From NCBI RefSeq assembly GCF_006345805.1, contig NC_042999.1, positions 62,620,001-62,684,000 of the forward strand: DNA of 64,000 bases. The letters are read 5' to 3'. This DNA is from Octopus sinensis (lineage: Eukaryota). Below, piece by piece: positions 1 through 64,000 of the stretch. Below the pieces are notes generated by a model. It saw only the letters and a list, made by a program, of their open reading frames with translations, searched no databases and was not told the DNA's origin. Both the position numbers and the translations under genes were made by a program. Position 1 is the first letter of the stretch; the number at the start of each line of letters is the position of its first letter.

Positions 1-172
1 GGTGTAAGTCAATTACACTGACCCCAGTGCTCATCTGGTACTCATTTTATCAATCCTGAAAGAATGAAAAGCAAAATCAACCTCATTGGAATTTGAACTC
101 AGAACGTAAGGATGAACAAAATACCACTCAGCATTTTTCTTGGCACAGTAACAATTCTGCCAGGTCACTACC
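1..172 (-). mobile_element. tRNA-derived SINE family A, partial
   Basis: Reverse complement matches the GGCAGAA..GTTCTGAGTTCAAATTC..GAGGTTGA..CCTTTCATCC..AAGTACCAG consensus seen at 600, 26316 and 54288. Confidence 0.7.
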
Positions 173-599
173 ACTCATTAAGTTATTAAGCATGTAATTC
201 AGTTGATTGAATAACTGAATGCTCATCATGAAATCCAGCTGAAGATCTATTAAAATCTTGCAACTTAGACAATGCATTCTCTGCTGATAATGTTACAATT
301 ACATTCTTCTACAAGCTCACCACCACCTCCATAAATACTTACACACAAACTATGTACAAAAATAATTCTACCAAAAATATGAAAAAAAGCAGACTAGCAG
401 TAATATCAAATAAAAGAGAGAGAGAGCTAGAAATAGCATCCATATCTTCCTCAAATTACACCTTACCTCCCATCTTGGTAAATGTAGTTCTAGAAATGCA
501 ATTTCCAAGAGAAGAATGGGATGGTCATGGCAAAAATACCTTTGAACATAGATCTACAGTCTCAGGACTGGTCTGGGATTAAACAATATTAACCTTTAA

Positions 600-808
600 G
601 GGTGGCGAGCTGGCAGAAACGTTAGCATGCCGGGTGAAATGCTTAGCAGTATTTTATCTGCCGAGATCGACTTTGCCTTTTATCCTTTCGGGGTCGATTA
701 AATAAGTACCAGTTACACACTGGGGTCGCTGTAATTGACTTAATCCCTTTGTCTGTCCTTGTTTGTCCCCTCTACGTTTAGCTCCTTGTGGGCAATAAAG
801 AAATAAAT
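600..808 (+). mobile_element. SINE family A with TSD
   Basis: GGTGGCGAGCTGGCAGAAACGTTAGC head, AATAAAGAAATA tail, flanked by AATATTAACC(T/C)TTAAG-like direct repeat. Confidence 0.8.
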
Positions 809-1125
809 ATTAACCCTTAAGCATTCAGATTACTCAATGAAATGTAAAGCTCATTGATTTGTATTGTTTTGCGTTAATCATACTCTGAGATTTGATGCCT
901 TGAGATTTTGATGATGCGATTGCTTATTTTTTAAATTGTGCTTCAGAAGACCTTGCAAGCCAAATGAGACCATAACCTTGTGGCCTATGCCAGGGGTGTA
1001 ACCAGCGTACTGCTTGCGAAGACCTGTTAAGGCAAGTGAAATCGAAATCAAATTCGATGACTGGCATCCGTGCTAGTGGAGCACTAAGAGCACCATCTGA
1101 GCATGATCGTTGCCAGAGCAGCTAA

Positions 1126-1422
1126 CCCTCCATATTCACCAGATATTGCTCCTTTGGATTTCCACTTATTCAGGTCTCTGCAGTGTAGTCTTAATGGTAT
1201 AAATTTCAATTCCTTGGATGACATAAAAAGATACCTTGTTGAATTCTTTGCTATGAAACCACCTCAATTCTAGGAAGAGGGTATTTTCAAGTTAAAGGAA
1301 AGATGGAGACGCATTGTGCAACAAAATGGTTCATATTTGGTTGATTAAAATGTAATGGCAAGTATTTATTGACCTTTTTCTTTCCTTTAAAAATCGGCTC
1401 AAATTTTCCAGACAACCCAATA
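1126..1422 (+). mobile_element. mariner transposase C-terminal remnant with 3' TIR
   Basis: Translates PPYSPDIAPLDFHLFRSLQ (mariner YSPDLAPxD motif); ends GACAACCCAA-TA. Confidence 0.8.
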
Positions 1423-1717
1423 GTTAAATTAGTGTTAATATATTGTATGTAGATAAGATGGTGAAGTGGTAGGATTGTTAGCATACAGAGTAAAATGCTT
1501 AACAGTATTTTATCTGTTCAAATTCTGCTGAGGTTCACTTTGCCTTTCATCCTTTTGGGGTTGATGAAACAAGTACCAGTTAAGCACTCAAGTTGATATA
1601 ATCAATTTGCCCCCACCCCTGAAATTGTTACCCCAGTGCCAAAATTTGGAACTAATATATTGTATTCAGTTAAAATCAAAAATTTAATTTGTAATAATAA
1701 TAATAATAATAATAATA

Positions 1718-2100
1718 GGCGTAGGAGTGGCTGTGATAAGTAGCTTACTTACCAACCACATGGTTCCGGGTTCAGTCCCACTGCATGGTACCTTGGGAAA
1801 GTGTCTTCTACTATAGCCTCAGGCCGACTAAAGCCTTGTGAGTGGATTTGGTAAATGGAAATTGAAAGAAGCCTGTCGTATATATGTATATATATGTTTG
1901 TGTGTCTGTGTTTGTCCCCCCAACATCGCTTGACAACCGATGCTGGTGTGTTTATGTCCCCGTAACTTAGCAGTTCAGCAAAAGAGACCGATAGAATAAG
2001 TACTAGGCTTCCAAAGAATAAGTCCTGGGGCCGATTTGCTCGACTAAAGGCGGTGCTCCAGCATGGCCACAGTCAAATGACTGAAACAAGTAAATGAGTA
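1718..2100 (+). mobile_element. tRNA-derived SINE family B
   Basis: GGCGTAGGAGTGGCTGTG..GGTTCAGTCCCACTG head, internal (TA)/(TG) tract, GACTGAAACAAGTAAA-GAGTA tail; repeated many times in window. Confidence 0.85.
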
Positions 2101-2505
2101 ATAATTATGCAATGAGGAAAAGATAAAAGTTGGTTCTGTGACTGATATTTTATTTTAATAATTTTGCAAAGTAAAGGAGATACATTCAAACATGTTTCAG
2201 ATATTGAGCCAGTGAGCTAATGTTTTTCTTTTCCTTGTCACTTAATTCTTTCTTCCTTTTATGATCACTACATTTACTATGATAACACTCACTTAAGTAT
2301 TGATCTTTCATAGGGATGACATCTCTGAGTTACTAAACTGAGTGATGTATCTTTTAAAACATAACAGCAAAAGTGTGTTTGTAGCAGCAGTCTCTTACTA
2401 TGCACTACAACAAACTAGAGCATCATAAAAGGTATCTAGGAATGTCATGGTTTTGTAAAAATATAATTTAAGGCTTCATAAAATCCATGCTAAATCACAT
2501 GTGTC

Positions 2506-2910
2506 TTACTCTTTTACTAGTTTCAGTCTTATGACTGTGTCCATTCTGGAGCAGTGCCTTTTTAGTCGAGCAAATCGACCCTGGGACTTATTCTTTGTAA
2601 GCCTAGTACTTATTCTATCGGTCTCTTTCATCTGAGCCACTAAGTTACAGGGACATAAACACACCAGCATCGGTTGTCAAGCGATGTTGGGGGGACAAAC
2701 ACACACACACACACATATATATGTATGTATGTATATATACATATATATGATGGGCTTCTGTCAGTTTTCATCTACCAAATCCACTCACAAGGCTTTGGTT
2801 GGCCCGAGGCTATAGTAGAAGACACTTGCCCAAGGTGCCATGCAGTGGGACTGAATCCAGAACCATGTGGTTCATAAGCAAGCTACTTACCACACAGCCA
2901 CTCCTACGTC
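2506..2910 (-). mobile_element. SINE family B
   Basis: Full-length reverse-complement copy of 1718-2100. Confidence 0.85.
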
Positions 2911-4555
2911 TATGTCTTGAAAATGTATTATTCAAATTTTCTTATAATAAGTATGTTTAATAAAATAGGGTTGGTGGAGGTGTGGCTGAGTGGTTTTAGG
3001 TTCAATTCCATAACATGGCATCTTAAATAATAATAATAATAATATAATAATGAAATTATTGTATACAGTGCTCAGGTGCACCACAACTTGTCAAAAGTGT
3101 GTATAAAGCATATGAAATACTGTACAAATGTTGGGGGGGGGGGACAAACACAGACAAGTGGGCAAGTGTCTTCTACAATAACCCTGGGATGAGCAAAGCC
3201 TTATGGGTAGATTTGATAAATGAAAACTTAGAAAACTAGTTGTTTGCTGAACTAGATATGGCATTTAAAAAAAGAGGGTACACCATACAGGATTAAATGG
3301 AAGCTTATAAAACAACTGGACCATATCTCAATGAGGGCAGATGATGCAAACTTTGCTTGGCTGAGAGGATAAAGATCATAAAAATTCACTTGACAGTGAT
3401 GTTAGTGTGGGGAAGGAGGCTTCTCAAGTTCCAAAAGTGAAGAATTTTAGTTGATGTCTCTCATAAGAGAGAAAATTCATGCCGAAAATGTGAAATTTCC
3501 CTACATGGAAATTTCCCTGCAAATGGAAATCATGCATAAACTGACCTTTTTCAGAGACAACTGGGACCAGTAAGTGAGATGACTCCATTTTCCCTAGACA
3601 GTATTTTGCTTCAACAAATTTCATTTCAGGGGTTTTTTCACAACCCTGGTTGACCTACACTGTATTCCTACCTCCACTAGTTGAGAGGTTATATGTCTCC
3701 GGCCTGCAAGTCCAACGAGTTGCTAATATAGTTAAGAGCATAAATGGTAACTTCCTGACTGACCATAGCCAACAACTACATTATGTGTGTGTTAAATGTG
3801 TGTATATGTTTGAGTTTTTTTGTTTTAACATCACAAGATTATTGTAAATTGAGCATCCATTTATTTCCAACATCCTGGCCATATCTGGGCATGGGGAGAT
3901 ATTACCTGTCTTGGAAACAGGCAAGGGTTGGCAACAGGAACGGCATCTGGCTGCAGAGTACCTGCCTCAGTAAACTCCATCTGACCCTTGCAAACATGAA
4001 AAGTTAGATGTTAAAACTACGATGATGATGATGATGATGATGATGAGGGTGGTGGTAGTAGCAGCGACGACGACAGTGGTGGCAACGGCGAGGAGGAGGA
4101 GGATTTTATTCTAAATTTTTGACTGCCTTTATTTTTAAAAAAGTAAGCAAGATGAATTAGTCATTATCAAACTACCATACGAAACATTAATTAGTATGAA
4201 ACTTTGACGGCGGGTTTTAATTTAAATCACTTTAAGACAGGAAGTCTGTATCGTGGATCCAAGGTAGTCTTGGGAAGGTTGGTATTAAACGGGTAAAAAC
4301 AATCCTTTTGACCTTTCCATGTACAACTTTTACTTGATCCCCAACACACCTGGAAGTTGAAAACATTGTGAACAATTAGTTTATAGTATTGAAACCTTAC
4401 TCTTACTCCATAAATTCTGAATTAGTCTCTATGTTTAAGTAATCTAATATCTAATTAATGAATTAATGAACTCCAGGTAGTATGAAATGATGCTGGTGAA
4501 AATATGTACTGACGTAATTTTACATATTGGAATGGGGTGCATAAGAATAATTTAA

Positions 4556-4760
4556 CCCCTTTGATACCAACCCGGCTCTGTTGTACAAATGTCTTGTTTT
4601 CATAAGTTTTGAATTAAAATCTTCCACCAAACCTTAGTCACAATTTATGTTCCTAACACTAGCTTAATGGTAACTAAGTTATTTTACTAAATTCTTTGTT
4701 ACATTTAAAGTAATTGAAAGAAACACAGAGCATTTAAAAATAAATACAGTAACGAAAGGG
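4556..4760. mobile_element. piggyBac-type MITE
   Basis: TTAA on both sides (4552-4555, 4761-4764); CCC(C)TTT...AAAGGG termini; related copies near 4.1-4.3, 6.17-6.98 and 25.65-26.31 kb. Confidence 0.7.
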
Positions 4761-5016
4761 TTAAGGGCCTTATAACAACATAGATTACTTTAATGGTGTT
4801 AGCTGAAGTTGGTTTAGTTGGTTTCGTAACAGGTGAGTGACCATGAAGTGGCTTGTAAGGTTAGTGAATAAAATAGAGAGAGGTGGGGAAACAGAGAGAA
4901 GTGAAAGAGTTCATATACGATTTTTTGTTGGCTGTTTGGTTATATTTATTAACGAAAAGATAACTGGAAAAAAAAAAAAGAAAGAAAAAACAAGATCTAC
5001 TTACATAACATTTACA

Positions 5017-5060
<44 letters not shown>

Positions 5061-5238
5061 CATAGGGAGAGAGAGAGAGAGAGAGAGAGAGAAAGAAAGA
5101 AATATGAAGAAAGTGAAACAAGTATTTTCTCATCTCAACCACTACAACCAGTGACATCATCAGCAGCAATTAATAACAGATAAGATTTCAGTGGCTGTGG
5201 GTGTCTGTGTGTGCGCGCTTGTGTGTGTGTGTGTGCAT

Positions 5239-5276
<38 letters not shown>

Positions 5277-5789
5277 CATCTTGATTGGTTAGTAATTCTA
5301 ACATGGGTGTGATGTGAGAAAAGAAAACGAAACAAAAAGCAAACAAAGTATAGTTTTGCACAGAAATCCTCTAACATTAACTTTCAGAAGCTGCTCAGAT
5401 TTCTTTCCTTTACGTAATAACTTGATTCTTGATAAAGATCAGGTACAAACAATGTTTGCCAAAGGACCTTGAACAAAGTTAGCAATTCCTAAAAAAACCA
5501 TAAATTTGATTAATACTGTTTTGCTTCTTTTCTTTTCTATACTGTTTAGAGATCTGAGCTGCTTTTTAGCTTTTTGCTCTGAAGCCTTTTCAAATTCTAC
5601 ATTGTTTAGGCTTTATGATGATGAAATTAAGGAAATATTTATATTTTAGAACTGTAGATATTTAGTAAGTGGCTTGATCTGAGTTTATGCATAGAAACTG
5701 AGTCATTTACACCACACAAGAATGATTGATAATCATTTAAAATACACACATACGCCTTTTTATTCACTTCTAATAATAATAATTATAAT

Positions 5790-6050
5790 AATAATGATAA
5801 TGAAATTATTGCATGCAGTGCTCAGGTGCATCACAACTTGTCAAAAGTGCACATAAAGCATATGCAGTAATCTACAAATGTCTGGGAAGCGAACAGTGTA
5901 TGAGTCAGGTACATGCTTGCATGTGTATGGAGGGGAGAAAATCAGGTGTAGCGTTGGCAAATCTCAGGAAGCATGGAAGTTTTGAAGGATGCAGTGCTCC
6001 GACAACTAACAACTGATGCCAGCAGTTTGTTCCATACTTCAGCAACTCTA
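5790..6050 (-). mobile_element. CR1/L2-type LINE 3' end
   Basis: Minus strand reads AEVWNKLLASVVSCRSTASFKTSM-like ORF2 C-terminus, then 3'UTR and (ATT)n tail; same as 25865-26135 (+). Confidence 0.7.
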
Positions 6051-6269
6051 AATTGTTATTTATATCAGTCATTCCTGCACTTATTTTATCTTGGAACCCT
6101 TATACAATTTTTTCCAAATATCATGGTACATATACCCATATCTTATGGACAACTCCTGCTTTCCTAATTTTAACACTTTTGATACCAACTTACCTGAAAC
6201 TGATTTGGTTCTATAACATGAATTTCAGTTCTATAACACAAAGTGATCTAAAGTAAAACCTTTCATCAA

Positions 6270-6477
6270 TACTCTTTTACTCTTTTGCATGTTTCAGTCA
6301 TTTGACTGCAGCAATGCTGGAGCACCGCCTTTAGTCGAGCAAATCGACCCCAGGACTTATTCTTTGTAAGCCTGGTACTTATTCTATTGATCTCTTTTGC
6401 CAAATCACTAAGTTAGGGGATGTAAACACACCACCATCAGTTGTCAAGCAATGTTGGGGGAACAAACAGACACACAA

Positions 6478-6540
<63 letters not shown>

Positions 6541-6683
6541 TATACGATGGGCTTCTTTCAGTTTCCGTCTATCAAATCCACTCACAAGGCTTTGGTTGGC
6601 CAGAGGCTATAGTAGAAGACACTTGCCGAAAGTGCCACGCAGTGGAACTGAACCCGGAACCATGTGGTTGGTAAGCAAGCTGC
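6270..6683 (-). mobile_element. SINE family B nested in a TTAA MITE
   Basis: Matches 1718-2100; MITE halves at about 6170-6270 and 6880-6985. Confidence 0.8.
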
Positions 6684-6766
6684 TATATACCCTCCAGCCT
6701 TCATCAGGTGTCTTGGGGAAATTTTGAACCTGGGTCCTTATTCCTAAGGTATTTTTTGATGTTGTG

Positions 6767-6804
<38 letters not shown>

Positions 6805-6875
6805 GGTCACTGCCTGGAATCAAACTAGGAAGCTCGGGGTTGATAGCCTGTGCTCTTAACCACTACGTCACATGC
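6684..6875 (-). mobile_element. solo PLE pLTR fragment (tRNA-like head + truncated hammerhead)
   Basis: Same sequence as the 3' pLTR of the PLE at 61100-61310; minus strand GACAC-CTGATGA-AGGCTGGAGGGTATATA, truncated in stem II. Confidence 0.75.
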
Positions 6876-8539
6876 TCCAAACAATAGTTTGACAAAGTTG
6901 TTTTATTAAATTCTTCCCTATTTTCAAAGTAAATTGAAATAAAGACAATATATTTCAACAGAAATATAGTAACAAAAAGGGTTGATAAAGCATTCAATGA
7001 AACAAACGTTTTTAAAAGAGAATTTATTCATATAAAAACATATAATTACGTACAAATTCCATTAACTTTTATGTTTCGGGTGAAGTCAGTTTGAAAATAA
7101 ATGAATAAGAAAGATCACCTCTCCAATCGGTTGACTATCTGTGAATAGGAAGAACAAATATTTTGGTTAAACCTTCTAAATGTGCACAAAATAGATGCAA
7201 TTCTGCTTGTGTAACACTCAGATTAACTCTTAGATTTTTTCAAGACTTTTGTTAGGCTTGAAATAGCTGCTGCTACTGCCACCATCATCATCGTCATCAT
7301 CATCATCATCATCATTTGCCTTGGTTAGATAGGTTTTAAAACATCTCACCTCCTGTTACAGTCTCTTGTCATCTTGTACACACAGCGATGGAAACGGAAA
7401 AAATTGCCATGTTTTCTTTTGGAACCACTTTACAACATGAACTAGATACATGCCTATAGTTGTTACTTGGAGTTACTGGTCTTATCAGCTGGTTTCCTGT
7501 ATTGTGCTATGGAGTTTGTCTTTCCTTCATTCCTTCCTTTTCTTTTTCACTATAGTTATTTTTTACAGCTGAATATTCTTCCTAGCACCCACCATTTAAC
7601 AGTGTAAACAGTTGGACAGGCTTTTATGGCATACCTAAATATTTACACCAATTAGTGATAGTGTTTACATTTAAAATTAACTCATTATGGATTAGGTACA
7701 TTTTATCATACCACTTGACTAGAGTATCAGTCTGTTGTAGAACTAAAGAAACCCTCTTAGCTTAGTAATAATGCTATTTATGACTATTGGCTGAAACCCT
7801 CAACCCCATAACGTTTGCTGGTTAATAATGGTTTCAGATCTTGGCACAGGCCCAGTAGTTTTTGATGCAAGGGGAAGTCAATTAAATTGACACCAATTTA
7901 AGTACCAGTCAAGTACTTTGGTACTTGACTGGTATTTTATTTCATTCAATTTGCCATCAAGGCATTACACAGAAGTAGTAGCTATGGGCTGGACAATAAC
8001 ATTAATGAGATGAATGATGAAAAAATGGTATTAATGAGGGAAGGCAGAAGACACCCACCGATCTCTGCTTCTCTAAAACACTGTTCTTTTACAAAACATA
8101 CAATTTGAGGTAATAAACCTCTTACTATTGTTCCATTTGGACTCAAGGTCCTTACAATGAGGCACTAAGCCTCTTACCAAAAATAACACCGTGTCCTTAA
8201 AAATGAGACACTAGGCCTCTTACATTTTTCTCTTTTAGGGCCATATGCCCTTTCAGTATGAGGCACTCAGCCTCTTAATTTTACAATTTTCTGCCCCACT
8301 GGCACCCGACCAGGTTCAAAGCATCACTTAAGCAGTCTGATAGTGCCACGTCAGAGTGCCATAATTGGAAGCGGAATACACCTTCTGGGAAGGAGTCCAT
8401 TATCCGTGTCTGAGATGACCTCCACAGTTACCTATGGAGGCCATCCAGGATCTTTAATGCTGTTTATGTCTCCTCCTCTGGCAAACTTTTTAGTAGACTT
8501 TCCCACTGCCTCTCCCGTGAGGGAGAAGACCAAATATTG

Positions 8540-8699
8540 TACTTATTGGTACTTAGGGTGAAAAGCAAAGTCAACCTCAGCGGAATTTGAACTCAGAATC
8601 TAAAACTGGACGAAATACTGCTAAGCATTTTGACTAGTGCAGTAACAGTTCTGCCACCTCACTGCCTTTCTGCTTATGAATAATAACAATAATAATAAT

Positions 8700-8735
<36 letters not shown>

Positions 8736-8950
8736 TATCCTTTCTACTGAAGGCACAAGGCCTGAAATTATGGGGGAGAGGACTAATCAATTACATTGAA
8801 CCCAGTATTTCACTGGTACTTATTTTATCAACCCCAAAAGGATGACAGGCGAAGTCGACCTCAGTGGAATTTGAACTCAGAACACAAGGACAGATGAAAT
8901 GCTGATAAGCATTTTGCCTGGCATGCTAGCAAATCTGCCAGCTCGCCTCC
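8540..8950 (-). mobile_element. two SINE family A copies separated by (AAT)n
   Basis: GGAATTTGAACTCAGAA B-box-like motif twice (about 8582 and 8866). Confidence 0.75.
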
Positions 8951-9124
8951 TTAATAATAATGATGATGATGACGATGATGATATGTATGTATACATATAA
9001 ATATATATATATACATAAGGGACTAAAGCCATCTGAATATGGCTAGGGACAGGGCAGGGTGGTGGGGGTGTTACTGTTGCATTTAGCCCCAGGCGAACAT
9101 CGACGTCGCCAGATAGGCTTGACA

Positions 9125-9174
9125 CCACACATTGATGATAGGCAATACACCTTGAAACCATGGTCCGTGTGTGG
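9125..9174 (+). ncRNA. type I hammerhead ribozyme motif (copy 1; U3 variant, first stem I pair mismatched)
   Basis: CCACACA-UUGAUGA-UAGGCAAUACACCUU-GAAA-CCAUGG-UC/CGUGUGUGG; predicted cut after C9165. Confidence 0.7.
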
Positions 9175-9485
9175 TTTCCGCTTCATCGGGGAATTATCTC
9201 CCTTTGCAGGTTAAAGGACACCGTGATGGTGTCAAGCCTATCTGGCGACGTCGATGTTCGCCTGGGGCTAAATGCAACAGTAACACCCCCACCACCCTGC
9301 CCTGTCCCTAGCCATATTCAGATGGCTTTAGTCCCTTATGTTATGGAGCAGTTACTGTCTATATCTCATTTAGAGAATTATTATTGCTGTCGAACAGATT
9401 TTCGAAATCAGCAAATGTATTTTGCTTGAAAATCTATATATGAATATCCTGCAGAGTGAGATTTCGTCGAGGAAGCGGGGGCCTA

Positions 9486-9535
9486 CCACACGTTGATGAT
9501 AGGCAATACACCTTGAAACCATGGTCCGTGTGTGG
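9486..9535 (+). ncRNA. type I hammerhead ribozyme motif (copy 2)
   Basis: CACACG/CGUGUG stem I, UUGAUGA, stem II AGG/CCU, GAAA, palindromic ACCAUGGU, GUC cut after 9526. Confidence 0.78.
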
Positions 9536-9747
9536 TTTCCGCTTCATCGGGGAATTATCTCCCTTTGCAGGTTAAAGGACACCGTGATGGTGTCAAGCCT
9601 ATCTGGCGACGTCGATGTTCGCCTGGGGCTAAATGCAACAGTAACACCCCCACCACCCTGCCCTGTCCCTAGCCATATTCAGATGGCTTTAGTCCTTTAT
9701 GTTATGGAGCAGTTACTGTCTATATCTCATTTAGAGAATTATTATTG

Positions 9748-9793
<46 letters not shown>

Positions 9794-9854
9794 TAACAGA
9801 ATGAGATAAAAATCCAAGGCTGTGAAAGATTTCAGAACATTTATAAAGAGAAAG

Positions 9855-9900
9855 TCTTACAGCTGTTTCCAGGATATTTTATGTATCCCTTCATTGGAGA
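9855..9900 (-). ncRNA. hammerhead motif, probably inactivated copy (CCAAUGA)
   Basis: UCU-CCAAUGA-AGGGAUA..UAUCCUG-GAAA-CAGCUG-UA-AGA; G5 changed to A. Confidence 0.55.
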
Positions 9901-10130
9901 TGGCGTGAGAAAATGGTTAAGCAATAGTTATTCTAGATAAGATATGAAATAGAGAGTGAAGTGGAGGAATGAAAATAGACGTGAGATATGCAGGGATATT
10001 GTATCTACAGTTCCATTATTTAGGCAGAATGGTATACATATAAGATTCCTGTACCTTGTGTGTATTTAAAATTGGTCATTCCAAGCATAGAGTTTGTAAA
10101 CGGTGTTATTGAATTGTTTTATACATATGA

Positions 10131-10209
10131 GCGGTTTAGCTTAATTGGTTCAGTGCACCGCGACGCATAATCACGGAGGTGTGAGTTCGAGTCTCATAGC
10201 CGGCCGCCA
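10131..10209 (+). tRNA. tRNA-Met(CAT)-like module (repeat-embedded, probably not a functional tRNA)
   Basis: A box TAGCTTAATTGG, anticodon arm CCGCGA-CGCATAA-TCACGG, T arm GTGAG-TTCGAGT-CTCAT, ends GCCGCCA followed by T6. Confidence 0.6.
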
Positions 10210-10348
10210 ACACTTTTTTCTGCAAAATAGGGGTAGCTTATCCTGTCCAGGCTATATGATTAGCATTATCCTGCATTTGAGAATTTAAAATCACTTCTTT
10301 AACTTTCTAAGACATCTCAACACTTCTAAAGCAAACTTCTTTTATCTA

Positions 10349-10420
<72 letters not shown>

Positions 10421-10478
10421 CAGAATGAGATAAAAATCCAAGGCTGTGAAAGATTTCAGAACATTTATAAAGAGAAAG

Positions 10479-10524
10479 TCTTACAGCTGTTTCCAGGATA
10501 TTTGATGTATACCTTCATCGGAGA
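10479..10524 (-). ncRNA. minimal hammerhead motif with CCGAUGA core
   Basis: UCU-CCGAUGA-stem II-GAAA-CAGCUG-UA/AGA; palindromic ACAGCUGU stem III. Confidence 0.65.
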
Positions 10525-10743
10525 TGGCGTGAGAAAATGGTTAAGCAATAGTTATTCTAGATAAGATATGAAATAGAGAGTGAAGTGGAGGAATGAAAAT
10601 AGACGTGAGATATGTATCTACAGTTCCATTATTTAGGCAGAATGGTATACATATAAGATTCCTGTACCTTGTGTGTATTTAAAATTGGTCATTCCAAGCA
10701 TAGAGTTTGTAAACGGTGTTATTGAATTGTTTTATACATATGA

Positions 10744-10822
10744 GCGGTTTAGCTTAATTGGTTCAGTGCACCGCGACGCATAATCACGGAGGTGTGAGTT
10801 CGAGTCTCATAGCCGGCCGCCA
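10744..10822 (+). tRNA. tRNA-Met(CAT)-like module, second copy
   Basis: Identical to 10131-10209. Confidence 0.6.
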
Positions 10823-10961
10823 ACACTTTTTTCTGCAAAATAGGGGTAGCTTATCCTGTCCAGGCTATATGATTAGCATTATCCTGCATTTGAGAATTTA
10901 AAATCACTTCTTTAACTTTCTAAGACATCTCAACACTTCTAAAGCAAACTTCTTTTATCTA

Positions 10962-11013
<52 letters not shown>

Positions 11014-11260
11014 CAATATTTTATAATTACAAATATAATTATAATTAGGGTTCACCAAAGATTTGCTTTACCACATACTGAAGTTTAGAAATAGCAGCCA
11101 AAGAACCTTAGCTATTTCTTCTACTATAAGAAGAGACTCCCGGACAAAAACAAAATGGTTCTTTTTCATGCCGAATTCTACTTGGTGAAATTATTGATTA
11201 CTAGTTAATTAATTAATTTTACCCTTTATTATTATTGATATATGTATATATATATATAAC

Positions 11261-12345
11261 AACTGGAAAAGATACCTCGATGACTGTTTCATCATCTGGG
11301 ACAAAGGCATAGAGAAACTTGAGGAATTTAAAATTCTATTAAATGGAATAAATGACAATATACAATTCACGATGGACCACAACGAAAAAGAATTACCATT
11401 TTTAGACATCCTCATTAAGAAAACCGGCAACAAAATAGAGACAGATATCTACTATAAACCGACAGACTCTAAACAGTACCTACCCTTTGATTCATGCCAC
11501 CCACGACACACTAGAATGAATGTCCCTTTTGTTTAGCTAGAAGGATTTGCACCATAATATCAGACACAAACACCCGACACACACGTCTCCAGGAACTTAG
11601 AACCACACTCACAAATAGAAACTATCCACAGCCCCTAATAGACAGTGCAATCCAACGGGTACTTAAATTAAGTATAGAAGACCTGAGACAAACAAAACCA
11701 AAAAAGAAAGAACAATTAAAAACCCTTCCCTACATCTCTACACACAACCCACTCAACAATGAGGCCTTCAACACCATACTACAAAGCACAGCCCTACTAA
11801 AGGGAGACCCAAAGATGAACCGGATCCTCGAAACACACACCATCATTAAAAGTAAACGGCAACCAAAATCCTTGAAAAGGATTTTAACCCAAGCTACACT
11901 GCACTCAACATCAACCACAAAACCAGCAGTTAGAAAATGTGGAAGGCCCAACTGCGGAATCTGTGTCATCTTGAAAGAAGGATCAGAATTTATACTGGAA
12001 CAAGGCCACCAGTTCACCATCAGAACAAACTTCACCTGCGCATCAGAAAACTTAATTTACGTCATAACATGTGCAGGCTGCAATAGGCAGTATATAGGCC
12101 ATACAAAAAATAGCTTACGTAACAGGATGGCGATGCATAAATCACAAATTAGAAACCCTGATTACTGCAAAATACCGGTCAGCGGACACATAGATAGATG
12201 TGCTGGAAATGTAAATCCGAAATTTACAACTAACCCGCTCTATAAATTCAGTGACAACGCAACCTTCACACAACGCCAAAATAAAGAACTATATTTCATA
12301 AAAAAATTTAGACCAAGTTTAAACACCCTGGGCCAGGAATACTAA
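11261..12345 (+). pseudogene. PLE reverse transcriptase + GIY-YIG endonuclease, one frameshift near 11530
   Basis: NWKRYLDDCFIIW, IQFT..LPFLDI, IYYKPTDSKQYL..SCHP, CGRPNCGIC knuckle, NLIYVITCAGCNRQYIGHT..LRNRMAMH..ELYFI..PSLN. Confidence 0.92.
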
Positions 12346-12509
12346 AACAAAAGATAAGTCCTCCGAAAAGGAGAACCAAATTTCACCACGGCCGCTACTT
12401 CAAACAGACACTCACTCTGACGAAATATGCCTTAGTAAAAAAGGAAAAGAATTCTTTCGTGCAAATCTGACCCTGATACATACGATACAGCTAAGGGTCA
12501 GACCCGATT

Positions 12510-12885
12510 CTGATTGGTCAACAAGTTGATGACGTCTAGCTCTGCTAGAATGGACAGGATACAAACAGGGGACAGTCATTAGTCAGAATATTGATGACGT
12601 CCTTTTCTGCTTGGATAGTCACCTAACAAGTACAGACAGGGGGCAGATCTAATGTAGCTATAAGTCGTGATTGGGCAGAATCTGGATGACGTCCCGCTAT
12701 GCTTGACTAACGAAGCGACTGGTCAAGACAGGAAACAAACAAGAGGGAGTTATAATGCAGCGATTGGTCAAAATAATGATGACGTCCCGTTCCACTTGAT
12801 TAAAGCCACCTAACGAAACGATTGGTCAAAACATTGATGACGTCACGCTACGCTAGATTGACCACCTAACAGGCATTATAAAACC
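12510..12885 (+). promoter_or_regulatory. array of five inverted-CCAAT + CRE composite sites ending in a TATA-like box (PLE internal promoter candidate)
   Basis: ATT(G/A)G-N11-12-TGACGTC at about 12513, 12578, 12670, 12763 and 12821; TTATAAAA at about 12876. Confidence 0.6.
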
Positions 12886-13225
12886 GAGCATTTCACAAAA
12901 ACTCACTTGAACCACCCAGCGAACTTCCACCATGGGTCATCACAATTGCTTAAGGTAAAAATGAATTCCTCGCTCTTTCGGAAACATCAATCTTCTGTAT
13001 TGACCGCTTTCCACCACTTTGATCTGTTTTTTGTATTGAATACGTATCGCCACCGTGGGCCACTGCATCGAACACTTTGAACATATACTTCAAACTATAT
13101 ATCAACTATACATGAACTATATATCAACTATACATGAACTCTAAGATGTCTGACTCCGTTGTGTATTATAAATGAATTTCTTGTGTTTGACGGCATGAGC
13201 TGTCTCTTTTTATATATAACTTTTT

Positions 13226-13262
13226 TTGATAAGGTTCATTTCAGGAACTGAAACATGTTATA
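13226..13262 (+). ncRNA. candidate hammerhead with U3-A8 covariant core
   Basis: UUGAUAA-GGUUC(AUUUCAG)GAACU-GAAA-CAUG-UU near the PLE 3' end; stem I weak. Confidence 0.45.
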
Positions 13263-13834
13263 ATGTATATATAAAAATTAAAAATTGTATAATACAGCAG
13301 CATTTTCGAACTTCATTTTTTACAAATATATATATATATATATATATACTTGTGTTTTGAGTTGTATTTTCATGTTTGTATCACCAAACCTATTTACTCT
13401 GTAGTAACAATTTACATAGGAAGTTTTGTCATCATCAACACAAGTAAAGATTGATTTAAAACTTCTGAAACAATAACAACAACAACAGCAATCCATCCAA
13501 ACACAATTCCTTTTCAAATAAAGATGCGATCATATGTTCCCAAATCAGTGAGATGGTTAACATTTTATGGTAAACGTTTTATTTCCAACATTTTCTATTT
13601 AGTCTACTCCAGTATACTAACAAAGACTTTTTCTCCTTCTTTGCATCTAATTTATTTTTCTCTTATTTATTCGTTATAGTCGTGGAAGAGAGAAAGGGGC
13701 CATTAAACTTCAACATGGGTAAAGGGATCATCTATTTCTTAAATCAAATCTCACTTACTTACTTGTTCTTACACTATCTTCTATCAATGCTGTGGTACCA
13801 CACTCAGTTTGGCTTTGATTTTAATCTTTACTAC

Positions 13835-14210
13835 ATCATATTTTAGCTATAGCTTCAACATCATTGCTATATCGTTGCTATATCATTGCTATATTGTTGC
13901 TATATAACACCTCTGCACTGATGCAAGGAAACTATTCCTTGTCATTGCTTGTTATGACAACTTATACCCATGATTGCTATGACATCATCCCTCTACAGTA
14001 TTGATGTAATAAAACAAACACTCATTACATCATATTGTAGCTAAACCTTCAAAATCATTGCTATGATACTATATATTGTTGCTTGCTATATATCATTTCT
14101 GCACTGACACTAGGAAAACATTCCATGCCATTGATTGTTATGACAGCCTGTACCTATCATTGGTATGACATCATCCCTCTGCATTTTTGAATTAATAAAA
14201 CAAATGCCCT
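13835..14210. repeat. diverged tandem duplication of about 190 bp, rich in TTGCTAT
   Basis: CTGCACTGA..GGAAA..ATTCC..GTTATGACA..TATGACATCATCCCTCT occurs twice. Confidence 0.7.
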
Positions 14211-14517
14211 GTCATTAAAGAAGCCCCATTGTCTTAAGTCATTTACTATAACACTATACTGTAATATTATTTCCACAAAATACTACTTTGTTACTATCAT
14301 ATTTTATCATTTGGTTACTAAAGCATTTTATTATTCCAATAACATTTTATTTGTTCTTTACAGTAGTGCTATGCACCATCATTGCTTAGATTAAATGTTG
14401 TTATTTTAGCATTTTGATTCTGCTTGAACACTTTATTCTGTTCAACTAATTAATTATTTTCATGGATTCCTGGATGAAATATATTAACTTGTGAATTTTT
14501 TTTATCGACTATTCCAG

Positions 14518-14637
14518 AACACAGACGTTACTGAGCAGAAAAGGAGAAGAATTTTGCACCAATACTAGTTCCCTAAATCATTTCAACATGACTAGCATCT
14601 CGAAAACAATGAAATACATTGATATTGAAAAGAACAG
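14518..14637 (+). CDS. internal coding exon of unidentified gene (TQTLLSRKGEEF...DIEKN)
   Basis: ttccag acceptor, AG/gtgagt donor, 120 nt open, phase 2-2, joins in frame to 26609. Confidence 0.6.
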
Positions 14638-15067
14638 GTGAGTGATCTGTTAAATAATTTACACAAAGGACATCATCATCCTCATCATCATCATCATTGT
14701 CATCATTATCATTATATCATCATCATCGTCATCATCGTCATCATCATCATCATCATCAACAATGATTTTGACATCTGCTTTGAGGCAGAATATTACAGTC
14801 AGGTACGCTTCCTGTCACTACCCCTTACTTGTTTCTTAGTAAGGTACTATTCTTCTCATTTTTCACATGAAAAATCATACACTGGCTGGATATCCTTTTT
14901 ACAGCAGGTTTGGCCAGTAAAAGCAAAGATGTTGTTTCATATCAATTAAGGTACTAGACAGAAATTCAAGAAACTAACTATCCTTAATATCAAAAAAGGG
15001 TAAAAATCATTAATGATTTATACCAAGTGGTCAGTGTGGAAATAAAACCTCATAGGTACATTTTATA

Positions 15068-15471
<404 letters not shown>

Positions 15472-16114
15472 ACACATACATTTATATATACATATATATG
15501 TATATAAATGTTTACGTATATATCTATATATCCAAATCAAACATCAAAAGTTGAACATTAACAACTAAACATTAAAAATAACAATAACAAAATGACAATG
15601 AGATGTACATATGGAATGTATTAGCTTGATGTTGTATATATATATATATATCTGTAGAGAGAGGGAGAGAGAGAGAAAGAGATTTGTATCATAAGATATG
15701 GAATCAGAGAATCATGTAGCTATCACAGAAAGCTCTAATGGACACTTGTCTAACAGTTCACATAGTAATCCAATACAAAAAAGTGTAATACAGAGTGTCC
15801 ATGCAGTTGAAATCCAAAAGATCTAATTGATGAATTTATTTCATGAGGAGTATCATAAAAAATTAAGAGGTATAAGAGGTGAATATATTTATTTAACCTC
15901 TTAACATTCTCAGGATTATGGCCATTTTGCAGCCTTCTTCATGTAGTAATAATTTCAACATGGAAAAAATTATACTTATAGGTTTGCATGCTTGGCATTA
16001 TACAATAGAATTGTATAGTCACAAATCAATGCAAGTAAAGAAAGCTAGCTCATCAGATCACCAGAGCATATTACACCTATGATTCAACCCTAAGTAAACA
16101 CACAAAATTGGTCT

Positions 16115-16145
<31 letters not shown>

Positions 16146-16482
16146 ATGTATGAAATACCAAGACAAGATAAAACTAGTTTGGTTTGGCCAGTAAAAGTAA
16201 AGATGTTGTTTCATATCAATTAAGGTGCTAGACAGAAAAAACAGGAACGGATGAAAAGACGAAGTAAAGTAGTTAAAGTAAATATAAAAAAAGATGCAGC
16301 ACGGAATTTTTTCAGCAAAGCGACGAAAATATTTTGACAAATTAAATTTAAATTTTGAAGTGAATCTAACGGATTTTGTGTGTTTCTTAAATGGCTTATA
16401 AACACCTTCCACACTGCAATTGTTTTTGTTCCAGCACACGATCTCAGATCAGGTCACTTAATAAAAATAAATAGCTTCAAAA

Positions 16483-16515
<33 letters not shown>

Positions 16516-16589
16516 AAGTATAGTATAAATGAATTAAATAGGAAACAGGTGGCTGGAGATAAAGAGTCATGGCAGATTCTGATGTCACG

Positions 16590-16787
16590 CAACTGGTAAC
16601 CATGCCAGTGGCATATAAAAGCACCCATTACACTCTCAGAGTGGTTGGTGTTAGGAAGGGGCATCCAGCCATAGAAACCATGCCAAATTAGACTGGAGTC
16701 TGGTGCAGCCCCTTGGCTTACCAGCCCAAGTCAAACCATCCAACCCATGCCAGCATGGACAGTGGATGTTAAATGATGATGATGATG
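16590..16787 (+). mobile_element. SINE family C ((GAT)n-tailed)
   Basis: AAAAGCACCCA..AGGAAGGGCATCCAGC..CAACCCATGCCAGCATGGA..GTTAAATGATGATG. Confidence 0.8.
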
Positions 16788-17612
16788 AAGCTGTGTCTGT
16801 TTGTTAAAGGCAAACTTCACTGAGAGGGTGAATAGAAGAGAGAGTATAAGTATGATCATGATGGGGATGACAGAGCTAAAAGGAACAAGAGGATGCTGGA
16901 AGAGGGAGTAGTACAAGAGCAACAGTGATAAACAGACATTTTGATGAAACAAGATGAGTCTAAGTAAAAGACACATCTAACATATCTGAGCTAATTCCCA
17001 AAGCAGTAAAGTATTTTTGCCAGTCTTCATAAAAGTATGCTGATTTCCTCTCCTTTTTTGTGTCACTCTTAGACAAGAAACCATTATACACCTACAGCCT
17101 GTGTTACACATTTTCTATACACAAATCACTTAATGATATTGATACCCAAATATTTGTACGTACCCTTTCGTACAAAAGTATTTATATATCTTGCACTTTA
17201 CTACCAACACTTTTCCCTGTTTAGTTATTATGTAATTATGTTGTATGAGCTACTGTTTTATATAACAGCTGAACTGTTCTTTTTATATCACTAATAATTA
17301 TTCCACCATTTAGACAGACTAATGTCTAGAGACTACAGATGGAAAAATGTTGAAAGAAACTTTTGTATATATGTAAATATAATTACTGCATTAATTGACT
17401 TTTCTACACAACCACACAACATTTATTTTCTATACATTTGATTGTTTCTTGTTGTATGTGTATATGTATATACACATAGTATGTGTACATAAATGTATAT
17501 GTATCTCTGTGTGTGAATGTAATTTTCATATATGTATATATATGCACATACATATATATATGCACATACATATATATACATAGATATATATTTATGTGTG
17601 TGTCTGTGTGAA

Positions 17613-17923
17613 GGCACATAGCTCAGTGGCTAGAGCACCGGGCTCACAATCATGAGGTAGTGAGTTTGATTCCCTGACCAGGCCATGTGTTGTGTTCTTG
17701 AGCAAGACACTTTATTTCATGTTACTGGGCTGCGATGTCACTGGTACCAAGCTGTATTAGTCTTTGCCTTTCCCTTGGATAACGCCAGTAGCAGGGAGTG
17801 GGGAAGCTGGTATGCATGGGTGACTGCTGGTCTGCCATAAACAGCCTTGCCCGGACTTGTACCTTGGAGAGGAACTTTCTAGGTGCAATCCTATGGTCGT
17901 TCATGACCAAAAGGGGGTTTTCA

Positions 17924-17925
<2 letters not shown>
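17613..17925 (+). mobile_element. tRNA-derived SINE family D
   Basis: TAGCTCAGTGG A box, GAGTTTGATTCC B box, TTGAGCAAGACACTT core; related copy near 32850-33110. Confidence 0.7.
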
Positions 17926-18017
<92 letters not shown>

Positions 18018-18091
18018 TATATGTGTGTGTGTGTGTGAGTGTGTATGTGTGTGCTTGTGTGTGTGTGTATAAATTCACATCACATACACAC

Positions 18092-18126
<35 letters not shown>

Positions 18127-18128
<2 letters not shown>

Positions 18129-18930
18129 GGATGTGGTGAATAAATTGTCGTCTGAATTACACAAAAATGAAAATAACACTGACATCTCATTTTAACAGAT
18201 ATATTTACCAAAATTACATAAAAATATCTTGAAATACTAAAGAATAAATTTATTCAATAAAATCACCATTGGCTTCAACCACAGCCTCCAGACGACTTTG
18301 GAATCTCCTGCAACTCTTCTGGATGGTCTCCTTGTTTAAGTTGGTGAATGCTGCCATAATTATTGCCTTCAGTTCCTCTTTGGTGTTACTAGAAGTTTTG
18401 TTAGTCTCTCACTCAAATGCGCCCCACACATAATAATCAAAGGGGGTGCAGTCTGGGGAGTTGGATGGGCAGATGTTAGGGGTGACAGAGATTGTCTGAC
18501 AACCACGACTGGGTTCTCCTGTTTGTATGGCATGGTTCAGAGTCCTGTTGCCATATATAGGGTCTTCCAGCAGTCACCCTCTTGATCCAGGGCAGCACTA
18601 CCTCCTCCAGGCACTTGGTGTAGACCTCCATGTTGAGTTAGAGGCTGTGTGGGAAGATGAATGGAGGCATAACATCGCCACCACTGGTGATCACTCCAAA
18701 CACCATGATGTTGACTGGATGTTTGATTTTTATCACTCTCGATACATGTTTTGGGGACACAGCAAGCCAATGGTTGTTGTGTGTTCACCATCTGATCCTG
18801 GCAGAAATTTTTCTTGTCTGAGAAAAACCAAAGCATGTTCGGTTGGAGGGGATGCTTCAGTTTGTTTAAAGGCTTTATAGTGCAGCCTTTCCTCTTGTCC
18901 TTGATGGCTTGGGATAAAAATTGGTCCTTT
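18127..18930 (-). mobile_element. Tc1/mariner-superfamily decayed transposon
   Basis: Minus strand PSNSPDCTPFDYYVWGA third-Asp motif; WFFSDKKNF first-Asp region; terminus in (TA)n. Confidence 0.75.
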
Positions 18931-20211
18931 CTCATCTTGTCTTCATGCACTCCCTGCATGATAAGTAATTCAAATTTAATGTCTTCTTGAAACAACAAAT
19001 TTATTAAGAGATTAGGATTTAAATTCCAATCTATGAAAAGTTTTTGCTCTACAATATTCTCAAAGGAACGAAAAACTATCCAGCAACTCAGGCTAATACG
19101 AACGAACCTGGTAGGTGTAAAAGACTAACTGTCGCCTTTACTCACCAAGAGTACAGGCGACAGTCAGATCGCTGATGTCTGTTGTGCACTCTGCTGTTGT
19201 TATTTAATTGCTGTTATTGTGAGCATCTGTGTGTAAAGATCAGTTGTGTTTTGCAGGGTGCTTTATTTTTACACTCAACTTAGAAATGGAGAAAGACAGT
19301 GCTAGATATAAAAAAAAAGTCATTTGGAGCTAGAAATGAAGTGGAAAATCATGAAACTCTTTGAGCAGGAATGTGTCTTATGTGAAATCTGTGATCAGTC
19401 TGAGTGATGCTGATGATTCGGCAAAAGAGACTGACAGAATAAGTACTAGGCTTACAAATAATAAGTCCTGGTGTCGATTTGTTCAACTAAAGGTGGGTCT
19501 CCAGCATGGCTACAGTCAAATGACTGAAACAAGTAAAAGAGAGTAAAGAGTAATCCAGGCATGAAGTAAACATTTTGGGGGATTTTGTTGTCTGCACAGA
19601 GAGTAGTATTGTGTTTTTGGCTTTTATCAATTTTGGTATTTAAAACCTTAAGATGCTTTGAATTAATTAGAAATATAAATGCAGCCCTGATGATACACTA
19701 TACTTATGATGAGTGTAATTTTAACCACAACCATGAAAATAATGTGGTTGGTGTGTTGTGATGCAAAACACACAAAGCAGGTGATATTAAACACTTCGAT
19801 GCTGAGCAGATGTTGGCCATGTGTATATTATTACAGTATGTTAATGATAATATACAATAATTATGAGGTGTATACTGATCTCACTAAGCTAGTCAGTTGA
19901 GTGTAAGAGATATAAGTATAAGAGCCAGTGTAAATATTTATAAGAGCAACACACCTTTATTTATGGTTGTTGTTGCTTCAGTACTTAGGAGGTTATGTGT
20001 TTTGATCTATAAAATTAGTATTATTACTGTAATTCATTGTGTTTTTATTATTCATTTAGGGTTCATTTGGGCCTCTACAAGTGATACAATATTCTAGATT
20101 ATATATATATATTGCCAGTAAATCATAAAATCCAAGAAAGAAGCACACTCTAAGTTACAGAGCAGTAGAGTAAATAGACAAAGACACACACACACACACA
20201 CACACACACAC

Positions 20212-20265
<54 letters not shown>

Positions 20266-20295
20266 TATATATATGAATATATATATGTATACAGC

Positions 20296-20537
20296 ATGTG
20301 TAAAAAAATTCGAGCAAGGTCGTTGCCAGTACCGCCTCACTGGCCCCTGTGCCGGTGGCACGTAAAAGCACCCACTACACTCTCGGAGGGGTTGGCGTTA
20401 GGAAGGGCATCCAGCTGTAGAAACTCTACAAGATCAAGATTGAAGCCTGGTGCAGCCATCTGGTTCACCAGCCCACAGTCAAACCGTCCAACCCATGCTA
20501 GCATGGAAAGCGGACGTTAAACGATGATGATGATGAT
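20296..20537 (+). mobile_element. SINE family C
   Basis: Same consensus as 16590; (GAT)n tail. Confidence 0.85.
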
Positions 20538-20569
20538 ATGTAGATATATCTATATATGTGTATATGTAT

Positions 20570-20762
20570 GTGACCGTGTGTGTATCGTTGGCAGTCTTCT
20601 TTCTCCGTCTTCCCTTCTTTGGACTTTTTCTATATTTCTGATGAAGAGCTCTGCTCAATATGTGAAATCCTCCTTCTTTCTTTCCTTTCCTGAGCAGCCA
20701 ATAACACTGTACTTATTCCATGTCCTTGCGTTGTTGTGTTTTCTCTTTGTTCATGTTTGGAT

Positions 20763-20770
<8 letters not shown>
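20570..20770 (+). mobile_element. pLTR-like element with degenerate hammerhead
   Basis: TTT-CTGATGA-A-GAGC(TCT)GCTC then decayed AATATGTGAAA in place of GAAACGTH; ends at (TA)n. Confidence 0.5.
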
Positions 20771-20793
<23 letters not shown>

Positions 20794-20927
20794 TAGTGAC
20801 TGAAGCAGTATTAATACCAAAAGACAACGTGTGTGTGTATTATATGCTTGTGTATATGCAAATACAAATGCATATATATCTATATGTATATAGATATATA
20901 TACTCACACACACACATACAAATATGC

Positions 20928-20963
<36 letters not shown>

Positions 20964-22162
20964 GTTGATGTATTATGCACATATATGTGACCATTTTCCT
21001 AGTTTTTAGATGTATACCCTGAGATTTTTCAGTTGAAACACCTATTTACATTTAAAGACATGTCTTTGCAATACATGTTTAGCAAGACAGCTTATTATAA
21101 AGTTACCAGGTATAAGTGGCTGAATCTATTTTAGATGCTCAAAGGGGGTGCAATATTTGCCAGGTGCAAATAGGTGAGTCTATTTAAGATACTGTAACTT
21201 GAATTAATGTATTCTTGTACATTCTGTTTACCCCTTAATCCCATCTATGTTTACCATAGATGTGCTAACACTGGTTTCTTAGCTTATAAGTTAACCAAGA
21301 AATAACAGTAGCATTTGGCAGCTGCAATGATTTACTAGTAAGAACTTCTCTTTGAATCACATTCTTGCAGCTGGCTTGCACATTTTCATTTCTTGTTACT
21401 CATTGCATTTTTTTTTTTACAAAAACAAAGCCCCTTATGGAATCCAAACAGAAGTAACTAACATATCTTGCTAGCTAAATGCTATGCTAAAATGCATGGC
21501 AAAAGAACTACTGCCAGCCATTTCAGACCACCACCAGTTGAAAATACCATTTAAGTATGGCAAAAGAGCAAAGAAAAACAACTAAAACTTTAGGCTGAAC
21601 AAAATGCAATTTACAAAGAGGAATTCGTAAATGGTCACACTTAGAAGAAAAACAGAATGTTTGAAGAGTTAACAAGGAAATTTCTCTGATTCTAGAACAA
21701 TAGAAATTCTTGTATCAACAACAATGATTATTGTTGAAGCAAAGAATATTACATGCTAATTAAAAATAACAGATTTTTAAAGGTATGTCATTGGGGTGTT
21801 AAAGATTTATGAAAAGATACAACTTATGATTGTTCGTGGTTACTTGCAAGAACTGGAACTTCTCATAAAATGCTCATAACTCATAAAGATGAAATACTGG
21901 AATTTTACAAACTTATAAAGATTAGGATTAAAAAGCAGGAAATGTGGATGAAGTTTGTCTCATTTTTTATTTCTTTTCAAACAAAACCATTGATTTTAGA
22001 AGGTTCAAAACTATAGCAATCAAAACAACAGAACATAAAAAAAACCATTATACCATCCTTCTAGTTTGTACAACTGAAGGTAAAATTATAATGACAATGA
22101 TGATGATGATGATAATAATAATAATAATAATAATAATACACACATGTACACACACACACACA

Positions 22163-22294
<132 letters not shown>

Positions 22295-22307
22295 TATATA
22301 TACACAC

Positions 22308-22712
22308 ATACATATAAATAAAGTGTACATTTAAACACATAAGAGATGGCCATAATAGGACATCTGACCTGCTAGAAGGAGTAGTTAAAATTCAAACCAC
22401 TATTAGGGATAAATTCGAAAGGGAATGAAAAATAAAAACATTTACCATTTATTTCCTGTACCATGGTTTCAAGCTATCTTCAGCAAATAAAATATTTTTC
22501 ATTCCCTTTCGAAATTACCCCTAATAGGGGTTTGGAATTTAACTACTCCTTCTAGTGGATCAGATGTTCTATTATGGCCATCCCTTATGTGTTTAAATGT
22601 ACACTGTATTTATATGTATAATATATAGTCTATTGACTAGTTTTCTTCTTCTCGCTAGACCACTGGTGGCAAAAAAATTCTAAATAAATTTTTTTGCTAC
22701 CCTTAATTTTAT

Positions 22713-22720
<8 letters not shown>
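22308..22720 (-). mobile_element. fold-back pLTR-like element between (TA)n tracts
   Basis: About 125-bp arms 22308-22434 / 22493-22620, with a hammerhead in the spacer. Confidence 0.75.
22447..22493 (-). ncRNA. ultra-minimal type I hammerhead
   Basis: AUUUUAUUUG-CUGAAGA-UAGCUU-GAAA-CCAUGG-UA/CAGGAAAUAAAU; canonical core intact. Confidence 0.75.
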
Positions 22721-22794
<74 letters not shown>

Positions 22795-23005
22795 GGTTGG
22801 TCAGTAGTTCATATATCTGAAAAATAAGCACACTAAAACATTAGAACACTAGTATACTTAGAAGGTTGTTTGTTATGGCTGGTTTGAGAGTAACCATTGG
22901 TTTTATACCTATAAAGTGTTTAGCCATTTATAGCTAAACACTTTATAGGTGCAAAACCAATAGATACTCTTTAACTGACCATAACAAACAACCTTTTCTA
23001 AATAT

Positions 23006-23041
<36 letters not shown>

Positions 23042-23042
23042 G

Positions 23043-23076
<34 letters not shown>

Positions 23077-23109
23077 TATATACATACATATATATATACA
23101 TATATATAT

Positions 23110-23152
<43 letters not shown>

Positions 23153-23167
23153 CATATATATATATAC

Positions 23168-23201
<34 letters not shown>

Positions 23202-23203
<2 letters not shown>

Positions 23204-23510
23204 CCGTTGCCAGCCTCGCCTGGCCCTCGTGCCGGTGGCACATAAAAAGCACCATCCGTTCGTGGCCGTTTGCCAGCTCTGTCTGGCACCAGTGCGGGTG
23301 GCACGTAAAAAGCACCCACTACACTCACGGAGTGGTTGGCGTTAGGAAGGGCATCCAGCCGTAGAAACACTGCCAGATTTGACTGGGCCTGATGAAGCCT
23401 TCTGGCTTCACAGACCCCAGTAGAACCGTCCAACCCATGCTAGCATGGAAAACGGACGCTAAATGATGATGATGATGATGATGATGCCAAACGTTAAATG
23501 ATGATGATGG
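23202..23510 (+). mobile_element. SINE family C
   Basis: Internal GCCGGTGGCAC(G/A)TAAAAAGCACC repeats, (GAT)n tail. Confidence 0.85.
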
Positions 23511-23543
<33 letters not shown>

Positions 23544-24067
23544 TATATATACTTATGAACATATTTAACTATAATTTTTATAATCATGTATTCTTTCTTG
23601 ACCCTATTGATTTCAGATTGGGTGTGTAATGTCTATTGCTTCTTATATCATATAAGTAAAGAGAAATATTTAATCAAAAGAAATCAATACTTCCTATACC
23701 TGAATGAAATTATCTCTTTTGAACACTGCATTTATGCCACCTTTAACTTAAATATGTACAAAGCCATATATATAGCTTCAGCAAAAATTTTTCTTTTGTT
23801 ATCACAAGCTGTCACTTAGACTAGGTTAGAAATATATTATAAGATAAATATATAACAATACATATTTCAATCAATATTTGTAATTTTTTTTACCCTTGTT
23901 TTCCAATATTTTCAATCATATTTCTTTAGATCTTGTATTGTTAATGCATCTGTAAGTCTTTCTATTGATATGCTAATCTCATGGAGAAAATATTTTTTGA
24001 TGGCAGTCTTAAACATTGGTATGAATAACAGTTCATCATCATCATCATCATCACCACCACCACCACA

Positions 24068-24098
<31 letters not shown>

Positions 24099-24664
24099 TC
24101 ATCCTTGGCACCTTCTACATCTGTTTTTCCATACTTACACTGGTTGGCTGAGTCTTCTCCAGTAAAGTATCTCTTCTTTCAAGTCATCTCTTTTGTGAGA
24201 TGCAACAACCTTAGATCACCTTCCACCATTTCTACTCATTCCTTCCTCATATTCTTTCTCTTCCACAGGCTCTCCGCCCCCCTGGATTACTTGACACTTC
24301 TCTAACGTCCATTCTTCATATGCAACATATGTCTAAATCAAAGCCATTTTCTCTCTTTGACCCTTACATCTGATTCATCTCAAGCCTATTTTTCCCCTCA
24401 GTTTGCCTGTACTCCATGATTTATTCAAGCTAACATTATACATCCAGAGGAACATGCTGGCCTCTTTCCTGTCCAGCCTTTACACCATTTCATGTCTAGT
24501 ACCCATGCTTTACTACCATCCAGTGATATATACTTCATATGCAAGCCTCAAACCACATTGAGAAAGAATGTGTTTATTATTAACAGAAGCTTCTTGAACT
24601 TTTTCCACCTCATTCTTACTCAGGCTTCAATGCTTTCAGAATATTCATTTCTGCTGTTAATTAA

Positions 24665-24884
24665 CCCTTTAGCATTTAGATTACTTTCTCAAATGCAATG
24701 CTTGTTTATTCATATTGCTTGAAATTAATCTTGCATTATCTCGTAGCTTTGAGATTTTAGTGTTGTGATTGTTTACTTTTAGAATTACATTGTAAGGTGG
24801 GTGTGAGAGGCTGGGTGTGGCCAGTTTGAACATAAAACAGGTAGAATATTTTGGCTGGATATGGTCAGTTTGAATGCTAAAGAG
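24665..24884. mobile_element. TTAA MITE
   Basis: TTAA-CCCTTTAGCATT...AATGCTAAAGAG-TTAA; relatives at about 810 and 49304-49530. Confidence 0.7.
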
Positions 24885-25864
24885 TTAAGTCACCTAAATA
24901 TCCGAAATTATCAACTACTTCTTTTGGGTTACCAAATAAATTGTTTTCATTTTGTTTATTCAACTTGACACTCCATCATCTTGTCTGAAACGAGGTGAAA
25001 TTTATTCGAATTTCAAAAATGATAAGCAAAAGTTGTAAAGGAAGAATTCAGCTACCAAAAAAACATAAAACACTACAATAATTTTTTTTTATATTAATTC
25101 ACCTAATATCAGAGAAGATTAAAATAAATGGGGAAAAAAATGAATTATCCTGAAAAACCCAATTGCATTCTTACTGGGTATTTGAAAGAATTTTGTTTTA
25201 AGAATGCCTTTACAACTAATTACTCTTATACTTCTGCTACACATAAAATGTCCTTTTTTGGATTTTTTCCATTAGCCTGTCTGTTATCTCACTGCATTTC
25301 TTACGCAGTCATTGCTTAGATTTTGTGGGTAAACAATTATACTAGAAAATTTGTTGTCATTCCAAATTAAGATTGAAAAGGAAACTATATTTCAATTTCA
25401 TTATATAATCAAAATGTTAATAAATAATTGGCAGTTCTAAACTAAGAATCAACTGTTGATTTTTTGATGTGATACCAAAACTGGAATATAATGAACTCTT
25501 TTGTTACCATATTTCTGTTCAAATACTCTGCTTTTGTTTCAGTTAAGTGTTTTAGAGAAAAGCTTGAAGTATAGCTGTAAATAGAATTGATAAATACATA
25601 TACCCACATACATATTTTATAAAATACTTGGATTGTCGAATCTTGATAATTTAACCCATTTGTTACCATATTTTGTAGAAATACATTGCCTTTATTTCAA
25701 TTTGAAAATAATATAATAATGAAAAAATAATAATGATAATGAAATTATTGTATACAGTGATCAGGTGCACTACAACTCATAAGAAAAAGTAACCAAAACT
25801 GTATGAATGGTACACAGAATATGCCAAGGAAGTGGGCAGACTTTCGGAAACATTTTTTCACACT

Positions 25865-26135
25865 AAGAGTTGCTGAAGCATGGAACAAACTGCCGGCATC
25901 AGTTGTTAGTTGTCGGAGCACTGCATCCTTCAAAACTTCCATGCTTCCTGAGATTCGTCAACACTACACCTGATTTTCTCCCCCCCCCCTACACATGCAA
26001 GCATGTATCTGACTCATACACTGTTCACTTCCCAGACATTTGTACATTACTGCATATACTTTATACGCACTTTTGACAAGTTGTGGTACACCTGAACACT
26101 GTATACAGTAATTTCATTATTGTTATTATTATTAT
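25865..26135 (+). mobile_element. CR1/L2-type LINE 3' end
   Basis: RVAEAWNKLPASVVSCRSTASFKTSM, (ATT)n tail. Confidence 0.7.
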
Positions 26136-26310
26136 TTTAAGTCAGAAAAATGCAAGAATTTTGTAAATAATTTTGTCATAATTAAGCTGGTGTTTAGAAC
26201 ATAAATTAACATGAGATTTTACTGGAAGGCTATATTTTGATTACTTTAAATTAGTAAGTTTAGACCATAGAATCAGAAGTGGTTTCAGGTAGGCTGGTAT
26301 CCAAAGAAGG

Positions 26311-26545
26311 TTGAAGGCAGCGAGCTGGCAGACACGTTAGCATGCCGGGCGAAATGCATAGCAGTATTTCGTCTGCTGTTACGTTCTGAGTTCAAATTCC
26401 ACCAAGGTCGACTTGGCCTTTCTTCCTTTCAGGGTCGATTAAATAAGTAGCAGTTATGCACTGGGTCGATATAATCGACTTAATCTGTTTGTCTGTCCTT
26501 GTTTGTCCTCTCTGTGTTTAGCCCCTTGTGGGCAGTAAAGAAATA
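26311..26545 (+). mobile_element. SINE family A with 15-bp TSD
   Basis: GGTATCCAAAGAAGG at 26296-26310 and 26546-26560. Confidence 0.9.
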
Positions 26546-26608
26546 GGTATCCAAAGAAGGAATATTTTTCTAATGCTTTTTATCTGTGATATTTTCTTCT
26601 TCTTCTAG

Positions 26609-26828
26609 TGCCAAAGACAGCTTGGACAGATGTCGAAACAGGAGAGCTTTGATTGATGATGATCTCCAGTATTTATATAATGATCTTCACAAATACAAGA
26701 AACGTTTCCAAAGAGCTTACCATGATCAATTCTGCAATGACTATATGGAAACTAAAAATATGAAAGGTGTTGTTGACCTCCAAATCTATCCTCGTGGAGT
26801 TCGGACAGCACATTTCCCATTATACACG
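26609..26828 (+). CDS. internal coding exon of unidentified gene (AKDSLDRCRNRRALIDDD...TAHFPLYT)
   Basis: Strong polypyrimidine tract + tag acceptor, ACG/gtaatg donor, 220 nt open, phase 2-0. Confidence 0.8.
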
Positions 26829-27042
26829 GTAATGTTCCTAGTATTTTTTACATTTTCTTTACATGTATGCCTATATTTTCTTTTTATTTTCTTTTACATA
26901 TTTCCCCATGACCAGACATGTTTTTCACGGAAAATTTTAAATGAATAACACTGCTTGTATGATAAGTGGCATTCGTTTGCATCTATCAAGCCATGTCAAA
27001 GCAAGAAGACATACACACTCACACACACACACACACACACAC

Positions 27043-27084
<42 letters not shown>

Positions 27085-27756
27085 GATGCAGGTTTGCATG
27101 TATGTACACCTATGCCCACACATATGCATACATACATATATCATCATCATCATCATCTCATAAAAGGCACCTGTTCCAGTGATACATAAAAAGCCCATGT
27201 ACCAGTGACTCATAAAAGGCACCCATTACACTTTTGGAGTGGTTGGTGTTAGGAAGGGCATCCAGTTATATAAACCGTGCCAAAAATCAGACTGGAACTT
27301 GGCTTACCAGTTCCAGTCAAACCATTTAACCCATGCCAGCATGGAAATCAGACACTTGATGATGATAATGATGATCATGATGATCATGATAATGAAGATG
27401 ATGATGATGATGAAAATGATGATGATGATGATCACCATTTAACATCTGTCTTCCATATTTCCATAGATTGGACAGTTTGACAGTGAGTTGGAGGACTACA
27501 TCAACTCCAATGTCTGTTTTAGCAATGGTTTCTATGGTTCCTAACACCAGCCACTTCACAGTGTTTATTGTGTGCTATTTTCATGTCACCACCATTAGTG
27601 AGATCACAAAGTAACTTGCAATACAAAGAAAAGAAGAAACCCCTGCAACTGCGAGAGGTTGTTGTTGAGTGGAGGGGTAACTTTATGCCAGGTGTTGAGA
27701 GGCTAAAGTATGATTAAGGGACAGACACAGGTATCTTGCTATAGAAAAAAATACAT

Positions 27757-28158
27757 AGGCCATGAGTGGCTGTGTGGTAAGTAGCTTGCTTACCAACCAC
27801 ATGGTTTCGGGTTCCGTCCTACAGCGTGCATCATGGGCAAGTGTCTTCTACTATAGCATCTGGCTAACCAAAGCCTTGTGAGTGGATTTGGTAAACAGAA
27901 ACTGAAAGAAGCCCGTTGTATATATGTACATGTGTGTATGTGTGTATGCTTGTGTTTGTCCCCTGCAACATTGCTTGACAACCGATGCTGGTGTGTTTAC
28001 GTCTCCGTAACTTAGCAGTTCAGCAAAAGAGACCGATAGAATAAGTACTAGGCTTCCAAAGAATAAGTCCTGGGGTCGATTTGCTCAACTAAAAGGTGGT
28101 GCTGCATCATAGCCACAGTCAAATGACTGAAACAAGTAAAAGAGTAAAGAGTAAAGAG
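27757..28158 (+). mobile_element. SINE family B
   Basis: Full-length match with (AGAGTAA)n tail. Confidence 0.85.
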
Positions 28159-28814
28159 AGCTACCTCACAACATTTAAGAGTTAGTGGAAGTAGCCAGAA
28201 AGAAGATAAAGATGTCAGTGACAAGGTATCAGAACATACTCTCTAGTTACAAGGTGAGTGTGAAAGAAAATCAGACTAAGGACTGGGAGGGGTGGATGGG
28301 TAAGCTCATAGGAGTTTGAGAGGAGAGGGTAGGTTAGAGAAAGGTGTGAAGTTTAATATAGTGAATAATGGACAAGGGTGGCAATAAATGTCAGTATGAG
28401 AAGGTAAACGAAATAGCTTACAAGGAGAAGGTGACAAGTGACAGAACAGGAAAGGTGGAGAGCAGCAGAATAATAAACTTGTAGACAGATCAGAATATAG
28501 AAAAATCATGCATAAGGTGGGAGAGAGTGAGAGAGAGATGTGCAGGGACTGAGGTGGTGGTCAGAAGTATGTAGTGGTGGGCTAGAGTGAGTGGGGTACA
28601 AAGGCGAGATGGATGTCAACAGCAGCCATGAGAAGGAATTCAGAATGACTGCAGATATGAGAGGATGTTAAAGATTAGGTATGATAGTCCTAAGATGTAG
28701 CTCAGAGGGCAGGGAGAGATACCTGAAGACAGAAAAGCATGATCAGTGGAAAATAAAATGGGAAGGGATGATATTGAGAATGAAGGTTAGATATTACATA
28801 AAGTACTTCTAGAG

Positions 28815-31131
28815 CAGTGATTCCCAAGGTGGTGCGTACGCCCCACTGGTGGGGCCTGAGAAAATTCAGGTGGGGCGCGGGGCATAGACGTGGGCTGTGA
28901 AAATATTTGTACATGACGAGCGGTCATCGCGGGCACAACCTTAGATTCCGTCTTTCCTTTGAAGCCTCCACATCGGAAACTCTCGCACCCCAGTGAGACA
29001 AAGAAGATCCCGCACTGAGCAATAAACTTACTATTCAGATAAGCCAATCAATTGCCTCAATTAGTTTGCCTCAATTAGTCTTTGGAGTTTTTGAAGTTTG
29101 GATTCATTCCTGATGAGCATGATGAGCGTAAACCGTTTTGCTTATTATGTAATCAGACGATGAGCAATGAGTCAATGAAGGCAGGTAGGCTGGAAGCGCA
29201 CTTAAAGGTAAGACATCCTAATAATTCTAATTTAGATTTGGAATACTTCAAATCATTGAAAGAAAAATTTAAAAACCGAACAAAACTCACTTCACTATTT
29301 CATGCAAAACAAGTGCCTCATACTCGTGCCCTTGAAGCCAGCTACGAAATCTCCTTGCTTATAGCAAAACATGGAAAGAATCACACTATTGGAGAGCAAC
29401 TGATTAAACCTGCTATCTCAATATTCTTAAAAACTGTATTACAAAAAGATGATGGAGATATCAGGACTATGCCACTCAGTAATAACACTGTCTCGAACAG
29501 AATAGATGAAATGGGGCAAGATGTTGAAAGCCAGCTCATTGAGAAATTAAAATTGCGTAAGTTTTCATTACAAATGGACGAATCCACAATCCGGGACAGT
29601 GAGGCTCTGTTATTGACTTATGTGAGGTATATTGACCACGAGGAGTTTCAGGAAGAGATGCTGTTCTGCGAATCGTTTGAAACCACCACAACTGCAAATG
29701 ATTTTACATCAAAATCAAACATTATTTGGATGCAAACAAAATACCAAAGGAAAACTTACTGGCATGTGCGGCAGACGGTGCACCTGCCATGATGGGCAAG
29801 AATACGGGATGCTTAAAAATGATGAAGGATGAAAATCCAAACATGTTGACTGTCCATTGTGTAATACACCGAGAAAACTTGGTTGCCAAGAAATTGTCCC
29901 CTGTTCTTAACAAGATTCTTCAAAGTGTGATCAAGTGTGTCAACACATTAAAAGAAATTCTAAATCTGAACGTCTTTTTAAGCAGTTTTGTATAAATCAA
30001 AGTGCCGAACATGTTCGATTATTGCTTCATCATACAGAAGTAAGATGGCTATCAAGTGGAAACTGCTTAAAGAGGTTCATGGAATTATTTGATCAGATTA
30101 ACGACTTTCTTAGTGATAAATGTGAAATGAAATTGCTGTCAACAACGGATGAAAAGCATTTGTCAGTTATTTGACAGACATATTGAGAAACTTGGAAACT
30201 TGAATAAACAACTTCAAGGTGCAAACATGACACTTATTGATGCAAAAGCAAAGATTTTTGGATTTATTACAGCTCTCGAATTATGGAAAAAAAAGAAATT
30301 TTCCAAAAGAAATTTCAGTGAACTTTACTGGTTGAGTAAATGTGAAATACGAATGATGCTGGCATTGTAATTATTGATCATTTAAATATCTTGATAAAGG
30401 ATTTCAATGACAGATTTTGCGATTTAAAGGCAATGAATTTTCCTTCTTGGTTAACTCAACCGCTTCTGATTAACGTTTCTGATGCTACAATCCATACCAA
30501 GAAGAGTTATCAGAATTCAACATGATGAATCAGTGAAGACTTTGTTTAAATTGAAAGGTACAAAGATGTGGCTATATGACGAGGTTGAAGAAAATATCCT
30601 AAAATTTCTACATCAGCGAGAGAGCTACTGATTCCTTTCCCTTCGTCTTATTTGGTCGAATTGGTTTTAGTGCAGTTGATAATTTGCTCGAAGCCAAGAG
30701 AAACCGGCTTGAGATTACAAAACGTGGCGATTTACGACGACTGAAATTAACAAAGTTGTCCCTCAATTAAAAACTTGTGTGCTGTATGCATCAGGCACAG
30801 GGTCTCACTAAATTAGTCGAGCAGACCGTCAAATAATTGAACTGAAAAAACGTGTTTCTTTATTCTTTATATAAATTGACATTTTTTAAAACATGAGAAA
30901 TCGTAATAATTTTATCGATTTATTGGGTGTTATGCACTTTCAGTGCCTGTTGTTTCAATTCTCAAACTATTTTTTTGTATTTTGAATACAATTTTTTAAT
31001 TTTTGATTTTTTTTCAATTGTAAGTAGGCCCACATGTACTTGTAAATGTGAGTGGACATGGGAAAAGGTGGGGCGTAAAAACTTTTGCTATGAAAAAGTG
31101 GGGCGCCGGGAAAAAAGGTTGGGAAACACTG
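28815..31131 (+). mobile_element. hAT transposon, Buster/Charlie type, full length
   Basis: TIRs CAGTGATTCCCAA / TTGGGAAACACTG; 8-bp TSD TTCTAGAG (28807-28814, 31132-31139) with central TA. Confidence 0.93.
29082..30812 (+). pseudogene. ZBED5/SCAND3-like hAT transposase, several frameshifts
   Basis: BED finger CLLC..HLKVRH, FSLQMDEST, AADGAPAM, HCVIHRENL, TEVRWLS, PFPSSYLVE..FS dimerisation region. Confidence 0.9.
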
Positions 31132-31658
31132 TTCTAGAGAGACAGAAAAGCATGATCAGTGGAAAATAAAATAGGAAGGGATGATATTGAGAATGAAGGT
31201 TAGATATTACATAAAGTACTTCTAGAGAAATTGGGGATGTAACTAGTAGAACAAAGAGGAAGAAATATGCCCAGATTTTGCTATAAATGGTGGTGCCCCA
31301 GCATGGCCACAGCTTGTGAGCTGAAACTAGATAAAAATTTTTTAAATAATTAAAAAATATCATAAGATCGCAGAAGCTGAATAGTGCTACTGTTAGAAGA
31401 GTGATGGAGGGACAAGTGCTAGGAGGATGAGATGTGGGGAATGGTTAACAGGATCAGATTGGGTGCAGAACAGGGTCTGATGAGTTTGTAAACAAATACA
31501 ATGGTTTTAAGACCTCACATTTGCCTTGACAGACGGGTCTTCCTGAGCACAGCAAAACACCAATTATCACAAGCCTGTGTTACTTCCAGTGTGAAGTTTA
31601 ACAACTTGAGATCAGCCTTCACTACTTTATCTTGATTATCTTTTCTATTCACCCTTTC

Positions 31659-31722
<64 letters not shown>

Positions 31723-33139
31723 GATATATGTAAACAAACCAGAAAGGCTTTGCAAGTTATGGAGAGAAAGCTACTATGGAAGACTCATAGTATAATAACT
31801 GCATAATAATATATCATAATAATATATATATTGCCTATATATATATATAAATATATGTATGTATGTATTTAGGTATGTATGTACGGTATTGTATTGTATT
31901 TACATGCCCCTTCATACGTGTATGGTTTTTGTAGTTGTGTGTGCATGTGCGTGTGCATGCATGTGCTTGTGCTCACACATGCTCACACATGTCTTTGTGC
32001 ATGTGTATGTCCCCCTACCACAGCTTGACAACTTGTGTTGGTGTGTTTGTATCCCCATAACTTGGTGGTTCAACATTGGACCTAAAAAAACTCCCTCAGA
32101 ATGTAGTTGATCAAATGCTTTCAGGAATCAGTATATAAAGTCTGCATACTTTTTAAGAAATAATATAGTAGACTTGACTGTTTCCACTATTTTCAAACAT
32201 CATAAATATTACTCAAGGATTTGATGTAATAATTAGGAACAAAAAATATTAGGGGTTAAGTAATATTTAATCTGCAGCCAAATAGATAAGGGTTATAACT
32301 CAAAACATTTATATTTTATTAGGCTTTGTTAATGGAAGTTCAATTTTCACCTTTGCTTGATAGCCCAGGGGAATGTTCATTAAAACAACAAACAAAAAAG
32401 TCAGATGGTGAAAAAAGATTAACTGAAAATTTAATTAGAAAAGGTTGTTAACCTTGTAGTCAGCATTTCCTTTATAATTAAATTATCAATATGTTCTAAG
32501 ATTAATAACCTGACAATTCTCTATACACAAATTTGTCTTCATCAGCAAATTTGCAAATTTTGCTTTGGATATTTAATTTCACAACCATTGCTCTGCTGAA
32601 CGTTGACTTCAAAAGTATAAAAATGGCATTTTTCCTTAGATGAGTTATTTTTTATTTGTTTTCACCCATTCAGATGGATTTCCATTTTTTCCTGTTTTTT
32701 TCTTTTTGTGTGTGTGTGTGTGTGTGTATTTCCTTGTGGTTATGAAAATTTTTCATAAAGCTCCAATCCTTCTGATACCAAATTCCACTACCTTTTTTTA
32801 CCTTTCCTTTTTCTATGGAATACAGCTTTCCCTATTTGCAAAGTGAATGCACATAGCCAAGTGGTTAGTGTGTTGCACTCACAATCACAAGATTGTGGTT
32901 TTGATTTCTTGACTGGCCAGTGTATAGTGTTCTTAAGCAAAACACTTCATTTCACATTGCACCAGTCCACTCAGATGTAAAGGAGTGACCATATGATGGA
33001 CTGAAGTCCTGTTTAGAAAAAATGTAGTGATCTTGGTCACTTATATGGCATGGAAATTGGGTAACTGACTGACCCTGTGAGTCCTAGGACTCAAGACAGT
33101 ACTTACATCTGCCTTTTCTATTATTATTATTATTATTAT

Positions 33140-34195
33140 TTAGTAGTTTTATTTTTATAGCGTGCTTTCACTTCACTACCGAGCGCAGCTCTGTGTGCCT
33201 TGGGTATGTGCTGTGGTTTGTTGAGATGTTCTTATGGTTACTGTATTGAAAATGTTTTGCATAGGATGTGTGCAGTGTCCAGTATATATATTTGTAAGTC
33301 CTGGTGTTTTTGTTATGTATTTGTCTGAATATTTTTTTATCATATCTAATGCGCCTACTATGATAGGAATTGTTTCTGTTTTTAGATTCCACATTCGAGT
33401 TACCTCTATTTCCAGGTCTTTGTATTTTGAAAGTTTTTCCATTTCTTTTAGGGAAACGTTGTCATCTGCTGGTATTGATACATCAATTAGAAAGCATTTT
33501 TTTCTTCATGATCTCTGACAACTATATCTGGCCTATTGGCCTTAATTTCTCTATTTGTGTGTATAGGCATATCCCAAAGTATGGTTGCTTTCTCGTTTTC
33601 TGTGACCTTTTCTGGTGTGTGCTTATACCATCTTTTTTCTGTTGTTATTCCATAGTGTTGGCATAGCTTCCAGTGTCTGTGAATATAGTCCTTCTTAGCC
33701 AGGATTGGGTTGCCAGAGATAATATGATTTATTGTTTCTTGTCCATCTCCACATATTCTGCAGTTAATTGTTATGTTTCTTTTCATTATATGTTTTGGGT
33801 AATTTCTGGTGGGGAGGCTTTGGTCTTGTGCTGCAATTAAAAATCCTTCCATCTCTGCTTTGAGTCCTGAGCTTCTCAACCATTGCTGGGATTTTTCTCT
33901 GTCTATTTCTTTTGCATTTAGTTTAGTCCAGTATTTGCCATGAAGGGGCTTTTCTTGCCATCGTTTTATCATGGTCCATTGCTGTTCTAGTTTTAGTTTG
34001 GTTTTCCGTTGTTTTATAGCTTTTGTTGTTTCTTCTTCTTCTCCATATTTGTTAGGTAGTTTGATTTCTTGTTTGTATTTGTCAGCTTCCTTAAATACTG
34101 AGAACAGTTTTTTGTTTTGCGGCTATTTGTATCAGTTTTCCTTGCTTCTGAAGTAGGTATTTTTGCAGTCCTAATACCCACAATTCCATGCTGTA
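33140..34195 (-). mobile_element. R4/Dong-like restriction-endonuclease LINE, 3' part, decayed
   Basis: WQEKPLHG, AAQDQSLPTR, CRICG..ETINHIISG, ANRPDIVV, EKLSKYKDL; embedded in (TAA)n at both ends. Confidence 0.85.
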
Positions 34196-34271
<76 letters not shown>

Positions 34272-34390
34272 CATTATTATTATTATTATCATGATTATTA
34301 TTATTTATATAAATAAGGACAAGGACTTTATTTAAATACTGATCTTATCAGATGGCCAGCATGGGAATAAAAACCTTCAAATAATAATTA

Positions 34391-34723
34391 TTATTAAAAT
34401 TATAATTTAGAGTATCTAAGAGATACCACCATGCTGGAAATAGCAGCCAAAACTTGACTCTAAAACCACATTAAATGTTCATACAGCACCAGGAGAGAGA
34501 GAAGACAAAGAGACAAAATAAACTAGAAGGCAGAGCATTTCATATGCAGAGTCAGAAATCCGGGATCTGGAATTATCCAGTAATTTTTTTGCTAGTTTAT
34601 TTTGTCTCTTTGTCTTCTCTCCTGATGCTGTATGAACATTTAATGTGGTTTTAGAGTCAAGTTTTGGCTGCTATTTCCAGTGTGGTGGTATCTCTTAGAT
34701 ACTCTAAATTATAATTTTAATAA
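34391..34723. repeat. inverted repeat of about 135-bp arms next to (TA)n
   Basis: 34391-34526 / 34592-34723. Confidence 0.8.
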
Positions 34724-34739
34724 CATATATATATATATC

Positions 34740-35049
34740 CAGAGCAGCCAACTGGCTTCTGTACCCGTGGCACGTAAAAGGGCACCATTCGAGTGTGATC
34801 GTTACCAACGTCGCTTCACTGGAACCTGTGTTGGTGGCACATGTAAAAGATTTGAGCGAGGTCATTGCCAGTACCGCCTGACTGGGCCCCGTGCAGGTGG
34901 CATGTAAAAAGCACCCACTACACTCTCAGAGTAGAAACTCTGCCAGATCAAGACTGGAGCCTGGTGCAGCCATCTGGTTGCCAGCCCTCAGTCAAAACCG
35001 TCCAACCCATGCTAGCATGGAAAATGGACGTTAAACGATGATGATGATG

Positions 35050-35050
<1 letters not shown>
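34740..35050 (+). mobile_element. SINE family C followed by (GATA)n
   Basis: Consensus match. Confidence 0.8.
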
Positions 35051-35090
<40 letters not shown>

Positions 35091-36352
35091 TGTGAGTGTG
35101 TGTATCCTTGTCTAGCTATCATGTGATGATTGTAAATGAGCATCATTGTCATATGAGTGGAGTCGTTCATTTTCCAGACTTCTTTGAAAAACATGTCAGG
35201 CAATGGGGAAATATTATCTTGTTTGGAAACGGGTGAAATTTAGCATCAGGAAAGGAAGGTAACTGCAGAAAATCTGCCTCAATAAATTCCATGTGATCGA
35301 TGGCAGCATGGAATTGTGGGTTTTAGATGATAATGATGACTATGATGATGATGATGACAATGATGACGACGACGACGGTGGTGGTGGTGGTGGTGGTGGT
35401 GGTGGTGGTGATGATGATGATGATGATGATGATAGCAATGATGATGATGATGATGACGATAACAGCTGTTTTGTTCTAAATCAGATATTTTTTGCAAAAT
35501 AACCTTTGATGATATGTATATAAAAATCATCAAAAACATTTCTTTCGCTTTTCCATGATATATTTTGCTAATTATAGGGTGTGTCTTATCACTTGTAACA
35601 TCTTAAAAGAGCCAGGAAATACATTAAAAAGCTACAAAGAAAAGATGTGGATGCTTCAGATGAAGAACATAATTATTTTGAGAGATGTTTACATTTCAAG
35701 CTTCAGGAAGTATAAATCAGATTAAGATCCAACAGAACCAATACAAGAAGGCTGAAAAGCTGAAGCATGTGCTATTAATATCATGAAGCAAAGGTTTAAT
35801 TCTTTGATTAAGAAATGATAAGGATTATGTAACCTATATAATGGTACTTTACAGCGATCTACATTATATCATTCTTTATGTACGTCATTCTTGAGGTGTG
35901 ACTTATATTTATCAACTTCTAGCGATTTCTTTTATCTTTAGTCGCTCAACTGATGTTATTTTCTGCTCTTTGCAAAACCAGTAAGGGAATCTTCCAAAGA
36001 GAGGGTTGCTGTACTTGCTTGAAATAGCAACTAAATTTTTTTCATCTCACATTCTACCTACTGTTTTAAAAAAGACAGATTTAGTAATATAGCCTTAGGA
36101 TACACTATACTTGAAAAATGATATGATGGTCATAGCTGGAAAACTTTTGATCATAGATATGCTCAATCAGAGCTGACCTAGGACTAAAGAAATGATTCTG
36201 TACATTTTTGATAGACTCTAAGCTTAACTTGCACCTTTTTCCCCAAATCCAAATCATTCCGTTTCTTAAAGGCTTGCACCAAACCAGATTAAAATAAATC
36301 ATGTTTGCATCAATTAGAAGAATTAATGAGTTTTTCACACACACACACACAC

Positions 36353-36386
<34 letters not shown>

Positions 36387-36575
36387 ATTAATAAGGATGA
36401 CATTTCTGATAATTTTTTCCACTTTAATGATTAGAGGCTTTTGTAAACATCTAAGGATTTGTAAGCATCTAATCATTAAAGTGGGAAAAAATGATCAGAA
36501 AAATCATCCTTATAAATTTTTTCAAATATGTATACTATACCAATGACTTCCTATTTCTAATTCTAATATCCATTC

Positions 36576-36616
<41 letters not shown>

Positions 36617-36680
36617 TAGAAATGGTAACACAACAAAAGAATGAAAGAGACCTTGATATTATGTAAATAGAGGAATTTAT

Positions 36681-36822
36681 CTGTAAATGTAATATATGAC
36701 AATCATTCGGTAGCCATGATAAAACTCTGAGTTTTGAATGTTGGGGTGGATTTCCACCCCAACATCTGAAACTCAGAGTTTTATCATGGCTACCAAATAA
36801 TTGTCACATATTACATTTACAG
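36681..36822. repeat. near-perfect 142-bp hairpin
   Basis: Centre TTGGGGTGGA-TT-TCCACCCCAA. Confidence 0.85.
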
Positions 36823-36920
36823 GTATATGTATAAATATTTATGTGTATATAAGAATTTTTTGCATAATAAGATAAAAAAACCATGGCTGTGTAGATATTA
36901 GAGCATTTATAGATAGAAGG

Positions 36921-36970
36921 TCTTACAGCTGTTTCTAGGATATTTATTAATTATATCCCTTCGTCGGAGA
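36921..36970 (-). ncRNA. minimal hammerhead motif with CCGACGA core
   Basis: UCU-CCGACGA-AGGGAUAU..AUAUCCUA-GAAA-CAGCUG-UA/AGA; diverged relative of 10479-10524. Confidence 0.65.
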
Positions 36971-37387
36971 TCATTATCATCATCATCATCATCATCATCA
37001 TTTAACGTCTGTTTTCCATACTGGCATGGGTTGGGTGGTTTAAGAGGAGCTGGCCAGCTAGGGTGCTGGCCAGACTCCAATTGTTTGTTGCACCAGCTGT
37101 TTTACGGAGTGTGTTGCATGCTTTTTATGTACCACTGGCAAAGGTGCATTTCTGTTGCACCAGCATGAGTGCATTTTATGTGGCACCAGCACCTGTAAAG
37201 GATAAGCCTGTATGTATGTATATCTCTAAGACCGTTATATCCAGTTTCAATTCTCATCTATACTTCTTTCATTTAACTCACACTTCTGCTTACATCAACA
37301 AGTAAACCATTGGCATCTCAGAATCTCATCTCCACTCCTGTGTTTAATTTAAAACACTGTGCCTTTATATATATATATATATATATA

Positions 37388-37897
37388 TTTGTTTCAGTCA
37401 TTTGACTGTGGCTAAGCTGGAGCACCACCTTTATTTTTAAACAAATCGACCTAGGACTTATTCGTTGTAAGCCTAGTACTTATTTTATCAGTCTTTTTTG
37501 CTGAACCGCAAGGTTACAGGGACATAAAGACACCAACATCAGTTGTCAAGCGATGGTGGTGGTGGTAGGGGACAAACACAAACACACAAACATATATATA
37601 TATATCACGTGATCACATGACCGACCAGACCATCAGATGTTGCTACACATCGCTGGTCACAACACGTTTGCATTGTTTTAGCCTTCAAATGATGCCACCC
37701 CGCTGGCTAAGCGAGCAAGCCAATATATATATATATATAAAACAGGCTTCTTTCAGTTTCCATCAACCGAATCCATTCACAAGGCTTTGGTCAGTCCAAG
37801 GCTATAGTTGAAGCACTTCTCCAAGGTGCCACGCAGTGGGACAGAACCCAGACCCATGTAGTTGGTAAGCAAGCTTCTTACCACATAGCTATGCCCA
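37388..37897 (-). mobile_element. SINE family B with a 130-bp element (37604-37725) inserted in its (TA)n
   Basis: The insert recurs inverted at 62243-62350, again in (TA)n. Confidence 0.8.
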
Positions 37898-38702
37898 TAG
37901 AATATTTGTTTCTTTACCTCAAAATATTATTCTCTGTTCCTCCTCTCCTGAAGTTTGTTTTAAATATATTTGTTTTATTTCTATAACACTCTATTCACCT
38001 TGCTCACATGAATGTGTGACATTGCTCTTTCATGGAAGATGTTGATATTTCTGGGTAAGTATCAGTTACTGAACTTCTCAGTCTTTATCCTATGACGACA
38101 TGTAGCGCTCATCTGAGATAACATTCTCAATTGGTTTGCTAGCCTTAAAACAATATAGAGCCTGTTAGTTATGTAAGCAGCTTTTTGAGTAGAAAAGCTA
38201 CAAAATGCATGGTAAAGCTCTAATATAAAAATGTAAGGTAGAGTAATACTGCTGTACTAAGTAATTTTAGACAGACAGACAGACACATACACAGATGCAC
38301 GCGCATGCATACATAGACATACACACCCTTTTTAGGGTCTCTATAGAATAGACCCAAAAATATCTCCTGCACCAAAAATCATATTTTTTTTTCAGATGTC
38401 TGTGTTTTAAGCATCTATGATGCTTAAAACATTCTGCTAAAACAAAAACAAAAACAAAAAACAAAATTTGGTGGAGAGTGCCTTTTATCTTTTTACCAAC
38501 ATTTTTCTCTCATGACTTTCTTTTGAAAATTCTTTTCAGATTTATGTTTTAAACATCTCAGACAATGATTCTTCAAAAATAAGGGTAACTTTTTAAAACA
38601 TAAATCTGGAAAAAAATTTTGCTGAAAGTCAAAACTGAAAAAATTATAAGTGGGGGAGGATGAAAAATTCCTTCTTTCTCTCTCTCTCTCTCTCTCTCTC
38701 AT

Positions 38703-38734
<32 letters not shown>

Positions 38735-39457
38735 TAAAATAACATTTTATCTCGAGTTTTAGAATCATAATCTATGGTGCTTAAAACATAGACATCCACC
38801 AAAATTATGGGTTTTGTTGCACTAGATCATTTCTAACTCTGTTCTATAAGAATGATATGCATATATATATAAGAGACCAAAGTATACGTACACTGCTATA
38901 TTTTTATATATAAAAAATACAAAAATGGGGCAAGAACACAAAACATCCAGACAGACGATACAAAGAAAACAAGGACAGGTCATTCAGAGTTTACTTTCCT
39001 CAGTCAAGTTCCAGATCATCTTTGCAATTTTCAGCTAGTTATACTCCTTTTCTCACCCCACTTTAATTCTTCTATCCTTCTGCCCCTGCCTCTCTCTCTT
39101 CTCTCCCCATGTGACTGGTGTTCAGCCAAGCCTGACATTTCTTTCTTGGTTCAACTACCATCCATGCAACCTCTATATTCCTCTCTGTGCCTGTCAAATC
39201 TTATGTCCTTACTTCCACGCATGCCAGCTTAATTCATGTTCAAAGTTGTCGACAACCTTGAACATGAATAGTAAGTATTAAATATAATATTCTAAGACCT
39301 GGTTGAATTTATATTCTGATTTGATGAATTTATGGGGATTCCTGTCTCTAATGATACTTTGATACATACATACATATATATATATAATATATATATATTT
39401 CGCTTTTGGATTTGGTTTGCAAGATTCTTTATATGAGTTCGTGTGTTGAAGCATATT

Positions 39458-39738
39458 CTGTTGTGTCTGGGGAGAGTCATTTTCTTTTTGTGCCTTATAA
39501 TGTAACACACTCACCGGTAAAATTTCCACTTATTTCTCTTTTATTTTTATTTTCCTAAAAATTTCGTTGTGTCTCGCAACCTTTTCAGTAGTTTTGACAA
39601 TTGAAAAACTATTGAAAAGGTTGTAAGATGCAACGAAAATTTTAGGAAAATAAAAATTTTAAAAAAAGTGGAAATTTTACCTGTGAGTGTGTTACATAAT
39701 AAGGCACAAAAAGAAAATGACTCTCCCCAGACACAACA

Positions 39739-39739
<1 letters not shown>
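39458..39739. repeat. fold-back of about 140-bp arms in a (TA)n-flanked element
   Basis: CTGTTGTGTCTGGGGAGAGTC... / ...GACTCTCCCCAGACACAACAG. Confidence 0.85.
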
Positions 39740-39794
<55 letters not shown>

Positions 39795-42700
39795 TTACAT
39801 TTCTTTATCATATTTGTCATATAAATTACTATCCTCTCAATTTTCGTCAGTCTTCATTCATTTGTTTATACTGTGCTTTCAAGAGGCCTTTGTTTTAGAG
39901 CTGTCATGGGTCAACCTGCAGCCAACAGATGATATTCCATATAACATTTGTAAATAACATTTTGCTAAAATTTTGTCCAAATCTGTTAATTTGAGCAATT
40001 TCATTCCTTTCTCTACCTCATTCTCTTATACTTTGTCTTGATTAAAGTTTAAATTCTCTGTAATATATGATATACTATGTACTACAAATGATGTATGTTA
40101 AATCATTTCTTTGGTGCTGCCCTAATTTATGGTGGGTGATATCTGATAATGCTGTTGCCAGAAAAGAAGTTGCCTGTACATTTTTTTTGTTCAATACCAA
40201 TAGTATTTATATCTGTATATTATTCTTATTTTTGAACATAGTTATAAACAACTGATTCATTCTTCTCTAATTCTCCTCTATCTCATATAAGCAGAATGGT
40301 TTGTCTGGCATTTTTGAAAAGAGTTGCATTACATGATCTTGAATTCCAAAGCCTCATATTACCTAGCATGATATTTACCATTTACTTTAAAGTACTCGAT
40401 ACTCGGTTTGATGTGTTGGAAAAATGTCTTCATTCGTATAGCTACACACATTGTTATCTATCTGTTTTGAGTGGTAAGTACAACTTACAGATACTGATGT
40501 GATCAACAGAAGTGTCAATAGCTGTACCATCTCTGATTTATTTATTCCCTCTCATAATACTGTACATCTCTCACATTTTGAGAATCATCAAAATATTAGT
40601 GATTGTTTTTAGGCGGTTATGTAATTGAATATTTCCATACATTTTATAGAGTTAATATAGAATGAAAACTGTAAGTGGTTTAACGAGTTGAAAAAGGCTT
40701 CATGAGAGAGATGAGAGTTTGTGTGCTATCAGTGATACTGCGATGTGCTCTGAATATGAATAGTTAAAAATAGATTAGTGAAATTGCAGGGACTAATTAG
40801 CAGTTTGGTGGTTTAGAGGAAAGCAATATACCATGTTATCTAATTAACTGTGAAAATACTTGTTTTCGGGTGGATACTAGATAATCTTTGTGCTGCTTAT
40901 CTACTGAAATGTATGGCAGTGGATTGTCATGATCAGTAGAGTGACGCACAAAATGGCTGGTGATATTACATTCTAAACTCAGATGGTGCTGAGGTTGACT
41001 TTCAACTTTTTGGTATTGACAAAACTAGAACCAGTTGAGTACTGGTTTGAAATCTGAGGCCTTGTGCTTATGCTAGAATCCAAAGTATGCTAGAAAAATA
41101 CTCAAGATACACTTTACGTTGTTTAATACTGATAGATAAAAAAACAAGTGTTTCATCTTGGGAACATATAAATGCAGGATTGAAAATGAAAGAAAATAAA
41201 GTTGAGAATGAACAAAAATAAACTTGGCTATTCTAAGTTATCCTGAGTAAGTAAATGCTTAAAAGTTGATTTATTATCAAATGCCATTATTATAGGTTTC
41301 TGCTCTCATTTCTCAACAGTGTCATTTAGTTAACTTATGAATATATTTTTTTCCATAAAGTAAAACATTTCATATTAAAAATATACACATGAAGGTAATT
41401 CATAAACTTCTCTTTTGAATAATATTTTGAATAATATTTTCATTTACTAATTTGCAATAACTTTTTCACGTATCTTTTTTCTACAAGAAAGGTCTTATTT
41501 CCTATGAGCCAACCTTCATAAGTTAATTAAAGAATATTGTTGAAATATGAATGCAAAAATCTTTTATAATCAAGCATTTACTCATTTGTTTAGTTTATTC
41601 AGGGTAGCTAAGTTTATTTTTGTATATTCTCATCCTTATTTTCTTTCTTTATCAATCCCACACAGATGTCTCTAAGGTGAAAGATCACAAAAAAATAGAA
41701 GAAAAAAATGTAAATGGACAACTCATTTATATAAGAATCACAATTTTTCTTTCATATTGTAGATGCTTGACATAGACTTTATAATCGGCTTGGCTGTGGG
41801 GTTACGATGCTTACTTTGCTACTATGCAGTTTCAGGTTGTATGCTATGTGACACTTTGAGCAAGTATCTTCTATCATAGCCTTGGACCTACAAAATAAGT
41901 TTGTTAGAACATGTTGTGTGGATGCTTGTCAAAGGGACCATTCCTTTTCTTGATCATTAGGCTTAATCCCTCATCCAGTTTAACACCAATGCCTGGCCAT
42001 TGTGTGATATTATTCCCCTATGTATCAAACATTCAGCCAAAGTCTCAGATTCAAGGATAACTTCCACCCACTAGATCTCTCTGCCTATGTATCAGTCTGT
42101 CTTACTTTTTAAGGTTAGCTAAACAGATTAGCGTTACCTTAACAAATTGGTTATCAGATGATCATATTACACTTTTATGTAAATGATTAAAGGACCAGAG
42201 AGTTTATTAAGTCAATAAAGAACCCTATATGTGGTCACTCGACCTGCTAAAAACAGTGACTAAATCTCCCTCAACTCACATCCTAATACCTTAAATAAGG
42301 AAGGACATATTGGATAAGTTAGTCCCAGTTTTTTTATTTTATTTTTTTATTGATCCCTAGGACTCATAAGGCCAGTTACCCAGTTTCCACAGTTTATAAG
42401 TGACCAAGATCACCACATTCATCCTGAACAGGGTCGCAGGGTCCTATTGCATCGTTCAATGCAGCAATTTTGAAGGGAGGGGACAAATCGATTGGTACCT
42501 TATTTCATGGACCCCAAAAGGATGAAAAGCAAAGTTAACCTCAATAGGAATTGAACTCTGAATGTAAAGAGCTAGAAAAAATGTTGCTAAGCATTTCATC
42601 CAATGTGCTAACAATTCTGCTAACTGCCTATCTTAGTTCTAGGTATACTATACCTGAATAAAAGAAAGTATTATCATAGTGTAAAGCCTTTTCATCATAA

Positions 42701-43534
42701 GTTTACCTGATTAAGAAATATTCACAGCTCTCTTATGAGCACCAACTGGAGACAGAAAAGAGAAGGTACTTGTAACACTGTGTAACAGGATTTTTGTCCT
42801 TTATTTCCTATTTATTTACCTCTAGAAAGTATGAAAAATGGTTGATATTTCCTTCAAACTTTGCTTTTGTTACATTCATTCCAAGGAATCCGTCTCAACA
42901 CATGGCTATGATGCTCCCCCACTATTCAGAGATGCACATATAATCAGCCACTAAGGGACATGCTCAAGTGGTTAAGGTCAAACAACTGACAAGTTAATCT
43001 GTGGTATTGAGCAGAATATTTGCTATAATGATATTTCTGCTTCAGCAACTGAACTGTGAATCCACCTGAAATGTAATGGAAAGTAAGTCAGTCAGTTTCA
43101 AAGCAAAGTTTGAAGAGAATAGCAGTCATTTCCTTTGATTTCTTGATAGAAGCAAATAGGAAATAACATTTACTAACCAAGAATAAAACAAATTAAAATT
43201 TTTTTACACAGTATGATGATAAACTATCATCATCTCTTGACTACAACTTGAACTTGTTTGATGATAGATGGAATACATACCTTGTTCCATCATCAATCTC
43301 CTAAGTCCATCAACAGTCAATCACTCCTGTCATCTATCAGAAGTTTCACCATAGCATTAGAATGATGTCCACAGATTAGTTCCTAGATAATTTGAATGGT
43401 ATTGACAATTGATTTGCACATAATATTTTAGTTTTGTCTTACATAATGTTCTTGTTTTTCAAACATCAATAACTCATTATGAACAGCATGTTTTCTCACA
43501 GTAATTTTGATTTTCCTTTTTTTCTTTTCCACAG

Positions 43535-43645
43535 ACGGAAGGAGACAGATTACCAATTGGAAGACCAGCGGCAGGAGCTTTGTATGAGAAGTCTGTTATA
43601 ACAAGCAATGGTCGCCAATATCGCTTCTATTCAGTGGCGTTGTAG
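43535..43645 (+). CDS. terminal coding exon of unidentified gene (TEGDRLPIGRPAAGALYEKSVITSNGRQYRFYSVAL*)
   Basis: ttttccacag acceptor, phase 0 compatible with 26828, TAG at 43643-43645, AATAAA at about 43912 and 44068. Confidence 0.75.
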   Translation, partial: TEGDRLPIGRPAAGALYEKSVITSNGRQYRFYSVAL

Positions 43646-46369
43646 ATAAGGTTTAGCTAAAGCTAGATATATATATATATATGTATGTATACTCTCATTT
43701 TTAAAATACTGCAACACTATTTCAAATGAGTGGCATAGAATGAATCCTTTTGACTCAAAAGGATACAATTTCTGTTTCAGTCTGTTTCACTGATTATCTA
43801 CTTTCTTTCTATAAAGAAGCTATACTTGTGATAACTTGCTAATTCAACCCATCACTGACTTCAGTATTTGTTAACTAATGTTACAGATGTTATTTCTATT
43901 ACATCAGCAGCAATAAAAACAATAATAATAATAATTAATAGTTATTATAATGATGATGATGGGCTATGTAATGATCAAACTTTATATAATTTTTTTCTTA
44001 GAAATAGATCACAAAAATTAAGTGTAAAGTATCTAAAAACTTTCATTTAATTTACTGATGTAGATATGAATAAAATTTATTACAACACTAGGAAAGACGT
44101 TTTTGTTGTTTTTTTAATACCTTTCTACATATAAACTAGTGATGAGAAATCAATTGTGGAGCCAGCACTTTGTGCCTGCTGAGGCAAGATTTGGCCAGAA
44201 AAGATTTGAAAGTTTTCAAGAACAGACCAGCTAATCAGTTCTCATTGATGTCTAGAGATTCTCCAAGAACACCATCACTCTTCCCACCACTAGTTTTCTA
44301 GGGAAGGCTAAAATGGAAGTTCCAAAAACTGCAAGAGGAATGCGAGTGCCTGACAACATTCCAGATACCAACATCCAGTCTTGATCTTCACTTGACCCAA
44401 GACTGCAGTTCCACCAAAGAGACAGGCTGTGAAAATATATGCCTAATAAAGAATGAATAAAGGATGAATATTCATCCTTTACTAAGTACATATTACTAAC
44501 TAAGAATCTCGGTTGATGCCACAGCCTCCACACATGTCTGTGCATCAGCAGTTATTACATACTGAACCCTCAGTATAAAGGATGTTGATGGCAGATGGAC
44601 CACCTGCTCAGCAGATATAAACTAGAGCAAGGCACAACGATTAGGTGGTAATGTATAACAGAGGTAATATATAGGTTTACCAACTCTACCCCACCTTTTA
44701 TAGTAGCTTCCTCTCAACCCATTTCTGAGTGAGACTACTTATCTTGGTCATTACCTCATCCCAGTTCCGATCCATCTGAAAGTCTGAAGTAAACCAGACC
44801 CAAGAAACTTAACCAGGCCATCCTTCCAGTACCCTACAATATGGACTTGCTACTTGTATGTTGCGCTGCATGCTTACTGAGTTATCAAGTGAAATATTTG
44901 TTCCTGTCTAAGTTTCATATTCCTTCAGCATGGTACCACTTAATTCAATTTCTATGGTGTCCAATGTGCCAAAGCAGCTCTCCCACCTCCCATCCCAAAC
45001 AGAATATCCATCAAAAACTCCTGTTTCTGCAGCAATAATGACTTGAGAGCCAATGAATACAGAAGAGATGAAATTGACAGATCAAGCACATAGCTTTGAT
45101 AGATGGTCATTACTCTAGTCACTGAGCAGATATTGTTCTGCCTTGAAGCACTCCACCCTCTGAAAATGGGTCAAAAACTGGCCACTTTGTGATTTTTATG
45201 TGTGTTGTTTTTTTGTTTTTTTTTTGTTGATGAGATGAAACCATTCTGAGTGATGCCTGTGTTCCATTAGTTCTTTATTGTTCATATTTATGGAAGTGAA
45301 GTCCATAATGTTTCTTCGCAGTTGTTGCTTTTGGTTTGTAGGAATAACGGAATTTGCTGGTGTTTGTAATGCCGATTGTGTCTGTGATGATGGTAGCTGT
45401 GATGGTGGTGGTTGTGATGATGGTGTTGTTAGTATTGGTATTGTTGGGAATGGTGTTGGTGTGTCATTGTTGGAAGGTGATTCTTGGGTCTGTTTGACCC
45501 TCCCAGCTTTTTTGGTCAGCATGTTTTTCTCTTTACTTTTTTTCTAGTTTATTACATGCTGCCATTTGCAATCTTCCCCATAAACCTCACTACACAACAT
45601 GTCTGAGTGGTCCCAAGTAGGGAGGGACATGGCCCATAGCCATTGACTTCTTGTTCTGTCGTTATTGCTTTTATTCGACAATGTAGTGCTAGTTTCAGAT
45701 ACTTTATTATCTCTCATTTATGAATGCAACTTTATCTTTTACTTGTTTCAGCCATTGGATTTAGCCACGCTGGAGCACCCCATTGAAGGGTTAAGTCTAA
45801 CAAATTGACCCCACTACATATTTTTCAAAGTCTGCAACTTATTTTCTTGCAAAGCCACTAAGTTACAGACACATAAACAAACCAAAAACCGTTGTTAAGC
45901 AGTAGAACAACAAACACATACACACATTTCTTCCACACTCAGCTGTATTGGCATGGGTGATTGGATAATTTATAGAGTGACGTCCCTTGCATACGAATAG
46001 TTTATGCAGAGTGACCTCCCTTCAGTGCATATCTGAACCAGCTCACAAAACTTAGCTCCATCTTTTTATGCTGCGATTTTGAATTGTTAGATTCTTTATG
46101 TTTTGTGACACTTTAAATCTTCGAACGTTATCTAAATGAATCTATCTCTTGTCAGTTTTAAATTCAACAAGTTTTACCTCATTATCTGCGCTTGTGCGAG
46201 GAGCAAACTGCTCGTAAACGAGACAGCTTTTTCACAAATACTTCGCTCAAATATATTCACCAGGAAATTGGGTTTCTTAAATCCACACTACGAAGAGATT
46301 TTCCTGCCTCATCCGTGTGTAAGGTATTACTGAAGCCTGTAAGTATCTTTGGCCGCTGTTTTTGTTTTT

Positions 46370-46670
46370 GTTTTTGTGCCCGGTTCAGACGCTTTCGGAA
46401 ATTCCCGATATAAATTTTCCGAGGCCTCTCCCCCACCCCTCTTTCGCGAGAGCGCATTTTTTTTTTTTGTCATATTCGTTTAGAGCAAGTTGTTTTACAC
46501 ATATTACACTATTTTTTTTTTGTTTTGGTGCCCGGGTCAGCCCCTCAGACGCTTTCGGAACTTCCCGATGTGAATTTTCCGAGGCCTCTCCCCCACCCCC
46601 CTTTCGCGTGCGCGAATTTTTTTTTTCATATTCGTTCATAGGAAGTTGTTTTACACCTATTACACACATT
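46370..46670. repeat. CpG-rich tandem duplication of about 150 bp
   Basis: GTGCCCGG..CAGACGCTTTCGGAA..CCGAGGCCTCTCCCCCACCCC..TTTCGCG occurs twice. Confidence 0.8.
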
Positions 46671-47559
46671 TTTTTTTTATTTTCTGATATGCGTAACGCC
46701 CTATATTAACCCATGTTTTAACTGTTTTCCTTTTCCAAAATTGTTTATTTTTCAAAATAGTGCGTATTGTATAATGGGGCAAAATTAGTAACTTTCTCGC
46801 TTTTTTCTCCCTTCCTGTTTAAAATTATTACATTGCAAGTATTGCATCATATTTCAGAGTAAAATTTGGTCAGTATAGTTGTTGAAGTTAAGAGAGTACG
46901 AAACGTAGCCAGGTGGCAGGTCCTTTTTTTTTTTTTTTTTTTTTTTTCAAGAAAGTTTTCCTCATCTTCGACCCGATTGTAATTGAGGTTGCTACTAAAA
47001 TATTTGGATAATTTTTGGTGTTTAATAATCAATATTCTTTTCTCTGTTGGATTCCAAGTCAATTTTTCCCTACACTACTGTCTAATTTGATAATTTTCAA
47101 GTTTCAAAAAATTATGGCTAAAATGGGGTAAAATGAGTAATGTATAATTACAATAATTTCTTCTCTTTAACTGCATGGTGAGTAAATATATGACGAAGAA
47201 AACACTCTAGCAGATACTATTGTATATTTTAGCAACAATATCATGTCTCAGTTGGAAGTAGTATCTCAATAACATTTTTGGATAACTTCTGATTATTATT
47301 TCTCTGCAGAAGAGTGCCATAAATGGCACTTGTGGTTGCATTTTGGGATTTTAAGGGTATTGTCGTCTTGTTTTGTTTGTTCATGAGATATTTTGCAACT
47401 GTCTCTTGTTATCGGATTGCAAAAGCATAACCTCCAAGATGTGATATCATGTAGTGGCCACATATCTGGAAGAGGTTACCCTTCGTGCCTTCACTTTACT
47501 TTTTTTTTATATTTACATGTACTCTTGCCTTATTAGTATTCTTTCTTTTTTTCATGTAT

Positions 47560-48745
47560 TGTTGGGGGTGGGGCAAGATACCACAAGATTTCTGCAATGC
47601 TGTCATCATCACTTTGTACAAAAATATGGAGGAAAAGTCTGACTGCTCCAACTACAGAGGGTGTTATCTTGCCTCTACATTGCACGCAAAATCCTTGCCA
47701 GAGAACTCCTCAACAGACTAATTGCACCTAGAAAGTTACCCTCCCAGGCACACGTCCGGGCAAGGTTGTTTTATGGAAGACAAGAGAACTCCTCAGCAAT
47801 GTGACTTCAGAGCAAATAGGAGCACTGCTGACCATGGGATTGCACCTAGAAAACAGATCGTTGTTCTCAGACAGTTCCAAGAGAAATGCAGAGAGCAGAA
47901 CAAAGGATTTTACATCACCTTTGTTTATCTCACCAAAGTATTCAACACTATGATCAGAAAAGATCTATGACAAATATTTGAGTATCTTGGATTCCCCCAC
48001 CAAATTCCTTAACATAGCCATCCAGTTGCATGAAAACTAGCTGTGCTGGGTCAGGTATAGCAACTACCTCTTCAAGCTCCTCTCCATTGGCAACAGTGTG
48101 AAGCAAAGCTGGGTCCTCATGACAATCCTATTCACCATTTTTACATGATGCTCCAGCAGGCCACTGAAAATCCTGACAACAAAGACAGCATCTACATCTG
48201 GTACCCGAGGAGCCTGCAAGCTCACATTAAAATGTTGAAAGACCTGTGGGTTATTTTTTGCAGAAGCTGCTGCCTTTGTTGCTTACACAGAGACAGCCCT
48301 GCAATACCTCATCACCTCTCGCTTTGCATGAGCTAGCCAGTGCTTTTGCTTAGAAAGCAATTTAAAGAAAACCAAAGTCCTCCATCAACTCACACTACAG
48401 TAGGAATACCACTCCCTCACAACATCACTGAGGAGACTGGACTTAAAACAGTCAACCAGTTCACCTACGTAGGGTACATCATTTCGTTAGATGTCAAAAG
48501 GAACAAGGATGTTAACAGACTGGCCAAAGCAAACCGTGCAAACACTATCCTCTCCGCAACAGCCTCTTTTGAAGACATTTGTAGAATCAAGTTTGCAGAC
48601 AAGAGATAGAAGAGGAAAAACAAGGAAATTACAACCAACTCTGACACATCTTCCTGTGCAGTCTCTGCAGTTATGCTTGCCTCTCCTGAAATAAATTCAT
48701 CAAGCATCAGCAAGCCTGTAACAAACATGGATATCCTACCTCTGT
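47560..48745 (+). mobile_element. RTE-clade LINE, decayed RT
   Basis: IPQDFCNAVIITLYK..KSDCSNYRG, QCDFRANRSTAD, LRQFQEKCREQNK..FVYLTKVF, VNQFTYVG. Confidence 0.85.
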
Positions 48746-48754
48746 AAATCTTTA

Positions 48755-48979
48755 CTTTTTACTCTTTTACTCGTTTGACTGTGGCCATGCTGGAACACTG
48801 CCTTTAGTTGAGCAAATCGACCCCAGGACTTATTCTTTGGAAGCCTAGTACTTATTTTATTGGTCTTTTTTGCCAAACCACTAAGTTACGGGGATGTAAA
48901 CACACCAGCATCGGTTGTCAAGCGATGTTGGGGGGACAAACAGACGTACATATACACACACATACATACATATATATAT

Positions 48980-49023
<44 letters not shown>

Positions 49024-49185
49024 GAAAGGCTTCTTTCAGTTTCCGTCTACCAAATCCACTCACAAGGCCTTGGTCAACCCGAGGCTATAGTAGAAGACAC
49101 TTGCCCAAGGTGCCATGCTGTGGGACTGAACCTGGAACCATGTGGTGGGAGGGAAGCAAGCTACTTACCACACAGCCCCTGCTGC
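48755..49185 (-). mobile_element. SINE family B
   Basis: Consensus match. Confidence 0.85.
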
Positions 49186-49568
49186 ACCTTTGCTCACAAA
49201 GCCAAGCCAAGATTCTTCCTTGAAAGAGGAAGCTAGTTTCCTACAAAGACACAAAATCTTCATTATTTGAATGACAACAATGATAATTGCTACATGTTGA
49301 ATGTTAACCCATTAGCATTTAAACCAGCTATACCTGGCCAAAATATTCTACCATTTTTTTTATGATCAGACTGGCCATATCTGGCCTCTCACACCAACCC
49401 TACAATATCAGTCTTAAAATTAAGTTATCTCTTCAAAATCTGAAAGCTACAACATGATACAGGATTAATATAAAGCAGTGAGAATAAAAAGCTTTACTTC
49501 TGACAGAATAATGTGAATGCTGAACGGTTGAGGATGTTTTGCATATTTTTAGTGTTCCACTTGCAGAT

Positions 49569-49778
49569 TCATCATCATCATCGTTTAACGTCCGCTTTCC
49601 ATTCTAGCATGGGTTGGGCGGTTTGACTGGGGTCTGGGAAGCCAGGAGGCTGCACCAGGCCCAGTCTGATCTGGCAGTGTTTCTACAGCTGGATGCCCTT
49701 CCTAACACCAACCACTCTGTGAGTGTAGTGGGTGCTTTTTACGTGCCACCGGTACAGGTGCCAGGCGAGGCTGGCGAT
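49569..49778 (-). mobile_element. SINE family C
   Basis: (CAT)n-CGTTTAACGTCCGCTTTCC start on + strand. Confidence 0.85.
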
Positions 49779-51366
49779 TATATCTGTAAAGTTTGTTAGC
49801 CTCTTTAGTTCTTTGCTGGAGCATCCCAGCAATTCCATATTGATTATTGGTATAAATGAAAAGAAAGTTACCATCAGTGTAATGGAGCTGCAGGTTTTGA
49901 AGCAATTATCCAGGTACATTCTCACTGATTTTGGAAGAGATGTCTACATCTATAAGATATAGATGTATGACTTTTATTTTCCGTTTTTTTTTTCCATGAT
50001 CCCTTTTGATCGGAACCCACCCACCCCTTTTTTTCCCCTTCTCTTCTTCCCAAAAAGAAAAGCTCTACTTTGTATTTTGTCCCTTCTGTGTTTAGCCCTG
50101 CGTGGCCAATAAAGAAATCTATTAGGTCTGTTATGCTTGAACCTAGTTGAAGTTTTGATAGGAATCTTTCACCAATATTCCTTGTATATGTGTGTCTGAC
50201 GATTATGTACTGTAATGCTATTTTCACATATTTTCTACAACTGTCAGTGATTTCCTGAAAACAATGATTCCTTTTTCTCTCCATTTACCTACCTTTCTTT
50301 CATTGTTTTCATCCATTTATCTTCCTGTCATTATATTCTTCTTGTCCTTCCATATTTGTATGTGTTTATCCATTTATCTCTCTGTATTTCTATCTATTCT
50401 TTGTTTCTTCCCTTCCAACTCTGTCTTGTCACTCATTTTCTCTCAACTTGCTAATTACTCTTTCTTTCTCCCATTTAGTCTCACAAGGCCTTCTTCCTGT
50501 TTCTCATGCTACTCTTTTTATAAGTGGTCATTGAAATAGTTATTCACTTCTTTTCCAATTCTGGGTTTTTCTAATTCTTTTTTTACCCTCAACGATACAT
50601 TATCTTTCCTACAAGCATTCCTTTGCACAACATGTCTTTATTTTGTCTCCAAGTCAAATGGCATTTTAGTGTTTATTCCATTTTGAATCTTGCCCTGTTC
50701 TCCTCACAACTCATCTTTATTTACCATTTGGTATACAGATCTTATTTTTTCTATTACTCTCCTTCTCATTCCCTCTCTCAAGATATTTATCCATTAAATC
50801 AAGATCCGTTACATTGAGGGTTTACTTAATGTCTGTGTGTGTGTGTGTGTGTGTGTTCTATAATGATAATATGTAAAAAATAAGTTACATTACTAGAAGT
50901 TTCAGGTAAGTCTGATGCACCAATGGTTATCTGCTGTGCATATCTACGTCTAGAATAATGTATAGTTTATCTGAGGGAAAAAATGTTTCATTTACAAAGG
51001 TGGTAACCCAAGGTTGAGGATCAAAGAGTTATGTCCCCTGCTACAAGTAATGATGGTGGCTGGATTATAAAAAGTAGAGAATGACAGAGACAGAAAGAAT
51101 AGAGGATAGAAAGACAGAAGGAAATTAGGAGAAAAGAAAAAGATTGAGGGAAGAAATGAATGGATACATCAAGTGAAGACTGCAAGAAGCAATAGGGATA
51201 GAGGGAAGAATAGGGGCAACAATTATACAGTGGATTAGATCAGTATCAGAGGCTGTACGTCCTTCATGTAAGGTGTAAAGTCTGCAATTTTAGATATAAT
51301 CTGGATGTCAGCGAATTTTTTGGTGTTAGTCTCTCTTTTCTGCTAAATAGTCTTTTGTATTTTGTG

Positions 51367-51403
<37 letters not shown>

Positions 51404-52271
51404 CCACGAGTACTTGGCCAAGATTTCAACATTTCATTCTTTATTATTCCTGAATTAGAAAGAGTGATTGTGCATGACTTTCTAGAATACTGATGAAGTA
51501 CTTTAGGCTGGATGCATTGTCCAGCTCTAGGCCTAACCTCATACCTTTGCAGTGATCATTGAGCAAGTATGGGATATTAATCTCTGAGCAGCCAGCCCCT
51601 GTGCTACAGGAATACTTGTATGAAAGGATATACTTCATGTTGGTTGTGCAACAGAAAGAAATCTTAAGTGTGTCTCTGTTAAATACCTTCCTATACCAAT
51701 GTATGAGAGGAAAATACTTAATTTAAACAACGTCTTGCCTATTCTGGACTTAACGGTTATAGAAAAACAGTGCAAACCAAATAACTTTACGGAGCTATTT
51801 TCTTGTTGATGGACTTAGGTCGGATGTTAGGGATCTGATTTTGAAATCTGCTTATTGCATGGATATTTTGTATTAGGTGGCCACCTGATAGAAATTTTTC
51901 TTCCTAAGGAATCCAAGATCCTTTTGCTCTCTTTTTTTAACAAGGTTCTTTAACAATGAAGTTCGATGGCAGGGTTAATAGTGGTGAACTTTGTTGGGTT
52001 TGTAATCTAAACAGTTAACATGTAAGTTAGTTCCTAGGTGTGTCCATTGGTGCCCCTAGATATAGCCAAGGCAACATCCCTGTATAAATAGCATTAAATT
52101 GAAACCTCTTATTCAATGCATATAATATGTAAAGTCCAATGAAACCACAAATATCTTTCTTGAAATTATTTGCATGTGCCGCTCACTTCCTCCACAGCGA
52201 TTTTGGCACGGACTGTTCTAAATTCAAACATGCCTGACAGCCATAGTTCTCTTAGACTTATGCAAAACTTT

Positions 52272-52645
52272 CAGTTCTATATTTAAGAGATGAGGAATTA
52301 TGTACATTTTTTATATTTGACGGATATTTGTCCTCATTTTGTTTGTTGTTAACACATTTCAGCTGATATACCCTCCAGCCTTCTTTAGGTGTCTTGGGAA
52401 ATTTTGAACCCGAGTTCTCATTTCCTAAGGTATTTTTCGATGTTATTATTATTGTTGTTGTTCACGTCACTGCTTGGAATCGAACTTCGAATCTTGAGGT
52501 CAGTAGCCCATGCTCTTAACCACTATGCCATGGCCTATGGGCATATGGTGTAGTGGTTAAGAGTGTAGGGCTACTAACCCCAAGATTCCGAGTTCGATTC
52601 CAAGCAGTGATGTGAACAATAACAACAATAATAACATCGAAAAAT
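52272..52645 (-). mobile_element. solo PLE pLTR with inverted partial copy; tRNA-like head; decayed hammerhead
   Basis: Matches 61100-61310 and 59767-59813; fold-back centred near 52536; core decayed to CTAAAGA. Confidence 0.8.
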
Positions 52646-53207
52646 GCCTCTGATGGAGAGAACATGCTGAGGCCCTTGTCCTACAGTAGACTGAACATGG
52701 GCAATCCAAACATAAATGTGTGCGCGTTTGTGTGAATATATATATATATACACACATACACACACACAGTGGTCAGTTGTATTATATAACATGTTACATA
52801 TGCATATATACATATACATGTGCACACATACATGCATATAAGACAGTTTACCGATTCCACTCAAAAGGCTTTGACTGGCCCTGAAGCTATAATAGACGAC
52901 ACTTACCTAAAGTGTCTCTCAGATGGATTAAATTGAGAATCACCTGATTGCAAATGAAATTCGTAACTACAGAATCCTGCCTTGACCTTTGTGTGTTGTG
53001 TATGAATAAGTATGTACTATGTTTAGTATACATAAAAGCAATAAGGTAAGAATTGCTCAGTATGTATCACATTTATATTTAAAAGTTGACAGTGACTTCA
53101 AAGTTTCACTAGTAGTTGACTTTGTCAGGTAATTTGATGAAATGAATGACCAGCAAAACTTTGAAGCCACTATCAACTTTTACTTGTAAAAGAACACATA
53201 TTGAATA

Positions 53208-53480
53208 CATCATCATCATCGTTTAACGTCTGTTTTCCATGCTAGCATGGGTTGGACGGTTCAACCGGGGTCTGGGAAGCCAGGAGGCTGCACCAGGCTC
53301 CAGTCTGATCTGGCAGTGTTTCTACAGCTGGATGCCCTTCCTAATGCCAACCACTCCGTGAGTGTAGTGGGTGCTTTTTACGTGCCACCGGCACAAGGGC
53401 CAGTGGAAGCTGGCAACGGCCACGATCGGTTGGTGCCTTTTACATGCTACCGGCACAGACGCCAGTTAAGGTGGTGCTGG
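53208..53480 (-). mobile_element. SINE family C
   Basis: Consensus match. Confidence 0.85.
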
Positions 53481-54286
53481 TGCATGGATATATATTAAAT
53501 ATATGCACAGCACACACACACATGGTGATGAATGGTTGTCCAATCATGACCGAGGAAAACCATCACTGACCATTAAGAACATAGTGCACTCAAATTTATA
53601 CTTTACACTTGTGGATCTGCTGGTGATTAATGATCCAAGCTCTTGATAAATATACACATCCATAGATATTGCAGACCAAGCTTCTGCCCCATTCACTATA
53701 TTGGCAGAAATTTTCAAACAGCTCACTTAAAAGTATAAAGTGTTCCTCAAGAGCCCAGACTACCAGAAGATTGGTATCAATCCACAGCCAAAGTATGAGC
53801 AAGACTTATAGCAAAATACAAAGAAAAGAGGGCCGGGACAAGGATGTAACTTTGTTTGATACCATTTTCCATAGGATTAGATCCCACAACCATGCCTCCA
53901 TCCCATCAGGAAATGATTTAATTATTGATACAAAGTGACCCAAACAACCAAGTTTGCCAAGTATTTTTCATCGCATCCACAATATTGAAGGCTTTAATTA
54001 AATCAATGTAAACCTGAACAAGATCCATATTCCACTCATACCATTTCTACATGTCTTCCTGAAAATCATATCCATTGTTCCTCTATCAGAATGAAAGTCA
54101 CAGAGATTCTGATACGAAGTATTTATTTCAGGTGGGTAAGAAGAAAACTTGCCAGCACCTGACAGTTGAGTAATACTTCTGTGGTTGCTACATTATTCTG
54201 ACTCCCTTTCTCCTACACACACACACACACGTCCATTTTCCATGCTGGCATGGGTTGGACAGTTTGACAGGAACTAACAAACCAGA

Positions 54287-54710
54287 AGGCAGCGAGCTGG
54301 CAGAAACATTAGCACGCAGGGCAAAATGCTTAGTGGTATTTTGTCTGCCACTACGTTCTGAGTTCAAATTCTGCTGAGGTTGACTTTGCCTTTCATCCTT
54401 TCAGGGTCAATAAATTAAGTACCAGTTACGCACCAGGGTCGATGTAATCAACTTAATCCGTTTGTCTGTCCTTGTTTGTCCCCTCTATATTTAGCCCCTT
54501 GTGAGCAATAAAGAAATAAGAAACGTTAGCACACTGGGCAAAATGCTTAGTGGTATTTCGTCTGCCACTACGTTCTGAGTTCAAATTCCGCCTAGGTTGA
54601 CTTTGCCTTTTAAGTACCAGTTACGCACCGGGGTCAATGTAATCGACTTAATCCGTTTTTCTGTCCTTGTTTGTCCCCTCTATGTTTAGCCCCTTGTGGG
54701 CAAAGAAATA
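54287..54710 (+). mobile_element. tandem dimer of SINE family A inside a family C element
   Basis: Two head-to-tail units; flanking repeat AGGAACT(A/G)ACAAACCAGA. Confidence 0.85.
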
Positions 54711-55714
54711 AGGAACTGACAAACCAGAGGACTGCAACAAGCTCCACTGTCTACTTGGCCTGATTTTTACGGCTGGATGCGCTTCCTAATGCCAACCACT
54801 TTACAGAGTGGACTGGTGCTTTTTAGGAGCACTAGCAAAATCTGTTTTGGCATGGTTACAGCTGGATGCCCTTCCAAACACCAACTACTTTGCAGTCTGG
54901 CACCAACATTGGCAAGGTCATATACATACACACGTACATATATAAAAATTAACTTTACAAATGTCACATCATACTCACTCATAACCCCAACTCAAAATGA
55001 AAGATGTTAAATTATGTGAAGATTACATTTCTTTATTTAATATATCAGCCAACAAAATGCAGCTACCAGCTGCCTCCCATACATGAGTAATGTACATACA
55101 GAGCAAAAAAACATTGTAACTGAGAATAAAAGATATTAAAATAGTGATAGTAATAATTAAATTGTTAATATAATAATAATAATAATTCTTTTATATCATA
55201 AGTTTTACTTAGAGGCTTGTTTTATATAAATTGGAAACTAGAAATTTTGAAAGCCACTACTATATCATACTTGTGAATTAGTTAATAAGTTATAATTAGG
55301 AGCAAAGTAAAAGAAAAGAAAAAGATTAAGAAAATGTTTGCATTTTCAAAGCAACTAATACCTTTGATTATGTATGTATATATATATAAATATATATATA
55401 TGTAAAAAAAAACAAAAAAAACATAGGCGAAGTTTTGAAACTGAAATGAAAATATAATTGTATATTAAAATCAGGGATTTTTTTTTTGCTTGTGTTGTAT
55501 TTTTGGGGGGTGTTTTTTCTTTATTTCTCATCTCAAACAATGAATATTATTTCAGTTTCTTCCAATTGCTTCTTGAGTACCAAAAGTACGACAAGAGTTA
55601 TCATAAAGAAAAGAAAACAATGCTACAAATTCTAATATCTTATTTTCAATATTTTCTTTCAAGTAAGGTCAAGGTTTAAAAGCTTCAAAAGAAGTCTGAA
55701 ATGAATTAAACCTC

Positions 55715-55726
55715 ACACACACACGC

Positions 55727-55780
<54 letters not shown>

Positions 55781-56490
55781 TATACATACATATACATCAT
55801 ATATATACATATACATATATATATACATATATATACCTATATATATATACCTATATATATATACCTATATGCATATACATACATTATACATCATATATAT
55901 ACATATACATATATATATATACATAATACATATACATATATATACATAATACATATACATATATATACATAATACATATACATATATATACATAATACAT
56001 ATACATATATATACATAATACATATACATATATATACATAATACATATACATATATATACATAATACATATACATATATATATATATACCTATATATATA
56101 TACCTATATATATACCTATATATATATATACCTATATATATATACCTATATATATATACCTATATATATACATATATATATACCTATATATATATACATT
56201 ATGTATATATACATAATATATATATATATATACATTATACATATATATACCTATATATATATATACATATACACACATATGCATACATTCACATGTATAT
56301 ACATATAAACACAAAAATTCACATTATATATATATACATGTATATACATATACACATACATTCACATATATATATATATACATGTATATACATATACACA
56401 TACATTCACATATATATATATATACATGTATATACATATACACACATACATTCGCATATATATATATATACATGAACATATACACACATA
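55715..56490. repeat. compound (TA)n/TACA microsatellite with a 22-bp period segment
   Basis: TACATATATATACATAATACATA-type repeats. Confidence 0.9.
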
Positions 56491-56582
56491 TAAGAATATA
56501 TAAGTTAAGACAAGTTTCATTAAAAAAAAAATATATATATATATAAAACAGCAAATAGAAGACAATAAAAGATAAGAGGCTA

Positions 56583-57041
56583 TCAATGACGCTTGGTCGA
56601 CCAATTATTTAAATCTTCAGTACTGAGAATCTCTTGCACTACTTTTTGCACATCATTGTTGTGTTTATCCAACAAGGTCTGGTTAAGCTCTCGATTAGCA
56701 AATCCCATCTCAATCAGTTTGGTCATAGGTGACTGAGGTTCACGCTGAAAGTGAGGTTTTGGCCATTGCTTCTGTCCATTGTATTCAGTGGCTTCTCGGC
56801 TTTTACTTGAATCTGTTTGGTCAGAGTGTTTTGAACAATTACCAATTAGACAAGTGACACAGTCTGTCTCATCAACACCAGTACCATTTCTGTTGCTGTT
56901 CACGTTAGTAGCATGCTTCTCACAACCAACAACACTACAAACAGGACAGTACTGTTCTTTGCCATCGTGCTTTCTGGTAGACGGAGACCAGGCAGAATTG
57001 GTTGCCATATTAGAGTGTCCTTGTTGAATTACACCATCAAC
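56583..57041 (-). CDS. NBR1: last exon of NBR1-like autophagy receptor (C-terminal UBA)
   Basis: tctctgcag acceptor; MTKLIEMGFANRELNQTLLDKHNNDVQKVVQEIL..NNWSTKRH* resembles the NBR1 C-terminal UBA (MGF.R..N..LL.KHN..W...R). Confidence 0.8.
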   Translation of the reverse strand, partial: VDGVIQQGHSNMATNSAWSPSTRKHDGKEQYCPVCSVVGCEKHATNVNSNRNGTGVDETDCVTCLIGNCSKHSDQTDSSKSREATEYNGQKQWPKPHFQREPQSPMTKLIEMGFANRELNQTLLDKHNNDVQKVVQEILSTEDLNNWSTKRH

Positions 57042-57164
57042 CTGCAGAGAAATAACAAAAATTAATAGCAAGATGTTTTGGGGTTTGTTTTTTTTTTTTG
57101 CCACATTTTATTTCTGACATTTCACTTATTTCCATTATTTAGAATGGACAGATAGGTATCCTCA

Positions 57165-57495
57165 TCTTCATCATTGTTTAACGTCCGCTTTCCATGCTAG
57201 CATGGGTTGGACAATTTGACTGAGGACTGGCAAACCAGATGGCTGCACCAGGCTCCAATCTTGATCTGGCAGAGTTTCTATAGCTGGATGCCCTTCCTAA
57301 TGCCAACCACTCCGAGAGTGTAGTGGGTGCTTTTACGTGCCACCAGCACAAAGGCCAGTCAGGCAGTACTGGCAACAGCCACGCTCAAATGGTATTTTTT
57401 ACGTGTCACCTGCACAGGAGCCAGTCCAGCGGAACTAGCAATGACCTCGCCCGAATGTTTTTTTACGTGCCACCAGCACAAGTGCCAGTAAGGCG
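57165..57495 (-). mobile_element. SINE family C
   Basis: Consensus match. Confidence 0.85.
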
Positions 57496-59058
57496 TAGCT
57501 TATAATTTTAAGCAAATGAAAGGTATGAAAAATTCTTGATTCTGTAATTTGATTATTTGACTATTAGTACATAAAGTATACAAGCGGCCCTCAAAAAACT
57601 TTCTGCAATTTAAAGTGAGCCACAATGTAATTCGAGTTGGCCAGGCCTGCTCTCAACACTACTAAAGCCTATATCCAGTCCATGAGCCCTATATTTGACA
57701 ACTTTAAACAATCACTACACCATGCACTATATATTTGAAAAGCAGCTTTTCTCTCAAACATATATTTTAAGAGATATGACTATATTTCAGATTTTAATAT
57801 TTCATGAAGAATTTTCTTAATTAGTTCTTCATTTTTCTCTGAAACAGCAAATTTCCTAGTTTGTTAATATTTTCAAGACATTGGAATACAAATATTCAAA
57901 TGATTATTGCCTAGAATAACAATATAACAATCATTTCTTCCAAAACATAAGTAGGTCTTGAAATGATGAAGGACCTACAATATTTTCTTTCTTCAATTTT
58001 TCTTTGAAAGGAGTGATAAAGAAATATGAAACATCTCTGATAACACCGAAATATAATGGTGGTTTCATACACACGAGAGATTGTATGTCATTATTTTGTA
58101 TCCATTTTTCTATTGCTTCACTTAGGGATGCGTATATATATTTATGTAAATTGAAGGAAAGAAGAAACAGTGATTATGTTGAATAGAGGAGACCTTTAAA
58201 TGCATCGGCAAATATTTCTCTAGTGCAATGCTCTGCAACCAATATGCCGTGGTGAACTGGTGGGCCACACTATAACCTGAATATAATTGTTTCCCCCTAT
58301 ACTTTTAGATATATTTTTAGTTCAGGTCTGCTGCCAAATTTTAAAATGTATATAAGTCTACCACAAATGCTCTAGTGCAACAAATATGCCTATTTTTTTT
58401 CTGTTGTTGTGTGTGAGATAGTAAAGGACTATGCCAACATGGAAAAATGGACATAAAATGTGATTATAAATCCATGTATATATTTGTTTACATATGATCA
58501 ATGTACATGATAATTGTTTCATCGTTTATATAGATAGATATGTCATGCATGATGAGTGTGTGTGAGTGATATAAAATAGATTTTGTAGTTTTAATAAGTT
58601 TTCTAGTTGTTTGTTAAAATACAGTATATTCCACACACATGTAGCTTTAACTCAAATCTTTAGGCAGAATCAGCATAACAATGAGTGGCAAGGCTGACCA
58701 TTTAAACCAGATTCAACACAGTTTTAGCCAGCCCATTTCATTCAAGATTTAGTTTGACCCAGAGTTATAGTAACTTAAGAGGCAGTTCATAACTGCGAAA
58801 GTGAATTTCTTTATCACTTCATCATAATTGCACCCATATGTGTGATGTGTGTATATCTGAATATTTATGTGTATGGATATGAGTGTCTGCACATACATAC
58901 ATGTATGTGTGTGTATATATATATATGTGTGTGTATATATATATATATATACATACACACACATAATGATGCATATGTTTATACATAAGAACTTGATCAT
59001 TACACTTTCTATTTTTGATGAAGAATTTAAAACGAGTTGAATAAAGAATAATACTTAC

Positions 59059-59170
59059 AGGCTTTGCTTGGAGAGAATAAAATGCATCTTTAGCAGTAGA
59101 ATATGCATGTACTACTTTTGATGCGACGTGTACTGCCATTGTGGTTAGTGGGTTGGGAAGAAAAATTGGG
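59059..59170 (-). CDS. NBR1: penultimate exon of NBR1-like gene (PIFLPNPLTTMAVHVASKVVHAYSTAKDAFYSLQAKP)
   Basis: ttattgcag acceptor, CCT/gtaagt donor, ends phase 0 in frame with 57041. Confidence 0.72.
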
Positions 59171-59766
59171 CTGCAATAATAGAGAGAATGAAACAACTTG
59201 CAAGATGTTGAATAACTCAAAAAAAAAAATAATAATAATAATCTTTTCTCCTATAGGCACAAGGCCTGAAATTTTTCAGGGAAGGTGCTAGTCATCAACC
59301 CCAGTATTCAACTAGTACTTAATTTATTGACCCTGAAAGGCAAAGTTGACCTCGGCAGAATTTAAAGACAGACAAAATGCTACTAAGCAAAATGACATCT
59401 CATTGCCTTAATAATAATAATAAATGTAAATCAGTAGAATAAGAGAAAACAAAGTTTGGTCTGATATGGTCACAGCTGTACGGTTGAAACCAATTAACAT
59501 ACTAAAAATACAGTCCTTTGTGGATTTGTAGACAATGAGAAAGAGAAAATAGAATTTGTAGTATGATGTTCTAGATTTATTCCCCACAAATTCTTTCAAC
59601 TTAGGCACAAGTTGGTGGGTTAGCAAATTACATCAACTCCAGTGCTCAATTGGTACATTATTTTATTGACCCTGAAAGGACAAAAGGCAAAGTTGTCCTC
59701 AGTGGCATTTGAACTCATGGATCTTCATAATGATTTCTAATTTAGGAACAAGACCAACATATAATA

Positions 59767-61310
59767 CAGTTCTATATTTAAGAGATGAAGAATTATGTAC
59801 ATTATTTACATTTCACAAGGATGGTATTCCATTAAGTCCTATAGTGAGCTGGAGAGGTTCATTCATGTAAGCCACTGAGCTGCTTCCTTGTGGATATAAT
59901 CACTCCATTAGCAGGAAAGTCAACATCATATGTGAAGTATTCCACCCACTTCACAGAATTGATCAAGGATACCCCCATTGAATCCAACCAGATGGTGAGT
60001 CTAGATGTGATAAGTCTCTTCACCAAAGTCCCAACTGGTGAAGCACTATCGGTGATTCAAGAAAAACTAGTGACAAATACCCATCTAAAAGAATGCACTA
60101 GTATACCAATAAGAAACTTGATGGAAATGTTGACCTTCTGTGTAGAAACTACTTCAGAACGGACACTGATATATATCAACAAGAGGAGGGTTTAGCAATG
60201 GGTTCGCCATTATCACTGATATTAGCCAATATATACATGGAATACTTTGAGAATTTGGCTTTAGGATCAACACCACTAAAACCAACACTATGGCTACGAT
60301 ATGTTGATGGCACCTTTATACACTGGCCCCACCAGGAAGATGTCCAAGTGCTGTTAGATCATGTGAACTCAATAAAGCCGTCCATACAGTTCACAATGGA
60401 AAAAGACAGTCAGATGGCATTCCTGGACGTATTAATAACATGCACCAAGTATGGTTTCAGGACATCTGTATACCGCAAGCCGACCTTTACTGGACGATAC
60501 CTCAACTTCAATTCCCACCATCCATACAGTGTAAAGAGAGGGATTGCTCAGTGCCTAAAACATCATGCAAAGAATATAAGTAGCGACTGTGATACACACC
60601 ACAAAGAAATGACCATGCTCAATAAGGATCTGTTAAACAACAACTACCCCTAAAGTATACTATCCACTCCAATTATAAAGAATAGAGAGGATGAGGCCAA
60701 TAAACTGTCCACAGTCTGTCTACCCAAAGTGGAAGGCCTCTCCGAAAAGATACAAAAGATATCTGGCCCATATGACATCAGGACAGTATTCAAGAGTAAT
60801 ACAACACTTCTCAGATATCTCCTTCGAGTAAAACCACCAAAAGAAGAGAATTCGACCAAAGCAAAACATGCTGCCCCCTCAAAATAAGGGCAGACGAACA
60901 TCGCAAAGCTGTGACACAAGGAGATATTGGTAAATCAGGTATAGCTGATCATGTATGGGAAAATGGAGACCACCTCCCCCTGTGGGATGAAGTTAAAATA
61001 ATAGCCAGAGAACACCACTGGAAACATCAACCTCCTAAGCAGACTGAGTGCGGATATGAGTAGTATATGGGAACTGGTATTAAGGAAAGAAAGGAAAATA
61101 GTAGTGGTTAAAAGTGCAAGATTCCAAGTTTGATTCCAAGCAGTGACCTAAATAATAATAATAATATCAAAAAATACCTTAGGAATGAGAACCCAGGTTC
61201 GAAATTTCCCCAAGACACCTGATGAAGGCCGGAGGGTGTATCAGCCGAAATGTTGTGTTAACAACAAACAAGATGACAAATATTTGTCAAATGTAAATAA
61301 TGTAAATAAG
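59767..61310 (+). mobile_element. decayed Penelope/Poseidon-type PLE with 5' inverted pLTR piece and 3' pLTR
   Basis: MVSLDVISLFTKVP, MGSPLS..ANIYMEYFE, WLRYVDGTF, IQFTME, VYRKPTFTGRYLNFNSHHP, EN remnant EHRKAV..KSGIADHVWE; 59767-59813 is the inverted pLTR end. Confidence 0.88.
61214..61259 (+). ncRNA. minimal hammerhead in PLE pLTR
   Basis: GACAC-CUGAUGA-A-GGC(C)G..CAGCC-GAAA-UGUU/GUGUU; loop-less stem III would require a dimer. Confidence 0.7.
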
Positions 61311-61776
61311 GCCAAAATATGTTAAGGAGTATCTGTTAGTCAGTACCTCTGACCCCAGTATTTGACTGGTACTTTATCTTATATGAACAAAATGCAAACT
61401 TGTTCACAGTAGGATTTGAACCCAGTAGGTAAAGAGCTGGAATAAATAACACAAAGCATTTTTCTGATACTCTTAACAATTTCGTCAATCCTTTGTATTC
61501 ATGTCTTAAAAATAGAAGTATAATAGCTCAAAAACGGGAAGTAGAAAACAGCTGACAGAGTTAGTTAGATGAAAAAAGAAAAACTTTCCTATCACATATT
61601 ATTGTTGAACTTAATTTGGTAGATATTATTTAACAGATCTGACATGCTGAAACAGATTGGACAGTTCAAAAGGATCTGACAAGTCAGAGGATCACATAGA
61701 GCTTCAATAGTTTCTATGCCTGGATACTTGTGTTTCTTTTTATGTTTAGTGATAGTGAAATAAAATTTTACATTAA

Positions 61777-62068
61777 CCCCTTACCCAACAATTATTTTGA
61801 AAATAAATGTTTTTTAATTGTTTTATTTTACTATGTTTTGAATGGTGATTTCGAGGTATATTTCAAACCTTATTTATTATGAATTTTAATTCAATAATAT
61901 TGATTTTAAATTACGGCATTGGGCAGAAACGAGTTAACCCGTTTTTAGACGAAGGAACTCGTTTGCTGTCGATTTTGGCAAGTCTATCTTTTGACGAGTT
62001 AACTGGCCAGAGATGGAAAAAAACGATTTCAGTCAAAACGCATATATTCGTTTCTGCCAGGTAAGGGG
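61777..62068. mobile_element. piggyBac-type MITE
   Basis: TTAA TSD, TIR CCCCTTACC / GGTAAGGGG. Confidence 0.8.
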
Positions 62069-62345
62069 TTAATCTGAGAGGTTACTCTATACTTCTGTAG
62101 AGTACATGTTTATTCTTAACAGTGACGAAGTTTCAGTCAGTTAACCCATCATTGGACTGCAGTCTGGTGATGGTTTCAACTGTCCGAAACTTCAAAGTCA
62201 CTGTCAACAATATTCCTTTTTTATGAACATATATATATATATATTGGCCTGCTCGCTTAGCCAGTGGCGTCATTTGAAGGCAAAACAATGCGAAGCACAT
62301 TGTGACCAGCGATGTGTAGCAACATCTGATAGCCTGGTCGGTCAT

Positions 62346-62414
<69 letters not shown>

Positions 62415-64000
62415 ATTCTTGAATCAAAAATCAAAGAGGACACTATATAAGTTAAAGATAACTGTAAACCAGTTATATTTTACATATTTGATGTTTTAAC
62501 AAGAAGACCCTGCTTTTTCTAATTCAACAAATCTGAGTTTCAGATGAGCTATTGAATTAGTGAAAGTAGAATTTCTTTGCTAAAACGTAACTAAACACAC
62601 ACACACTATGTTCTTTGACAAAGTATTTTAGATGGTCCAACACTACAAACTGGTTTTATTAGCCAGTTGAAAATATGACACATTTCTAATACACATAAGG
62701 AAAAATAATTATGATCATCATAAAACCAAATTTTTGCTCCAGCTTTAAGTTTTTGTAGTTAAGTGTGTGTGAGAGAGAAATTCACAGTTGGTTGTCAGGC
62801 AGCATCGCCAACAGTTTTCACCCCATCATTAGCACTGCATCTTTGCTCATGGTAAAAATACTCTGTACTATCAAGCTGCAGGTACTTGCCTATATAAACA
62901 GTTGCCATAAGGAACATGTTGCTTATCACTAGAAGCAGTAAAAATTTACATGTTTTGCCAGACAGACAAGTTTCCTGTTGTTCTGGGTAAAAGGCACAAC
63001 AAACAACTCTTGATGTGTTCTTTCACAAAACCCTTAAGATGTGCCTGCAGGGTATTCTGGTGATATCTCTAACTCAATGGGTGATGTATGCATGCCTGCT
63101 CATATATAGCATGGGAAAATGCAAGTAAAACAAATGTATATGTATAATTCACAAAGCTTTTGTGTATTGACTAGATGGTGCAGCATGAATTTCTCTGCAA
63201 AGTAAGCCAACAAGCAATGGCTGATTCTTAGTCCAAATCATTTTGGTAAAGGTGGTGGGAGTTAGGAGTGATAGAAACATTAGTATTACACACATTTCAA
63301 CCTGTTAAATTCTGCACAGGAAATAAAAGGCAACTGTAAATTAAGAAATGTGTAAAATAACATCTATTCTTTGTGCTTGTTAACCGAAAATATCAAATGT
63401 ATACAAAATTTCTTTGAAATGTAGACTTAAATAACAAAACAACTCAAATGAGTTTTTTTCCATTGTTTGGGAGAGACTTAAAATATAGCATTTAAAATAG
63501 CAAAATGAATTAGTTTGTGTCACCTAGAAACTTATATAGCAGCAATGACCATATGACAGACTTTTGAAATGTAACTAGAGTAACATTCTTTGTTGGTTAT
63601 GAATTTTTTTTTTTTTGAGAAATACAAATACCCTCTCATACACACACATACAGTGTAAGTACTATTACAATTTCTTCAAGTTTTCAAGAGTGATAATTTT
63701 TATCTATGTGGGTGGGCATGTATGTGCGTGTATTATCCCAGAAGTGCCATATGAGAATAATTAATGAATATATTTAACCATACGACCATTGCCAAAGTTG
63801 GAATATGGTTTGTATTATCAACACAACCTGCACAAGTCTCAACAGATGCAGCTCATGGCTGGATACTATACACACATACTTAAAAATCTAAATAAGAAAA
63901 CACTCATAAATAGATCTAACGTCCTCTGCAAAATTATTTATACACGATGTAGGAGGATACATTATGGAGGCTTTCTTAATGCAAACAATTTTTATAGCTT

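Follow-up and report, generated by a model that had tools for sequence, protein, structure and literature searches.

A 361-nt hammerhead repeat of Octopus sinensis with the sequence traits of a non-LTR retrozyme and the insertion anatomy of a PLE

The window analysed here, a stretch of 64,000 nt from contig NC_042999.1 of Octopus sinensis, contains at positions 9013-9749 an insertion built from a non-coding 361-nt unit that carries a type I hammerhead motif. The insertion belongs to a young and dispersed family, lying inside a wider radiation, whose insertions follow PLE rules: the helices of the hammerhead covary, copies stop at two alternative 3' ends, a tail is present at one end only, and read-through copies extend beyond one unit. 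We consider it probable that this is a protein-free repeat which inserts into (TA)n in PLE-like fashion, is transcribed as a multimer that is predicted to be cut and closed into a circle, and is copied in trans by PLE enzymes. Mussel retrozymes of the same size have already been published (Cervera & de la Pena 2020, PMC7229834); to these the present family adds an insertion rule backed by counts and a U3.G8 core that has been amplified.

Layout of the locus and its two hammerheads

The insertion is organised around a direct repeat, in which positions 9124-9388 recur at 9485-9749 (265 nt, 99% identity, spacing 361). In direct order the locus therefore holds one complete unit (copy 1, 9124-9484, plus strand) and 265 nt more (copy 2, unit positions 1-265, 9485-9749, plus strand), the copies differing at two sites, 9131 and 9335/9696. 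No stop-to-stop ORF of at least 120 aa overlaps copy 1, and no promoter was identified. An inverted, 5'-truncated second arm lies upstream (9013-9127, minus strand, unit positions 104-218); over its 115 nt it is the 100% reverse complement of 9227-9341, and it overlaps copy 1 by 4 nt. The outer end of this arm is the tail-less end of the insertion, and copy 2 is closed by a 44-nt tail (9706-9749, plus strand), assigned from the anatomy of the inverted loci described below. A (TA)n target tract flanks the insertion on the right (9750-9790) and a shorter AT-rich tract on the left (about 8990-9012). Repeat comparison thus confirms the tandem unit, the 115-bp inverted arm and the (TA)n on both sides that a previous sequence-only reading had described.

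Two hammerhead cores begin at 9132 and 9493, and their GUC triplets finish at 9165 and 9526, after which cleavage is predicted. Comparison of the copies identifies the second hammerhead (9479-9538, plus strand) as a complete type I motif, with a two-part helix I, a core at 9493-9499 with U3.G8, a helix II with a U.U base (9500/9514), GAAA at 9515-9518 and a palindromic helix III at 9518-9525. The first (9126-9177, plus strand) is damaged: its core at 9132-9138 is intact, but copy 1 starts only where the inversion joins, so that the outer part of helix I and the conserved loop-1 U are missing, and a G2.1>A change at 9131 places an A.C mismatch beside the cut. The earlier statement that a hammerhead heads each copy consequently holds for copy 2, which has the only complete motif at the locus, while in copy 1 the motif is truncated and mismatched. 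An Rfam scan of 5000-16000 at E<=1 returned no hammerhead match, so that the motif call was tested by, and rests on, the comparison of copies and not on a library match.

In a folding model that has no tertiary terms, the active fold of copy 1 reaches -2.8 kcal/mol against a minimum of -18.4 (16 above), and that of copy 2 reaches -7.7 against -15.0 (7 above). In a dimer, cleavage at site 1 would fall to core 2 and cleavage at site 2 to the damaged core 1, so that by either route one of the two cuts would be handicapped. Because the upstream motif is damaged, it is doubtful whether a monomer can be released here, and the locus is probably a poor source of new copies. The predicted cut-to-cut monomer itself (9166-9526, plus strand, 361 nt) folds with its two ends paired, and it does so better than shuffled sequences both in linear form (z -4.29, 0 of 100 shuffles as good) and as a circle (z -4.38, 0 of 40). 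The monomer of a sister family, 63% identical, likewise folds better than its shuffles (z -4.14), and a consensus fold of 12 sequences contains 86 pairs, 17 of them with a double change.

The family and its covarying hammerhead

Comparison of the unit with the genome gave 1,257 candidates, of which the best 40 were scored. An exact 27-nt core occurs 83 times (reversed control 0), and these occurrences were grouped into 57 loci, the sequences of all of which were retrieved; matches longer than 100 nt within them average 97.4% identity to the unit at 9124-9484. Broader patterns recover the wider radiation, with 464 matches for a degenerate core (control 0), 575 for a U3.G8 core (control 0) and 2,931 for the loosest motif (control 8). 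The genome-wide search that had been proposed earlier therefore does find dispersed copies, and the controls of 0 for the exact and the degenerate core rule out chance occurrence of the motif. Units compared from the wider set measure 348-354 nt and are 63-70% identical to the 361-nt unit in their aligned parts. Within the family, G and C occupy 155 of 349 columns (44%), and 21 cut-to-cut monomers are present among 70 loci.

A subfamily in which both position 3 and position 4 of the core are C (U4C; loci L020, L023, L027, L084 and L094) has been amplified, making up 7 of 114 motif instances, and the same variant occurs in one contig of a sequencing run (X4) guessed to be RNA. At two loci (L005 and L025) tandem units inside one locus bear different subfamily haplotypes, which suggests template switching between RNAs or gene conversion. 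An editing-like A>G bias among variants shared by copies was considered and is unsupported (5 versus 1, p=0.10).

In order to judge the hammerhead as a structure, we compared 151 motif instances of 74 types from 110 loci. The search patterns had fixed most of the core, the GAAAC and the bases after the cut, which therefore carry no evidential weight; free to vary were position 3, all of helix II, one strand of helix I (the 5' one) and the inner four bases of helix III. Of the 74 types, 54 have a perfectly palindromic helix III, of which five distinct sequences occur, and the number rises to 68 when G.U pairs are admitted; the chance of a perfect palindrome is 1 in 16, the types being related and not independent samples. 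The palindromic helix III of the sequence-only reading is thus kept across variants. For covariation, 45 types were used after 29 rows with a truncated helix I or near-duplicate sequence had been dropped. A model comprising the two-part helix I, helix II and helix III pairs 94% of cells, against at most 54% for slid-structure controls, and double-sided changes occupy 96 cells where shuffles average 30.5 and none of 500 reaches the observed value; two of five whole-structure measures were no better than shuffles in this set (50/500 and 495/500). Judged by these sequence comparisons, the hammerhead is genuine as a structure and its helices I-III covary. Almost no variation is found at a U in the bulge of helix I or at an A of loop II, which would form the loop-loop contact of canonical type I hammerheads.

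The motif ranks as a full-size type I hammerhead, since its two-part helix I has 11 bp, its helix II has 3-4 bp and A9 is followed by no additional base. The minimal PLE hammerhead that had been suggested, marked by a short helix I, a long helix II and an extra base after A9, does not describe it. Minimal PLE hammerheads (Cervera & de la Pena 2014, PMC4209133) share with the octopus motif the type I topology, the palindromic helix III and a known U3-A8 variant, and differ from it in the three features of helix I, helix II and the post-A9 base.

The pair 3:8 varies, being among the 74 types U.G in 28, C-G in 26, U-A in 18 and C.A in 2. The core at 9493 has the unusual U3.G8 and not the canonical C3-G8, and its relatives carry C3-G8 or U3-A8. 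Both this pair and the U.U base of helix II had been flagged as non-canonical. The U.U base has published precedent (PMC3088659, section 8; PMC7229834), as does U3-A8 (PMC3088659, section 8; PMC4209133); for U3.G8 no account was found in a literature search whose scope did not extend to the paper of Lunse et al. on dimer-cleaving PLE hammerhead variants, which may hold one. The combination of U3.G8 with U10.1.U11.1 may make for a slow or dead ribozyme. The natural 3:8 series (C-G, U-A, U.G) in otherwise similar motifs offers a test of the catalysis that a retrozyme needs.

Insertion anatomy and the nature of the template

Of the 100 blocks present in the 57 loci, 93 finish within 216-221 or 261-267 of the unit, which defines two fixed 3' ends, 44 nt apart and nearly always followed by (TA)n. 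Head-to-head (inverted) arrangements are found at 40 of the 57 loci, which combine a partial tandem with an inverted 5'-truncated arm. In 36 of these 40 one end is short and the other carries the 44-nt tail, no locus has two short or two tailed ends, and 4 are unclassable. The (TA)n after most 3' ends matches the microsatellite targets of Neptune and Naiad elements, and any target-site duplication, which in non-LTR retrozymes is longer than 4 bp when present, is unreadable inside such a tract. Partial tandems, inverted truncated arms and one-ended tails form the pattern described for PLEs (Craig et al., PMC8557442; Arkhipova et al., PMC3846280), and the octopus insertions follow the same rules.

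The course of reverse transcription through the predicted cut site bears on the form of the template. Synthesis starts about 180-220 nt downstream of this site, and of 100 passes 97 read through it and only 3 end 8 nt or less away, the background rate being 4.4%; among the shorter arms, which are less affected by the choice of loci by their core, 1 of 31 passes stops there. A linear cleaved monomer would halt synthesis at the cut, so the template was either a circle or an uncut multimer. Arms exceed one unit in 49 of 97 cases, the longest reaching 880 nt, and yet two cores in direct order are present at only 8 of 57 loci (7 found by script, and L006), so that the number of units must be regenerated. 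A circular template best fits the read-through; an uncut linear multimer fits the read-through itself equally well, and a circle gives the simpler account of how truncated insertions can again yield copies of several units. Variants private to a locus and common to both of its direct copies occur at 8 of 69 loci (11 shared, 110 unshared), and they are weakly suggestive of a template read twice, two of the eight (L073 and L160) being complex loci.

From these observations we infer a cycle that leads from read-through transcription to the helper. Transcription reading through from the few two-core loci would give multimers, and cleavage after GUC would be aided by the pairing of two palindromic helices III. 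A host ligase of the RtcB type could close the product into a circle, by analogy with the retrozymes of mussel and axolotl (PMC7229834). Target-primed reverse transcription would then begin where a GIY-YIG endonuclease has nicked (TA)n, take position 221 or 265 of the unit as its start and, by going repeatedly round the circle, rebuild the unit number at each insertion, with the enzymes supplied in trans by an autonomous PLE.

Much of the same evidence could be read differently, as a non-autonomous PLE with a weak or vestigial U3.G8 hammerhead whose read-through multimers remain uncut and whose tandems are rebuilt by template jumps, with little or no circle. The non-canonical 3:8 pair and U.U helix II base, the amplification of the C3C4 core as well, the lack of a stop at the cut site and the few loci joining two subfamily haplotypes, as template switching would, all agree with this; many PLE and retrozyme hammerheads are also reported with low or absent cleavage, and cleavage was absent from eight of the nine Xenopus dimers assayed (Li, Clavereau & Pollet 2026, bioRxiv 10.64898/2026.07.22.740005). 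We nevertheless judge it unlikely, as helix III stays palindromic through paired changes within the U3.G8 group itself, C.A at 3:8 is rare, and the scarcity of two-core loci calls for regeneration of the unit number.

That the copies are merely truncated terminal repeats (pLTRs) of an autonomous PLE is disfavoured to the point of being very improbable. Where family loci were mapped against the unit, their last hammerhead is preceded either by flank or by further unit sequence, PLE protein is seldom present and lies in separate insertions where examined (see below), and the autonomous PLEs of this genome carry different, shorter hammerheads. These points outweigh, in our opinion, an anatomy identical to that of truncated PLE ends and genome searches that cover the best candidates only. 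A local tandem duplication, or a satellite with a chance hammerhead-like motif, would sit well with the lack of an Rfam match and is refuted by dispersal over many contigs with fixed ends, by pattern controls of 0-8 and by the covariation. Returning to the favoured cycle of cutting, circularisation and copying in trans, we tentatively advance a more specific and rather less likely version of it, in which hundreds of recent copies run on a slow, dimer-dependent U3.G8 hammerhead that keeps the circle closed while a Neptune reverse transcriptase rolls round it. If this were true, the pairing of one short with one tailed end would be a direct readout of PLE integration of a circular template.

Contigs from four sequencing runs guessed to be RNA hold family sequence, mostly of other subfamilies, and reveal neither strand nor RNA end nor circle. 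Two contigs starting at 9167 and 9528 were considered as cut ends and are explained by a variant 30 nt further on, and the one contig that goes back 359 nt continues into (TA)n, as expected of a tandem copy in the genome. Reads joining 9526 to 9166, which had been put forward as evidence of a circle, are rejected as proof, since the same junction is present in tandem DNA.

Helpers, relatives and neighbouring elements

A separate Neptune-type PLE lies downstream (11258-13325, plus strand), comprising the end of a reverse transcriptase with a GIY-YIG domain, an upstream cysteine finger of Neptune type and a terminal (TA)n. This PLE is truncated at the 5' end and frameshifted, bears at 13226-13259 a hammerhead-like motif of its own with U3-A8, is without sequence similarity to the 361-nt unit and is not part of the insertion at 9013-9749. 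At four loci open frames of 781 aa are 99% identical to it over the endonuclease region, and with such intact members elsewhere its family could act in trans. The proposal that the PLE 1.5 kb downstream is the mobiliser therefore points to the likely class of helper, whereas this copy is itself broken and unrelated in sequence. Its family bears a tail, mostly of 27-38 nt, at 8 of 22 ends, and a second Neptune-type family combines short and tailed ends in 11 of 14 inverted pairs; both Neptune families thus show the optional tail and TA ends of the 361-nt family. The young Neptune family (13226-13259; L180-L183 and L187) has a hammerhead-like motif with U at the cleavage position H17, where U is normally not cut, and older relatives (L185, L186) have A.

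Genome searches, which cover the best candidates, found no autonomous PLE that shares sequence with the unit; nor was a reverse transcriptase and GIY-YIG ORF found in cis, or homology to an autonomous pLTR. PLE protein matches occur at 5 of 110 retrozyme loci (L067, L107, L112, L020 and L072), and at the first four, which were inspected, they are separate insertions beyond (TA)n tracts. Composite Neptune-retrozyme elements were likewise rejected as separate insertions at these four loci and at L184, L216 and L057, in a check that left out L072, L208 and L212. A Neptune-type PLE is the more probable helper, at slightly better than even odds; the main alternative is a Naiad, to which we assign a substantial if smaller probability, Naiads also targeting (TA)n and having been reported from Octopus (PMC8557442).

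With a type I hammerhead in a unit within 150-450 bp, no coding capacity, a GC content below 50% and a highly self-paired monomer, the family belongs by sequence criteria with the non-LTR retrozymes, for which cleavage and circles would be predicted. Together with the PLE-type insertion anatomy, this upholds the earlier view of a non-autonomous, non-coding hammerhead retroelement of that kind. The closest parallels are the 350-390-bp retrozymes of Mytilus galloprovincialis and the axolotl Rtz353 / HHR_Amex2 (PMC7229834), which have the same unit size and lack of coding sequence, a type I hammerhead whose palindromic helix III is likewise short, motifs that number in the thousands in a genome and the same self-paired monomer; HHR_Amex2 likewise has U.U at the base of helix II, and these retrozymes also coexist with PLEs bearing different hammerheads. 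The octopus family differs from them in a core that is often U3.G8 or U3-A8 and in copies of mostly 0.6-2.4 units placed head-to-head, where the published retrozymes form long arrays. In the part of that paper considered here no mention was found of (TA)n targeting or a one-ended tail. Cleavage and circles have been demonstrated for the mussel and axolotl retrozymes, whereas for the octopus family they are predicted. The same authors regard PLEs as a 'strong candidate' for retrozyme mobilisation, the route of reinsertion being still a hypothesis (PMC7229834).

A link to PLEs has also been drawn from other evidence. Li et al. (2026) treat non-LTR retrozymes as non-autonomous PLE derivatives, and their Xenopus hammerhead repeats are likewise non-autonomous and proposed to use PLE machinery; in the portion of the preprint considered, the case is built for Xenopus on homology of pLTRs and on joint occurrence, and molluscs are not among the animals sampled. 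In octopus no pLTR homologue was found, and the connection comes from insertion anatomy. Neptune, Naiad and non-autonomous Chlamys elements such as MRC1 (PMC8557442; PMC3846280) show the same partial tandems, inverted 5'-truncated arm, one-ended tail and microsatellite targets. The octopus family differs from these in having no ORF, in a tail of 44 nt against 30-40 in endonuclease-bearing PLEs, and in its hammerhead, a feature absent from Naiads and from most Chlamys. Our literature search, which did not extend to most subscription papers or to the supplements of PMC7229834 and the 2026 preprint, where cephalopod elements may be listed, turned up no description of a retrozyme from a cephalopod; for the giant squid, 235 'hammerhead 1' Rfam matches are listed (PMC6962438). 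Since the marks of PLE insertion can be counted in this family and intact Neptune ORFs occur in the same genome, a small donor-plus-helper assay becomes feasible.

Other parts of the window contain further elements. At 22320-22640 (minus strand) a TA-flanked element with two long inverted arms carries in its loop a very short hammerhead-like motif, with a canonical core at 22483, a tiny helix II and a palindromic helix III; it is probably a second non-autonomous family of PLE type. A decayed Penelope/Poseidon-like reverse transcriptase element occupies 59800-61300 and includes, near 61210, what by eye is a minimal hammerhead with a canonical core and an extra A after A9. An ORF at 56583-57107 (minus strand) ends in a stretch that we take to be UBA-like and is probably the last exon of a host gene. 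Directly beside the insertion, 9791-10955 consists of a local duplication of about 613-624 nt, each copy of which contains one tRNA-like head (10132-10202 and 10745-10815; 25.7 bits in Rfam, below the cut-off). These heads are part of an abundant repeat of about 210 nt that ends at (TA)n (3,033 candidates), and some of its genomic copies are tandem or inverted.

What the first reader, a model, noticed from the sequence alone, without database searches (positions are those of the whole stretch)
9451..9568. Extended stem I of about 35 bp and a highly self-paired monomer
Seen: GCAGAG-T-GAGATTTCGTCGAGGAAGCGGGGGCCTACCACACG upstream of the core pairs imperfectly with CGTGTGTGGTTTCCGCTTCATCGGGGAATTATCTC-C-CTTTGC downstream. 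The unit has further hairpins (AGCCAT/ATGGCT; AGATTTTC..AGCAAA/TTTGCT..GAAAATCT). Inference: after cleavage these arms would hold the monomer ends together for ligation, and the bulge could contact loop II. G-U pairs and bulges suggest selection at the RNA level rather than a DNA palindrome.
Basis: partly seen in the sequence, partly recalled or inferred. Interest (0 to 1): 0.7.

Follow-up and report, generated by a model that had tools for sequence, protein, structure and literature searches.

The report
Retrozyme-type repeat with variant hammerhead
The long RNA stem is real and belongs to a hammerhead-like self-cutting motif in a 361-base, many-copy mobile repeat of an animal genome, a kind already known from many animals; the one oddity is that its catalytic core departs from the textbook sequence, and neither cutting nor RNA circles have been shown.

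Summary
9451-9492 pairs with 9527-9568 in 36 base pairs (39 out to 9448/9571; 5 G-U). Hairpin z = -7.0 and circular monomer z = -4.4, each better than all shuffles. The interior without the arms is only weakly structured (z = -2.1). The stem is helix I of a type I hammerhead-like motif in a 361-bp unit. It is present as 1.73 tandem copies plus a 115-bp inverted 5' copy inside (AT)n, the footprint described for Penelope-like insertions; a Penelope RT/GIY-YIG fragment lies 1.5 kb away. Contigs of four public runs show a many-copy family. Its arm variants mostly keep the stem, and a two-base change keeps the helix III palindrome. It works like a metazoan non-LTR retrozyme, for which self-paired circles and protein-mediated ligation are published. 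The departure is in the core: both copies here carry C3U, a sister subfamily carries U4C, and the consensus core was not seen in the contigs laid. This locus is probably a crippled copy. Cleavage, expression and circles are untested. Verdict: variant of a known kind, modest interest.

The parts
8984..9012 (.). AT-rich microsatellite flank (left target side)
   Evidence: no TSD can be defined in it
9013..9127 (-). Inverted, truncated copy of unit positions 9227-9341; shares 4 bases (9124-9127) with the start of the direct copy
   Evidence: 115 nt, 100% complementary to 9227-9341 and 99% to 9588-9702
9124..9484 (+). First 361-bp period of the tandem (starts inside stem I)
   Evidence: 9124-9388 = 9485-9749 with 2 differences in 265
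9124..9165 (+). Hammerhead-like motif 1, 5' arm cut down to 8 nt, A9131 opposite C9166 at the base of helix I; predicted cut after 9165
9166..9526 (+). Predicted monomer between the two cut sites (45.7% GC, no ORF of 120 aa or more)
   Evidence: release not shown
9166..9210 (+). 3' arm of stem I, copy 1 (pairs with 9448-9492 in the monomer or circle)
   Evidence: 39 pairs, mean P 0.98
9217..9233 (+). 6-bp hairpin
   Evidence: P 1.0; variant 9218 A>G keeps a G-U pair
9310..9327 (+).
   Evidence: P 0.97; common variant 9315 T>C breaks its loop-closing pair
9396..9435 (+).
   Evidence: P 0.56-0.57
9448..9492 (+). 5' arm of extended stem I, with 3-nt side of the internal loop at 9484-9486
9493..9499 (+). 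Core positions 3-9 with U at position 3 (C3U, G8 kept)
   Evidence: sister subfamily has C at both 9493 and 9494
9500..9514 (+). Helix II: U-U at the base, 3 pairs, 7-nt loop
9515..9526 (+). G12-A13-A14, palindromic 8-nt helix III (9518-9525), C17 at 9526 (predicted cut after it)
   Evidence: linked variant 9521/9522 keeps the palindrome
9527..9571 (+). 3' arm of extended stem I, copy 2
9485..9749 (+). Second, partial period (265 bp); last 47 bp (9703-9749) lie beyond the reach of the inverted copy, like the one-sided tail of Penelope-like insertions
   Evidence: an X15 contig also runs into (AT)n at the same unit position 9388 (table 7)
9749..9790 (.). (TA)21 flank (right target side)

Best explanation
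A non-coding, non-autonomous retroelement that works like a metazoan non-LTR retrozyme. Shown: a 361-bp tandem unit carrying a type I hammerhead-like fold whose helix I is extended to 36-39 bp, a many-copy family, and a Penelope-type insertion footprint. Inferred: tandem transcripts of intact source arrays are cut at each unit junction, slowly and mainly as a double hammerhead through the 8-nt palindrome. The long arms clamp the 5'-OH and cyclic-phosphate ends of the released 361-nt monomer, a host RtcB-type ligase closes it, and Penelope RT/endonuclease copies it, more than once round, into (AT)n. The weak core and dimer-dependent helix III would keep the finished circle from re-opening. This particular locus is an inserted daughter copy and probably yields little or no monomer.
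For: Stem and monomer stability against shuffles. Unit size, GC and tandem layout match the published class (150-450 bp, GC under 50%; PMC7229834). U-U at the base of helix II and a 2-bp helix III with tetraloop match axolotl HHR_Amex2. 3099 and 2629 contigs of runs X1 and X2 were laid on 8900-9900 (which includes 110 bp of a neighbouring repeat), with summed depth 1e4-7e5 along 9138-9613 against 14-71 for single listed contigs; this shows many copies but is no copy number. Of 7 listed substitutions in the arms, 2 are at unpaired sites and 2 keep the pair by G-U exchange. The other 3 break it at fixed register, all in one 10-nt segment: 9462A (with or without 9558C) is absorbed by sliding the 2-nt bulge, and 9461T comes with a 1-nt insertion at equal depth (slide read by hand). 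Two loose ends in X2 (after 9460 and after 9184) differ from the window on both arms, yet 16 of the 17 letters pair in one register (table 7, read by hand). 9521 and 9522 change together and keep the palindrome (40830 of 68550 and of 63775 in X2). The double-hammerhead structure equals the cofold minimum (-111.2, against -94.2 for two single active folds). Inverted 5' copy, partial tandem, one-sided tail and (TA)n target are described for Penelope-like elements. A Penelope RT/GIY-YIG fragment lies at about 11213-12345.
Against: Core position 3 is U in both copies; in a mutational scan all single mutants in this motif had low activity (PMC9901934 passage). No Rfam hammerhead model scores it, even at E 10. 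No two-sided compensatory change at fixed register among the 7 tabulated arm substitutions, and linkage of 5'- and 3'-arm variants in one molecule is not shown. Outside the arms several frequent variants break predicted pairs (9315, 9340, 9345, 9366). The energy gain on dimerising (-4.2) is not specific to the palindrome: 32 of 144 non-palindromic permutations gained as much. In a transcript of this locus the inverted copy pairs with 9227-9341 (P 0.98) and the ends-clamping pairing has P 0.0. 8 of 9 predicted Xenopus retrozyme dimers did not cleave in vitro.
Confidence: 0.72

Rival explanations
1. A Penelope-dependent non-autonomous repeat whose hammerhead no longer cuts. The stem and core relic are kept as a fold recognised by the Penelope RT, or as recent inheritance, and copies arise from uncut linear transcripts, with no circle.
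For: Both subfamilies seen have a non-consensus core and the consensus core was not seen; single changes in this motif give low activity; most predicted frog retrozymes tested did not cleave.
Against: G5, A6, G8, A9, G12-A14, U16.1 and C17 have no listed variant in four runs, and the palindrome is kept through a two-base change. U4C is a natural variant that still supports viroid infectivity (PMC3088659 passage).
Confidence: 0.17
2. The unit is the pseudo-LTR of an autonomous Penelope-like element, and this locus is a 5'-truncated insertion holding only terminal repeats.
For: [quoted passage not shown]
Against: Penelope hammerheads in animals are mostly minimal, with short helix I and long helix II; this one has canonical proportions. 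No similarity to the 3' end of the Penelope fragment next door (best E 0.73). The unit is head-to-tail with no coding sequence between the hammerheads.
Confidence: 0.08
3. The long stem is a decaying DNA inverted repeat (MITE-like or cruciform), and the hammerhead likeness is chance.
For: Stronger hairpins occur elsewhere in the window (5 of 1278 windows); the minus strand also folds (z -4.9); no Rfam match.
Against: The arms end exactly at core position 2.1 and at 1.1 after GUC, enclosing all other core motifs in order. It has 5 G-U and 0 A-C oppositions, and as DNA it folds far less well (-29.8). Variants keep the pairing through bulge shifts.
Confidence: 0.03

Closest known systems
Metazoan non-LTR retrozymes (Cervera and de la Pena 2020, PMC7229834; parts 2-4 of 6 of the text and passages read; supplement not readable)
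   Same: Type I hammerhead fold once per tandem unit; unit 361 bp (mussel 350-390, axolotl 330-350); GC under 50%; non-coding; stable self-paired monomer; Penelope elements in the same genome; U-U at the base of helix II with 2-bp helix III as in HHR_Amex2.
   Different: Core is C3U here and U4C in a sister subfamily, with the consensus core not seen in the contigs laid. The predicted circle misfolds the core, whereas most published animal circles are predicted to leave it free. No RNA evidence here. I could not compare helix I length with published figures (figures and supplement not visible).
Penelope-like element insertions and pLTR-derived retrozymes (Craig et al., bioRxiv 10.1101/2021.04.23.441226, passages; Li, Clavereau and Pollet, bioRxiv 10.64898/2026.07.22.740005, parts 1-3 of 5)
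   Same: Partial tandem, adjacent inverted 5'-truncated copy, one-sided tail, (TA)n target.
   Different: No ORF; tail 47 bp against 30-40 bp given; this locus fails Li et al.'s 'active' criterion of two consecutive complete hammerheads; partner Penelope family not identified.
Dimeric type I hammerheads of newt satellite DNA and repeat-type animal hammerheads (PMC4209133 parts 1-2 of 4; PMC3088659 section 8 and passages; PMC6155905 passages)
   Same: 6-bp helix I followed by an internally looped extension; short palindromic helix III able to form a double hammerhead.
   Different: Published natural changes at position 3 are mostly paired with A8 (U3-A8); here G8 is kept, giving a U-G wobble.

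Membership tests
Non-LTR retrozyme | Tandem unit of about 150-450 bp | tested here: met
   361-bp period, 1.73 copies
Non-LTR retrozyme | GC below 50% and non-coding | tested here: met
   45.7% GC; no ORF of 120 aa or more over 9013-9749
Non-LTR retrozyme | Multi-copy family in the genome | tested here: met
   Thousands of variant contigs and very high summed depth in X1 and X2; no second copy within the window; no genome held
Non-LTR retrozyme | Type I hammerhead topology once per unit | tested here: met
   Motifs at 9132 and 9493, 361 apart; open helix I
Non-LTR retrozyme | Two consecutive complete hammerheads at the locus (Li et al. 'active' criterion) | tested here: not met
   Copy 1 keeps only 8 nt of its 5' arm, with A opposite C at the helix base
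Non-LTR retrozyme | Expressed as linear and circular monomer RNA | tested here: inconclusive
   No holder on record as RNA; only contigs were available, which cannot show ends or circles
Non-LTR retrozyme | Penelope-like elements in the same genome | tested here: met
   GIY-YIG E 2.7e-06; 12 full-length-size relatives at E 1e-10 or better, 10 of 12 with the RT domain PF00078
Non-LTR retrozyme | Absence of LTR, PBS and PPT; larger TSD when present | not tested
   PBS and PPT not searched; TSD cannot be defined in (AT)n flanks
Hammerhead ribozyme (consensus) | C3 of the C3-G8 pair | tested here: not met
   U at 9132 and 9493 with G8 kept; where C3 is present, position 4 is C
Hammerhead ribozyme (consensus) | G5 A6 N7 G8 A9, G12 A13 A14, A15.1-U16.1, H17 | tested here: met
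   9495-9499, 9515-9518, 9525-9526; no listed variant at these positions
Hammerhead ribozyme (consensus) | G10.1-C11.1 closing pair of helix II | tested here: not met
   U-U at 9500/9514; a tolerated natural variant per PMC3088659 section 8 and HHR_Amex2
Hammerhead ribozyme (consensus) | Match to an Rfam hammerhead model | tested here: not met
   None at gathering score or at E up to 10
Hammerhead ribozyme (consensus) | Loop 1 / loop 2 tertiary contact | not testable with these tools
   Spacing fits (6-bp helix I, 4-position helix II); contact itself needs probing or mutants
Hammerhead ribozyme (consensus) | Self-cleavage after H17 | not testable with these tools
   Needs in vitro transcription
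Penelope pLTR minimal hammerhead | Short helix I (4-5 bp), long helix II (7-8 bp), unpaired base between 9 and 10.1 | tested here: not met
   Helix I 36-39 bp, helix II 3 bp plus U-U (definition)

The most novel reading that the evidence does not exclude
An animal retrozyme family that has spread to high copy number with weakened hammerheads: two subfamilies, each one step from the consensus core (U3-G8 wobble, or U4C), with the consensus form absent, while the catalytic guanosines, the dimer palindrome and a ~38-bp end clamp stay under selection. Slow, dimer-only cutting plus the clamp would then be how the circle avoids re-linearising, which PMC7229834 names as unexplained for animal retrozyme circles. 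Not found in print in my searches, which cover only the open-access library.
Probability: 0.25. Interest if true: 0.55.

Novelty: new variant of a known kind. Interest (0 to 1): 0.33.

Why it matters
The stem and the self-paired monomer are what the published retrozyme model predicts, so the finding as written is ordinary. Two points are worth keeping. Consensus-based searches would miss this family: no Rfam model scores it, and descriptors fix position 3 or 4. It also offers a natural pair of core variants on one scaffold, with which to test whether attenuated, dimer-dependent cleavage is what keeps animal retrozyme circles closed.

Tried and rejected
No whole genome is held, so copies could not be collected or aligned and R-scape-type covariation could not be run. 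A family-specific core pattern gave 0 matches in viral contigs and 2 in metagenome contigs; both lie in unrelated phage-like coding DNA with no stem I or helix III and were dropped. Rfam: nothing at gathering score over the window; only tRNA and chance matches at E up to 10. Expression: no RNA holder listed; 20 of 24 listed runs hold part of the stretch, none on record as RNA. I laid 4 of the 24; two are RNA by guess only (X15, X16) and were used only as a source of sequence variants, not as evidence of transcription. The dimer energy gain as proof of a role for the palindrome was rejected by its own control (32 of 144). No homology between the unit and the neighbouring Penelope 3' end. Pfam found nothing on the RT-side piece 11213-11533. 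Tandem Repeats Finder did not list the 361-bp period. Earlier scan notes: none by sequence, by place, or for two word sets. Lunse et al. 2016 (PMC5785218) is not held, and the supplement of PMC7229834 could not be read; either may already show such core variants or this host's family. I searched papers with 'octopus' and 'cephalopod' because the window's repeats recall Octopus genomes to me; that is recalled, not tested, and no retrozyme report for them came up.

Full report
Setting. The window is AT-rich (28-42% GC by 2-kb bins), full of microsatellites and nearly free of long ORFs: animal-type DNA. No whole genome is held. The repeats recall Octopus genomes to me; that is recalled and untested.

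Observation. 9445-9575 folds at -61.8 kcal/mol, z -7.0, 0 of 200 shuffles as good; 5 of 1278 windows of equal length in this 64 kb fold as well. With the hammerhead core constrained, 9451-9492 makes 36 pairs with 9527-9568, 5 of them G-U, and the helix continues to 9448/9571. The proposed monomer 9166-9526 folds as a circle at -116.7, z -4.4, 0 of 300, with 59% of bases paired, and the 39 arm pairs have mean probability 0.98. Two results temper 'highly self-paired': the interior without the arms gives z -2.1 (9 of 300), and the minus strand also folds well (z -3.7). Of the named side hairpins, 9310-9327 is firm (P 0.97) and 9396-9435 is marginal (P about 0.57).

Anatomy. The stem encloses, in order: core positions 3-9 (9493-9499), helix II (U-U, three pairs, 7-nt loop), G12-A13-A14, an 8-nt palindromic helix III and GUC with C17 at 9526. 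The same motif lies 361 bases upstream. 9124-9388 equals 9485-9749 at 263 of 265 positions, and 9013-9127 is a perfect inverted copy of 9227-9341. The whole 737 bases sit between AT microsatellites. Partial tandem, adjacent inverted 5'-truncated copy, one-sided tail and (TA)n target are described for Penelope-like insertions (passages); the tail here is 47 bp. One contig of X15 runs into (AT)n at the same unit position as this element's right end. A frameshifted Penelope fragment lies at about 11213-12345: Pfam GIY-YIG and 12 relatives of 489-772 aa, 10 of them with an RT domain.

Family and variation. 20 of 24 listed runs, from 12 studies and six organism labels, hold part of the stretch. I laid four. 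X1 and X2 give thousands of contigs and summed depth of 1e4-7e5 along the unit, so the family has many copies, though depth is no copy number. Seven substitutions are tabulated in the 84 arm positions. Two are at unpaired sites and two keep a pair (9459, 9479). Three break a pair at fixed register (9197, 9461, 9462), all in one segment beside the 2-nt bulge. Read by hand, 9462A lets 9461-9462 pair with 9556-9555 and moves the bulge to 9557-9558, where the 9558C change then falls; 9461T comes with an insertion at equal depth. Two X2 loose ends differ from the window on both arms and still pair at 16 of 17 letters (table 7, by hand). Against this: no two-sided change at fixed register is tabulated, linkage between arms is not shown, and interior variants at 9315, 9340, 9345 and 9366 break predicted pairs. 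The stem has 5 G-U and 0 A-C oppositions (p 0.03), and the plus strand folds 12.7 kcal/mol better than the minus. RNA-level constraint is thus moderately supported, not proven.

The core. Both window copies have U at position 3 with G8 kept. In X1, 100240 of 104016 summed depth has C at both 9493 and 9494 (same depth, 6 contigs each), i.e. C3 with U4C. In X2 about 2% does (1161 of 49206; 1170 of 53272), and X15 has one contig of each kind. The equal depths leave no visible share for the consensus core, with the caveat that contigs drop rare variants. No variant is listed at G5, A6, G8, A9, G12-A14, U16.1 or C17. Positions 9521 and 9522 change together and keep the palindrome (18859 and 18605 of 148408 in X1; 40830 in X2). 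Published data say single changes in this motif give low activity (PMC9901934 passage). U4C is a natural viroid variant that is slow in vitro yet viable (PMC3088659 passage), natural U3 is usually paired with A8, and U-U at the base of helix II is tolerated. No Rfam hammerhead model scores the motif.

Mechanism. The single active fold lies 6.4 kcal/mol above the minimum (-47.1 against -53.5), and in the circle helix II has P 0.08. The double-hammerhead structure equals the two-strand minimum (-111.2, against -94.2 for two single active folds), but the net gain on dimerising is not specific to the palindrome (32 of 144 permutations as good). Published retrozyme monomers self-ligate at 1-3% and are closed by RtcB at 30-80% (PMC7229834), so a protein ligase is the likelier closer. 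All of this is inferred; no cleavage or RNA was shown. At this locus hammerhead 1 has lost most of its 5' arm, and the inverted copy would sequester 9227-9341 (P 0.98), with the clamp pairing at P 0.0: probably a crippled daughter copy.

Comparison and verdict. It works like a metazoan non-LTR retrozyme, and meets the tests of unit size, GC, topology, copy number and Penelope co-occurrence. It fails the consensus-core test, so I file it as a variant, not a plain member. Highly self-paired monomers are stated for the whole class, and earlier notes of this scan list similar elements in other animals (unchecked), so the finding as written is expected. The non-consensus cores were not found in print, but a key paper and a supplement could not be seen. 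Interest 0.33; the novel reading has probability 0.25 and interest 0.55 if true.

Noticed in passing
window 9791-10958: Two tandem copies (97.5% identical over 555 bp) of another high-copy repeat between (TA)n runs. Each carries a tRNA-Met-like module on + (10129-10209, 10742-10822). On the minus strand the second copy has a minimal Penelope-type hammerhead-like motif at 10521, with a U4C core and 8-nt palindrome; the first copy's core is degenerate.
   Followed up: partly
window 36863-36971 (-): 81%-identical fragment of the same repeat, with a minimal hammerhead-like motif at 36967 (U4C core, 7-bp helix II, same palindrome).
   Followed up: partly
window 11213-12345 (+) and 12417: 5'-truncated, frameshifted Penelope-like RT/GIY-YIG fragment, followed by a consensus hammerhead core with a 10-nt palindrome but weak helices at 12417 and by short imperfect repeats at 12512-12870.
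   Followed up: partly
window 33487-33972 (-): ORF with a weak zf-RVT match (E 4e-4, below the Pfam cut-off), probably a LINE remnant.
   Followed up: no
window 36701-36831 and 18001-18131: The strongest 131-nt hairpins of the window (-81.5 and -68.8 kcal/mol), folding on both strands like DNA inverted repeats.
   Followed up: no
L001 and L002: Near-identical phage-like contigs that matched the search pattern by chance; unrelated to the element.
   Followed up: yes
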